Positions 1 through 64,000 of a stretch of DNA of 64,000 nt are shown here, piece after piece. Both the position numbers and the translations under genes were made by a program. This DNA is from Calcarisporiella thermophila CBS 279.70 (Eukaryota; Fungi; Calcarisporiellomycota), in the NCBI RefSeq assembly GCF_041956535.1, contig NW_027192203.1, positions 679,406 to 743,405 on the forward strand. Reading direction: 5' to 3'. Numbering within the stretch: position 1 is the stretch's first letter; each line of letters begins with the position of its first letter. The notes below the pieces were generated by a model that worked only from the letters and a program-made list of their open reading frames with translations, ran no database searches and was not told the DNA's origin.

Positions 1-1316
1 TTTTATCCTGAGTATGAAGATAGGGGCATCTATGCTCCGCTGCTGTTCCTATTCACAAATAAAACCCCCCATAATATTCAAGTTAAAACGCGTTTGCATC
101 AATGTAGAACAGCAAGTCCATTACCCTTCTTCTGCATTTCAAGACACCGATCGTTCATGAGTGCTACACTCGCTAGCTTCCGCACCTTTTCATTGATGCA
201 AAGCGCCTTGCGTGATCCTAGGGATACTGTTCGTACGCCGTCCTCGTTAACGTATCCCGTCTTATAAAGCTCGTGGATAAATTGGGTAAGCTGTGAATGG
301 GTACGAGAGGTATAGTAGATCTAGATACAAAGAGAGTATAAGAATCTGCAAATAATACGAGGCAATAGCTCCAACGCCCCCACCTTCAATACGTCAGGTT
401 CCTCATCCTGCTCCTCCTCTTTTATCCCTTCAAGACTATCGAGGCTCTTTCCCTCTTGGAATCTAATTTACAAGCAGGTTCGCAATCATCGATTTCAAAC
501 TATGGAGGGCGCCAGTTTTACCTCTTCAAAAGTTCGCGCACTTGGGGGGAGTATACATCGTCGTTCAACGCAGTGCCCTGATCAGCCTTGATCGATTTTT
601 CTTCGTCACTGTGATACTCTTCCACTACAAGCTCGTCATCATTCTCGACCTCGCAGTCCGATATGCCTTTCTAATCATGTCATAGAGTCCAGTCAATACG
701 GCGAGAATAATATATTACTAATATAACTACCTGCTTTTTCTGTCGGTGGGCAATCTTGCTCCTCCTTTCCCTCTCCTCACGTTCTCGCACGCGTTTCAAT
801 CTCTCCGCCATTTCCTTCTGTCGGTTGAGTATAAGTTCTTTGTACTCCTGCTTTCGTTTTTCAATGTCAAAGGCAAGCTCCCACTCGAGAACATCTACAC
901 AGTATCACAATACAATAGGTACTTCAGTGCACGCAAGCCACATGGGCAAGGAGAATATACTACCGCTCGATTGTTTAGCGTCGTGTTCAATATTGCTTAA
1001 ATACGCCTGCTCTTCGCGCATTTCGTTGTCTTTCAACCACCTTAGCGCACCGCATATTAGGCTCAAGGATTTCCCCTGAAGAAAAGCCGTTGGGAATGTG
1101 GTTTAGGAATGCAGCTCTGCTTGATTTTTCATTGAATTGACCTACCGTTCCTGTGGGACTCTCGAAAATCCCCACCTGTCTTCTCTCCATGGCCGCATAG
1201 AGCTGCCGCATGAATTCGAGCTGGATAGTATAGGGCGTAAAGGGGAACTGAAATGCTTCATGGTCTTCGGGTACTGAGAGCGTAAAGGTGGTGGGCTCGA
1301 ACTCGGGCAATGTCAT
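1..1316 (-). CDS. CHL1: Chl1/DDX11-family Fe-S DNA helicase, 5' part (multi-exon, runs off the window start)
   Basis: Q motif FPFTPYTIQ, then IFESPTGT|GKSLSLIC (Walker A split by intron 1145..1076). Later exons give [25 protein letters not shown] and NDRCLEMQ. Confidence 0.93.
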
Positions 1317-1367
1317 CCTTTTTTCGACACGTCTAATTCAGAAATACAAAGCAGTAAAAAAAAAAAT

Positions 1368-1376
1368 ACGCGAAAA
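1368..1376. promoter_or_regulatory. SCB/MCB-like cell-cycle element ACGCGAAAA in the CHL1/SMD2 bidirectional promoter
   Basis: ACGCGAAAA lies ~50 bp upstream of the CHL1 ATG. The same core (CRCGAAA) is repeated in the histone promoters. Confidence 0.4.
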
Positions 1377-1504
1377 TTATATTAAAGATGTGTGACCGTC
1401 GGAAATCTAAGCCACTTAAACAGAAGAGTATTTTTGTCGAGTATGGTTTTTATTGATCGTTCATAAAAAAAACATCAGGCCGATCTTGACCGATAGGATA
1501 TAAA

Positions 1505-2030
1505 ATGGTAGAAGAAGAACAGCGACAGGAAGAAAACGAATTCAACACTGGACCGCTTTCCGTTCTCCAGCAATCAGTCAAAAATCACACTCAGGTTTTG
1601 ATCAACTGCCGAAACAACCGGAAGTTGCTTGCAAGAGTGAAGGCGTTTGATCGGCACTGCAATATGGTACTGGAAAATGTCAAGGAGGTAAGCATTGAAA
1701 TTTTTTGGGAACGCTTGACAATTCTCTTTGTGGCATTGTCGGGATTTTCTGCTCCGATCAGAATTGGAAATCCATAATCTAACGGAATCTGCTCCATCCA
1801 TCATTCATATGCTTTAGATGTGGACGGAAATCCCACGCAACGCGCAAGGAAAGAAAGGAAAGCCAGTAAACAAGGACAGGTTCATCAGCAAGATGTTTTT
1901 GCGAGGCGATAGTGTAATTCTAGGTAAGTTGGCCCCCCTTATTTTGAATGGATATCTTGTAAGGAGAGCGTGACTGATGGTATGCATGGTGTTTATTTCT
2001 TTGCTTCTAGTGCTTCGGAACACTGTCTAA
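1505..2030 (+). CDS. SMD2: Small nuclear ribonucleoprotein Sm D2 (3 coding exons)
   Basis: [10 protein letters not shown]...[32 protein letters not shown]|MWTE...[16 protein letters not shown]|VLRNTV*; GT-AG introns. Confidence 0.96.
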
Positions 2031-2291
2031 GCTCCACTGGACCCTAACATCATCTCCCATGTTCTCTCTTCCACCCTTTTATTACTCCCTGCTTTTGCTG
2101 TCAGTGATTTTTCTCTTGTAATGAACAATAAATATTTGATAAGACCCCAATCCCTTCTCCCGCCTTGGTATTGTTTCAACTCAATAGCCAGTCACAAGAT
2201 TTCCTCTGTTTATCACAAAATTTGTGATATTTTTCATTCAGGCTTTGTAATCCTACCCATCGCTCATTCACAACCAATCCACACGCATTTT

Positions 2292-3497
2292 ATGGAGACT
2301 AGTCAGAGTCAAGGTCGGTCACTGCCCACACTTGTCACCGTCAAACCTCAACAGAAGCCGGCTACGGTTGTGAGGCATCAGTGGAGCTTCGTCGACTTAC
2401 TGGCTGGAGGGTAAGTCATGTGTTTTGGGGTTGTCCCTCTTTGATTTGAAGATCTCAGCCCATGATTGGATGCTCTGCGATATCTTAGGGCGGGCGGTAT
2501 GATGGGCGCAATATTTACATCGCCACTGGATGTGGTTAAAACACGATTACAAGTAAGTGTCCACATGTCATGTCTATCGATGTCGAGCATTGAATGATGT
2601 TGGTGCCCTCCTTTCTAGTCGAGCCACTATCAACAGGCAAGCTCTGCGTCTCGTTCCGTAGCCGTATGGAGCCATTTCAGAGAAACTGGCCGGATTTTAG
2701 GGTAAGAATGTTAAAATCGGGTGCGGTGGCCAAGCCCCAAGAGATATTAACACTTTTTGTCATGCCGGTTGCACAGAAATGTATATAGGAAGGAGGGAGC
2801 CCGGGCACTATTTAAAGGACTAGGCCCGAATCTCGTGGGGGTGATACCCGCACGCGCTATCAACTTCTGGGCCTATGGCAACGGCAAACGCTTCTACACG
2901 GAGCTGTTTGGGCGGGAGACCACGCTGGTGCACCTTATCTCGGCCGCCACCGCCGGCATCGTCACCTCCACCGTGACGAATCCGATCTGGGTCGTGAAGA
3001 CGCGCATGCAGCTGCAAACCTCCAACTCTAAAGACCACAAGAATCCGCAGTACCGCAACAGCTTTGACTGCACGGTCAAGATCCTGCGCCAAGAGGGGCT
3101 CCGTGGGCTCTACAAGGGCTTGAGTGCCTCCTACCTGGGGGTCACGGAATCCACCATACAATGGATGCTCTACGAGAACTTCAAGAAGGTGATTCGCGGG
3201 TACCGGGAACAAGAGGGAGGCGACTGGGTCGAGAAGATCGGCGCAGCCAGTGCCGCCAAACTCATCGCAACCACTATCACATACCCGCATGAGGTTCTTC
3301 GCACGCGGTTACGACAGCTGCCTGGCGAAAATGGGGTCGTAAAATACACGGGGCTAAAACAGTGCGCCATGCTAGTCGTACGAGAAGAGGGCATCCAAGC
3401 GCTCTACGGCGGAATGACCGCCCATCTCATGCGAGTCGTGCCCAATGCCGCCATCATGTTCTTCGTCTATGAGATGATCATGCAGCACGCTAAGTAA
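2292..3497 (+). CDS. RIM2: Mitochondrial pyrimidine-nucleotide carrier (Rim2/SLC25A33-36 family), 4 exons
   Basis: Three carrier signatures PLDVVKTRLQ, PIWVVKTRMQ and PHEVLRTRLR; also GLGPNLVGVIPARAINF and HLMRVVPNAAIMF. Confidence 0.92.
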
Positions 3498-4263
3498 TAT
3501 ACCTTCTTTTTTTAAAAAAAATAGCACTGTATTTCTCTTCCTCAACATCCCTATCTCCTATGTAAAGCCTGTTTTTCATCTTTTTTTTTATCTTTTTTTG
3601 ATACAATAAAAACGAAAAACCCCCCCTTTAGATTTTATTTTTATATATTTTCACTTGTCCCCCATTCTCCCCCCCCCCCCCCATTTATTTTCGATCTATG
3701 TATCTATCACCTTAACTTCTCTATTTCCTAGATACTTACTTTGCTTTTGAACAGCCTGTTTTTCAAATGATTCTCCGCCTCACCTAACTTAAAATTGCTT
3801 GGCGTAAACAGCAGAGAAATAAAGAGATGCAAAAGAAAAATGGGCATGGCCCTTTAATAAAAATCATTTTTCACCTCTTCTCATGAAATATTTATGCGTT
3901 CAAGAAGCAATCCCTCTCAAGGGTGTGTAGAAGAGCTGTAGCAGGATTTATTAACAAACAAACAAAAAGAACAAAAAGAAATCAACAAAGATAACCATGG
4001 CCGAGGAGGAGGGGGCATAAAATAAATATTTACAAATATATGTTAATCATATATATCAAGGAACACTAGAAAACAAAAAGAGAAGAAAAGAATCCGCCTC
4101 GCTTACATACAAAAAAAAATAACAGAAAGGAGAAGAGGGGACGGGGGGGGGGGGAGTGCAAAATATAAACGAGAGAAAAATCCTTTTGTAGCAAAAGAAG
4201 AATGCGCAATATAGGCCAGAAACAAAAAGGACGAGTCTACTCCGCTTCGTCTAAGCTGGCTCC

Positions 4264-5804
4264 TCACCTGGTGGCTTCCTCGGCTTGTCCCGCCTCTAGT
4301 ACCTCCTCCCCTCGCTCTTCTTCCGGCTGCTCCTCCCCGCGGGACTCGTCGGGCGCTTGCTCCTCCCCCTCCTGAGCCCTTCTCTTCCCCTCGATTTTCA
4401 CCCCCACCCATCCGCTCCAGCCTGCCTCCCACTCCTCGCCATCCTCCTCCTCACTCGCCAAGTCTATTGCACTGACGTCCACCTCGCCCTCATCCTCTTC
4501 CTCGCCCACCAAAAGCGCCTCTTCCTCGGGGGTTGCCTGGTCGGAAGGCCGCCAAGAAATCACCAGGACGCCACAGAGAACAATGGCCACTCCGACGAAC
4601 ACCAAGAGAATCTGGTACCATGCGAGCTGGTCCCATTGGTCATAGACGAGGCCATTGAGAAGGGTGGAGACGTTAAAGGCACAGAAGGAGAGCGGGACTA
4701 GTAGAACGGTATCACAAAGGCGGAGCCCCTTGTTCAAATAGTAGAGCTAAAGATGCCCGGGGGGGGGGGGATAAAAGAATGAGATCGCCAAGTCTAGACC
4801 GGGTTCGATGGGTTCAAGGGGAGAGCTTACCTGCATGACCGCCGTCACCACCAAAGCTACCACGATAAACCAGGTCAGGAAATGGGTAAACTGGTTGCGC
4901 CCATTCACGAGGGTCAGCCATATTAGTGTGACTCCACTCTTTGCAAATACCAGGCTCTGGCCCGAGATCACCCCACTGGTGATGCCAAAAATAAGCCCTA
5001 GGATGGTCCTTGCTTGACGGATGCCCACTTTTCGAAACAGGGCCTCGGCTCGCTTGGAGCCTTCCCCTCGCTGCACCTTGTGAAGGCTCCGCTCGGCAAA
5101 GGTGGTCACGAGGAGCACGACAAGAATAAATACGTCCTCAAGGGAATAGAGGGTGATAAAGACCGGGCGTTTGTAGAGCTCTATCAGATCCGAGAGGTCT
5201 CGATTGTGATCCGGAGTAGCGCCAAAGATCCCAATCAAGACGGCACCCGCCGCGATAAATATGGTCCCTGCATCCAGCCGAAAAGGGTTAGCAAGGAAGA
5301 AGAGAAAAGCGAGGAATAGTGGAAAACGAAATGGCGAAAGACGAGGCACTTACCCACGATGGCTTGGGGGGTTAAGTTGTACGCCAAGAGAAGCTTTGCG
5401 AAAATGGCGTTGAATATTAGGCCGATGGAGGAGAGCGGGCCAATAATGATAACGGGTAGAAGAGCGAGCCCAAAGACAGAGCCAAGAAAATTGGAGCCCA
5501 CATAGGCCAGGAAGCCAAGCAGCCAGAGAGGTCTCCTAGAAATTCAGGAAAGCATATTAGTCAGACTCCAGAGCTGTGTAGAGCCACAAAGGGACTACCG
5601 TAGCGCGTGTCGCCGCAATCCTTCTGGCCTCATATCATCCATTATATGGCTTTTTCGCTGGATTGTCATTCCCAGAGATTGGACCAAGGATGTTAGGATT
5701 ATCACCAAGATCCCAAGGGCGATGTTTGAGTGGGGACCATTGTCTTCGTTTTCGGACGCGGCCGCTATTCTATTTGGCCCCATGGATGATAATAGATCGA
5801 CCAT
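4264..5804 (-). CDS. NIPA-family (Mg_trans_NIPA/DMT-like) multi-pass membrane transporter, 4 exons
   Basis: SLGMTIQRKSH, RPLWLLGF, SGQSLVFAKSG, LNKGLRLCDTVLLVPLSFCAFNVSTLLNGLVY; ~9 hydrophobic helices and an acidic C-tail. Confidence 0.85.
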
Positions 5805-8026
5805 TCTGAGATGAGTTTTGCCCTCCTTCCAATATGGGGGGATGGGGGAGAAGGGGAAAGGGAGGGGGGGGGGGTATTGGTGGGCGAATTAAATTTGCGT
5901 TAAGAGAGGATCGGCTATTGTTTTAAATATATGGATCAATGCGTATGTGGGTTAAAGAGAGGGGATCTATAGCAGATTGACCATGGCTAGAAAATAGGCG
6001 AAATCGTGGTGGCAAACCAAATGAAATCAAGGAAAAAAAAAAAAATATAAAGGTAAAAAAGCTAAGAAAGAGACCGCAAGACTATATCCAGCATAAAGTT
6101 CTATTCAGCCAGAATTCAGCGGGCAATTTTAGAGTGACATCCAATTTAGACAGCTCTTAATATAGAGTATGCTCCAATGCCGCCCTTCCGTATGCTTATC
6201 CCAGTGGGAGACATGCGAGCAGAACGCGAGCCCGATACTGCAAGAGCACTGCTGCGTGGTGGTCTTGCCTGCACTCTTGGGCGATGACTAATAAACCGGA
6301 TTTTCGAAAGCGGAGAGACCCCAAAATCATTACGTAGCTATCCCATCCAAAGGCCGAGAGTCATTGGCCACCGATCAAATACGTCATCCCATTGCCATCA
6401 TTTCAAATCGAGGTTGAGAAGCGCAGCCCGACGCAGCCTGGAACCCGTAAGCTGGGTTGCTCTGCTAGTGCCTCAATCTCGGCACAAGGTAGCCGTGGAT
6501 GGCCCAGTGCTGCACAGACGCGGCAAAGTGGTTGAAGTTCTGGACCGTGTTTTCGATGCTGCTCACAGCGCGTGAATCGAATAAATTAAGAGTGGGCGGC
6601 GGACAAAGAGGCTCTTCTATGATATCCCTCCCCGCCAGCAAGAAGCCTTTGTTTGCAGTAGCTGCCCACCCGAAGCTGACTTGACGAATATGTCGTTTGC
6701 CCAGCTTCGGCCAAACTAGCATATTATGGAGCCTAGTTTTTTTCGGCGCCAGCCAGAGGGCACAGGGACGCGCTAGGGCATATAGAGCAACGACGCAAAG
6801 AGAGAGAGAGCATAGCTTTATAATGAAAAAAAAAAGCCAATCTATCAAAACTTGCAGAATAGCCGCGAATGCCATTGGCTTTATTAGGGGTTACGAAAAG
6901 ATTCGACCAATATTGCTCGCGGATCGCTCTTTCCAAGGTTCCTTGGCTGGTTGCAGGGCAAATCCGGGAAGGGGGGGGAGGCGGTGGCCAACCCTTGGAT
7001 CGATTGGGGGGGGGGGGCCCCAGGCAGGCGCGGGAGAGGGGCTGGCCGTGGGCCGAATGCTGCTGACTCAGAGCAAAGGGCGGGCTGGCGGGCCCCTGTC
7101 ACCATGTCACCGCACGCGCGCCAAAAGGCACACCCACTTTGCACGTTTCGCAGCAAGCGGCGGCCCAGTCAGGGGATGCATTTGCAAACCATGCGCGAAA
7201 AGCCCAAATTAAAAGAGCTGCAATTAACTCTATTTCTTGTTCCTTGAGAGAGCGAGAGCCTCTTTGGCAAGCTTCCAATTAAAGCGCGGGTGGCAAATGG
7301 GGTTCAGGAAACCTGGTTACGGGCATTTCCGATTTCCTAAACGCGCCAGAATTGGCTCTCCGCCGCGCTGGCGAGCGGGCGAGGGGCGCAATGAGCCGGA
7401 TCGGACGAATGGCGAGCCGCGGCAGGCAGTCCTTATTGCCTCCGTGCAGCTGAGTCGCATCCATTCCAGCCGGAGAGGCCGCCCTCGGATTCCCTGATTT
7501 AATATAGCTAAACGTGTTCCAACGATTGCAGCGAGCTTTCTTGCTCACGGCCTGGAGCATATAGAAAAAGGCCGCCCTCCCGCCCTCTCCCTCTCTCTCT
7601 CCTCCGCAGCCGCCTGCTCGCCGCCCTCCCCAGCCCTGTTTTGCCCCTTTCCCAAGCAATCCTTCCAGCGCCCTTCCCGCCCCCCCTGCTCTCTCCCTCG
7701 TGCCCCCGCGTCTCGGCCATCGCGCGCCTTATCGTTCGCCCTCTCCCGCGTTCTCTTCCATTGCTGAGGATTATTGAGTCGCGGCCTGATTTTGCTTTCC
7801 CGCGCTTTATTTTTCCCCCGCTTGTCTTTCTCTGTTTCATATTTTTTTTTATTTTTTTCCTCGTGCCAACATCTCTCTGCCTTATTTATTGCCGCCTCAG
7901 CTCGCCCTCTCGACTCCCACGTCCTAAAGGTTGCGCCTGCGAGTCTTTCGGAGGGGAACGCGAAGGAAACATCCATCTACTAGTGGAAGTGGACCTCACA
8001 ACGCCAAAACCCAGCTGTTGTAGTTG

Positions 8027-9703
8027 ATGATGATAAGCCTCTCGGAAAGACGGCAACGAAAGTGCAACGACCTGCTACTCGAGAACAACCCCCCCGTAGG
8101 CAACGTCACCAGCACCGGACATCCCACGCCTCCTTACGATCGCATGGAGCACGGCTCGATCCCCCCCAAAACCGAACCCTCCCCATGGTCAACGCAAGGG
8201 CGTCCGCAGTATCCTCCCTCCTCATTGCAGCCATCCCACGATGAAGCGCAGGGCAAATGGTCGCAGCCTACGCCGACAACCCCGCATCCCCCCGCAGACT
8301 GGAAAATGGAGTACCCCCCGCATCCGCCGCCCCCCGCGTCCAACTACCCCGTGAGGCATCAAGGAATGACGAGTGGGTTCCATCATGGACAAGGCTACGA
8401 AGATTATGAGCTGCAGGGTGATGAGTCGAGGGTGGCTCCCAGTAAGTGATCTAAGGATCTGCGAGAGGGACTGAGAGAAAAGAGAGGAGAGGAAAGGCCG
8501 CCTTTTTCTAACGCCATTCTTTGCATGTTGATAGTGCCGCATTCCTATCGGCCGACGCATGCTGAACACGGGATGGATATCCCAGGTAAGCAATCTATCG
8601 ATGCCCTCCCAGGCCAAGGGCCAAGCCGTGGCCGCTTGCGCTAACGCTTTACTGTTTGGCCTTGCTCAGGGTCCCATGTCGCCTCGACTTCGATGGGGTT
8701 CCCGGTGACCACCCTCCCCTCCCAGCCCATGTTCTCCCCTTCGGCCTCGGAGTTCCACGACCCCTCCGACGTTAGAAAGGCGCTCACCAACTCGCGTCGC
8801 GCGGCCCAGAACCGCGCAGCCCAGCGAGCTTTCCGCCAGCGCAAGGAGCGCTACGTGAAGGATCTCGAGGCGAAGGCCAGAGACTTCGAGGCTTTGAAGG
8901 TCGCGTTCGACACCGTGCGCAAAGAAAACGAAATGCTCCACGACATGGTGGCAGGCTTGCAGCAGGAGGTATTGCGGCTGAGGGAGTCAAACAAGCTTGG
9001 CAGTGGTCAGCTCCCCGACCCTGCGTCCTTACCCCCGACCGAACTCCCTCCAGCGCCCCATCCCATGGTCGCCGCCACCCAAGCCCTACCGCCGCTCGCC
9101 CCACCAACCCACCTGTCCACGCCATTGTTGCCCAAGGTGCATCCGCCCTCGCATCCGCCCTCCATCGACTCCGCCTCGGCCCCCGCGGTCGCCCGCGATA
9201 AACAGGAGCACACTCCTGTGGCGTCGCGGGAACGCTCCGACCTCCATCCCCCCACCCTTTTGGCCTCCAGCTCCTCCTCCCAGTCCTCCCCCTCGACGAC
9301 CGCAAGCTCCACCCCGGTCATAGCTGGCTTCGATCAGCGCATGCTGGATATCTTGAGACACCAGTCCAGCCGAAATCCCTTCTCCTCCTTCTTCGAGGTC
9401 CCCCAGACCCGAGGCTGGGCCGAAAAGGGCAGAAAAGAGGAGGTCTTGTTCGAGGAGCGGGCCAGGGAGGCGCTGGGGAGACACGAGGGGGCCGCTGAAG
9501 GCTCCAGCCTGACCATGGAAAGCAGGGTGGTTGGGAAGGGCCTGAGGGAGGACCCCTCGCTTATGTTCGCCGAGGATTCCTTTTTCTTGTACGATGAAGA
9601 GGCACGTCACGTCATGGACGACTTTTGTGATATGCTTCGCGCACGGCCCCCACCCGATCTACCCAGCAACTTGGATACCGGATTGTGGCAAGCGTCCCAA
9701 TGA
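8027..9703 (+). CDS. AP-1/Yap-like bZIP transcription factor (3 exons; start could be 8027 or 8144)
   Basis: Basic region RRAAQNRAAQRAFRQRKERYVKDLE followed by a leucine zipper; Pro/Ser-rich flanks; two GT-AG introns near 8442-8533 and 8586-8669. Confidence 0.88.
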
Positions 9704-10046
9704 ATTTTTTCTTTTACTTATCCCCTTTAATCTGATATATTTTTTCTTTCTTTCTAATGATGGTCCTTTTTTATATTAATCATTTTTCTCTTTCAACCTA
9801 ATACCAAAATTCTTTTTTTTTTCGTGTTAATGTTTCGTATCATTTTCATTTTCATCTCTTTTTTTTTTCTTATTTTCTTTTCTTTTACATTCCCCCTAAT
9901 GTGGTTTTGTGTCTTTGAGCAAAAATTTTTGTACATATCTCTCCCCCATCTAATACTTAATGGAAAGCATTTTCTCTTGCCCTAAATGTGGCTTGGCAAT
10001 CAAAATAGGAGCTCGTTTCGAGCTCGGTTTCATTCTCCCATGCACC

Positions 10047-11133
10047 ATGTCCGTTATTCGGTGGTTATTTAACACGTCGAAATGGCTGCCATCGGACGAG
10101 GTTTGCCCGCCCCTTTTCATCTCGCCTCGCTCGTCTGATTTGTCTTGATATCTTTTTGTCTTTTGGCTAAAGGAATTCGAGAGCCTCTTAAGGCTGTTAC
10201 CCCAGGACGACCAAGAGAGAATTCGTCGCTTCTACTTCAGGGAAGATGCTAAACGCTGCCTCATCGGGAAGCTGCTCACTCGCCACTACCTGGTCACCGA
10301 GTTAGGGCTGCGCGAATACGTCATCTCGACGACAGAAGAGGGAAAGCCGTACCTTGTAAATCGGCCAATGGTCTACTTCTTTTGGGTTCCAAGAGAGATG
10401 GCTAACAAGATACCTTCGACTATCTTGATGGAGTAGAAGTCGCCGAGTTTGAACATCAACTTCAATGTCTCCCATGATAAGTCCTGGGTGGCCTTTGTTG
10501 CAGCATCTTATCCCATAGGCGTCGACCTCATGCAAGTCGCTCTCTTGCCCAATCTGTCCCACGCTGAATTCTTGGAGAGTCTCGCTGATATTGTAAACTT
10601 CCCCCCATGACTCCTTTCATTGACCAAGCCCTCACCTCTGTCAACCCCCATCATCAGTTTTCCGCTGAGGAATGGAAAAGAATTAGGAAAGGAAGCGAGG
10701 CGGAGCAGCTCCACAAGCTGTATGTATATTTCTGTCTGAAGGAGTGTTACGGTAAAGCACTGGGGCTCGGCCTCGGAGAGATTGCAGAGTTTGGAGCCAT
10801 TCATCACCCAGAGGGCGATACTGAGGTGAGAGCCGTGGATCCAATACTGCGAAAATGGTGTAGAGCTGACGAGCCATGTCTTTTCTATCGTAGAATGTGA
10901 CCCTTCTCTATGATCACCCCCGCCCCGGGTGGTGTTTTGAATTGCGGTATTTGGAAAACGATTATTTCGTGGCCATTGCAAGGCGCCCGCCCTCCGATAA
11001 GCGAGCGGCAGAGAAGGGGAAGAATCAGGGCACCAAGCAGGAGGTGAAGCAAGAGTTTATAAAGGACACTGAGCCATTTCGCGAGATATCCATAGAGGAA
11101 ATGAAAAGAAGCTTGCTTAACCACTCTTCGTGA
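10047..11133 (+). CDS. LYS5: Sfp-type 4'-phosphopantetheinyl transferase (Lys5/NpgA/AASDHPPT-like), 5 exons
   Basis: RIRRFYFREDAKRCLIGKLL, EGKPYL, FNVSHD, IGVDLM, YFCLKECYGKALGLGL. Confidence 0.88.
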
Positions 11134-12103
11134 GTTTAGGCTTTGTCATTGGCTTAATGTTTATTTCCCTTTATAATTTCAAGCTTCATGCAAGATTTAC
11201 AAAAGCATGGACTATAGCTTGATACCAATGTTTCTGCTTTTTGAATGCTATTTAACTCTATGACTTTGTTAAACATATTGGCCTATTTATTGGATCCATG
11301 GTAGTCTGTTTTCCATAAGCATCTTGATGGTTGAATAGAACCCCCTCCCAGAATTCTGAAACGTAAAAAAGATGTTTATATAGGTTCCATCTTCCAAGGT
11401 TGAAAAGCCGTGGAGTGGGAACGGACCGACGAATCACTCTTAGTAAGATTCCATCCCGATGTGGGAACAGTAAAAATAACCTATTATTTAACAAATGATG
11501 AGTGCCAACGCTTAGGCCTAAAAATAGGCCCGTCTTGCCCATGTATGATGTAAGGGAGAAGGCCATGTTCCAGAATCTTAACAAACTCTGCCGTTCTCAC
11601 AGATATCCGATCCGCCATACACCCAAACCATAAGCTTTTAGTCAGCTTAAAATCCCATCATCAAATAATCTCTACCCAAAGCAACAAACCGAAGCTGTAG
11701 ATCGATTGTCAGGAGGTATGCAAACACTACATGGGATTGAATGAGTGACCATGGATCTTTTAAATAATCATTAGGGGATTGCTCATGCAAAAGCAGTTGC
11801 TTGGTGGATATTATTCAGAAAAAATAGCTTGAGCTAGTTTATTCCCAAGAATAGAACTGACTCTTTTTGGATTTAGGTAAATTGCCAAGACTTCACAGAT
11901 CAACTTTTTCTCCCCTAGCATTGGCCACCTGCTATAACAAGATGTCACTTGCATTTAGCCAGAGACTGGCCCATACCGGACGCCCCTCCCACTTTCTGTG
12001 CGGTATTAAAGTTGAGGCCGGATAGAAAAATTATGTAAAAGTCGAGTCCAAAGTTATTATTAGTTGCAAGTTTAATGGAAAAACTATCAAGACCCTTGTG
12101 TCG

Positions 12104-12134
12104 ACCCTTGGCTGAACCGGCCAAGGGTATAAAT
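12104..12134 (+). promoter_or_regulatory. Inverted repeat with two GCCAAG (PacC/Rim101-type) sites abutting a TATA box
   Basis: ACCCTTGGC-N7-GCCAAGGGT immediately followed by TATAAAT. Confidence 0.45.
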
Positions 12135-12232
12135 AACGCCGGATATTCTCACACTATCATAATTAATAAGGCTCGCTTGAATATAAATATTCTCGCATCG
12201 TCTCACCCTTGGCTCGGCTCTTGACACTAACC

Positions 12233-13024
12233 ATGCGCTCCCTTCTTGCACTCCTGGCTCTCTCTATTGCAGCTCTCTCCGTCGAAGCCGGCGATACCGC
12301 AAAAGTAGAATCCAGCGCCAACTTTTGCTTTTTCTTGCCGCCCAAACCTGGAGGCGGGATTGCAGAGGTGAAACAATGAGGACCGTGGGAAATATAAGGT
12401 GGCAGAGGACTACATCTCTCTTATCCTTCATATCTGTATAGCATGAAGACGATGCCATTGCCTTTTGCACGAAAAAGTCACTTGCCCCTGGGGCGAATGA
12501 ATTTCCCCCTGGATTTATTCTCTCGGCCCATTTCAAACAGGAGAAGAATTATGTCCAGGTAACAGGGCGTATCAATCCCGACAAGTACAAGCTCTCTCGT
12601 CGCGATGAGGTATAGATGGCCCCTCCACTTGGCTATTTAGCCAGCTAATCCCGTACTCAATGTTGATCTTGTGTATTGAATAGGGTGGCCAATATGACAC
12701 CAAGGTAAGTTGTCACAGCCCTAGTTCAAACCATCGACCCTGAAACAGCACATTCATTTTCACAACTCTCCAAAAACAAAAAATCACCAGGCGCCGATTG
12801 GTGCAAAGTGTGCGGGCTTCAGTAGCTTCGTGAACCTCGTGGAGCCGAATGGTAAGCTAAGGAACCTTGCTAACCAAAATTGATAAATCCTTTCTGAGAA
12901 TATGCCGACGATCACCCACCTAGATGGAAACTACTGCATACGCTGCTGCAAAGATCCCAAAGACTGTGATACACGCCATTCGGAAAATGGCTGTCGTGAC
13001 GTGATTCCCGGCGATTACTCGTAA
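12233..13024 (+). CDS. Small secreted cysteine-rich protein (161 aa, 8 Cys, 5 exons), not in the ORF track
   Basis: Exons 12233-12367, 12442-12609, 12684-12704, 12791-12851 and 12924-13024 splice in frame: signal peptide MRSLLALLALSIAALSVEA, NFCFFLPP, AIAFC, YVQVTG, GGQYD, FVNLVEP, YCIRCC, GCRDVIPGDYS*. Confidence 0.88.
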
Positions 13025-14040
13025 CTTCCTCCCCTTCACATCCTTCTTTCTTCTTGTCAAATCAGTGTATTTTTACTATCAAGTACAAATATCCTTGAAA
13101 TATGAAGAGTACTGCCTAAAGCAACTTAATAGTGTAATAGGCCCTTAATTTTTACTTGGCTGTCTTTATAATTCTTTATTGAAATTGCTATTCGGTATGC
13201 TTTCCCTGTGAGAGCCAAACAGCTAACCGGAATTCCTTTCCTTTGTGGTTTCTCCAATGGTTTAAGGTATTGATGCACATGGAGGGATGTCAAATTGTTC
13301 CCGGAGGCAATTGGGTTAGTCAGGATATGCAGGCCTGTGTTGTTGCACATCATCTCTCTGAACAAATAAGAGTGCTACTATTTCTGCAACACCGGTCTTG
13401 CCATGACTGCACGTACCATTCTTGAGATGATAAACGTGGGTTCTTCTGACTCTTCGGCACCCAGACATCATTCCGGTTAATCAAGATTGCGTTTATTGTC
13501 ACGTATTGGGCAAACTACATGTTTGTCGAGGATTGGGCTTACAAAAAGCCACCAATCCATTCGGCCATATCTTCGTTCCTATGCTACAAAGCACAAAGGC
13601 TTGCGGTAAGAGATCGCAGAGTTACAGGCCATCTCTCGCTATCTTGGACAGGAGTATGATTTAGTGGTCGTTAACAATGGATAAAACGGCCTGGAAGCTA
13701 TGGTGTTGGGCTCGATTAGAGAGCTCTTCCTATTCCACGAGCTATCAAGCGACGTGGCGATAACGGCCACTATGTGTAGAACATGCTCACCATTGTTGAT
13801 ATCTACCTGTTCATCTTGTCAAATGAACTTGGCAATTCTAGACGAAGGCGTGTGTAGCATGGTAATGGTGAAGCAGAGATGCTAAAATCGATGGAGGTGA
13901 TCGAGTCGATAAATAAGGAAAAGGGGCGTCCAGCGTCTCATTGCAGAGAACTATTCCAGCTCGAAAAAACCCCTATCTGTCAATTACACTTTTATCCTGT
14001 ATGTGCACTGATATGTATCCCTGCAGCTTTTGACCCATTT

Positions 14041-14368
14041 TGTAACAGGACGGCTTATTTTCACTATGTGATGGTTAATTTCATTCATTATACTTATTTT
14101 AGGCTTATTATTACCTTTTTAATATTTGTTTTATTGTTTTATGAAAGCTGCATCTTTAGTCAGCCTTTGGAAAAGCCAGATTATGACATATTATTCGATT
14201 CCCTATTTTTCATATATACTCATTCAATCTATTTCGTTGTTCCTCACCGATCTCCTATTTTTATAAAGGTGAGGATACATCGTTTATTATTATTATTACT
14301 ATGTTATTAATAAAGACCGATCTTCTATTTTTATAAAGATCTTCGTCTACCATTCGAACCCTGTAACA
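14041..14368. mobile_element. Solo LTR (328 bp) with 5-bp target-site duplication
   Basis: Starts TGTAACAGG and ends CCTGTAACA (inverted termini, 1 mismatch). CATTT lies on both sides (14036-14040, 14369-14373). Internal ~23-bp direct repeat with TATAAA at 14246 and 14316. Confidence 0.8.
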
Positions 14369-14373
14369 CATTT

Positions 14374-16395
14374 CATGAAAGATCACGCATCACTAAAATA
14401 CTTCCAGACTCAACCAACGCTCACACAAAGACAAGCAAGATGGATGGAGATAGTTCAGAAATTCGACTTTGAAATATTGTATCAACCAGGAAAGACCAAC
14501 ATAGTAGCCGACGCTCTTTCAAGACGACCTGATTTCGAGATCAACACAATTTCGACAATTCAACCGCCCAATGAGATATTAGGCGAGATAAGAGCCAAGT
14601 ATAAAGATGACCCAGGTTTCGCTAACATTTATATTCAACTCAAGGATCCCGAACAGCCAATTCCAAAGGACATAGCCACAGCATCAAGTATTTCGACTTG
14701 AGAGATGATCTTCTTTTCTTCGGGGAGGGAGGAGATAAGGAAAGATTGTGCATTTCGAACGACAAGGAGATCCGACTTCAGATTCTTCAAGAACACCACG
14801 ATATTCCGATTTCAGGGCACCTAGGGATCGAGAAAACTTATGAACGAGTTCACCGATTTTTTTATTGGCCAAGATTACAAGACGCCGTCAAGAAATATGT
14901 TACGAGCTGCGATGTTTGCCAACGAACCAAATCGAGTAACACCCTTCCAGCAGGACTCCTGCAACCACTTGATACACCAACTCAGAAATGGCAACAGGTT
15001 TCCATGGACTTAATCACGCAACTCCCAAAGATTAAGAATGGACTTGACGCGATTGTGGTTTTTGTCGATAGACTGACGAAAATAGCTCGCTTCGTTCCAA
15101 CAACAACATCAGCCAATGCACCAACTTTAGCCAAGCTATTCTTTGACACGGTATTTCGACTTCATGGCCTTCCACAAGCGATACTAACAGACTGAGACCC
15201 TCGTTTTATCAGCAACTTCTGGAAAGTACTGCATAATTACTTGGGAACCAAACTTACAATTTCAACCGCCTACCACCCAGAGACCGACGGCCAGACCGAG
15301 AGAACGAATAGAACCCTAGAACAGATGTTGCGCGCATATGTATCTTATCGACAAAATAACTGGGACGAATGTTTGACCGCCGCCGAGTTTGCTTATAATA
15401 ATGCCAACAATCTTCTACCAGAATGAGCCCTTTCGTACTTAACTCAGGACAACATCCGATCGTGCCAACCAGCCTTTTTAATATTCGACCTCAACAAATT
15501 AACGTGCAGGCAACTGAAGATTTTATACTCGAGATGACCAACTTATTGAAAATCGACTCAGATAACTTAGTGGAAGCGAAATCACGACAAGCGCAATATG
15601 CCAACCAAGACCGCAGACAAGAAAAATTCGATATCGGTGACAAAGTCATGATTTCAACTGCAAATATCCAGCTTGCCTCGCAGTCTCAACGACCAACAAG
15701 GGAGTTACAGCACAAGTTCATCGGTCCATACGAAATCATTGAAAAGATATCAGCTGTAGCGTATAAAGTCAAGTTGCCCGACTCACTTAGGATCCACCCA
15801 GTCTTTCACATATCACTTCTGAAAAGATTCAATGAAGGCCCACAAGAATACGCGAGCAGAATCAACCCGCCGCCACAGCCAGTTGAGACAGAAGAAAGTA
15901 TTGAGTACGAAGTCGAATATATCTTGGACAAGCGAACGAGGAAATTCGGACGTCAAGAATGAACAGAATACTTAATCAAATGGACCGGCTATGACGAAAC
16001 GGAATCAACTTGGGAGCCTTTGCGGAACTTAGGAAATGCACAACGAGCAGTAGAGGAATAAGAAAATTCGACGAAGTAACTTTAAAATAACCCGAACGGC
16101 GATTTTTAAGAAGGGGAGAGTTGTAATGATTTGACTTTACTATTTCTTTTTATATTTACAGAACATATTTAGAATAATGTCTTGCCTTAGATAATGTTTT
16201 AGCTTTGTAGTATTACCCCAGTTTTACATTAGCCATTTAACACTAACTTGTATTATATAAAGAATGTATTTTCTGAAGTTTATAAATAGTCCTTGATTTT
16301 TGTAAAAAATTAATTAAACAATCTTTTTCTTTTTGAATTACTTGATTTGGAATATTTTGGAACTCCAAACCCTCCAGAACTCGAGAAATTTTACA
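14374..16395 (+). mobile_element. Decayed 5'-truncated Ty3/gypsy chromovirus: RNase H end, integrase, chromodomain, PPT and 3' LTR
   Basis: DHASLKY..RQARW..YQPGKTNIVADALSR; HHCC finger (HD..GHLG..CDVC); [37 protein letters not shown]; chromodomain EYEVEYIL..EYLIKWTGY..STWEP. Two frameshifts and stops. PPT AAGAAGGGGAGAG at 16108-16120, LTR starts TGTAA at 16122; LTR end (TTACA 16395) is tentative. Confidence 0.9.
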
Positions 16396-17495
16396 ACTTT
16401 CATGTTTTTTCAGTATTAATGGCGCACAAACATCGGCCAATCTTAAATTCTCCATTTTCTTTTTGATATACTGTACATGTGGAATCGAGTGAGTCTAGAG
16501 CGCTAATATTATTTATTATTTGCTTTTTCTTTAGAAGTTGCTTCTTCCATCGACACTATTCCTACTACACATCTATTAGCCTTAGCATAATAAAGGGGGC
16601 TACCGTTAATAGCCTACCTATCGCACAATTCATCCGTCGCCAATGGGTGGCAATGGGTGGAATCAATGTAGGATGTATACAATCTCTTGACGCTTAAGTC
16701 AGCGGGATGATCTCTAATTCTTCCGAAACTCTCCCTGCGAGTTTTTTATTATTGAATATTTCAGCTAAATTAGACTAAATAGCCTTGAAGCGTCCTATGC
16801 GAAGCATTTGACATCGGCCGAATTCTAGGCGTAGGAGGATATGAAACACTGGTAAAATTACGAGAGCACGCTATTGTGCAGTTGAAATAATGACTTGTAT
16901 TCACAAACTCAATTTGTTAAATATAACGAGAAACTACAATATTAGAAGATCTCCACCGAGAAACTCGCCATGAAATGGACTATAAATTATAGAAATGAAT
17001 AATTATACTCGAGATATCATATTTAACCTCTAGGAGATTTAGTAAAACACCTTGGCATTTGCATTAAATAAAATAGAACGAATAAGCCTTGCTTATCCTT
17101 GATGGAAGTATGGATGCATCGGAAGGGTTAAGGGCTGGTAAAACCATCCAGGATACACGGTCTCGTAGTGCAAAAAGGTTTGCTTCGCCGCGCCTTGACC
17201 AAAGACTGCAAGTCTTTATGAGATTAGCCAATGGTGTCTGTGTGTTTTTGGACAAGTACTCCGAGCTCTTCTCCTGCTTTTCCAGATTGGTATTACGGTA
17301 ATGGCCGTATTTGAAGTGGAGGGCTATAAAGTTGTCCGTAGAGTCAAGCGCTATAGAAACTCGCCTTTCAGCGCCGCCACACGTCTCCATCATCCTCGTC
17401 CAAATAGGAGGGCGGTTGTTCAGATTTGGTAAAGACGTTGAACCACATACAAGAATGCCGGGAAGGATTAAGGTAAAAGACAAAAATGGTGTCCT

Positions 17496-20400
17496 CTAAT
17501 GTTGTCCAAACAATCTTCCGCCGACGACTCCCATCCCGTGCAGCTCACCCTGCACACGCAAGCACTCGCGCAGCTCGAGGAACAGCCGCAGCACGAGCAC
17601 GTCGTCGTCCAGGGCGGGGGGAGGATCGTCGAACATGCGCCGCACTTGCTTGGACCTGGTATCGAAATCGAAGCGGTCTGGGTGCTATCAACAGAACATA
17701 AGAACAAATAAAAATAACCTTCGTCAGCATCGATACAAAAGGTCCGTTTTGCCACCAAATCTTCTCCCTAAAAAGACTCACATCAATCATCAAGCTATCC
17801 AAGAGGCTGGTCCACTTGTGGCCATAGAGCATGACTGCGTCGGAGCGCGCACAGTGCAGGAACTCGATCAGCTCGAAGAACATCTCCCACACAGCTATAC
17901 AGGCGTCCTGCAGCGCACGCGAGTGTATTCCCTCGCCAATCGTCAGGAGCAGCCGTTGCATCACGGGCCAGACCGAGTTCCACATTCTGCGCTCCGCAAG
18001 CGCTGCAACCGCAGAGAGGCGACGCGTCTGCAATACCCTTATTCCGCTCAGTCGGACACTGTTGCCGCCCTCCTCCTCCTGCAACTTCTGCAGCGTGGAG
18101 ACCCGGGCAAACACCACGGTCCAAATCTTGATCAGCAGAAAGGAGAGCGAGGCCATTTCTCCCCTAGGGGTGTGTGCATAGTTTGCATCTCCCCCCCCGG
18201 CGGGTGCCTGGTCCAGAAGCACCTGACCCAGATTGAACAGGATGAAATCGAGGACCGGCTCCTGGAGATCGAAGGCCCGGTAGAGGAGCTGCTCCATGTC
18301 GGAGCGAAGGAGCGAGAGGAGGATCCAGCTGAGCAAGCGCAGCGTTTTTCGCGAATCTTGCATCTACAGAGAAAGCACCGTGGTTAGTAAGGGGGCAAAC
18401 TCCAACCATGTCCCATCCGTGGCTACCTTGGGGGCGGTAAAAAGTTTCGTGAACCAATCCGGCTGGAACGACCCGATGATCACCACAAGCTGGCTCGTGC
18501 ACATGCCGATGCGGAATTCTTTGCGGGAGTACTGCTTCGTGGCGGGAGGCAACTCGAGGTAGCTCGTGCAGTCCTCGAAGAGGCTCGTTGCCACGTTGGA
18601 GAAGTATTGGAAGTGCTTGCCTGCGTCGGGGTTGTAGTTGAACAGGCGGAGGGCCGCCTGCTCATGCTCCTGGAACCAGGTGCGGAACTCGGGGTAGAGG
18701 TCCCAGAGCACGAGCTGGAGGAGCACAATCACCGTGTCGCGAAACACTTTCACCTTACCCCGCAAATAGGCTTTCGTCTCCTCGATGATGATTTCTCCGA
18801 ACGTATTGACTTTGCCCAAATGTGCGTATGTCTCTGAGGCGATTCCATACGCGACTAGCAGCCTTACGACCGCCTCGGGGGCAAGCGTGCACCTGAGGAT
18901 CGCGTGCCGCAGAAACGACCGCATCGAGGGCAGGAGCAGCTTGGCCGAATGTGGATGGTTGGCAAGGAGCACCGCAGACATGTTCAGTACGGGGTTGATG
19001 TCCCATTCCATGCGCTTCCAGTCGGCAGAGTGTTTCACGAGTCGCATGAGGAACGAGGCGTAGTCGGAGAGTAACGAGTCGGGATATCCCTTCGGGTGGA
19101 CCAGCTCCACGTATCGGCTCAGGTTGCGAAGGACAATGGATATCACCCCCTTTTCCATGTTCTGCTCCAGAAGCCGTTTGATGACGTCTCGCACAACTTC
19201 GTCCCGCAAGTACACCGGCTCCTCCGTGACCGGGTTGGGTAGCTGCTTGTCCACGATGGCCTGCCCCAACACAAAGAACAGATCGTATTCCGCGGTGTTC
19301 TCGTCGGAGGCGGCCTGATTCTTGAACACGAGCAGGAACAGCCCATTCTTTGCGTAGGAGATGAACGCCTTTTGGAGGAACTGCTTCGACTTTACGAAAA
19401 CCGGGTCGCCGGGGTGGTCGCGCAGCCGTGTCATCAGCTTGCCCAGCGCGGTGATTTGCCGAGAGAGCACCTTTGCAGCCAGGTTAGGAGCCCGATTAAG
19501 GAAATGATTGAGAATGGAGATGATGAGTAGGCGGTTGTCCTCGCTGATGTCCTTGGAGAGCAGGTCGGTCACCTGGCGTACGCATGATAACAAATCCTCT
19601 TCAAAGTGGAGGTCTTCGACTTTATACTGATTATTTGGTTGGAGGAGAGAGCAAAATAAAAAAGCGCAAATTGGGTTAATCCTTCTCTCTCAGTTGGAAT
19701 TTCAAGTGCGAGAGATCACACCCCTACCTTGTAGATGATGATGAGAATTAGTTCTAGCCACCCCTTGAGCATCAGCTGGTCTAGCTTGGTCAGGTCAACC
19801 TCCGAGTTGAACAGCTTCAGTACCACATCGAGGAACATCATTCCCGGGCCGTCCTCTGTATTCAACTTCTTCCGGATGTTATACTGCTGCTGCTGATTCT
19901 GTGGCTGCGGAAGGCTCTCCTCCTTGCCGGAGATCATGCTAACCATCGCGTTCGCCTCGTTCACCACTCTCCCCGTCGCTACCGTCGTAGAGGCCACGGA
20001 GTCGAGCACACGCTTCACGTTGAATACAAAAGCCGCCAGCATGGTGTGTTGCGAGAAGTCACCCGGACGGAACTCTAGGGGTCCGAAACCGATCTGGTAG
20101 GATCCCGCTGCGAAACTTCCACGGCAGTTGGTGAAACCCACCGCGGTGACGACAGAGTACTTCACGCGCGAAAAATCAACGGGTGAAATGGGCACACCAT
20201 TCGCCACCATCTGTAATGCTAGTGTAACAAGCAGCGCACGAACGTTTTCCTCCTCGGCCGCCTCTTGAGCTGCTAGGGAATCGCTCTCATCTCTCTCTCC
20301 GGTTCCGGTATCGCCATCGCTCGCAACAGATGGGGAGTCTGTCTCGGGGCTAAAGTACTCATTCAGTATGGTGTCGGTGGTTAAACGTGCTTTGTTCTTG

Positions 20401-23400
20401 TCGGGCGCTCCCTTCTCGTCAGGCTGGGTGGGCGCGATTGTCTCCACGAGCGGTTTCCAATTAAGCACCTGCCAGTCGGGGAAGAGCGAATTCAGCTGGA
20501 TCATGAGCTTGACCAGTTTTGCCCGGGCACGCGTCTCCGCAACCGCGAAATATGCCTCCCAGCATTTGAAGCCCGACTGTAGGTGCAGGGTTTGCATTGT
20601 GCTGATGCAGGTTCGTGCCTTAACTCTGACATGCTCCTCGGGGTCCCATAGACACGACACAAAATAGCTAAACGTTGGGCCGAGAGTGTGCAGAGCATCT
20701 TTCCATTTTTCGACAAAGCCTTCGTCCATTTTGTTAAAGATGGCAAGAAGATTGTCCAATCCTGCGTAGCGGATCTCCCAATTTGGGTTCTCGAACACCT
20801 TGTGCACGCAGGCATCTAAATATCGCGGGTCGATGCGAACCAGGGTCATGAGCAAAGGCACAGTATACTCAGCATTAGCATCCTCTGCGGGCGTGATCAT
20901 CTGCCACACACAAGGCATCAGGACCGGCAAGCAACGGGTGATGAACTCATCATGGTTGAGGATGCCGGCCGCATAGTTCGTCAACATGTAAAACCCCTTC
21001 AGAAGAGCGTGGCGAACATCCAGACTTGCCAGCCGCCAGTATTCTAGAAGATACCGCACGATCACATTGTTCTCCTCTATATTTTCGAGGTTATTGTCAC
21101 CAGGCATCGAAAGGCGTTTGGTGGTGGCAGCATTTCCAGCGGCAGGCGGCAAGACACCTAGCGACTCGACAATGTCAAGGGGAGAGTGGTACCCATGACA
21201 GACTAACATAAGAGACGCCTTGACAACCATTTCTGCCGCTTCGGTCTGTTCTTTTGTGGAAGAGCCATTCCGGTCAACGGCGACGATTTGATGGAAGCAA
21301 GCCTCGTTTGCACACTTCACCAGCGACACCAGTTTGGAACGGGCCCAACGAATGGGCATTGCATACATCACCTGTGCCCACACAATTTCAAGCAAACGGG
21401 CGTAACTTTCAAGTTGTGCCTCGTGGTTGCTTAAACGGGTGGCAATGTCCATAAAGACGCCCTCGGGAATTGCCATTCCACTGCGGTGAAGTAATCCGAG
21501 GAAATGGACTCCTCTTGCACACCCGTCCGCTCCACCCAGATTGATCAATTTCTCTATGGAGTGTATCAGGTCAGCTGACTCGGCAACTGTATTACTATCA
21601 AGAGAGCCGGCGGTGTTGACCATGGGGGAAGAGTGGTCGATGGCATGGAATCCACTGATTCTCGAAGCGGCGTTGCGGGGTGCAAAAATGCGATGCAGTG
21701 CGCGCAGCTCAGTGGAGAGGAGGAGATTCGCGCGATCGCGTTTTTCAAACGTCTGATCAACCGCCTCAAGCAGGCGGCATAGAAGATCTTCGAAGCAGGT
21801 AAATGTAAGCTTGTAGCTGCGCAACTTGATCAAATAGGTAAGGAGGGTTTCAAAACGCTCGATCTCTATTGCCTGATAGAACAAGAATATATCAGATAAA
21901 ATGTCCACACTCTCCCGTTCACACGGTCGCGAAATTTACCTTCTTTTCTTCGTCCGTCATAATCTTTGTGTCTAAGCTTCCTTCCCATAGCTCTTGGCGC
22001 TCCTCACATGCCAGTTCCCAGAGCAGCTGGTACATCGTATCGGAAAATGCAGCCTGCTCCATGTCATGTAGAGCACGTGCCCATGGAGCAAGATAGCGAT
22101 CTCGAAGCTCCTTTCTGCTTGCAATGTATGCTCCGCCCCCCATGCTAACTCCTCCCTGAGTAATTGCGCTGCTCCCGTATATACTTTGGGTGTTTTGTGC
22201 ACGACGGGATCGCTCAAAAGTAGCAGCGAAGGCTTTGCGCACCCCTGGTAATCCCTGTTGGCGGCCCGCAGCATATTCGCGGTGGATTCTTAGTAGACGC
22301 TCGTCTTCATCACACACCCATCCAAGGACAGCCCGCATCAGCCGGGTATAGGCGTACGACGAGACAAATGGATCCGGCCAGCAGCGGCGTATTAAGAGGA
22401 GCATCCCACACTCGTTAATAGTAATATTAATATCTGAAAGACATCCTGCTATCGCAGAGAGTAATGACTCCGTAGCGGGTGAACAATCGAGCGCATATGG
22501 GATCGCAAATACACATTCCCCGTTAATTGCTTGTCCATCGTCTACCTGGTCGCTATACTTAGGGCCGATTAAATCACTCGGGAAGAGCACAGGAATTCCG
22601 TCCACCCGCTCGAACAAACCCAATGTCATCATGTGCTGTAGCAGAACATGAGTGGCCATCTCTGTGCGAAAGCCCAAGTTCTTGGAGATCCATAGGGCCA
22701 TCTCAGAAACATACATCGTCTCCAATGGCACTGGCGAGACCTTAGGAAAATTGCCCGCGCTTCCGGCTGATCCGGGGGAGTGGCCTTGAACTTGGAGGAG
22801 CTCCTGGCTCTGAAGATCTTCGGCGGGAATTTGACTTTTAAGCATCGCGGCCAGGTGTGCAATGTATCCCTCTGTTGAGAGTATATAGCTGCTCACTGGT
22901 CCCTCTGCTCCCCAGTAATCGTCAAGGAACACAGAGCTAGAGCGGTGGGTATGCAACTGACGCTCATAAAAATCCACCAAGCGCTGCAGTCCAATATCGA
23001 TTTCTTGCTGCTCATTTGCCATGTTGCTCTGTTCGGATGAGTTGAATGCCACAAGAGGGTCTACCGCGCTCTGAAGGACCATTACACTACCAGCGGATAT
23101 TCCACTCCACAAGATGGCCTCTTGCAATCGTAGCACGTGATAGAGCACTGCCAACTCCTCATATCGTAGCTTCTCGGCCATCTGTGCTGCCTCAAGAACT
23201 GGCCTGTAATATTGGGCAAAGTCCTCTCTTAGGGTTTCAAGCGATATCATGGCATCCATCTCAGTCATAACGCCCCCCGCGCCCGGACAAGGTTCTATTT
23301 TGCTGTTCTGACTGCTACTGTTGCGAAGCAAGCAACTCGCATGCGCAAAGCGATGACACTCAGTACAGCGGTAACCCTGATGAGCAATGCCCCAAAGTGG

Positions 23401-25281
23401 GAGCTTGCACACGGTACAGAGGGCAAGCACAAACAAATTTACAAGATGGAAGGCATGCCCTCTGACAACATAGCTTAGCTGCACACCATTCACATCTCTG
23501 AACGGATTCCCCTCTACTTTCGTTATTTGAATTTGTTTTGAGGAGCGAAATATATGGCAATAGCGAGGCGCAATCAACTTATGGACTCCGCCAGCTGTGC
23601 GCATCTCGACGAAGCCGGTGCCTTCGTGAAGAGCGAGCCCGTAACAATGATAGTGTACGTTTTGGTGGCAATCATAACAGCGCATTCCATAGCCATCCAG
23701 GATCTTGAAGCATTCTTCGCAGACCTGCTCCATACATGCTTGCGAGAAGTGTCGCCCCCTATCACCCTTCTGATGGGTGTTGTTCCCCCAGTCTGGACCA
23801 ATGAATATATGGGGGTAATACTGGTGGACGTGCTCTTTTAGCCTTTCCTCCTTGGTATCTCTTCTTCTCCCATTAAATTTCTGCTGCTTCTCTGCTTCTT
23901 CCTCGAGCGCTGTAATCTCATCCACGTACCCCAACTCCGGAAAAGGTTCCCCGATCACAGGTGCGCCGGAGCACCTCTCCCAAACGTCAAACAGAATCCA
24001 TGCTGCCCTATACCGCGCCTTCTCGGACGTGTATGCTATAACCTCTAGTAAATCTAAATATACATCTGGTTTACACTCTATAATTCGTTGCAGATTGCGG
24101 TAAAATTGATAGAGAAAATTCCGGTCAGGGATAACGCGAGAGGTGTACTGGATCATAGCGTGTAGCAGGGGGGTGAAAAGGGAGTAATGTGAATAGAGCT
24201 CGAAATTGTACGAGCCCGTCGCGTGTGAATAAGAGATGCTTCGTCCTATCAGCGATGGGGAGTGGGAGCGTCGGCTTGCTAGAGCGTTGGGAGAGGTATT
24301 GATATAGAGCCGAGGGGGGGCTTGTGGGGACGCGAGAGATGCATCGGGGGCATACACTTGAATAGAGGGGCTAGGATCCGATGTGAGAGGGCGGGCTAAG
24401 GAATAAAGAAAGCTAGGCGGTTGGCAAACTATTCCAGATACATCAAAAATCCCATGAGCTTTCAACATACCACTGAAGTAGTCATCACCTTGACCTTTCT
24501 GGAAATGAGTATTACTGCCCTCCTCGCTCTTTGCCTCCGCCGCTAAATTCACTAGCTTGGGCAGGATTCTTTCGCAATATATTCCCAACAATTTCCCACA
24601 TAAGCCCAGCTCGAAATACCCGAAGGCAGGGATGAGTGAAACACCTATATCCACGAGCCAGGTGGTGTTATTCGCATCTTGTTCAAGCAGTAGCATGGCC
24701 AAATCCAAGACAAGAGATTGAAGAATGTAGGGGGGGCGTGTGGGACGCGGATTAGCAACTCGATAGCGAGCATCAAGCTCGACAAGTTCTGAGAATATTT
24801 CGAGTGCACGGGCAAGTATGTCATCTTCCGAATCTTGTTGTTTACCAGGGATTGCACCATTTCCTCCAACGCCTTCTCGTTGCGGAGAGGTAGGGGGTGA
24901 ATGGCCTCGCGAGCTTGCCGGGGTTCCACCATACCGTCTCCTATAGCTCCCTAGGCTCCAGCCAAAATTCCGGTAGTTCAATAGCACTTCTCTGAACTGC
25001 ATCACTAGCTCAACCGTTTCATCATTTGTATAGCTCTCGGCTGAGACAACAAGTGAGTAGGGTGGCCGCCGTCGTTTACGCAGTTTAGTGAAAATGTGGA
25101 GAATGAGCTTGGTGAGTTCCGTCATTTTGGGTGTGGCTGAAGAACTTCCCAGTCGAGATGGTATAGCTCGGCGGATGCGAGTCGCAGGCGTGGGAGAAGA
25201 TTCATCCTGCCGCGCTGCAATCGGTCCAGAGATATCGAACATGGCAATTTGAGGATTTGAATCGCGACGCAAGAGATTCAT
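17496..25281 (-). CDS. UNC79: Giant (~2,500 aa) helical-repeat protein with two C1 (DAG/phorbol-type) zinc fingers; UNC79-like. 3' end uncertain
   Basis: ORFs 25281-21919, 21908-19716, 19593-18364 and 18363-~17700 join through short GT-AG introns. C1 at 23457-23287 (H-x12-CTVC..LWGIAHQGYRCTEC..HASC). Segment FENPNWEIR..FSYFVSCLWD..VRVKARTCISTM..LNW follows the pattern I recall for the conserved core of animal UNC79. Confidence 0.72.
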
Positions 25282-25710
25282 TACCGGGGAGTGTAAAGAA
25301 GGGGCTGAAGATGGTTAGAAACTTGGTCGAAAGAGATCAATAAATAATAGATAGCGCAACATCAATCGATCTACAGAAAAATGGGCATTGGCCTATGTTA
25401 GAAATCTGACAATAAAACAAAAGACCTTCTGCTCAATCTCCATACATTGTTCTATTTAAACTATTTTTTGCTGCGTCGTGCAATATAGATTTTTTAATTT
25501 CGATGCCAAAATTACTTTATGCTTCAGACACTCAAATATGGCAAAAAAAATAATAAAGGTTGACGTAAACTATGTAATCATGGTGAAAGTTGAAAATGGA
25601 TTGAAGCAACGAATTGTATTCATTTATTGAAGGAAAAATAGAATTTAGTTGAAGGGGTACAAAGAATACTATATACACATACGAACAGATAGCAAACATT
25701 ACATTCCAAA

Positions 25711-26124
25711 TTACACCTCTTGACTCTCCATACCCTTCTTTGTCTTGCTCTTCTGGGGCAAGAGAGAGGCATGAATGTTTGGAAGTACACCACCCTGTGC
25801 AATCGTGACGTGGCCAAGCAACTTGTTCAATTCTTCGTCGTTTCTGATGGCCAACTGAAGATGACGAGGAATAATGCGGGTCTTTTTGTTATCACGAGCA
25901 GCATTTCCAGCCAACTCCAAAATTTCAGCAGCAAGATATTCCAGAACTGCTGCCAAGTATACCGGAGCGCCAGCACCGACACGCTGAGCGTAGTTGCCGT
26001 TGCGAAGGTGACGGTGGATACGACCAACAGGGAACTGAAGACCGGCTTTGGCCGAGCGAGAAGATGAGGATTTTCCGGAGGAGGCCTTTCCGCCAGATTT
26101 GCCGCCAGATTTACCGCCAGACAT
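25711..26124 (-). CDS. H2A: Histone H2A with C-terminal SQ motif (H2A.X-like), intronless
   Basis: [17 protein letters not shown]...[17 protein letters not shown]. Confidence 0.99.
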
Positions 26125-26248
26125 TGTCAATAGAAGGATTGATTATTAGGGTGAAGGTAAGTGTAGAGTGCGAAGAGAAAGATAAAAACTTTTGGGCTTG
26201 GATAAGGGCAGATAAAAATGCTTAAATACTACAATGGAAATTTTTTTT

Positions 26249-26337
26249 TACACGAAAACACGAAATCGGGCAGTCACATGGTGTAACACGAAAACGCGAA
26301 ATTTTTTCGTGTGTTTTTGATTTGGTGTTTTTCGTGT
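26249..26337. promoter_or_regulatory. H2A/H2B bidirectional promoter module: six CRCGAAA (SCB-like) sites around GGGCAGTCACAT
   Basis: CACGAAA at 26251, 26259, 26287; CGCGAAA at 26295; TTTCGTG at 26305 and 26330. Confidence 0.75.
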
Positions 26338-26498
26338 TAGAAGTAAAAAAAAAAAGAAAAAAAACAAAAATTAGTAGAAAGTGAAAGAACTATAAAAGGG
26401 CTGCCGATTTCTCATTTTCCCGTATATTCTCACCTCTTCAATCTCACACTACTTTCCTCTCCAATCAACACTACCTCCAAAAAACATTAACCATCACC

Positions 26499-26909
26499 AT
26501 GCCTCCCAAGCCCGCCGAGAAGAAGCCCGCCTCCACTGGCGGTAAGGCTCCCGCTAAAACTGCTCCCCCTGCAGAGAAGAAGGAGAAGAAGCCAAAGGCT
26601 GAGGGCGCCAAATCAAAGAAGAAATCCAGAAAGGAGACCTACCACTCGTACATCTACAAGGTGCTGAAGCAGGTGCATCCCGACACCGGTATCTCCAACA
26701 AGGCAATGAGCATCATGAACTCGTTTGTCAACGATATCTTTGAGCGCATTGCATCTGAAGCCTCGAAGCTGGCAGCCTATAACAAGCGCTCGACCATTTC
26801 TAGTCGAGAGATTCAAACCGCCGTTCGTCTTATTCTTCCTGGTGAATTGGCCAAGCACGCCGTATCCGAAGGAACCAAGGCCGTGACCAAGTACACAAGC
26901 TCGAAGTAA
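26499..26909 (+). CDS. H2B: Histone H2B, intronless
   Basis: [35 protein letters not shown]...[10 protein letters not shown]. Confidence 0.99.
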
Positions 26910-27422
26910 ATTGGTCCTAGCAAGTCATTTAATTCACTTTTCTCCCGCTCTTCTGTACAGTTATTACTATTGCTTTCTGTTTTGCTTGTTTCTCCACTTT
27001 CTTCGTGTAATAAATAATTTTTTGAAAAGATTCAAAAAATAGTGCAAACGCTACTTATGTCGAATTCATTTCCTAGAATAAAAAGTTGGGGGTGTCTTAA
27101 TCTCCATAAAGATAAATCTAACAAGATTTTACGGGATTTTAAGAGTCCTAACCGGCAAGCAAATTTTGGACTTACGATTATTCTATTTTTTTATAGGTTT
27201 CATAGTTTTTCCTAAGTTTTTAACTGTGAAAATCAAAGTCTTTTAGCAAAGCACATAATTTCTAGAGTTGCGAGATTTCCCAATTTTAATGACAATTTAG
27301 CTAATAGCTTTTGTAGACGAATATCTTTAATTATAAAAAGAAAGAAACAGAATTGTACAGAAAAGAAAATTAAGTATACACAAAATAAAGAATGCAGAGA
27401 AATGACGAGGAATCAAGGCTAT

Positions 27423-28236
<814 letters not shown>

Positions 28237-28283
28237 TTATCCTTGTTTTTTTTTTCTTCAGCTCAATAACTCAAATACACTAA

Positions 28284-28598
<315 letters not shown>

Positions 28599-28978
28599 TT
28601 TTTTATTTCTACCTGTAATTCTATTCTCCCCTGCGAGTATATTTTATCCTGTTTTCGAACTGCGTTTTTTTTTTTTTTCGTTTTCGCAATCTGTATCATA
28701 AATCTCAAGTAGATAAAATCGTTATTTTTGAAATCTAAATATTCGATAGTATAAATAAGTTTTCAATCATGCTAAGTTTAAGTCACTAAGAGAAATATGA
28801 AGGACAGGATAAAATATATGGCATCCAAACCACCGTAAGGATAAGAAAAAAGTATTTAAATCTTATTCAACACAAAAAGTGACAAATTAGCGGTATAATA
28901 CCCAGCAGCCATAGAAAAATAGCAAAAGAAAAAATACCATAACAAAAATAAGAATAAAAAAGAGATGTGTATCGAGAA

Positions 28979-29683
28979 TTAGTTCTCTGCAATCAGAGCA
29001 AGGATCATTCTATAAAGATAATAGAAGAAACACTATTTTCAAATAGAATTTGTTAGCCATAGATGCACCAAATCGCTTGGATATTGAATCATATTCACCA
29101 GGAGATAAAATCCAAGCTTAATAAAGCACTCCTTCTTGTGGGTACCGATTGTTCGGAAGATCTCCGTCGCATCATACATGTGGCGATTTTCTGTAATTCT
29201 AATGATGAAATCATTTTAGAAAAATTGATCTTAATTCTTCGTTTGAATTAGATGCTCACTTCTTCACATTCCATCCGACTAGTGGCAAGTTGATGAAAGT
29301 TGCGAGCCAGCTACCGCCAAGAAGGAATGACAAGGTGAGAAACGCGTGGGCGGCAGCTTCTGGGATAACGAACTATCGTTGTTTATCGGCAGATGGGGCA
29401 ATTAGCGGAGCTCAATAACCAGGATGAAAAGGAAAATCAAAAATACCTGATTTAATTTGTTACATAGATCGATAGGGTTGATGAAATCACATTCTAAATC
29501 TGAAAACATGATAATCTATATGAAGAGGGTTAAGGATGCCAGCGGATCTATCTGTTTCAATAATTCATCGACCAGGATGCCATTATTAATAGCACGTTAA
29601 AAGGATACAAAAAACACCATAACGAAGAGCAGTACTGCGGCCATTATGACCCCAAAAAGAAATAAAAGAGCTTCCCCACCCAT
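28979..29683 (-). CDS. ERV14: Cornichon/Erv14 ER cargo receptor (5 exons), not in the ORF track
   Basis: MGGEALLFLFGV..VMVFF|IIMFSDLECDFINPIDLCNKLNQ|FVIPEAAAH..NLPL..|..MYDATEIFRT..KLGFYLL|CFFYYLYRMILALIAEN*. Confidence 0.94.
29516..29608 (-). other. U12-type (minor spliceosome) GT-AG intron, intron 1 of ERV14
   Basis: 5' site GTATCCTTTT; branch TCCTTAAC (29536-29529) 12 nt from the 3' end; splicing restores the frame. Confidence 0.88.
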
Positions 29684-29936
29684 CCTTCTTTACTATGCTA
29701 GTATAAACGTAAGAGTTTTGTCTGGCGGACGAATTGCGATCGAAGATAAGCGAAGATAAAAGAGCCAACAAAATAAAGCCTCAAGTGAAAATTGGCATCG
29801 TATTGAAATACGTCACATGAATACGTCACACGCAATAGAAGAGCGAACGACAGAGCAATCAAATAAGCACTTCAGAGTTACAACCAAAAGCAAACTTGAC
29901 AAAATGCAAAACGAAATACACAAAGCAACTACATAT

Positions 29937-30653
29937 TTAAAGCTCGGATAGCACTTCGTCGATTTTCGGGATCAGCGACTTGATCATTTCCCACTGCTCT
30001 AGCTGCAGCGAGACACCTACGCAAGGCGGCAATATATTAAGATGTGCGCGTTCTAATAGAGGTCGCGAAAGAGTTCAGATGAGAATACCTTTTTTCGAGG
30101 GCTTCCATTCTCCATCTTTACTATCCTCTGTTTTTTTGGGAGGGGCAATAAAGAAAAAAGAGTATAATGAATTAAAAGGTCTAAAATTGATTCCTAGCGA
30201 TATGCAGTCAAGGAAACTATAACCATACCCCAAAACTCCCGAATATCCACCATAGCTAAGTGCTTCCACTTACGAACGGTCAAACGCTTCTTCTTGCCCA
30301 GCTAAAAGTGATTTAGTCGATAATAAATGAAATAGAATTGCGTTTGATATCCATTTGGAATACCTCGAAATATCTTTCGCCTTGATCATTGACTAGCATT
30401 TCGCCGCTAGTATTTGACAATTTGGGCTTTTTTGCAGTATCTTTCTCATTCTAATTAATAACAATCCACATGATTAATGTAAATAAAATATTTTGAAGAC
30501 TAGGCGATTGGTCTACATTTTCGGTGGTTGGCTGCTATATAAATGCATATAGATTAGCTGGTGAATACCCCACGAGATATAATGGCTTACTATGGAGTCG
30601 TCGTCGTCTGAGTCGACGTACTCTTTCGATACATATTGCTTTCGTTTTGACAT
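29937..30653 (-). CDS. SUB1: PC4/Sub1 ssDNA-binding transcriptional coactivator (6 exons), essentially absent from the ORF track
   Basis: MSKRKQYVSKEYVDSDDDDSI|QPTTEN|..GERYFE|LGKKKRLTVRKWKHLAMVDIREFW|EDSKDGEWKPSKK|GVSLQLEQWEMIKSLIPKIDEVLSEL*. Confidence 0.92.
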
Positions 30654-31407
30654 AACTCGGAGCTTGGAGAATACTAAACGAAGTCGCGCTTTTACCTTGC
30701 ACGTTTGTTCTGACCCAATTCACCCAGCCACCATATGAATTAATAGCCCTGTGATAGGAACATATATGGAAATGTTCTTGTCAGGCGAAGTTACAATACG
30801 CGTTAAAATACCTGGAAATCATACCGAAAAGTTTGGGTGATATTTGTAATGTGGAAGTGAAGAATCTGCTAGCAATATTCTGACATTATTTAGATTCATT
30901 TAATTATAACCTTTTTCAAGTGTGCAAACTGTTTCTCCAGAGGATTCCTTCGGTTTATGTGGATAATCAGCTTACGATAGTTTTTTCCGAAAAAGAACAA
31001 AATATCATCAGGGTGCAATGAAAGATAATTAGAGTACGATGGTCTCCTAAATAACGTATCGAATTCTGCCAAGTTTGGAGGTTTTTAAATGGGGATTAAG
31101 TCAAGCACCACGGTGTGACTATTTGAATTTCCATTCCTCCGCTATTCATCGCGCTGTTGATTCCGAGAATTATACGTTGCGTTTAAACCCACAGTGAGAC
31201 GCTCATCAAATATCCTCCATTCCCCTTCCACCGTATTCCTCAGCAAATTATTGCTCTTTGATTAAGCAAGCTTTAAACTTCCCACGGTGTACTAGTCAGC
31301 TTGCATCTTCACATGCGATTATTTACACCACTGTCATCAATCAATCTCAAGTAATGCTGAGTGCAATTAGCACAAAAGAGAAATATATTCAATAAATAAC
31401 TTTACAA

Positions 31408-31736
31408 TCAATCATAATAGCGTTGCTTCATAGCGCGGTATTTTCTCAGGGAGTACATCGCTTCCAGCTCTGGTTGCGAAGAAAAAAGCAATTATTCAAT
31501 TAGCATTTACACGGGGTATCCTCCAATCTCGTACTCCACCTACCCTTTTTTATATACTCCCCAAACGCCAAACCTTTCTTAATTTCAGCCTCGTCGGTAA
31601 TGTTCCTTTTTTTCATAAATGCATCCTTTAAACGCGGCCGGAAATAGGACTCATAGCCCAGTGGATATTCACGACCTAAGTGCACAAGATCTTTATAGAG
31701 GCGAATTACTTGTCCTCTGAGCTCTGCTTTCGACAT
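31408..31736 (-). CDS. LYRM5: LYR-motif protein LYRM5/ETFRF1-like (2 exons)
   Basis: LRGQVIRLYKDLVHLGREYPLG..FRPRLKDAF..GEYIKK|ELEAMYSLRKYRAMKQRYYD*. Confidence 0.9.
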
Positions 31737-32048
31737 CGTTACATAGTTCTTTTCTTCCGGGCCATATTTTATTCTATTTGCTGCGCCTCATGCCGATCGA
31801 AGAACGCGCGCGGTGGCAAAAATTATGTGAAATAGTGGTGCAGTTAGAGAGGTGTTATTCCCCCCTCCTCAAATAGAAACCCTATAACATACCTGGCATT
31901 TTCATTCTATAATTCTCTCTTATCCATCAGCCATTTAACGATATATTATTGTCACCATTTGTATATCCATAGTGTTCGTACTCTTTTCCATCTTTTATTC
32001 ATTCTGCCCCTTCATCTCCCGTTGTATTTTGATATATATTCCCGGACA

Positions 32049-35000
32049 ATGTTCCATTGTATAAAGCTCAATAGGAGACCAAAGCCGCCCACGTTATTAA
32101 TATGGGCCGTCCTTCTGATCTTGTTATATGCCAATGCAGTGAATGCCTGTAAGCGTTCTGAAATTGCTCAATTGACTTCTCTTCAAATGAATTAACTGTT
32201 TCACTAATTCCTAATTTATGCAAACAATAGCACAATTTGAAATTCAATGTCAAATGGTTCTCAGCGGGTAAGTGCCCGATCCGCTCTTCTATCACGTTAA
32301 AATAAATGCCCTCTAATTTTTTTATAGACATGAAAATATCTTCCTGGATGGCGAGTGCCTTTTGGCAAGAAATGTTTGGAGGAATTCCGAAAACTGGCAA
32401 ATTGTACTCTACAATCAGTCCGAATATAATGTGATACGCAATTCAATTACCGAAGGTTTTTAGTCACTCCTGCCTGCCTATTTTCCGTGGATTGATTTTA
32501 TTGAGCTGTCTTCGTTTATTAGGTCGCATTTTGCGGCCTCCCGCCTGCATGCCAAAATATAATGTCGCCAACTGGCTGAACCAGACGAGTCGAGAGATAT
32601 TCTACCCACTGCAGCAAACAATCAATATCTCACCCTCGGATGTTTGGTATGTAGACGAGAAAGCCGCTGTAAGTATCGCTCTGTGTTGGGCTGTATCAAA
32701 ACATTTCCCATAATACACGTATTTCTCTACTCCTTAGACGCTCACCACCTACGTGTCCTATCAAGTATTCATCGAGAACTTTATCACCGCAGCGCCTCCT
32801 CAATTTTACCTCGAGGCGGTATTTCGAGCTGCCTCCGGAATGGAGCTTTCACGCACTTCATCGGAAATTGTAGCCGCCGTTAGCGGGTTAGCTGAGTATC
32901 TGGACGTGATGGGGCTCAATCAGATTGGCTCCGGGACGTATGCCTGGCGAAATATAGCCATTCCACGGGGGACAAGGAATGTTGATTTTATCCTATGGAG
33001 CTACGGGGGCGGCGTGATAGGATACGATGAAATATTCGGGGTGATGCATATAGATGGGGGGACAACGAGAACGGTGGAGAAACTTAATTTAGGTAAATTG
33101 TTGGCCTATGGTATCCCGTGTGCCTTCACCGAGTGATTTCATCTTCTTTCTTAGCGGAAAAGGTCGCGTTTTGGATTGTTAGTGCGCAGACATTGATCAT
33201 CCCCTTGCTGCTCTACTTTTGGACGAAGCGTGTCCTCAGAATTGATTTCCCAGCGTATTATTACCGAGCTTGGAGTCTTCAACCAGAACGTTCCTTGTAA
33301 CTATTTCTTTTCTTTTTCTAACCACTAGCCCTATCGATTTTTCTGCCCGCCAACCTCACTATGGGTTTCTGCTTACGCTCTTCTCCTCGCTTTCCCTGTT
33401 CCTGTTCCTTGATGCCTGGGCCGTCATCACCTACGACCAAAATAGCATCGTTCTCTCCAATCTTTTCCCAAAAATCTTGGAAACCTTGCGCCTTCCGCTG
33501 GTCTTCATGTACCACGGAGCCCTCTTCTACCCGATCTTGCTGTGTTACCAGCTTGCCCATGCGACACGAGTCGCCGGGGCCATGGGGGCAATAGCGTGTC
33601 TCTTCCTTCTGGTACATGCCATCCTACAGCATATTCCGAATGTAATCTCGGTCCGGCGCGTTTTGTTTGGGACCACGGTGTTGGTGCAAATGCCAGGCTA
33701 TGTGTCCCAGATCATCCTTGCTCTTTATTTTGTGCGAAGAGTATTCGATGCGCCGTCGCTAGAGAAGCATCGAAAGTGGCTGGTGCTGGCAGAGATGGAG
33801 GAGTTGTATGTGAAGCTGCTCTTCGCAAAAAACAAGCAGATGGAGGAGGAAACGCGACCCCTGACGGCATGGGAGCGAATCTGGCTATTCATCACATGCC
33901 GAGGATGGAGGAAAAACAGGGTCATGCCGGCAAAAAAGCCAAAGAGAAAATGGCACGAGCGGCTATGCAATACGCTGGGAATGCGGCAAGATATTAGGTG
34001 AACAATGGAGACTCTTTTTCACCATAAAATATCCAAATCAGCTGAGCGCCTATCCTCTCCCCATAGAATCCCGTTCTCCGTGATGGCCATGCTCATTATG
34101 AACATCATCATGATGTATCAAGTGATCCTGTACTTTATTCGCCAAGCATTCCTCAATCTCGGCTCCTCTATCGCGTGTAATCTCGTAAGTCTTGCTGTCG
34201 TCTCGAATCACGCTTCCGACCCTATCCGCCTGGCGCGTGAAGTATACATCGCGCTTGTGACGAACATGCTGGTCTCGTGTATTGGAGGGGGAATTGGTAA
34301 GCTATAATATCCGCTCTTGCGTCATTATCTTGGATAGAATCGAAACTAAATTCTGTGGTATGGCTGCATCGTATATGATGATATAAAAAAAAACCTCCAA
34401 AGCATGCATCCATTTCGCGACACTAATCATTCGACGGTATACCAAGGATATCCTCCTAATCCGGGGTGGAAATTATCACCTCTTCGTCGGCAAGAAGAAG
34501 CACAACCGTATCTCGCTCAATGACAGCATCGGGTTCGTAGGAATAGGGGTGGGATTCGGCCTCTTTGGGTGCTTTCTCCTGATCGCCGAGCTTTTCCTCA
34601 TCGGGTCCATGATTATTGCCATTCACTATGTCCACCGATTACGCTCCGCCTTCATCCACCACGTCCTTCAAGGCACCCTGTTCTGGAGTATTGTGATCGC
34701 ATACTTTGTGTATTATGTGCAGCGGTTCATCACGCACTATTTTTTCGAAGAACGAGAAGCCCGATTCTGTATAAAAAGAAGAGGCGTCTTTTTCCATTAC
34801 TCTTATTTTATGACCTTTGCAGACTTCAGCATTGGGCTGACAAGCTATATTTTCAGATTTGCACAGGTCCTCTCCCATCCTGCCCCCCCTCCTTCCTTAC
34901 ACTGTCTTATTGATATTAACCCTCTCGGCCTTCACTCTAGGCTATTTTGAACGGCCCCTTCTTCTCCACCCGCCCAGATCGCAACCTCGAACGCTGGGAC

Positions 35001-35650
35001 GCTCGCAATGAAGATCGAGGATTTCGGGCCTATCTCGGGGTGCTGCTCCTAGATCACCACATCAACAATCCCATTCTCCTTACCTTTTGTGAAATCCTCC
35101 TCCAAAAACTGCCCTCGAGCTCGGCCTCTTCTTCCCCCAATATGAGCGCCATGACCACAGATAAATCGGGGAGAACCACCATGGTAGGGGGAGATGCCGA
35201 GGAAGAGGAAAGTATCGCGTACGCGAAAGGATATGCCGATCCCTTGGGGATAAATGAGAAGGAGCTCCTGAGAGAGAGGGAATTGAGACGAAAGTGGGCG
35301 AGAAATCGGTGGTTTGTCGCCTTCACCCTGATATTTAACCCCTCGGTAAAATCTACTTTGACCAAAAATGCGAAAAATGACCTAACCCCTTACTCTCCTT
35401 TCCCCACCCTCCTCATCTACAGCTGCGCAAAAACCGTTGGCAACTCTGCTCTGCAGAGGAGCTCTACGACGTCTACACCGAATTGCACACGCCCCGCAGC
35501 TTCGTCAGCTCCGATACCCCGCCCGACCCATCCTTGACGCCCACCTTTGCGCCTGCATCTCCCTTAGAGCCCATCGCGCCATCTAATCCAAGAGCGAGGC
35601 TCTACCTCCGTCCGACGAGAATCCGCAACCCGTCAACGGGGTTCATTTGA
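32049..35650 (+). CDS. STRA6-like (RBP-receptor family) multi-pass membrane protein with signal peptide and N-terminal ectodomain, about 11 exons
   Basis: C-terminal DRGFRAYLGVLLLDHHINNPILLTFCEILL and ARNRWFVAFTLIFNPS|LRKNR match the STRA6 signature as I recall it (DPGY..Y..FL....HP....FC.LLL; ARARW.LAYTL..NP.L..R). About 9-10 hydrophobic helices between 33.1 and 34.9 kb. Confidence 0.8.
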
Positions 35651-35889
35651 ATCCCCTCTAGAGGAGTTGGGGGGGCTCACCCCCTTGTCTCTCTTTATTT
35701 TAGGCCGCACTAAGGCCTTCAGTAGTTGATTTATTGGAGAGGGGAGGGAAGGAAGAAGTAAAAGAGAAGGGAAAACGAAGAGAAACAACAAATAACATCT
35801 ACATTACAATAAATTAGCATTAACCATGATACCATTGCACAAATACCCTCATGCAAACCTATCATACAAAGTATCTATAAAGAATGCTC

Positions 35890-38800
35890 TCATACAAAAT
35901 CACTTTCTAGTGAGAAGAGCTCCGGGCTGCTTCGATTCCTCCTTGGAAGCCGCCGCTCCTCTTTAACCCCCAGCCACTGGTTGAACACGGTCTCCTTCTT
36001 GGGGCACTCCTCCACATACATCTCGGCCGCCCACTCTACCGAGCCGCCCTTTCGTCGAGGATGACCCCCCTCACTCAGCTCCTCCAACTGAGTCATATAG
36101 ATGTTCCTTAGTCCCTTTCCTTTGGACTTCTTTGAGGAGGAGGTCCCCGCCGTACTCACTCCTCCATTCGCGCCCTCCACCTTGACCACGCTCTTGAAGC
36201 TCGGGGGTGGCGTCAAGTGCAGCTCAAAGTTGACCGCCTTCCCACCATTTTCGTTGAAAATGGGATGGAGGGGCGGCGGCGGCAATAGCGAGGGGGCGGA
36301 AGCATGGGGCGGTGTCACCACTCCATCCTTCCTGCGCCCATTTTGGGGGTGGACGTGGGGTGGAGGTATGTAGCTGAATTGCTCCTGCTTGGGTGTGGTG
36401 GGGGCCGACTTGGACGCCAGCGAGCTAGCAGTCAAAGCTTGGGACTCTGACAGGCTGGCTTGAGAGTGAAGCGAGCGCTCTTCTGAGAGCCGCTTACGGC
36501 GCAGACGGTGCAGAATGGAATCGATCGTGAGTTCGATTTTACAATGGTTTTGGATGATGGATATTTCTGCAAAAGTAATCAAAAAAAAGGGAGGGGGGAG
36601 GCTCAATTAAACCAGAGGTTAAGGGGGAAGGTGAAGACATAAGAGGACTTACTCGGTCGAGTCGCCTTATCCCCACGTATGAAAGCATTCATAAGAAATT
36701 GGCGCGATGGATTCTCTGCGATTTTTAGGAAATCTGCATATGGAATATCGGGTAATATGGTGATGTCTCCAGAATATCGTTGGGAAACTATGTCCTGTGC
36801 ACGCTTTAACAGTGACGGCATGACGCCGAGTTCGAGTAGCTGGTAAAGCCGGTGTTCAAGTTCTGAACGGGCAAGTTTAAGAGCCAATCCAGCATATTTG
36901 TCGAAAGTGGAGGTGACAAAGCGAGGCTGAATAAATGGGATAACGTAGGGGTTCACTGCACAAGAGGAAAGGTTTCATGAATTACTGATGCGTCTAACAC
37001 ATACACACAAACGTACCTTGGCACACAATAAAATGGTTTACTCCAAAAAGCTCGGCCAGCTTATTCATCGGTAAATCTCTGGATAGCAAAGTGATATATT
37101 AGACTACAAGGATACATATCCAACTAGTTGAGTGAGCATGTTACCCCTCGATGGTCCCATCGATCCAGCGTTGATCTATCCATAGAAAAGAGGGTTAGAT
37201 CTCTATGAACACAGTGGGATGCCAATGACAAATGAGCAAACCTCCAGGATTCCAAGGAACCACCTTCCCGTTTTTATCTTTCGCCCAGATAGTCGAGGGC
37301 TGAAACAATAGAGGTACCGCACAAGAGGCCGCACTACATATATGTAAAAAGTTCAAGAAAAAATGAATCAGTAAAAAAACTCCCGTGCTCAGGAGGGTGT
37401 GGCGGTTGAGCGTGGACTTACACGGCCGACCAGATGAGCTAAGAGGTGTCGAAAGAGAGATTAGTTTTCCACAGCTTACTTGCTCTATCCACAGTTTGCA
37501 AGATACATACCACGTTGGGCGCTGTAAGATAGTTCAGTAATCGGGGCATCTCATATACAGTGCCAGAACTCACGGTGATATTAAGGACACAAGAAGTACG
37601 ATTGAAGGCCTCCTGAAAAGTTATCTCACCAATATTCTCCTTGAGGCACTCGATGAGGAACTGTGTATCGAAGAGTACGCCTACAACAAAAGGTTTAGCC
37701 GAGGTGAGCAGGACTAGCCGCGAGCAGAAAAAAAAGAGAAAATTACCTTGTTTAACAAAACGTGAGAGGCGATAAAAAACTGACTCGGGTTGGTCATCGC
37801 GATCAAAGGCGGTCTTTGAAACAAGAAACGAGGGTTAAAGAGGATCCTTTCTTAAGCTTGCCAAAAAAAGTAAGACGACGAGCTTACAAAGTTATAATTT
37901 AGGACTTGTTCAAAAGAGGTGGGGATTTCTTCTTTCGGCTTGGATGCCACGATGGCGGCAATGATCCCGCCACCCGAGGAGCCAGATATAATGCGTGGCA
38001 GGAGATCATTTTCGTACAAACATTTGATGACGCCGATATGATGCATGACTATATTGTAGGGGAGTGAGGGGATGAGACAGAAGGCTTAGCTTTAGCCGGA
38101 TGCTTACCTAAAGCCGCCCCACCACTTAGCAGCAGTGCGGTGCGTCCAAAGCTCATTCTAATATTCGTGAAGATCTCATACTTCTGTGTTGTAGTGAATT
38201 CATCGCATTCCAAATCGCAGACGATATTCAGTGTTTCGACCACCTCGTTGATATAGTCTTCGATTAACTTCTTTGTTCCAATGTGGGCATGCTCATAAAG
38301 CTATGGAGAGACAGCGATAAGTGTGGGTACAAAGGATCACAAGGTTGAATTCCCCATATAGTTACACTAGGATTTCCCATATCGCCCAATTTACGGGTGA
38401 GCGAGGTTCGGATAGCGAACATCATGGAGCCCAAATCGCCCTTTTCTCGAGCTTTGCGAAGCTGGGAGAGTCGATTCTGGATGAGCTCATAATCGTAGTC
38501 GGGTGATACGGGATCAAGTTTCCATTGATTCAGACCTAGGGTCAGGGAGAGAAGAAGATCAATAATGTGCTGAGTCATGCAATGGGGGATAGCCTAATGA
38601 CCTTGAAGCTCATCAAGTTTCATGGCCGCCTCTGCCCACTCCTTGTAGGTAGTCGCCGACTCCATTGCGCTGCGATACTGATACTCGAGTGAATAGGGGG
38701 ATATTTTCTCCAAGGTTTTCTACCAACAAGTGAAAGAGATTAGGCCCCGCTCCATCCAATGAACTCATCATCAAGGGTGGCTACGTACCTTCCACAGGAG

Positions 38801-38920
38801 ATATCCCGCATTTCTCATTCTTTCTGTGATCGAAGGTTTCGATGGGATCGATATAGGATCGAAGCGATAGAACGAGCAGGGGCTCACCATCTGCGTCTCT
38901 TTCTCCTCTTGCGAATTCAT
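35890..38920 (-). CDS. TGL4: Patatin-domain triacylglycerol lipase (Tgl3/4/5 family with DUF3336), many short exons; N-terminus uncertain
   Basis: ATTYKEWAEAAMKLD, FGRTALLLSGGAALG, LLPRIISGSSGG (GxSxG), LNYLTAPNV, WIDGTIEGDLP, FIVCQVNP, QRYSGDITILP. Confidence 0.9.
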
Positions 38921-40739
38921 CCTCGTGAAGAAAAAGAGTGGAGAATCCAAACGCATTGATCGATCATCTTATGACCTGGCGCAGCAGAGGCGCTAAATTT
39001 CCACCCCAAGGGGTTCTCCAGATCCATTTTAATTGATTCACATAACACTAACAGGGGGATCTTGACACTTGCCTTCCAAAAAGCCAGCGCTGCCATTCCC
39101 ATTCCATGCTAGCCCCCCTTACCTCATCCGTTTCCACGGTGTTCATTAGCAGGAGGATTAGGAAGGCTGCGTTCTCCTTACAAAGGCAACCGCTAGCACA
39201 TGCGCAGGGTGACACTTCAATTTCCCGCCCAATCGCCACGTCCGTGGTTTGCTTTTGCACATGATTATTGTGATGCGATGGACCAAATTTGGGCCCTTCA
39301 CCTCACCGGAAATCCCCAGCCAAAATGGCCCAGCCTCCGCTTCGTCTGCTTTTCTTGACTATTTCACCCAAGCCTCCCAGCGACCCGATTCAATCGGCAG
39401 ACCCTTTCCCTGTCGTCTAGGAAAGACTAATCTGACGGATCAGTCCACTCTGATTGAACAGGGTGCTGGCGGTCGTCAGGATATTTATTGCTGGCCTTTG
39501 TTTTTCTCATTCTTCCTCACATGGAATCCCATAGTTCATAAATCCCATCCCATCAGGATTACACCTTCCAATGGTGAATAGATTAGGGGAGAATGAGAAT
39601 TGTGTAGTCCATTTCACCAATCACTTCAAGTGTCTATCGCAACGCGATCCGCTGATAGCTAGTGATTAAGCCTATGCATTCTTCCCTCTGAGAACTTCCG
39701 AAAACGGAGGGAATTGTTTAATTTCCAAAAGGCCATACGTTGGAGTTTCCCCAACAATGGCAATACTCTCTATTTTTCTTTAATCTTTCCTGTTTATACT
39801 TCAAAATTGCTCGAAACGGGGTTGGTACCGCCAATCCAGATCCGGCTTATTTCAATATGGTCGTCATGAATTGCAATAGTGTGCCAGTGAGCGTCGAATA
39901 AAGAAGGCTGTTCACAAACTCCTCCGTTTATCAAATCGATGCAACCGCGCAACGCAACAGCTTGCGCCCTGCAAGAGCGAGGCAATGTCCGATACAAAGA
40001 GATAAAGAGGAGAAAACAAAGCCGCGGTTCACTTCCGATCGGAGCTAAGCCCCTCGACCACTACTAGCCTGGCCACCCAAGCTAAATCACTGCCGTTTGC
40101 GCACAAGCTGGGCTCCTGGAACGCCGCGGGTTCCCGAAGGACGCTGTACATTCATGGAATGCGTTACGGTTGAGGATCCACCCTTGCCTTTGTGCGGCCA
40201 GGCCGACGATTAGATCAGGAGCGGCCGAACAAGAGAACAAGAGAACAAGAGAACAAGGCCATGTTCCCTCCTTCCCGCGAGTCTGACCGCGTCTCACATC
40301 ATGACTCAAACACGTGGCGGGCAGAATTAAAGTGCTACGGCAGCCTTGCGGCATGGTGGATAGACGCTAATCGGGAGGCTTTTTTTTTCCTTATTCGGGC
40401 CCCGCTTCTGTGATCAAAAAGTTAGTGTTCTAGAAGTTGGCCGAAAAGGGCCCTCGCCGGCGAGCCAAAGCCCTCGGGGGTTCGGAGCAGAAACGCCTGC
40501 AAGGAAAAACGATGGCTGCGGCTGGGGCCGCTGACGAGTATTGAGGCTTATTGAGGAGACAGGGCTGGGTCGATCGTCATTGGTTTCTGCTGTCCAACCG
40601 CCGGAGTCGCTGCGAGAAGAGCACACAGTTGCATAAGGCCCCGTAAACACTAAGTGGCCGAGCCTATAAAAGTCACTGGCCGGGAACCAGGCTCGGCCTT
40701 CCGGCCACCCTCGCTCCCACCGGTCTCGCGCTTTTCCCA

Positions 40740-41712
40740 ATGGAGAAAGACAAGGATCCCTTCACGCATCAATTCAGAATGTCTTCAGGCCAATTCGATT
40801 CCCAGCTGAGCAAGACCAGCAACGCCTTCGTGAGAAAGCTTTGCAAGTAAGTTCTGCCCTGCAATGGGGCTTCATTGCCGCGGTGGCACCCACGCTGACG
40901 CTGCATTCCTCATTAGCATGATTAACGACAAGAAGTTCCAGCATCTGATTTCGTACAATCACGCGGGGACGGGCTTCGTGGTTTGCGGTATCCAGGAATT
41001 CTCGCGCACGGTGTTGCCCGTGCACTTTAAGGTGAGCCCAGCAAGCCCCGGGTTCCGATCGGAAGGCGGCGGTAGAATTGACCCTCTTATTCTCTAGCAC
41101 AACAACTTCTCGAGCTTTGTCCGGCAGTTGAACATGTACGGCTTCTACAAGGTCAACAAGTGCCCGCGCGGCGTGCGGACTATGGTGAGTGATCGGCTGC
41201 CCTTCCCCTCCACGGGAGGGGCGGCTCGGTGCTGTTTTCTTCGGCCCACTCTGGCCCCCTCTTCCCAATCCATGTGCTGACCAGAGTCTTGCCCAATGCT
41301 GCAGGCGGAGAACCAGGTGTGGGAGTTCGCGCACCCCAAATTCTCCCGCGATCACCCGGAGCTGCTCAATGAAATCAAGCGGCGCCCGATCGAATCCGAG
41401 AATCGGAAAGACATGGACTTGCAAGCTCGCGTGTCCGCCCTCGAGTCCTCGCAGACCGAGTTGTGCCAACACCTGGCGCAACTAAGCAGAAACTTCGCCA
41501 TGGTGCTGAATACAATGGCCGAAATGAAGCGCCAGCAGTCTGCACAGCAAATGTGGATTAAGGAGGCTATATCCTCTCTCGGCGAGCAGGATCGATTCGA
41601 GCTGAGTGCAACGGTGTCCAGTGCGGACTCTCCAGAGCTGTTTTTGCTGGACGATCTTGTTCCTCAGAGCAGCACTCCCTCGCTCTTTATCGAGAAGTAT
41701 TTCGATATGTAG
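40740..41712 (+). CDS. Short HSF-type DNA-binding protein with coiled coil (4 exons)
   Basis: NAFVRKL..FSRTVLPVHFK|HNNFSSFVRQLNMYGFYKVNK..|..WEFAHPKFSRDHPELLNEIKRR followed by heptad repeats. Confidence 0.9.
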
Positions 41713-42379
41713 AGCTCCGGCCCGTGTGGAATCTATTCCACCCCTCCCCCCAACTCCATGAGTACGACATCGCTGCACAGCCGACTCATTGGTAGAAGCG
41801 TGTCTTCCCCTCCTTACATGAATCGCTAAAGAGCCGACTAAAATGCGGCGTGTCGCAGGCTCGAGCACCTGGGCTATTCCCCACTTTCGCCTTCGATCTT
41901 ATGCGACTTACAAATCGTCTCGCTAGATAGATGGCGCTCCAATCCCTGCGCTTGGGGCCTCTCTTCCTAGCTTTCGATTCGGCTTTGCCATTGGCGATTT
42001 TTTATCAATAAAAAGTAAACCGGGTGGGGAGAGAAGCTGTTTTCCACACCCTGCAATTTCCATTGAGCTTTGAACCAGGATTCAAGTCGTAGACAGAGCT
42101 ATAGAACCTTGGTACCCTATATCCTCAAACTTGGGCCTTGGCCCTTCAACTTCACTCTCGCACGCCATGGACAGTTTTGGACATCGATACTGGGGGATGA
42201 TCACGTATATTTTTAATAAAGGGCGATAGTAAAGAAGACGATATACACAGAAAATAGCTTTCACACATTCGCATTAGGAAAATAGAGGGTGGTGGAGTAG
42301 GGGGGCGGCGGAGAGGGAGAGGAGGAAGAGGGGAGAGATAAATTCCAAAAAAAAAAACTACACAACTAAACACAAATGT

Positions 42380-45300
42380 TCATGGCTGGACCGCCTCCAA
42401 TACAATCTGCTCATGATCCGTATAGATCTGCCCGGTATCGAGATTCTCCACGTGGTACAGGATCTTGAACCGGCCGCACGAGATACAACATAACTGCAAG
42501 TGGTGGTATACGGTGTCCCCAGGCTGAACTTCCGACAGAGGCGCTTGCAGCACCCCCTGGTACAGCAGCTTGTCCCCCAGAGCGGGGTCTTTTGCCCCAA
42601 TATAATTGGTTTGCACGGGAAGAAGTCGGACGCAGAAGCGCGCACCGGTGCCTAGGGTGGATCATCGCAACGCATTAGTATCCACGCGACGTCCCTCCAT
42701 GACAAAAAAAAAAGGAAAAAAAAGAGGACAAAAATCACTCACTGAGCCGATTCACCACGCCAATCGACAGCGACACAAAGGTGTCCACCTCACACTGGAA
42801 TTCCTTCGGGCCCACCCTTCGTACGTGACTGCCCTCCGCACTCGCGACCATCTCCACCGCAGGACGCTTGAGCGTCTCGAGGTGATGGGGCAAGAATCGA
42901 ACCATCGGCCGAAGGAAAACGGTGCCGCAACGTTTGGTGGAGGGGCAGTGCCACCTCATCTGCAGGCGTTTCAGCAGGGCCTCGCGGTACCAGAACTGCT
43001 CGCGGCGATGCTTTTCCTGCTCCTCGCTGAACCGCGTGGCAGACACCACAAACTGCTTGTTCTGCTCAAAGGTCGGAATGGGGCGAGACACCTCCTCGAC
43101 GGAGAGGGATATCCGCGGTAGGGGGAGCACGATGCGTTTGGTGGCATCGGGCTCTATGGAGACCTTGGAGCACGCAAAGTCCTCCTCCGCCTCGGCGACC
43201 CGGAAGCTCACGTCCATGGCCCGAGACCAAATGTTCTTGACATCCAGGGTCATGAGACAGCACTCGCTCTCCCTTCCGTTGTGCTGCCACGCCTTGATAA
43301 GCAGCGATTCCGTATCGGAGCCCTCGGTGGCGCCTTGGAGCTTGGCCCCGTGCTCGGAGAGCGACGGGTCGACCCCCAGGTAAGCCAGGTCGAACTGTGC
43401 CACCTCCAGATTTTGGTGCACCGTCATCAAGAAGGGGAGAAACAGCCGGCGAGTGTAGAAGGTGGGGGCAACGTTCCCCTCCTCCTCCCTCTCCATGTAT
43501 CCGTAGTCGATTTGGATGGAGGCGCTCGTGCATCCCCGCTTACCGAACACGTTGACCACGGCATCCCACGTCCCACCCGGTGGGATCGACACCTTGCGCG
43601 CAATGCTGGTCGCGTCCTTTTGGGTCGGGCTGGCCGGCCCCTCCCAGGACAGAGCGTGGATTCCCTTGGTGAAAAGATCCAGTTCGTAGATATCCTCCGG
43701 GGGGATCTCAGGCGTGATCACAGGCGCGTTTACCGTCGTAGAGTCGAAGAAAGAGAACCCAACAAAGTCGACCGGGGTGGAGCTGGCATTCTCCAGAGTG
43801 ATTCGCAGGCTGGTGGTCTCTCCCTCGAACAGATCTATTGCCCCGTGGAGCAGCGAGGTGGATGCGATCTTGACAAGCGGCTGCTTGGGAACCACCGACA
43901 CTTTGAGGGGTTGCAGCTCTTGGCTGGGTCGGTTGGCGGGAGGCTCGCCCGTGGACACCAGGGAATCCAGGCCGTTCTTCTTGATTTTGGTGGCTCCCCT
44001 GTTGTGCAAAACCTCCGTTTGCGTTGGGGATGGCAGAGGAAACTCTTGCTCGGTGCATCCAGCCACTCGTACTAGACAGCCTCGAATATCCAGCTCACCC
44101 GCCTCTAATGGCGTGCCCGAGAGTTGGACTGCCATAAAACTCGATGCCGGGACGAGGACTGACAGTGGTACCGCCTCAAACTTAGCACCTGACGTACTAC
44201 GGTGCAGAACAGAAGAATCATCAGTACAAGGCAGATTCAAAATGAAGTCCACTCAGTAGAGGGGGGAGGGGCCATACCTAAGGGTGAGGGATTGGACGTC
44301 AAGGTCGTAGGCAAAAGGATTGATCAGGGTCACCGTAAACTGAGACATCTCGTTCGCCACCAAGATGATCTGCTCGGTATCCTTCTTTTTGCTGAATGGA
44401 TTATAAATAAATGGATCTGTGCTGCCCTCAGCAACGGCGCCCCCTTGATTGGCAAAGGCACGGCCAGCGTGCGGGAATGGGATTAGGTGTTGGGGTTGCC
44501 TGTGCGGAAGATTCGAAATTCACTATGGTTGGGCTGAAAGTAGGATTCGCAAAGGATACTTACATGCAAACCTCGATCGAGGCGACCATGTTATACCCCC
44601 AATATTTTATATCCGTGCCGGGCTTGCCATCCTTTCTGATGGCGGAGACGATCCGCGGGACAGAGGTGGCGAGTCGAACCTGCTCGTCTTTGGGCAAATA
44701 TCGGTAGAACTTGCGTAGAAGGGTGGCGGTGTAGCTTAGCATGGAGGGGTAGTCGGAGAGTGCCTCGGATACCGTGATACATTCTCGCAGGACATCGACT
44801 TGCAGCTCTGGCCATCCCTTGGAAAAATCGGCGTCCAAGCCGTACGGGTTATTGGCCTCATCTCCTAAATCTAAACCTCTGATTCATTAGATCGCCGACC
44901 AGTGGCGAAGGATACCAGCCACTCACCCTCGATTCCATAGGTACTGCACAGTTTCTTGAGACACTCGAGGATACCTCGATCCGAGATCCCCGCGAATGAT
45001 TGGGATGATGCCATTCGAGCCTCAAAGAGCAAGGGCAATACCAGCAGCGCCGTTTGTCGCAAGAAGAAGGCGTGTTTGCGCGGGTATCCGATAAAAGACA
45101 TGATGGAAGCCATGACGGTGGTTATTTGGATCTAAAGGGGAGAAAGCACAGGTTGCATAAAGGAGTCAGCCGTCATCCTAGAGATGGCCGTCAATGGCAG
45201 CTCGAACCAACCTGCTCCGTGAGAGTCAAGTCATCCATCGGGAAATTCCATGCACGCATCACCCAGGAAGCAATATCGGGCCTCGAAACGCCACACTTAC

Positions 45301-47108
45301 GGCTCCAAATTTTGGGGGGGGCCTGCGGGGTCGCGTCTTCTCTCGCGCTAACGTTGCCCAGCAGTATGCTCATGGATTTCTCGTTCCACCCGTCACACCA
45401 CCACACCGTGGCAAGAAATCGCGCAATTTTAAGATAGGCCTCGATGGGAATCATCGACGGACAAGGTACCGCGCCAGATGACGTCGTATATTTAGTCAAG
45501 AGTTGCATGATAGTGGCATACTTTTCGGGAAGGTCAATCAGGAGGGGCTTTGAAGAATGGCCAGGTATGGAGACTGAAGGGCTTCCCGGAGTGCCCGCTT
45601 GACCGGGAGCAGGATTGGTGATTAAATGCTTGAGAAAAGAGGGATGGAGATGTGAACGGAACATTCAAAGTGCACGTGATTCGAAGTTACACTTACAGTC
45701 AAGTTCAGACATTCGGCCATAAAATAGGCGCAGCAGAGGCCTTCTAGTGCGCTCGCCTGCCATAGATAGTCAGAATTGGATTTCAGCAGCTCTATGCAAG
45801 TTGTATAGCTGTGAGTCAAACAGTTAAATAAACGTCGTATTAGATTATTGTTTTTTCTATGCGATATCCGCTCTGGTCATTCCACTCTATTAATACCTGG
45901 TGACTGCGTCAGGCAGCCGTCCCGATAGCAAATACAGATCGGCGATTAATTTCATGCCACGTGCTGGTGTCCGTTTGCGAACTTTTGCTTCAGCCGATGT
46001 GGCCATGCTTAGGTTGGAAGTGGGTGAGAGGGTGGAGGCGATAGAGGGTGAACGCAAGGCGGGATAGGTGGACTCGAAGTGTTCTGGACGCTCGGGCATT
46101 ACATCCTTCTTGCTACTGAGGGAGGTTTTGGCTGGTTGAGGCACTGATGGCTGCATATCAGGCGGATTGAAGGAATGCATTGAGTTTCTTGAAGCAGGGC
46201 GAGGAACGGCTAGTGACATGTATCCAGAGTACCGTGCCTGCGGGGATTCGATAATTTGTCGCTTGTCAATGTCAGCGGCCTAGAAAAAGCCAGTATTATT
46301 GAATGCCATATTCATTTTTTTGTGACAATGATAATCCAATACCAAGTTGCCGAATTCGGTCAACATGCTGCTAGCGAAATCGCACATCATGGTACTCATG
46401 TAAAAAGACATATCTCCAAAGTTGGGTATCATAACAAGGCCTTTGGTCGTATCTGGCTGGTTCTCTAATGGATCAAATGCAAAACAGCGGCTAACCAGCA
46501 CCGTCGGGTACTGAGAATACGGAAATAGTAAAGCTCGTTAATTTGGGCCGGTGTGCTCCAATACTGTAACAGATATCTTCACCTTTGAGAGATCCTGGGA
46601 AAATTGCTTGAAACCTTCGCTCATGTCTTTCTCCTTCCATTCCTGACAATCCATTATCCCGATGACCTTATATTGAAAAACATATTGATTAAAACAAATG
46701 AAGTGATCAGCAAGACATTCTCATTGACCCACCCCATATATTCGTCTATGCATTTGAAATTCCTCGAGATAAGCTTGCTCAGTCGAGTATTGTGAGACAA
46801 AATTAAAGTGGAGTTGCCCTTCTTGGAACACCTGAGAGCTGAACATAGCTTCCAATCCGAAGCAATGAAAAGAATTAGCAAATCTGAAAACCGAAAGATG
46901 ATAACAATGCGCAAACCAATAGGACAATAAACTTACCATTGGCTCCCTTCTTCAGATCGGGGGTCACGTCCCCCAATCGTACGCTATTGAAAGTCTGTAC
47001 CAGTGTGGCATGCTTCTTGAAGGTTGCATATTTAATGGGCCCCACGGGCACAAGTAACACGCGGATCTGTGCATGCGAAGCGATGGACGCAAACGATGAG
47101 CCCATCAT
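42380..47108 (-). CDS. TRS120: TRAPPII subunit Trs120/TRAPPC9 (multi-exon)
   Basis: AQIRVLLVPVGPIK..VRLGDVTPD, KLIADLYLLSGR, DYLWQASALEG, IGYPRKHAFFLR, DPFIYNPF, VTLINPF, REQFWYREALL. Confidence 0.93.
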
Positions 47109-47325
47109 TGCGAATCTGTAGACAAAATACGGTGAGTTGTGCTCTTTTCCTCTTCAAAATTTCAGATGAACGCAATGGCAATGGAGCCCACTTGCACGCG
47201 TTTTGTTAGACGCAGCAATTTTGAGGTTTCAGCACTGTCTGATGTTTTTAGCAGTCCCATTAACGACTCTTTTCTGCATCATTATTTCCACCTTGGCCTA
47301 CTTTCCATTCACTTAACCAAGGATC

Positions 47326-50932
<3,607 letters not shown>

Positions 50933-51915
50933 TTTGTGCATCTTCTGTTTCTCTCGTCTTTCCTTCCATGACTTCTTATCCCCTCATCTTACATCAACGC
51001 TGTTTTCATGACATATTCACTCATGGGGCTTTCAGAGATTCCTTTTGTAAATGTTTTTGCTTCTCTATAAAGATTATTTTTTAATTTATTTAATTAGCTC
51101 TTTTGGAAGAGAATTTGATTTGATTTGCCTAATAAAATCATTTTCGCGGATGATTGCGAGTAAAAATTAGGTCAACTGTGCAAAGTTAACCTAATTGTGG
51201 CATCGCGTTGACAGAGGATTTGGGTGGAGGAGGAGCAAGATCACTTGACCAAGTAGGACAAATGTAGCACACTGCGATATGACTACATACATCGAACCGT
51301 ATATGGTAGAGTGTCTCAAAAGGAAGGCTTTTGCAGGGGGAGGAGGGGGAGTGAAGGCATCATCGCCATAAGCCTCCCCGAGACTCCCCTAGTTTGTTCC
51401 GCTTTACCAAGTTTCTCCAGATCCAAAGGTTTCTCCAGACCTAATAAGTTTCATCCTCATTATTACGTGGTCTTTGCATATAGACAACTGCTCAATATTT
51501 AAAGACAGAAGGGGGGGACGGAGGGGAGAATGAAGGGAGAGGTCAAGGTCATACTTTCGGGTAACTTATTGTTTAATTCTCTCCTTGCACATACAGCGTC
51601 GTATTTTATCACTTGCTAAGAAATTTTGGTACAAGATTAATTAGCCGATCGTACCAACTAAAAAACTTACATAATCTTGACGGTCTGTGAAATTACGGTT
51701 GTTAGATTTCATAATGCTGGCCATGGTTGAATAAAATGATGCTACAAATTAGATTCGAACTGGACATACACCCTCTTCCTTGGGACTATAAATACGGCTT
51801 GCCTGGCTTTCTTCTTCGCGCTCTACCCTCGAATTGAATTCAGGCCTCTCTCCTCTCTCCTCTCCTCGACTTCTCCAACCGCCATCCCCACCCTCAACCA
51901 CACATAGGACACAGT

Positions 51916-53704
51916 ATGAAGATCTTTAACGCACTCCTCCTTGCAGCGGTGATGCTCACCCTCACCGCTGCTCAACAAGAAGCGCAGGTGCAGGACACCC
52001 AGGCTGACCAAGCGCTTCTCGAGTTCAACAAGCCATCGAAGCCCCTCTCCTTCAAGGGCCATCAAGTCGTGACCGTGGAGGTGCGCAACCAGGCAGAACT
52101 CGATACCCTTGTTCGCACGATCCAGGTTTGTGGGCCCAGTGGATAAAATTCTTGGACATTTGGGCTGACCTCTGCTTACCTCGTAGAAATACCACCTCGA
52201 CGAGTGGTCTCACCCCAAGATTGGCGAGGTTGACTTGCGCATTCCTCCTGAGCTTAGTGAAACCTTCAAGAAGGCCGTCCGTTCACCCCTCAAGGTCAAG
52301 ATTGCCGATCTGGGTGCTGCCATCGAGGAAGAGGCCAAGCCCAGTACAGAGGAACTCCGCCCCCAGTCTAAGGTGTTGGCTGCAGCCCCCCCGAACTTGG
52401 ACTGGTTCAAGAGCTACAAAAATCTTGCTGAACACCAAAACTTCATCAAGAAGTTGAACGCTGACTACGCTAGCATCACGGAGGTGGTGAGCGCAGGAAA
52501 GACATACGAGAACAGGGACATTACCGGGTTGAGAATCAAGGGCAAGAATGCCAAGAAAACCTTCATCATCCATGGAGGTATCCACGCCCGTGAATGGATT
52601 ACTCCGGTAAATCGCAAGCATATTAGAAGGAGCTAGCGTCATGAAGCTAACAAGATTTTCAATTGCATGTGCTACCCTTTTTATTTTGTGTTATTTAGGC
52701 CACTGTCGCTTATCTCATGAACGCTTTGGCTGGTCTGTACGGAAAAGACCAACGCATCACCAATATTGTGGACAACTACGACACATACGTATTCCCTATC
52801 CTGAATGCTGATGGCTACGTTTTCACACAAAGCAATCGTATGGTGAGTACTTGCTTTTCATTCAAATGGGTTGAAGCGTTTCCCAAAGTTGTAACCGCCT
52901 TTTTTGCACTGAATAGTGGCGGAAGAACAGACAACCCAACGGCGGTAGCAGCTGTGTTGGTACCGATGTTAACCGTAATTGGGTAAATACGCAGACCTTA
53001 TATTTAAAACTAAAAGTCCTGGGAAACTCATTTTTAAATTTATTCAGGCTGCTGGCTTTGGCGGTCCCGGTGCTTCAAACAACCCATGTGACGAAAGTAA
53101 ATCAATGCCTCCCGTTTTCTCCTCTTCTCCGTCGCATATGTGTTAACCCAACCTGTATTTTCCAAAATTTCTAGCTTACCACGGCCCCTCTGCCTTCTCT
53201 TCCCCTGAAGCCAGGGCGATGTCCCAGTTCATCTCGGCGAAGAGGCCCCATGTCTATTTCGACATCCACTCCTACAGTCAGCTGTGGATGTGGCCGTACG
53301 GTTACAAGTGCAGCGGAACTCCACCCAATGGAGCCAATATCGAAAAAGCTGGCCGAAGGGCTGCCCAGGCATTGCAGTCAGTCCACGGAACACAATTCAC
53401 TTCTGGGCCCATCTGTACCACCATCTACCAAGCGTCAGGAAGTACTGTCGACTGGGCCGTGGACAGTGAGTTTATTTCTCACATTTGTTTCTAAAACAAG
53501 AAACCATAGTGGCCGGCTTCTCTAACTCGTCTGCTCTCTATTCCCCTCCATATAGAAGCTGGAGTTGCCTATCCATACACCCTTGAACTCCGTGATAAGG
53601 GAAGATACGGTTTCGTTCTCCCGGCTAACCAAATCATTCCGTCGGGTGAGGAGACCCTTGAGGGCATTTTGACCTTGTTGGAATACGCTCTTGGCACAAG
53701 ATAA
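51916..53704 (+). CDS. Secreted M14A zinc carboxypeptidase with propeptide, copy 1 (8 exons)
   Basis: Signal peptide, FKGHQV propeptide, [47 protein letters not shown]. Confidence 0.95.
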
Positions 53705-54385
53705 TTCCCCCCCCCCCTATACCAAGAAAAGCCTGGTCTTTTCTCTTAACTCGTGTTATTTGTATAACTATATGCTCGAATTTAGTAAATAAAAGTAAGA
53801 GTTCATTTACATTGGCAATGCTATTTGCACGGAGGCTCCGCCCCCTTCTCCTCAAACTTACTTTCTAGTTCGCATCACCAGAAACCTTCGTGGAAAAAAT
53901 TTGGATTCACGTGATAAGGTTCTCCTTGCATTGTGTAAGCAATGGGGAAGCCATGGGTGTGATTGAATGCCACCTCGGTCGAAAGCGCCTGAAAATCCAG
54001 GCTGAACTGCCAAAAATAAGATTAGCCACAAACCCCTTTAAATTCCCTTATGTAACGATTACGAAACAAGCTCATTAAAATTGGCACTTAGAGGGTGTTC
54101 TCTTTCATTATTACCTACGAAATACTTTAAGTTTTGAGAGTCTGGCTGAAAACTTGTCTTTTTCCCCTGGTATTATGTCTACTTCCGTTCTTTGTGCCTT
54201 ATCGTCAAACACTACTTTAAAATGAAAAACCTAAGTTTTTATGGGCAGCGACCTTTTTAAAAGGATGCAGCCCAATTTCCCGCTACCGTCCAACCCGCCC
54301 ATTGAATTCATTCTATTTCTCTTATTTCCTAGACATATTGCACCTATTTCATACCGTTGTTACTTGATTTTATCTCATTTATATT

Positions 54386-56027
54386 ATGAGATTTTGTAAA
54401 GCGTTGATTCTCGTGGCTTCTCTCTTGAGTGCCGTGTCTTTGGGGTTCTCCCAAGGCCTTAGTGGAGCCGAAATACAGTCGATCCTCCAAAAAGAACGTA
54501 ACCCTCCTCTCGGGGGACAATTTTCCTTTAAAGGCCATCAGGTTTTGACCTTTGACATAAGGAATCAAGCTGAGTTGGAGGAATTAACCAAAGTGATCAA
54601 GGTAAAATAGTAATGAGGATATATTTTGAAGAGTTGCGAATTAGGTCGTTTATCAGCTTCACCTTTCCAAATCAATCTACATAGAAATATTCACTTGATG
54701 AATGGACAAGGCCTCATATTGGTCCTGTGGATGTGCGAGTGCAGCCTGAATTCATTACTGCTGTCCGCTCCTCCGTTCGCTCTCCAGTCAAGGTCAAAAT
54801 ACCAGACTTAGGCGAGGCTATTCTCCTTTCAAACCGCCAAGCAGATGCTCAGTTAAGGAAATCTGTCACCACACCCGGTCTCCCCAATCTCGACTTTTCT
54901 AAAAGTTATCATAACTATGAAGAACTGGCACAGTTTGTGACAAAGCTCAACAACGATTATAAGAACATCACCGAGGTGGTGAGTGTGGGTAAGAGCTATG
55001 AGGGACGAGATATGATAGGACTGAGAATAAGGGGGAAAAATCCCAAGAAAGTATTCATTTTCAATGGAGCACAGCACGCTCGCGAGTGGCTCACACCGGT
55101 AAACGCCCCTTGTAAAGCGATACAATCCAACCTTTATTAATCTCGTTTTGTCTCCCTCAAACTCAAGGCTGTCACCGCATACATAATGGATGCATTTACA
55201 GGCCTCTACGGCAAAGACGAGACCATTACGCAGTTGGTAGATCACTACGATATCTACGCAATCCCGGTCATGAATCCCGATGGCTATAAGTTCACACAAT
55301 CTAATCGTATGTGGCGTAAAAATCGTCAACCGAATCCCAGCAGCCGATGCATCGGAACGAATACTGATCGCAACTGGGATGCAGCATTTGGCGGTCCCGG
55401 GTCTTCCAATGATCCATGCGATGAAGGTAAGATGACCAGGAGCGCAAGTCTATTTCATAGTCCTTGGAGGAGAACTATGTTCTCTTTTCGTTTAATACCT
55501 TTAATTCCTTAGCATACCATGGCCCCTCCGCCTTCTCATCGCCAGAGTCCAAAAACATGGCCGAATTCATTAAAAGTAAGAAAGCCTACGTGTACATTGA
55601 CTTCCACGCTTACGGCCAGCGATGGATGTGGTCCTATGGCGATAGTTGTAGTAAAAAACCTCCGAATGAGGAAAAATTAAAAAAGGGAGCCGAGCTCGCG
55701 GTGAATGCTCTGGCCGCCACCCACGGTAGCCGTTTCGAGACGGGACCCAATTGCTCTCCTTATGAAATCTCAGGAAGCGCAGTTGACTGGGCTACGGAGA
55801 GTGAGTACCCTTGCAAACTAATTACTTTGCATATCGACTTCTTTAATGCAACAACGCAACTCACATCTTAAATGCGTATAGAGGGACAGGTGCCTTTCGC
55901 TTACGCTGTTGAACTACGGGATCAAGGTAGATACGGTTTTGTATTGCCAGCTAACCAAATCATCCCATCTGGTGAGGAAACGCTAGCAGGTGTAAGCGCG
56001 TTGTTAAGATACGTCATGGATAACTAA
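54386..56027 (+). CDS. Secreted M14A zinc carboxypeptidase, copy 2 (6 exons)
   Basis: [42 protein letters not shown]. Confidence 0.94.
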
Positions 56028-57609
56028 ATTCCGCACAAAAATATACTATTAAAGAAAAGAACAATCAAAAGCTCTATCGTTTTTAATCTTCTTATTGTGT
56101 ATTATTTACGTGTTGGAATACACTATGTACTTGAAAAATATGTTTTGAATTGGTAAGAACAGTCATTCATGAACCGGATGAAGTTTCTTGAGCTGTCCAA
56201 AGCGGTGATCATCCGAATATACTCATATTGTCTTTCGGCGATATATTTGGTTCTCGATGGGATGATCCACAACGCAGTTTGTGGATTCAAAATGGTGTAA
56301 CTAGAAAAAAAAGTTATGAATACGAGATATGAATCAATGCATGCTCCTTCTTCACTCCTCCAAAGCAAATGTGTGTATCGTCAGTACTCTCTCTGCTTAT
56401 TGCCGACTAATTCAGTTCAACTTACCAACAAACCTTAGGCAAATGCTTAGAATGTCAGCTGCTCAGCCATGCTTATTTAGGAGAAAACTTGGGAGGCATT
56501 AATAAATTAAATCAGATCATCCCAACTATTCAGAATGAGGTATGTGTGAATCTCAGTATGGTATGGCGGGTCCTGTAACCGCTACATTGCTTTATTATTT
56601 GAAATTTACCACGATACTTGGCTCATAACTGGAGAGGGTGTTTCTAACCAAATCAGGATGGACTAGCTACCAGTGCAGAGAACCAATCGTGGTACACACT
56701 CAAAAGAGATAGAAAAAGCCCAGGCTCCAATGAGAAGAATACCAGATCCCTGTTCTAAGACTTGCCTTAATTTCGTAATAATGCATTCTCGATAGAATAT
56801 TAAGCGAGCAAAGTCGTGATCATTTTGAGGTCGAATAATTAGCAACATGCCAATATTTCTGCTAAATGGCCTACTAGGTAACTCATGGGGTTTATTTAGA
56901 TTTCTAAGTGAACGCTACCGAGCCAAACGCTTTGCCCTATATATTATCCAAACTCTCATTAATACAAGCGAACTACACTAGAAAAGCATCTAAAATAAAG
57001 TTAACACTCCCACCTTCGTTGCCAAGAATTAGGTTACTAGGTTAGCGATTCTATTTTCTTTCGGCGCACGGTTGCTCACGGCGAATCCGATAGTTGCAAT
57101 TAAATTAACGTAACGTATTTAGTGAATCGAAACACGGACTTATAGGCTGGAGGTGAAATTAAACACAAATCCCACCTCCATGTCCCTTTTATGTCACGAT
57201 TATGAAATTTGTACACTAGAAGATGGGCATAGAATCTAGACTACCATTCCATTATTACGTAGTTTGCTCTTTAGCTTACCAAAGGGTTGGCTATATGTTG
57301 TTTGCCTTTCTTGAGTACCTGGATTATTACCTTCACCCCCTTTCAATATTACCCCGAAAGCACCACTTGGATCGCGGTATAGTTTGTTTTTTTTCCATTT
57401 GGCGCTCTGACGTCTCATATGATCAAATATGAATCTGAAATGCTAAACCACTTTGATTGGCACGGTACGTATAAAAGGAAGACGCTTTTCCCTGATCCCT
57501 TTCCAAACGGATCCCCTTATTTCTTCATTCGTCTTTCACTTGAGCCTCTTCTTCTCCCCTATCCCTTATAGTTTACCCCCCTCTTTACTACTTCTTGTGC
57601 CTGCGTGTT

Positions 57610-59273
57610 ATGCGGTTTTTTAATGCGTTAATTCTCGGCGCTACACTGATGAGTAGCGTTTCTATTGTGTCTTCTCAGGAACTAAGCGATGCCGAGATAC
57701 AGTCGGTCCTCGACAAATACAATAACCCTTCCAGCGAAAAGCAGGTTTCCTATAAAGGTCATCAAGTGCTGACGTTCAATATACGCAATCAAACTGAGCT
57801 GGATGAATTGACTAAAGTGATTGAGGTAGAGTAGACACAACGTAAAGAGATCTGAAGAAGGCGACGATGGAATAAGAGTTTTATTTTTATATTCTGCTTC
57901 AATAGAAATATTCGCTTGATGAGTGGACCGAGCCTCGTATCGGATCAGTGGATGTTCGAGTGCAACCTGAGTTCAATGCTGCAGTCCGCTCTGCCATCCG
58001 TTCTCCAATGAAGGTCAAGATTCTCGACCTAGATGCTGCCATCCTTCGGTCCAAGAGCCAGGCTGAAGGCCGGGCTGCAGCCGCGGGAGAGGCCGTATTT
58101 AAAGCCGCCACTGCCGTTGCCCCCCCTAACCCTAGCTTTTTTGACAATTATCATACCTATGAGGAGCTGGCACAGTTTGTGAAAAAACTTAACAGCGACC
58201 ATGGGAACATCACCGAGGTGGTGAGTGCGGGTAAGAGTCATGAGGGGCGAGACATGGTAGGACTGAGAATCAAGGGGAAAGACCCCAAGAAAGTATTCAT
58301 CTTCCATGGAGCACAGCACGCTCGAGAGTGGATCTCACCGGCAAGTAGCACCGTTCACGCGTCACCACCCCCTTCTTTTACTCATCACTTTACTTCTACT
58401 TACCCTAGGCTGTCACCACATATCTCATGAATGCATTTGCAGGTCTGTACGGCAAAGACGAGACGATTACGCAGCTGGTGGACAACTTCGATATCTACGC
58501 GATCCCGGTCATGAATCCCGATGGATACAAGTACACGTGGGGGGCCGATCGCATGTGGCGCAAAAATCGTCAACCGAATAGCAATAGCCGTTGCATCGGG
58601 ACGGACAATAACCGCAACTGGGACACTGACTTTGGCGGTCCTGGGGCTTCCAATAATCCATGCCAAGAAAGTGAGATGTCCAGGGCGCAAATCCATTTCA
58701 TCGTCCTTGGTATTGACCTTTGTTTTCTCTGCATTTCTTCCCTTTTTTAGCCTACCACGGCCCATCCGCCTTCTCTTCGCCTGAAGCCAAAAACATGGCC
58801 GAATTTATTAAAAGTAAAAAAGCCTACGTGTACATTGACTTCCACGCCTACAGTCAGCTATGGATGTGGTCCTATGGCTATTCATGCAATAAAGTAGCTC
58901 CCAACGACAGAAAGTTAAGGGAGTGCGGGAACCGCGCGGTCCAAGCTCTCCAAGCCGTCCACGGCAAGAGTTTTCAGGCGGGACCCATTTGCTCCACGAT
59001 TTATCAGGCGTCGGGAAGTTCCGTTGATTGGGCTACAGATAGTGAGTGTTGGCCCGTGAATGATGGCCCTCTTCTTGAACACCTCTTTGATGCGTCATAT
59101 GAACTTTAACTTCTTTTATTTTCATAGCCGGAAAGGTGCCGTTCTCCTACACGGTTGAGCTTCGCGATAAAGGGGAACAGGGCTTCTTACTCCCGCCCGG
59201 TCAAATTCGCCCCTCTGGAGAGGAAATGCTGGCCGCGGTGATCGAAATGTTGAAGTGTGTGATGGCCAGTTGA
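57610..59273 (+). CDS. Secreted M14A zinc carboxypeptidase, copy 3 (6 exons, one GC-AG intron)
   Basis: AQHAREW, NPDGY, WRKNR, DFHAYSQ, IYQASGSSVDW, YTVELRD. Confidence 0.94.
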
Positions 59274-59979
59274 AACACATCGATACCGCAACATTGGCAG
59301 CCATGGATAGAGCGTGATGTGACGAGGTCCATCCGCCTGCCTATAATTTTGTGTATTTATTAATCTATACGCTGTATTAGTAAATTGGAGAGGAGGCTAG
59401 TGCAGACAAGGTTTGGTACATGATTCACCGAAGATGAATCGGTGAATATCAATAATAAAGTCGGATGCGTAATGAGATGATATAATCCCTCTCGGGGATG
59501 ATAGGAGGACAAGATCCCGAACTCTATAAGAGTCTGGCCCACCGCTATTGGGCCTTGCGTGTCCTAAACAATAGGGGCGATAAACTTGCATGAGCCGCAA
59601 GGATAATAAGGACAACTAACACAAACTTAGTTCTGCGCCTGAGCGCACATTAGCTTAGGTCAGCAGGGATTTTCTAGGGGAGGGAATGCAACAAGTCCAG
59701 AGGCAGCTTTAAAAAAAAATCGTCGTTTAATCATGAGGCATAGGAAAGCGCAGATATAACATAACAGAAGAAAGCATATGCAATATAGAGGTAATTACAG
59801 CGTGATATGATGCGACAAAAAGAAGGGCATAAAATTAGAAAAGAAGAGTGGGCGGTATAAGCATAGTATAGCAAATTTCTACAAAACAAAAATAACAAAA
59901 GAACACGGCGATAAAGAATAAATATATACAGCACAACGTCAATCGCCTCTGTTGTTTTTTTTTCCAATACAAACTATTT

Positions 59980-60360
59980 TCAAGCACCGAAAGTCCCACA
60001 GTCGATCTGTCCCCATGCAAGCGATTCACCGCTTGTCTTGTTCGGTTCCCCTTCGCTAATCTTTGTGAAATAATGGTCTGCAGAATGGGAAGGAGTGGGA
60101 GGAAAACTGTTGCGACGAAAATCACGTGCATCGTCAAGATTAAGGGCGAGCTGCTGTGCTTGGCGTTGGATTGATGGCTTGGCATAAGAGGGAGAGGGAG
60201 GAGGAGAGATGTCGGCCTGCGAGAAGGGCGCATGACGCGGCTCAGGGAATGCAGGCTGAGGATTGTAGCGGCGCCTGGCGGCCTGCTGGACGCAGGTCTC
60301 CGAGCAGTAGAGCGCGCGGTCTATTGGGACGGCGCTTGAGCAGAAGATGCATGAGTCCAT
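59980..60360 (-). CDS. Ecl1-like (extender of chronological lifespan) small zinc-binding protein, 126 aa
   Basis: N-terminal MDSCIFC..ALYCSETC (CxxC..YCSxxC) followed by a Pro/Ser-rich tail; TATA-like and CCAAT elements upstream. Confidence 0.7.
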   Translation of the reverse strand: MDSCIFCSSAVPIDRALYCSETCVQQAARRRYNPQPAFPEPRHAPFSQADISPPPSPSYAKPSIQRQAQQLALNLDDARDFRRNSFPPTPSHSADHYFTKISEGEPNKTSGESLAWGQIDCGTFGA

Positions 60361-60945
60361 GGGGGCAATGGGGGGATGGGAGAGTCGAGAGATGCAGGGG
60401 GAAATGCACAGGGCAGATTGGGAGGGTCTTTGACAAGAGCACAAGGAGGCAAGGTGGGAATGGAGCGCGTCTATTTAAATTGCAAGCCCCGTTGCATTTC
60501 TGAATTTTTTTATCTCCGGAGCATCAGGCCAACGCGATTGGATTGGCGGGTGTTTTCGTGAGTGTGCTGGAGGCTTCGAAAGGTAGGTTTGTGCTAATCT
60601 CACTTTCACAGGATTGCTGACAAGTAGAAATTTCCATTTCATCCTGTGCGTCGCTCCAAAGCTCGCCGGCCATTAGCGGGTTTGAGATTATCGCATCTCC
60701 CGCACTGCCTAAAGCGGGAGGCCTTAATGAAATCGTCCTCGATCAAATGCGGAAACCCCGCTTGCTGATTCGGTTGAGCCTCTCCCGCACGGGTGACGTC
60801 GCCCTTCCATATAATGCCTCTGCCCAAGTGACGTGCCGATTGCCCCTTTTATCCGGTGGCGAACCAAGGCCCGGTTTGGCGTTTCAACCAGCATGGTCTG
60901 GCCGGCAACCTGAGGACCAGTTTCCTTCGCGATTTCCCCCTAGCT

Positions 60946-63295
60946 ATGCCACGCCAGCCGTTCTACTTTGTGATTGTTCTGAAACTAGAGGCCGATGCTG
61001 TCCCCCTTCTTGAAACACTAGGGATAGCGGGGCTTGAACATCGAGTCGAGGAAGGGCGTGACTGGAAAATGGTGTTCGTTGGATGCGGGGGTGAGCGTCT
61101 ACGAAAGGAGATGCTGCGAGAAAGGTGAGACATGAGCCCTGCAAGCCCCTCTGCTCCTGCTCTAATTTGGACGCTGTATAGGATCAATGACTACCTGTGT
61201 GGAACACGGCTCATTGAGGAAGTTCGTGTGGATGACTTGACTGAGGCCGACAAATTGCGACTTGTCTATAGAATAATAACAGCACCGCCACAGGAGCAAG
61301 GCGCAGGCATTGTCCCGGGTAAAGAAGGGGTGGAGAGCATTATGGCATTTCACGATCCAGAGTTGAGCCGAGTATGGTCGTTATCGTACATTCCATGTAG
61401 ACTGCAGACTGAGAAGTTTATCTGACATTGTATTGTAGAAATGGTTGAAGCATTGCGCCACCAAAAAATATTTCCATGGTGACGACTTGAAGATGATAAA
61501 GGACCATTTTGGTGAAAAGGTATGAACTTCAAATCTGCTCCTCATTGTACATAACCAAGTGAGATGAAATCTTCTAACCAGTATATGCTAGTTGGCCTTA
61601 TACTTTGACTTTCTCCAATGCTACACCCTCAGCTTGTCGCTCCCCGCTTTTCTTGGCGTCCTGGCCTATGCTTTCAGTTTTGAATATACCATTGTATTTT
61701 CAGTATTCCTAGTAGTCTGGTCACTCGTCTTCATCGAGCTCTGGTCCCGACGTGAGCAAGTCTTGGCCATAAGGTGGCGTGTCAGACGTTGCGAAAGCAT
61801 TGAAAAGCGACGCGCGGCATTTAAAGAAGGAAAGTATGCAAACTGGCTGCGATGGAAAAAGCGCTGCTACACTCTCCCCGCACTTGCCTTGAGTGCGGCC
61901 CTCGTTGGCACGGGCGTGTCCATGGTGTATCTTGTGCAAATATTCTTGACAGAGTATTACACTGGACCGCTCAAGGAAGTAACTGTGAGTAGCCCCTTTA
62001 TTTTTTTTCTTTTATATCTAGTCTCCCTCTCATTGACCGTCGGGTGTATGTCTCTTTCTTCTCTGTCCCTTCAAGGCGTTCATGCCGGCTATTGTGTATG
62101 CAAGTACGGTCCCGACCATGACAAGGTACTATATGCGATGGGCGCGCCACTTTAACGACCTCGAGAATTATGAAACTGAATCTGAATACGACTACCATCT
62201 CACGAAGAAAATTTTCACTACCAAGGTGCTCACAAGCTATTTCTCACTCTTACTTTGCGCTTGGGTGTAATTATGGCAGTCTTTTTTTTTCTACTTGATA
62301 CTTACACTAAGCTATACTATTTGGGCGATTAGATATATCCCGTGCACGAACTACATCACCAGGCTCTTTTCGCATATCCCTCTACGCACCCAGAGGCCCT
62401 CTCTCGGGACTTCGCGCCTTCGATCCCAGCTTGTGTTCTCTGTTCTTACAGGGCCGATCATTCACGTCCTTACCGAGTTCGTGCAACACATAGCATCCAG
62501 TGGGTTTAAGGCGACGATAAGGCAGTGGCAGGGTGTAGAACAGCTGAAGGAGGAGCTTGGAGAGGGAGAGGAGGGAGTTACCGAGAATGAAAGGGATTTT
62601 GTGCGCAGAGTGGAAAGAGAAATCGGCCTACGGGAATGGGATCTGAACGAGGAATATACCGAGATCACCGCACAGGTAAATGGAGATACGATGACCAGGA
62701 CACTACTGCCATAGTGCCAGGTGCAATAGGATAGCCAGTCTAACCCTATTCTTGGCACCACCCTCTTTAAACTTAGTTTGGATACGTGGTTCTATTTTCT
62801 ACCGTGTGGCCATTGACGCCCCTCTGTGCTTTTCTCCACAACTGGTCCAAGCTTCGATCGGTCTCTCTGCTCCTCTGCAGCGGAGCACGACGTCCCATTC
62901 CTCAACGAGTCGACACGATTGGCCCATGGCTTGAAAACCTGGGGGTGCTCTCATGGTTTTCGAGCACGGTCAACGCGTCTCTAGTGGCCCTCTTCAATCC
63001 CAAGCATCGTTCCCAAATGTCAGTCACCGGGCTGGTAATTTCCATTCTCGGTGCGGAATACGCCTATTATGTGGCAAGAGCTTTATTACGAGCGACCCAC
63101 GCTATCCCTCAGGAGGCGCAGATAGCAATGCGAAGAGAGGAGTATAAGTTGCGCCAAGGAGCTCTGGATCGCTGGCAAACCACTGTGTCGGACAAGGTTC
63201 AAGGGCTCGGAAACCAAATGTTCAGCACAAATACGGATTTTTGGCGGGGCGAAGATGGCGAGGTGCTGGTGAAGAATGTCTTCAAGAGGGAATAG
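60946..63295 (+). CDS. Anoctamin/TMEM16-family protein (fungal Ist2/nhTMEM16-like), 7 exons
   Basis: LTEADKLRLVY, KDHFGEK|LALYFDFL, FIELWSRRE, LENYETESEY, EYTEITAQ|FGYVVLFSTVWPL, RRPIPQRVDTIGPW. Confidence 0.9.
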
Positions 63296-63756
63296 CCGCC
63301 TTTTGCTCTATATCTCCTTTGTAATGCCACCGAAGATGGCCTGCTTTCTTTATCGTTTTTTCTCGTTATTACGATGGTTGTTCTTGTTCGCATTTGAGAC
63401 CTCATCTTGTTCTATCGGCATCCTATTCATTTCTAAATATATCCTCTCTGTTACTTGGCCCATGGCACCGGCCTGTGTTGGCAGTTTTATCCTGAAAAAA
63501 TTTAGCAGGCCTATGTCCCTTTTTTATCTGGGTCTGTGCTCAAGCGTGATTTATTTTTAAATCCGAGACTCCAGTGGCCAAGACTTACACGCTGTGTCAG
63601 TATAGTATTCAGGTAGCACATGCAATTGCGGCCCTGGAATTTTTGTATTGTTTTAATTTTGAACGCTATTTACACCCTCCTCATTCCACCCGGCCCGAAT
63701 TGCAAGACCAAGTTCCCCCCTCATCCCTCATTGCTTGCTTCGCTCATTCTTCGGCG

Positions 63757-64000
63757 ATGAAACACCATTCCGTTCTCCAAAAGTTGGTGATTGCCCTTGG
63801 TCTTCTCTTACTCGTCAACCTACTCTACTATTGTAAGTGGGTGAGGTGGTTTGGTAATTGAATATCGACGCCCTCTCGGAATAGGCCCATTAGGCTAATG
63901 CTCTTTGCCCTTCTCCTCGGAAGACTGTTTCCGCAGGGACCCAGCTTGTAGGCTAAGATACTGCGGTGCTTCCTCCTCTCTCTCTCCTCCGCGATCCCTT
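63757..64000 (+). CDS. Probable 5' end of a type II membrane/signal-anchored protein (runs off the window)
   Basis: MKHHSVLQKLVIALGLLLLVNLLYY followed by a GTAAGT donor and a GCTAAT..CAG intron end. Confidence 0.45.

Follow-up and report, generated by a model that had tools for sequence, protein, structure and literature searches.

A predicted, duplicated STRA6/RBPR2 homologue with a beta-sandwich ectodomain and a candidate calmodulin-binding tail helix in the fungus Calcarisporiella thermophila

The 64,000-nt stretch of Calcarisporiella thermophila DNA analysed here (the window, to which all positions refer) carries at 32049-35650 a gene that an earlier note had read as STRA6-like, which raises the question of whether a fungus encodes a true relative of the vertebrate retinol-binding-protein receptor and what such a protein might do there. 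The spliced gene itself was confirmed on the + strand, with an ATG at 32049, a stop codon at 35648-35650 and 11 exons separated by ten introns, all of them GT-AG and 60-106 nt long. The resulting CDS of 2862 nt encodes 953 aa. NCBI lists the gene as uncharacterized protein VTP21DRAFT_2229 (P0091; 912 aa), whose numbering is used for all residues below, and the predicted 953-aa product is identical to P0091 in every letter from residue 42 on. P0091 or single exons served as search queries, while exons were joined only to check frame, length, identity to P0091 and coordinates. The exon structure given here, including splicing, is a prediction from the sequence and from agreement with the NCBI model:

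Exon 1, 32049..32148, + strand: proposed, not in the NCBI model; start codon and signal peptide, read from the sequence and the equivalent exon of the paralogue.
Exon 2, 32231..32267, + strand: contains the ATG at 32254 that is the P0091 start; coordinates mapped.
Exon 3, 32328..32455, + strand: ectodomain with conserved Cys and an NQS sequon; 49% identity to the paralogue (tblastn), identical to P0091.
Exon 4, 32523..32668, + strand: ectodomain (GRILRPPACMPKY...) with the sequons NQT and NIS; predicted beta-sandwich from ~32609 (AF2 strands from residue 77).
Exon 5, 32738..33092, + strand: most of the predicted beta-sandwich ectodomain, with the TM1 helix setting in at 33068; pLDDT 70-94, 52% identical to the paralogue.
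Exon 6, 33155..33254, + strand: remainder of TM1; agrees with P0091.
Exon 7, 33329..33997, + strand: part of the STRA6 core, with transmembrane helices and one cytosolic loop; 58% identical to the paralogue, inside the part aligned with 5sy1_A.
Exon 8, 34067..34296, + strand: transmembrane helices.
Exon 9, 34403..34866, + strand: final transmembrane helices and the family-invariant R699 (34855-34857); 15.2 bits on PF14752, profile 348-486.
Exon 10, 34941..35345, + strand: predicted cytosolic tail with motif 1 (D727-F751, 35013-35087), an insert of ~50 aa of low complexity and the greater part of the BP2-like helix (starting at 35256; W826 at 35310-35312, T831 at 35325-35327); 43.1 bits on PF14752, profile 498-598.
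Exon 11, 35423..35650, + strand: end of the BP2-like helix (LRKNR; R842 at 35435-35437), Pro/Ser-rich tail and stop; 100% identical to P0091 838-912.

The 69-nt intron before exon 8 takes out an in-frame TGA at 33999. For exon 6, an alternative donor at 33296 was ruled out, as it would leave an intron of 32 nt, whereas the donor at 33255 matches P0091. Of the tail segments, DRGFRAYLG begins at 35013, and RRKWARNRWFVAFTLIFNPS followed by LRKNR spans the last intron and runs to 35437.

The gene is duplicated in Calcarisporiella, the paralogue lying on another contig, and it is this second copy that speaks for the proposed first exon. The exon 1 product consists of a basic n-region and a hydrophobic core ending in ...AVNA/S, and the exon closes with a GTAAGC donor in phase 1. 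A counterpart of this exon lies upstream in the paralogue; it ends in ...GIA/S and shares the splice phase and the donor type. In exon 2, 11 of 13 residues are identical between the copies, upstream of both annotated starts. The signal peptide suggested by the earlier note is thus backed by the equivalent exon and by the conservation of exon 2, and the two public gene models (gene and paralogue) appear to lack their signal-peptide exon, which is corrected here. Three N-x-S/T sequons follow the predicted cleavage site and, together with conserved cysteines, lie in the N-terminal domain. From the signal-peptide exon in both paralogues, the sequons and the cysteines, we infer an N-terminus on the outside, which fits a predicted topology with the C-terminus inside. 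That the gene is silent or decaying, its resemblance to STRA6 being a functionless relic, is highly improbable given that the frame is kept through all 11 exons with canonical introns, that the paralogues share 45-73% identity per exon and both retain every family-invariant residue, and that the two copies are sisters on the tree with moderate branch lengths.

Searched against the Pfam family RBP_receptor (PF14752; gathering score 25 bits), P0091 scored 102.3 bits (E 3.7e-29), residues 265-842 aligning with positions 70-603 of the 605-position profile, and exon 10 alone reached E 3.3e-11. An AF2 model of P0091, computed from a shallow input alignment (24 sequences), had a pLDDT of 68.9 and a pTM of 0.67. 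When compared with zebrafish STRA6 (5sy1_A) by VIA-align, this model gave a Z of 19.5 and an rmsd of 5.7 over 428/582 residues (model residues 201-763), the next-best membrane protein attaining a Z of 8.8. The model of the paralogue likewise retrieved 5sy1_A by Foldseek (E 3.1e-9, probability 1.00), with no second match below 1e-3. With a family match far beyond chance, profile score and fold mark the protein as a genuine RBP_receptor member, in line with the original assignment, and as a true homologue of animal STRA6/RBPR2. Common fold need not imply common activity, identity to zebrafish STRA6 being ~14-16%.

Homologues were found in Mucorales (Rhizopus, Phycomyces, Hesseltinella), Lobosporangium and Basidiobolus, and also in choanoflagellates, cnidarians, echinoderms and hemichordates. 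This distribution is based on a HMMER scan with exon 10 (47 matches at E <= 1e-3) and on 30 cluster look-ups, since word-index searches were too insensitive (4 proteins with the P0001 query, 3 with alignment A2). In a quick tree, a single branch parts fungi from holozoans with an SH-aLRT of 98, and this clean split, as far as sequences can tell, fits vertical descent in early-diverging fungi. One of the fungal relatives, UniRef A0A1X0RQM2 (Rhizopus microsporus ORE14231.1), has been auto-named 'Receptor for retinol uptake STRA6', and in the literature searched we found no experimental study of the fungal homologues. The fungal branch is seemingly unstudied, but the novelty of the locus is smaller than the note implied, with homologues in public databases and one of them already bearing the name STRA6. 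What we describe is a genuine fungal form of a known family, visible in databases yet unstudied; public resources have already computed the assignment of the gene to that family.

Conservation within the family peaks in the tail. No stretches of the family alignment are more highly conserved than motif 1 and the BP2-like helix, and R699, D727, P746, F751, W826, T831, L832 and N835 are invariant across its 24 fungal and holozoan sequences, R842 being almost so. All family-invariant residues of the tail motifs D-x-G-F/Y...N/H-P...F and R-x-R-W...T-L-x-x-N-P-x-L...R are present in the Calcarisporiella protein, and phmmer aligns exon 10 with residues 534-573 and 593-621 of 5sy1_A. Both tail motifs quoted in the earlier note are real, and its ARxxW..TL..NPxL..R helix is intact and falls within the top-conserved 25-residue window of the alignment, residues 818-842. 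This window aligns with zebrafish BP2, the Ca2+-calmodulin-binding helix of zebrafish and sheep STRA6; relative to zebrafish 604-626, K, A, R, W, T, L, N, P, S, L and R are identical, while V/L, F/Y and I/V are conservative exchanges. In the sequence alignment, T831 and R842 pair with sheep T643 and R654, which probably correspond to T644 and R655 in human numbering, both of them sites of mutations in Matthew-Wood syndrome (PMC8595884).

The zebrafish BP2 peptide (residues 600-626) binds Ca2+-calmodulin with a Kd below 1 nM (PMC12714816), and the published BP2-calmodulin complex is non-canonical (PMC10871162). Residues 817-834 of the fungal protein have a helical hydrophobic moment of 0.09 versus a shuffle mean of 0.33 and accordingly do not resemble a classical amphipathic calmodulin target; their first half is basic and their second hydrophobic, an arrangement found in other members too. 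A canonical calmodulin is encoded in the genome (137/149 residues identical to the standard 149-aa calmodulin), and three further EF-hand loci (L004, L005, L007) were rejected as calmodulin, being calmodulin-like or centrin-like. Complex prediction with the standard 149-aa protein as a stand-in for the genome's calmodulin, four Ca and P0091 800-860 gave a score of 0.02, which speaks neither for nor against binding, as peptides lie outside the calibration of the tool. Retention of this candidate calmodulin-binding helix from fungi to vertebrates suggests that calmodulin control may be ancestral in the family.

The reading we prefer, at a probability of roughly 0.55, is that the gene encodes a vertically inherited and duplicated STRA6/RBPR2 homologue of 953 aa that mediates calmodulin-controlled passage of a small hydrophobic molecule across a STRA6-type core. 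The signal peptide would lead into an outside, glycosylated and cysteine-containing ectodomain, followed by the STRA6-type transmembrane core and a cytosolic C-terminal tail whose BP2-like helix may hold Ca2+/calmodulin, by analogy with zebrafish and sheep STRA6. Such a protein would not be a retinol-binding-protein receptor. Most likely it would act as the STRA6 core does, needing no energy input to let the small hydrophobic molecule through between the membrane or cytosol and a site on the outside, and calmodulin would set the direction or the gating of that passage. The protein may supply this outside site itself in the form of its ectodomain, in the position where RBP docks in vertebrates.

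This ectodomain of ~215 aa, with a beta-sandwich directly N-terminal of TM1, sets the fungal members apart: in the family alignment 165-235 residues precede TM1 in fungi versus 26-71 in the named animal members. In the AF2 model, the beta-sandwich comprises ~125 residues (P0091 77-201, window 32609-33052) and stops six residues ahead of TM1, a gap so short that the sandwich must be seated against the core on its outer side. Among known structures, residues 72-203 are matched best by the lumenal beta-sandwich of the lipid-droplet protein seipin (6mlu_A; Z 10.2, rmsd 3.1, 120 residues), with further seipin-type matches to 9c8d, 7rsl, 6ds5 and 7oxr. Together with its placement on the outer face, this resemblance would be consistent with sterol or membrane-lipid handling, the sandwich acting as a lipid-binding cap comparable to the seipin lumenal domain and passing lipid to a bilayer-open STRA6-type cleft. 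We consider this model-based proposal unlikely, as Z 9-10 is ordinary for beta-sandwiches and similar scores were obtained with the sugar-binding domain of Fbs1 (Z 9.1), with CBM22 and other CBMs and with viral jelly rolls, alongside Atlas feature matches to DUF642, FBA and CBM_4_9 clusters. On the model, these values fall in a range common among unrelated beta-sandwiches and would reflect likeness in shape only.

The matches to sugar-binding sandwiches and to the Atlas clusters, to which the BC2L-C lectin may be added, could be turned into an argument that the protein is a surface sensor and not a transporter, a lectin-like ectodomain detecting a cue from a glycan or the cell wall, which the conserved tail would relay to Ca2+/calmodulin signalling; vertebrate STRA6 has also been reported as a signalling receptor (PMC5549806). 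The sugar-binding matches are generic, however, with no residues for sugar binding identified, and conservation is highest in the cytosolic and transmembrane parts, whereas the ectodomain can barely be aligned with that of Mucorales (hhalign E 0.023, probability 2%), which makes a sensor rather improbable. The motifs are collinear between the two ectodomains, but collinearity is not proof, and their homology on sequence is marginal.

Returning to passage of a hydrophobic molecule as the preferred reading, we asked what the genome says about the ligand. All 28 Mb were searched in six frames, exon by exon, so that lack of a match indicates probable absence but is not proof. Under these conditions, there was no match to lipocalins (PF00061, the RBP4/CRBP family), to LRAT (PF04970), to the lycopene-cyclase domain (PF18916) or to microbial rhodopsin (PF01036), nor was phytoene synthase found, as both SQS_PSY loci read as other genes, one a squalene synthase and one NDUFAF6-like. 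The expectation that RBP4 would be missing is thereby upheld for this genome, and the six-frame search recovered neither the RBP4-type lipocalin carrier nor the LRAT/CRBP acceptors that go with a vertebrate-type RBP receptor. Without the lipocalin, LRAT, lycopene cyclase, phytoene synthase and rhodopsin, neither RBP-type retinol delivery nor a self-made apocarotenoid is supported.

The earlier note had named a beta-carotene-derived apocarotenoid, namely retinal or trisporoid pheromones, as a speculative candidate ligand alongside sterols. Such a ligand would accord with the retinol moved by the only characterised members of the family, with about five RPE65/carotenoid-oxygenase loci in the genome and with homologues in the trisporoid-using Mucorales and in Lobosporangium. 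The lycopene-cyclase result and the identity of the SQS_PSY loci, however, leave no route to beta-carotene found; neither STRA6 paralogue adjoins an oxygenase locus, and the family extends to lineages without trisporoids, including Basidiobolus and the choanoflagellate, cnidarian, echinoderm and hemichordate members. The anticipated co-occurrence with a beta-carotene pathway or retinal-using opsins was not seen in this genome, although RPE65-type oxygenases are present, and we regard an apocarotenoid ligand in this organism as quite improbable. Candidate receptors for trisporic acid have already been proposed among class C GPCRs (PMC5705715).

The fused ectodomain of fungi, situated where vertebrates dock RBP, suggests that RBP docking was a later addition. 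Carried further, the ancestral opisthokont STRA6 might have been a calmodulin-gated conduit for hydrophobic molecules with its own extracellular ligand-binding beta-sandwich, a cap kept in fungi, lost in the animal line and replaced in vertebrates by soluble RBP4 docking on the same face. We put this forward as a speculative and, as a whole, rather unlikely scenario. If it were true, the fungal protein would reveal the original ligand of the family and the original sense of calmodulin control. That original function is open to testing in genetically tractable Mucorales or via expression in yeast, which according to the earlier note lacks the family; the practical weight of the finding is moderate.

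Compared with known systems, the fungal protein shares with zebrafish STRA6 (5SY1, the retinol-binding-protein receptor with calmodulin) the Pfam family, the transmembrane fold and the two tail motifs. It differs by the predicted signal peptide, the ectodomain and the low-complexity insert that separates motif 1 from BP2, and a six-frame search of its genome turned up neither an RBP4-type lipocalin nor an LRAT partner. Vertebrate RBPR2/STRA6-like proteins and the invertebrate 'STRA6-like' proteins of Ptychodera, Saccoglossus, Patiria and Nematostella have family and tail motifs in common with it, but group with the holozoans in the tree and have short N-termini. STRA6-like proteins thus occur also in animals without the vertebrate RBP4 system and pose the same ligand question; we know of no transport assay for any non-vertebrate member of the family. 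The seipin lumenal domain, Fbs1 and CBMs resemble the ectodomain as beta-sandwiches, without sequence similarity. Closest in kind are the fungal homologues Rhizopus microsporus ORE14231.1, Phycomyces KAL0090791.1, Hesseltinella ORX48209.1, Lobosporangium KAF9915451.1 and Basidiobolus KAK9762823.1, which belong to the same clade and have the same motifs and the long N-terminal extension, the Calcarisporiella protein being 24-28% identical to Basidiobolus ranarum and four Mucorales sequences and 21% identical to Lobosporangium.

Homology to STRA6 of the protein encoded by the window gene is firm on the grounds of Pfam scores and structural matches, as the earlier note had proposed from the sequence, and the genome holds a second gene of the same kind on a different contig, recovered by a family search:

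Window 32049-35650, plus strand: STRA6-like gene, intron-rich, 11 exons (splice sites read, frames compared with the paralogue)
G000:C19:about 502900-506000 (locus excerpts L001/L003), minus strand: STRA6-like paralogue, protein P0001 (VTP21DRAFT_4016, 877 aa)

Exon 10 of the window gene alone scored 43.1 bits against the RBP_receptor profile (PF14752), with a collinear match of exon 9 at 15.2 bits, while its NCBI protein P0091 (912 aa) covered profile positions 70-603 of 605 with 102.3 bits (E 3.7e-29). P0091 was also modelled with AlphaFold2 from a 24-sequence alignment (mean pLDDT 68.9, pTM 0.67; membrane core mostly 80-95), and the model, re-aligned against Foldseek's top 1000 PDB chains, matched zebrafish STRA6 (5sy1_A) with Z 19.5 and an rmsd of 5.7 Å over 428 residues (model 201-763, chain 26-574); the next membrane protein followed at Z 8.8. 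For the paralogue model (pLDDT 60.4), 5sy1_A was the sole Foldseek match below E 1e-3. Family membership and the architecture of the protein can thus be taken as established.

The exon model is based on frame, splice signals, paralogue conservation and NCBI's independent annotation; single exons and then P0091 served as homology queries, exons being joined just for frame and coordinate checks. Local joining gave a corrected CDS of 2862 nt, which encodes 953 aa; the ten introns all have GT-AG borders and measure 60-106 nt. P0091, returned by a word search of the protein database as "uncharacterized protein VTP21DRAFT_2229", is identical to the 11-exon model letter for letter from model residue 42 on, including the exon 6 donor at 33255; a donor at 33296 was discarded, as it leaves an impossible 32-nt intron. 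Two introns carry odd donors, GTTTTT (window 32456-32522) and GTCCTC (window 34867-34940), both confirmed by identity to the NCBI model, the former additionally by a matching split codon in the paralogue. A silent gene is a very unlikely reading of this locus. Next to it lie a short divergent open frame directly upstream (window 31500-31736, minus strand), LYR-motif-like by eye (LYK..L...R), and downstream a 238-aa proline/serine-rich open frame (window 35890-36606, minus strand) at a local GC peak of 0.60.

The two NCBI models, VTP21DRAFT_2229 and VTP21DRAFT_4016, begin at internal methionines and, judged from sequence, both lack an upstream exon predicted to encode a signal peptide:

Window 32049-32148, plus strand: upstream ATG exon of the window gene, ending ...AVNA|S (read from sequence)
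L003 about 3140-3280, minus strand: upstream ATG exon of the paralogue, ending ...GIA|S (read from sequence)

The peptide encoded by each runs from basic residues through a hydrophobic core to a small-x-Ala|Ser terminus. Each exon closes in phase 1 with a T|GTAAG donor and joins a conserved exon 2 (QFEIQCQMVL), in which 11 of 13 residues are identical between the paralogues versus roughly 50% on average. The domain after the predicted cleavage site contains three N-x-S/T sequons and conserved cysteines. Together with the paired exons, these features support the signal peptide named in the earlier note and an N-terminus that would lie outside.

About 215 residues separate the signal peptide from the first transmembrane helix (TM1); the stretch ahead of TM1 comprises 165-235 residues in all fungal members, compared with 26-71 in named animal members. 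Residues 77-201 of the P0091 model form a beta-sandwich at good model confidence, ending six residues ahead of the TM1 helix. Its top structural matches were the seipin lumenal domain (Z 10.2) and the Fbs1 sugar-binding domain (Z 9.1), followed by CBMs, a lectin and viral jelly rolls, with DUF642, FBA and CBM clusters as Atlas look-alikes. As unrelated beta-sandwiches often score this high, the matches make the predicted fold class clear but do not assign a function. The seipin match would favor sterol or lipid handling via a seipin-like cap, a rival reading, as is a lectin-type surface sensor. BLAST matched this ectodomain to the paralogue only; several motifs are collinear with Mucorales N-termini, but the profile comparison was weak (E 0.023, probability 2%).

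P0001 (100% identical to the C19 copy over the longest aligned blocks, 82.9-98.3% elsewhere) shares 55% identity with the window gene's protein, and the two copies are sisters on the tree, pointing to a lineage-specific duplication. The C19 gene adjoins one that resembles a delta-9 fatty-acid desaturase fused to cytochrome b5 (L001 1-980). When exon 10 was run with HMMER against 1.84 billion representative proteins, only 47 matches reached E <= 1e-3. The 30 that were grouped taxonomically comprise fungi (Rhizopus microsporus, R. delemar, Phycomyces, Hesseltinella, Lobosporangium, two Basidiobolus species), choanoflagellates (Salpingoeca urceolata, Bicosta minor), animals (Nematostella, a starfish, hemichordates) and unnamed metagenomic proteins, with no Dikarya among the named ones. 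In a quick maximum-likelihood tree, one branch (SH-aLRT 98) splits fungi from holozoans, and the two copies of the thermophilic Mucoromycota species Calcarisporiella thermophila stand next to Mucorales. This pattern fits vertical descent from the opisthokont ancestor and loss in Dikarya. STRA6 has been treated as animal-specific or vertebrate-emergent (PMC5977736, PMC12714816), and no link to fungi was found in the literature searched. Public databases already contain fungal STRA6-like proteins with precomputed Pfam assignments, and in UniRef the R. microsporus homologue carries the automatic name "Receptor for retinol uptake STRA6". The fungal protein is a new, unstudied variant of a known family, valuable mainly because it opens the ancestral STRA6 function to testing.

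As to the ligand, six-frame searches of the 28-Mb genome found no lipocalin (RBP4/CRBP family), in agreement with the earlier note's statement that fungi have no RBP4, and no LRAT; RBP-mediated retinol delivery thus appears excluded in practice. The apocarotenoid, retinal or trisporoid ligand suggested there fared less well: the same searches found no lycopene-cyclase domain, no microbial rhodopsin and no phytoene synthase, the two SQS_PSY loci reading as squalene synthase and an NDUFAF6-like gene. A self-made beta-carotene-derived ligand is hence unsupported, and an apocarotenoid is unlikely here. Class C GPCRs have been proposed as trisporic-acid receptors in Rhizopus, and the supplements of that study do not mention a STRA6 homologue (PMC5705715). 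Present in this same gene complement are about five RPE65-type/carotenoid-oxygenase loci, none near either STRA6-like gene; the oxygenases may act on carotenoids or stilbenoids from outside:

G000:C22:22823-24385, RPE65-type
G000:C11:262909-264675, RPE65-type
G000:C28:140306-142105, RPE65-type
G000:C25:1512-3108, RPE65-type
G000:C8:118449-120054, RPE65-type

Most likely, this STRA6-type membrane protein, which would be calmodulin-linked and capped on its outer face by its own beta-sandwich, senses a hydrophobic molecule or lets it pass in an energy-independent way; topology and transport are, like calmodulin binding, inferred.

[quoted passage not shown] Across the family alignment (9 fungal, 11 named-holozoan, 4 unnamed metagenomic sequences), R699, D727, P746, F751, W826, T831, L832 and N835 are invariant and R823, G729, G735 and R842 nearly so; among 25-residue windows ranked by conservation, 818-842 came first and 727-751 second, the very stretches quoted in the earlier note. 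By phmmer, the two motifs land on zebrafish STRA6 534-573 and 593-621. T831 and R842 correspond, via sheep numbering, to probable human T644 and R655, sites of C-terminal-tail Matthew-Wood mutations (PMC8595884); this equivalence is most likely, with a one-residue sheep-to-human offset inferred. The genome encodes a canonical calmodulin:

G000:C3:759765-762950 (L006), minus strand: calmodulin gene, 149 aa, two exons (1366-1719 and 1167-1259)

Distinct from it are two single-exon calmodulin-like genes (L004, L005) and one centrin-like gene (L007). Peptides of the calmodulin-binding helix BP2 from zebrafish (600-626) and sheep (625-656) bind Ca2+-calmodulin, the former with a Kd below 1 nM (PMC12714816). 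The fungal BP2-like segment has a low hydrophobic moment and is not a classical amphipathic helix, in line with the description of the BP2-CaM complex as non-canonical (PMC10871162). This putative calmodulin-binding helix agrees with zebrafish STRA6 604-626 at 11 of the 23 positions and shows conservative changes at another three.
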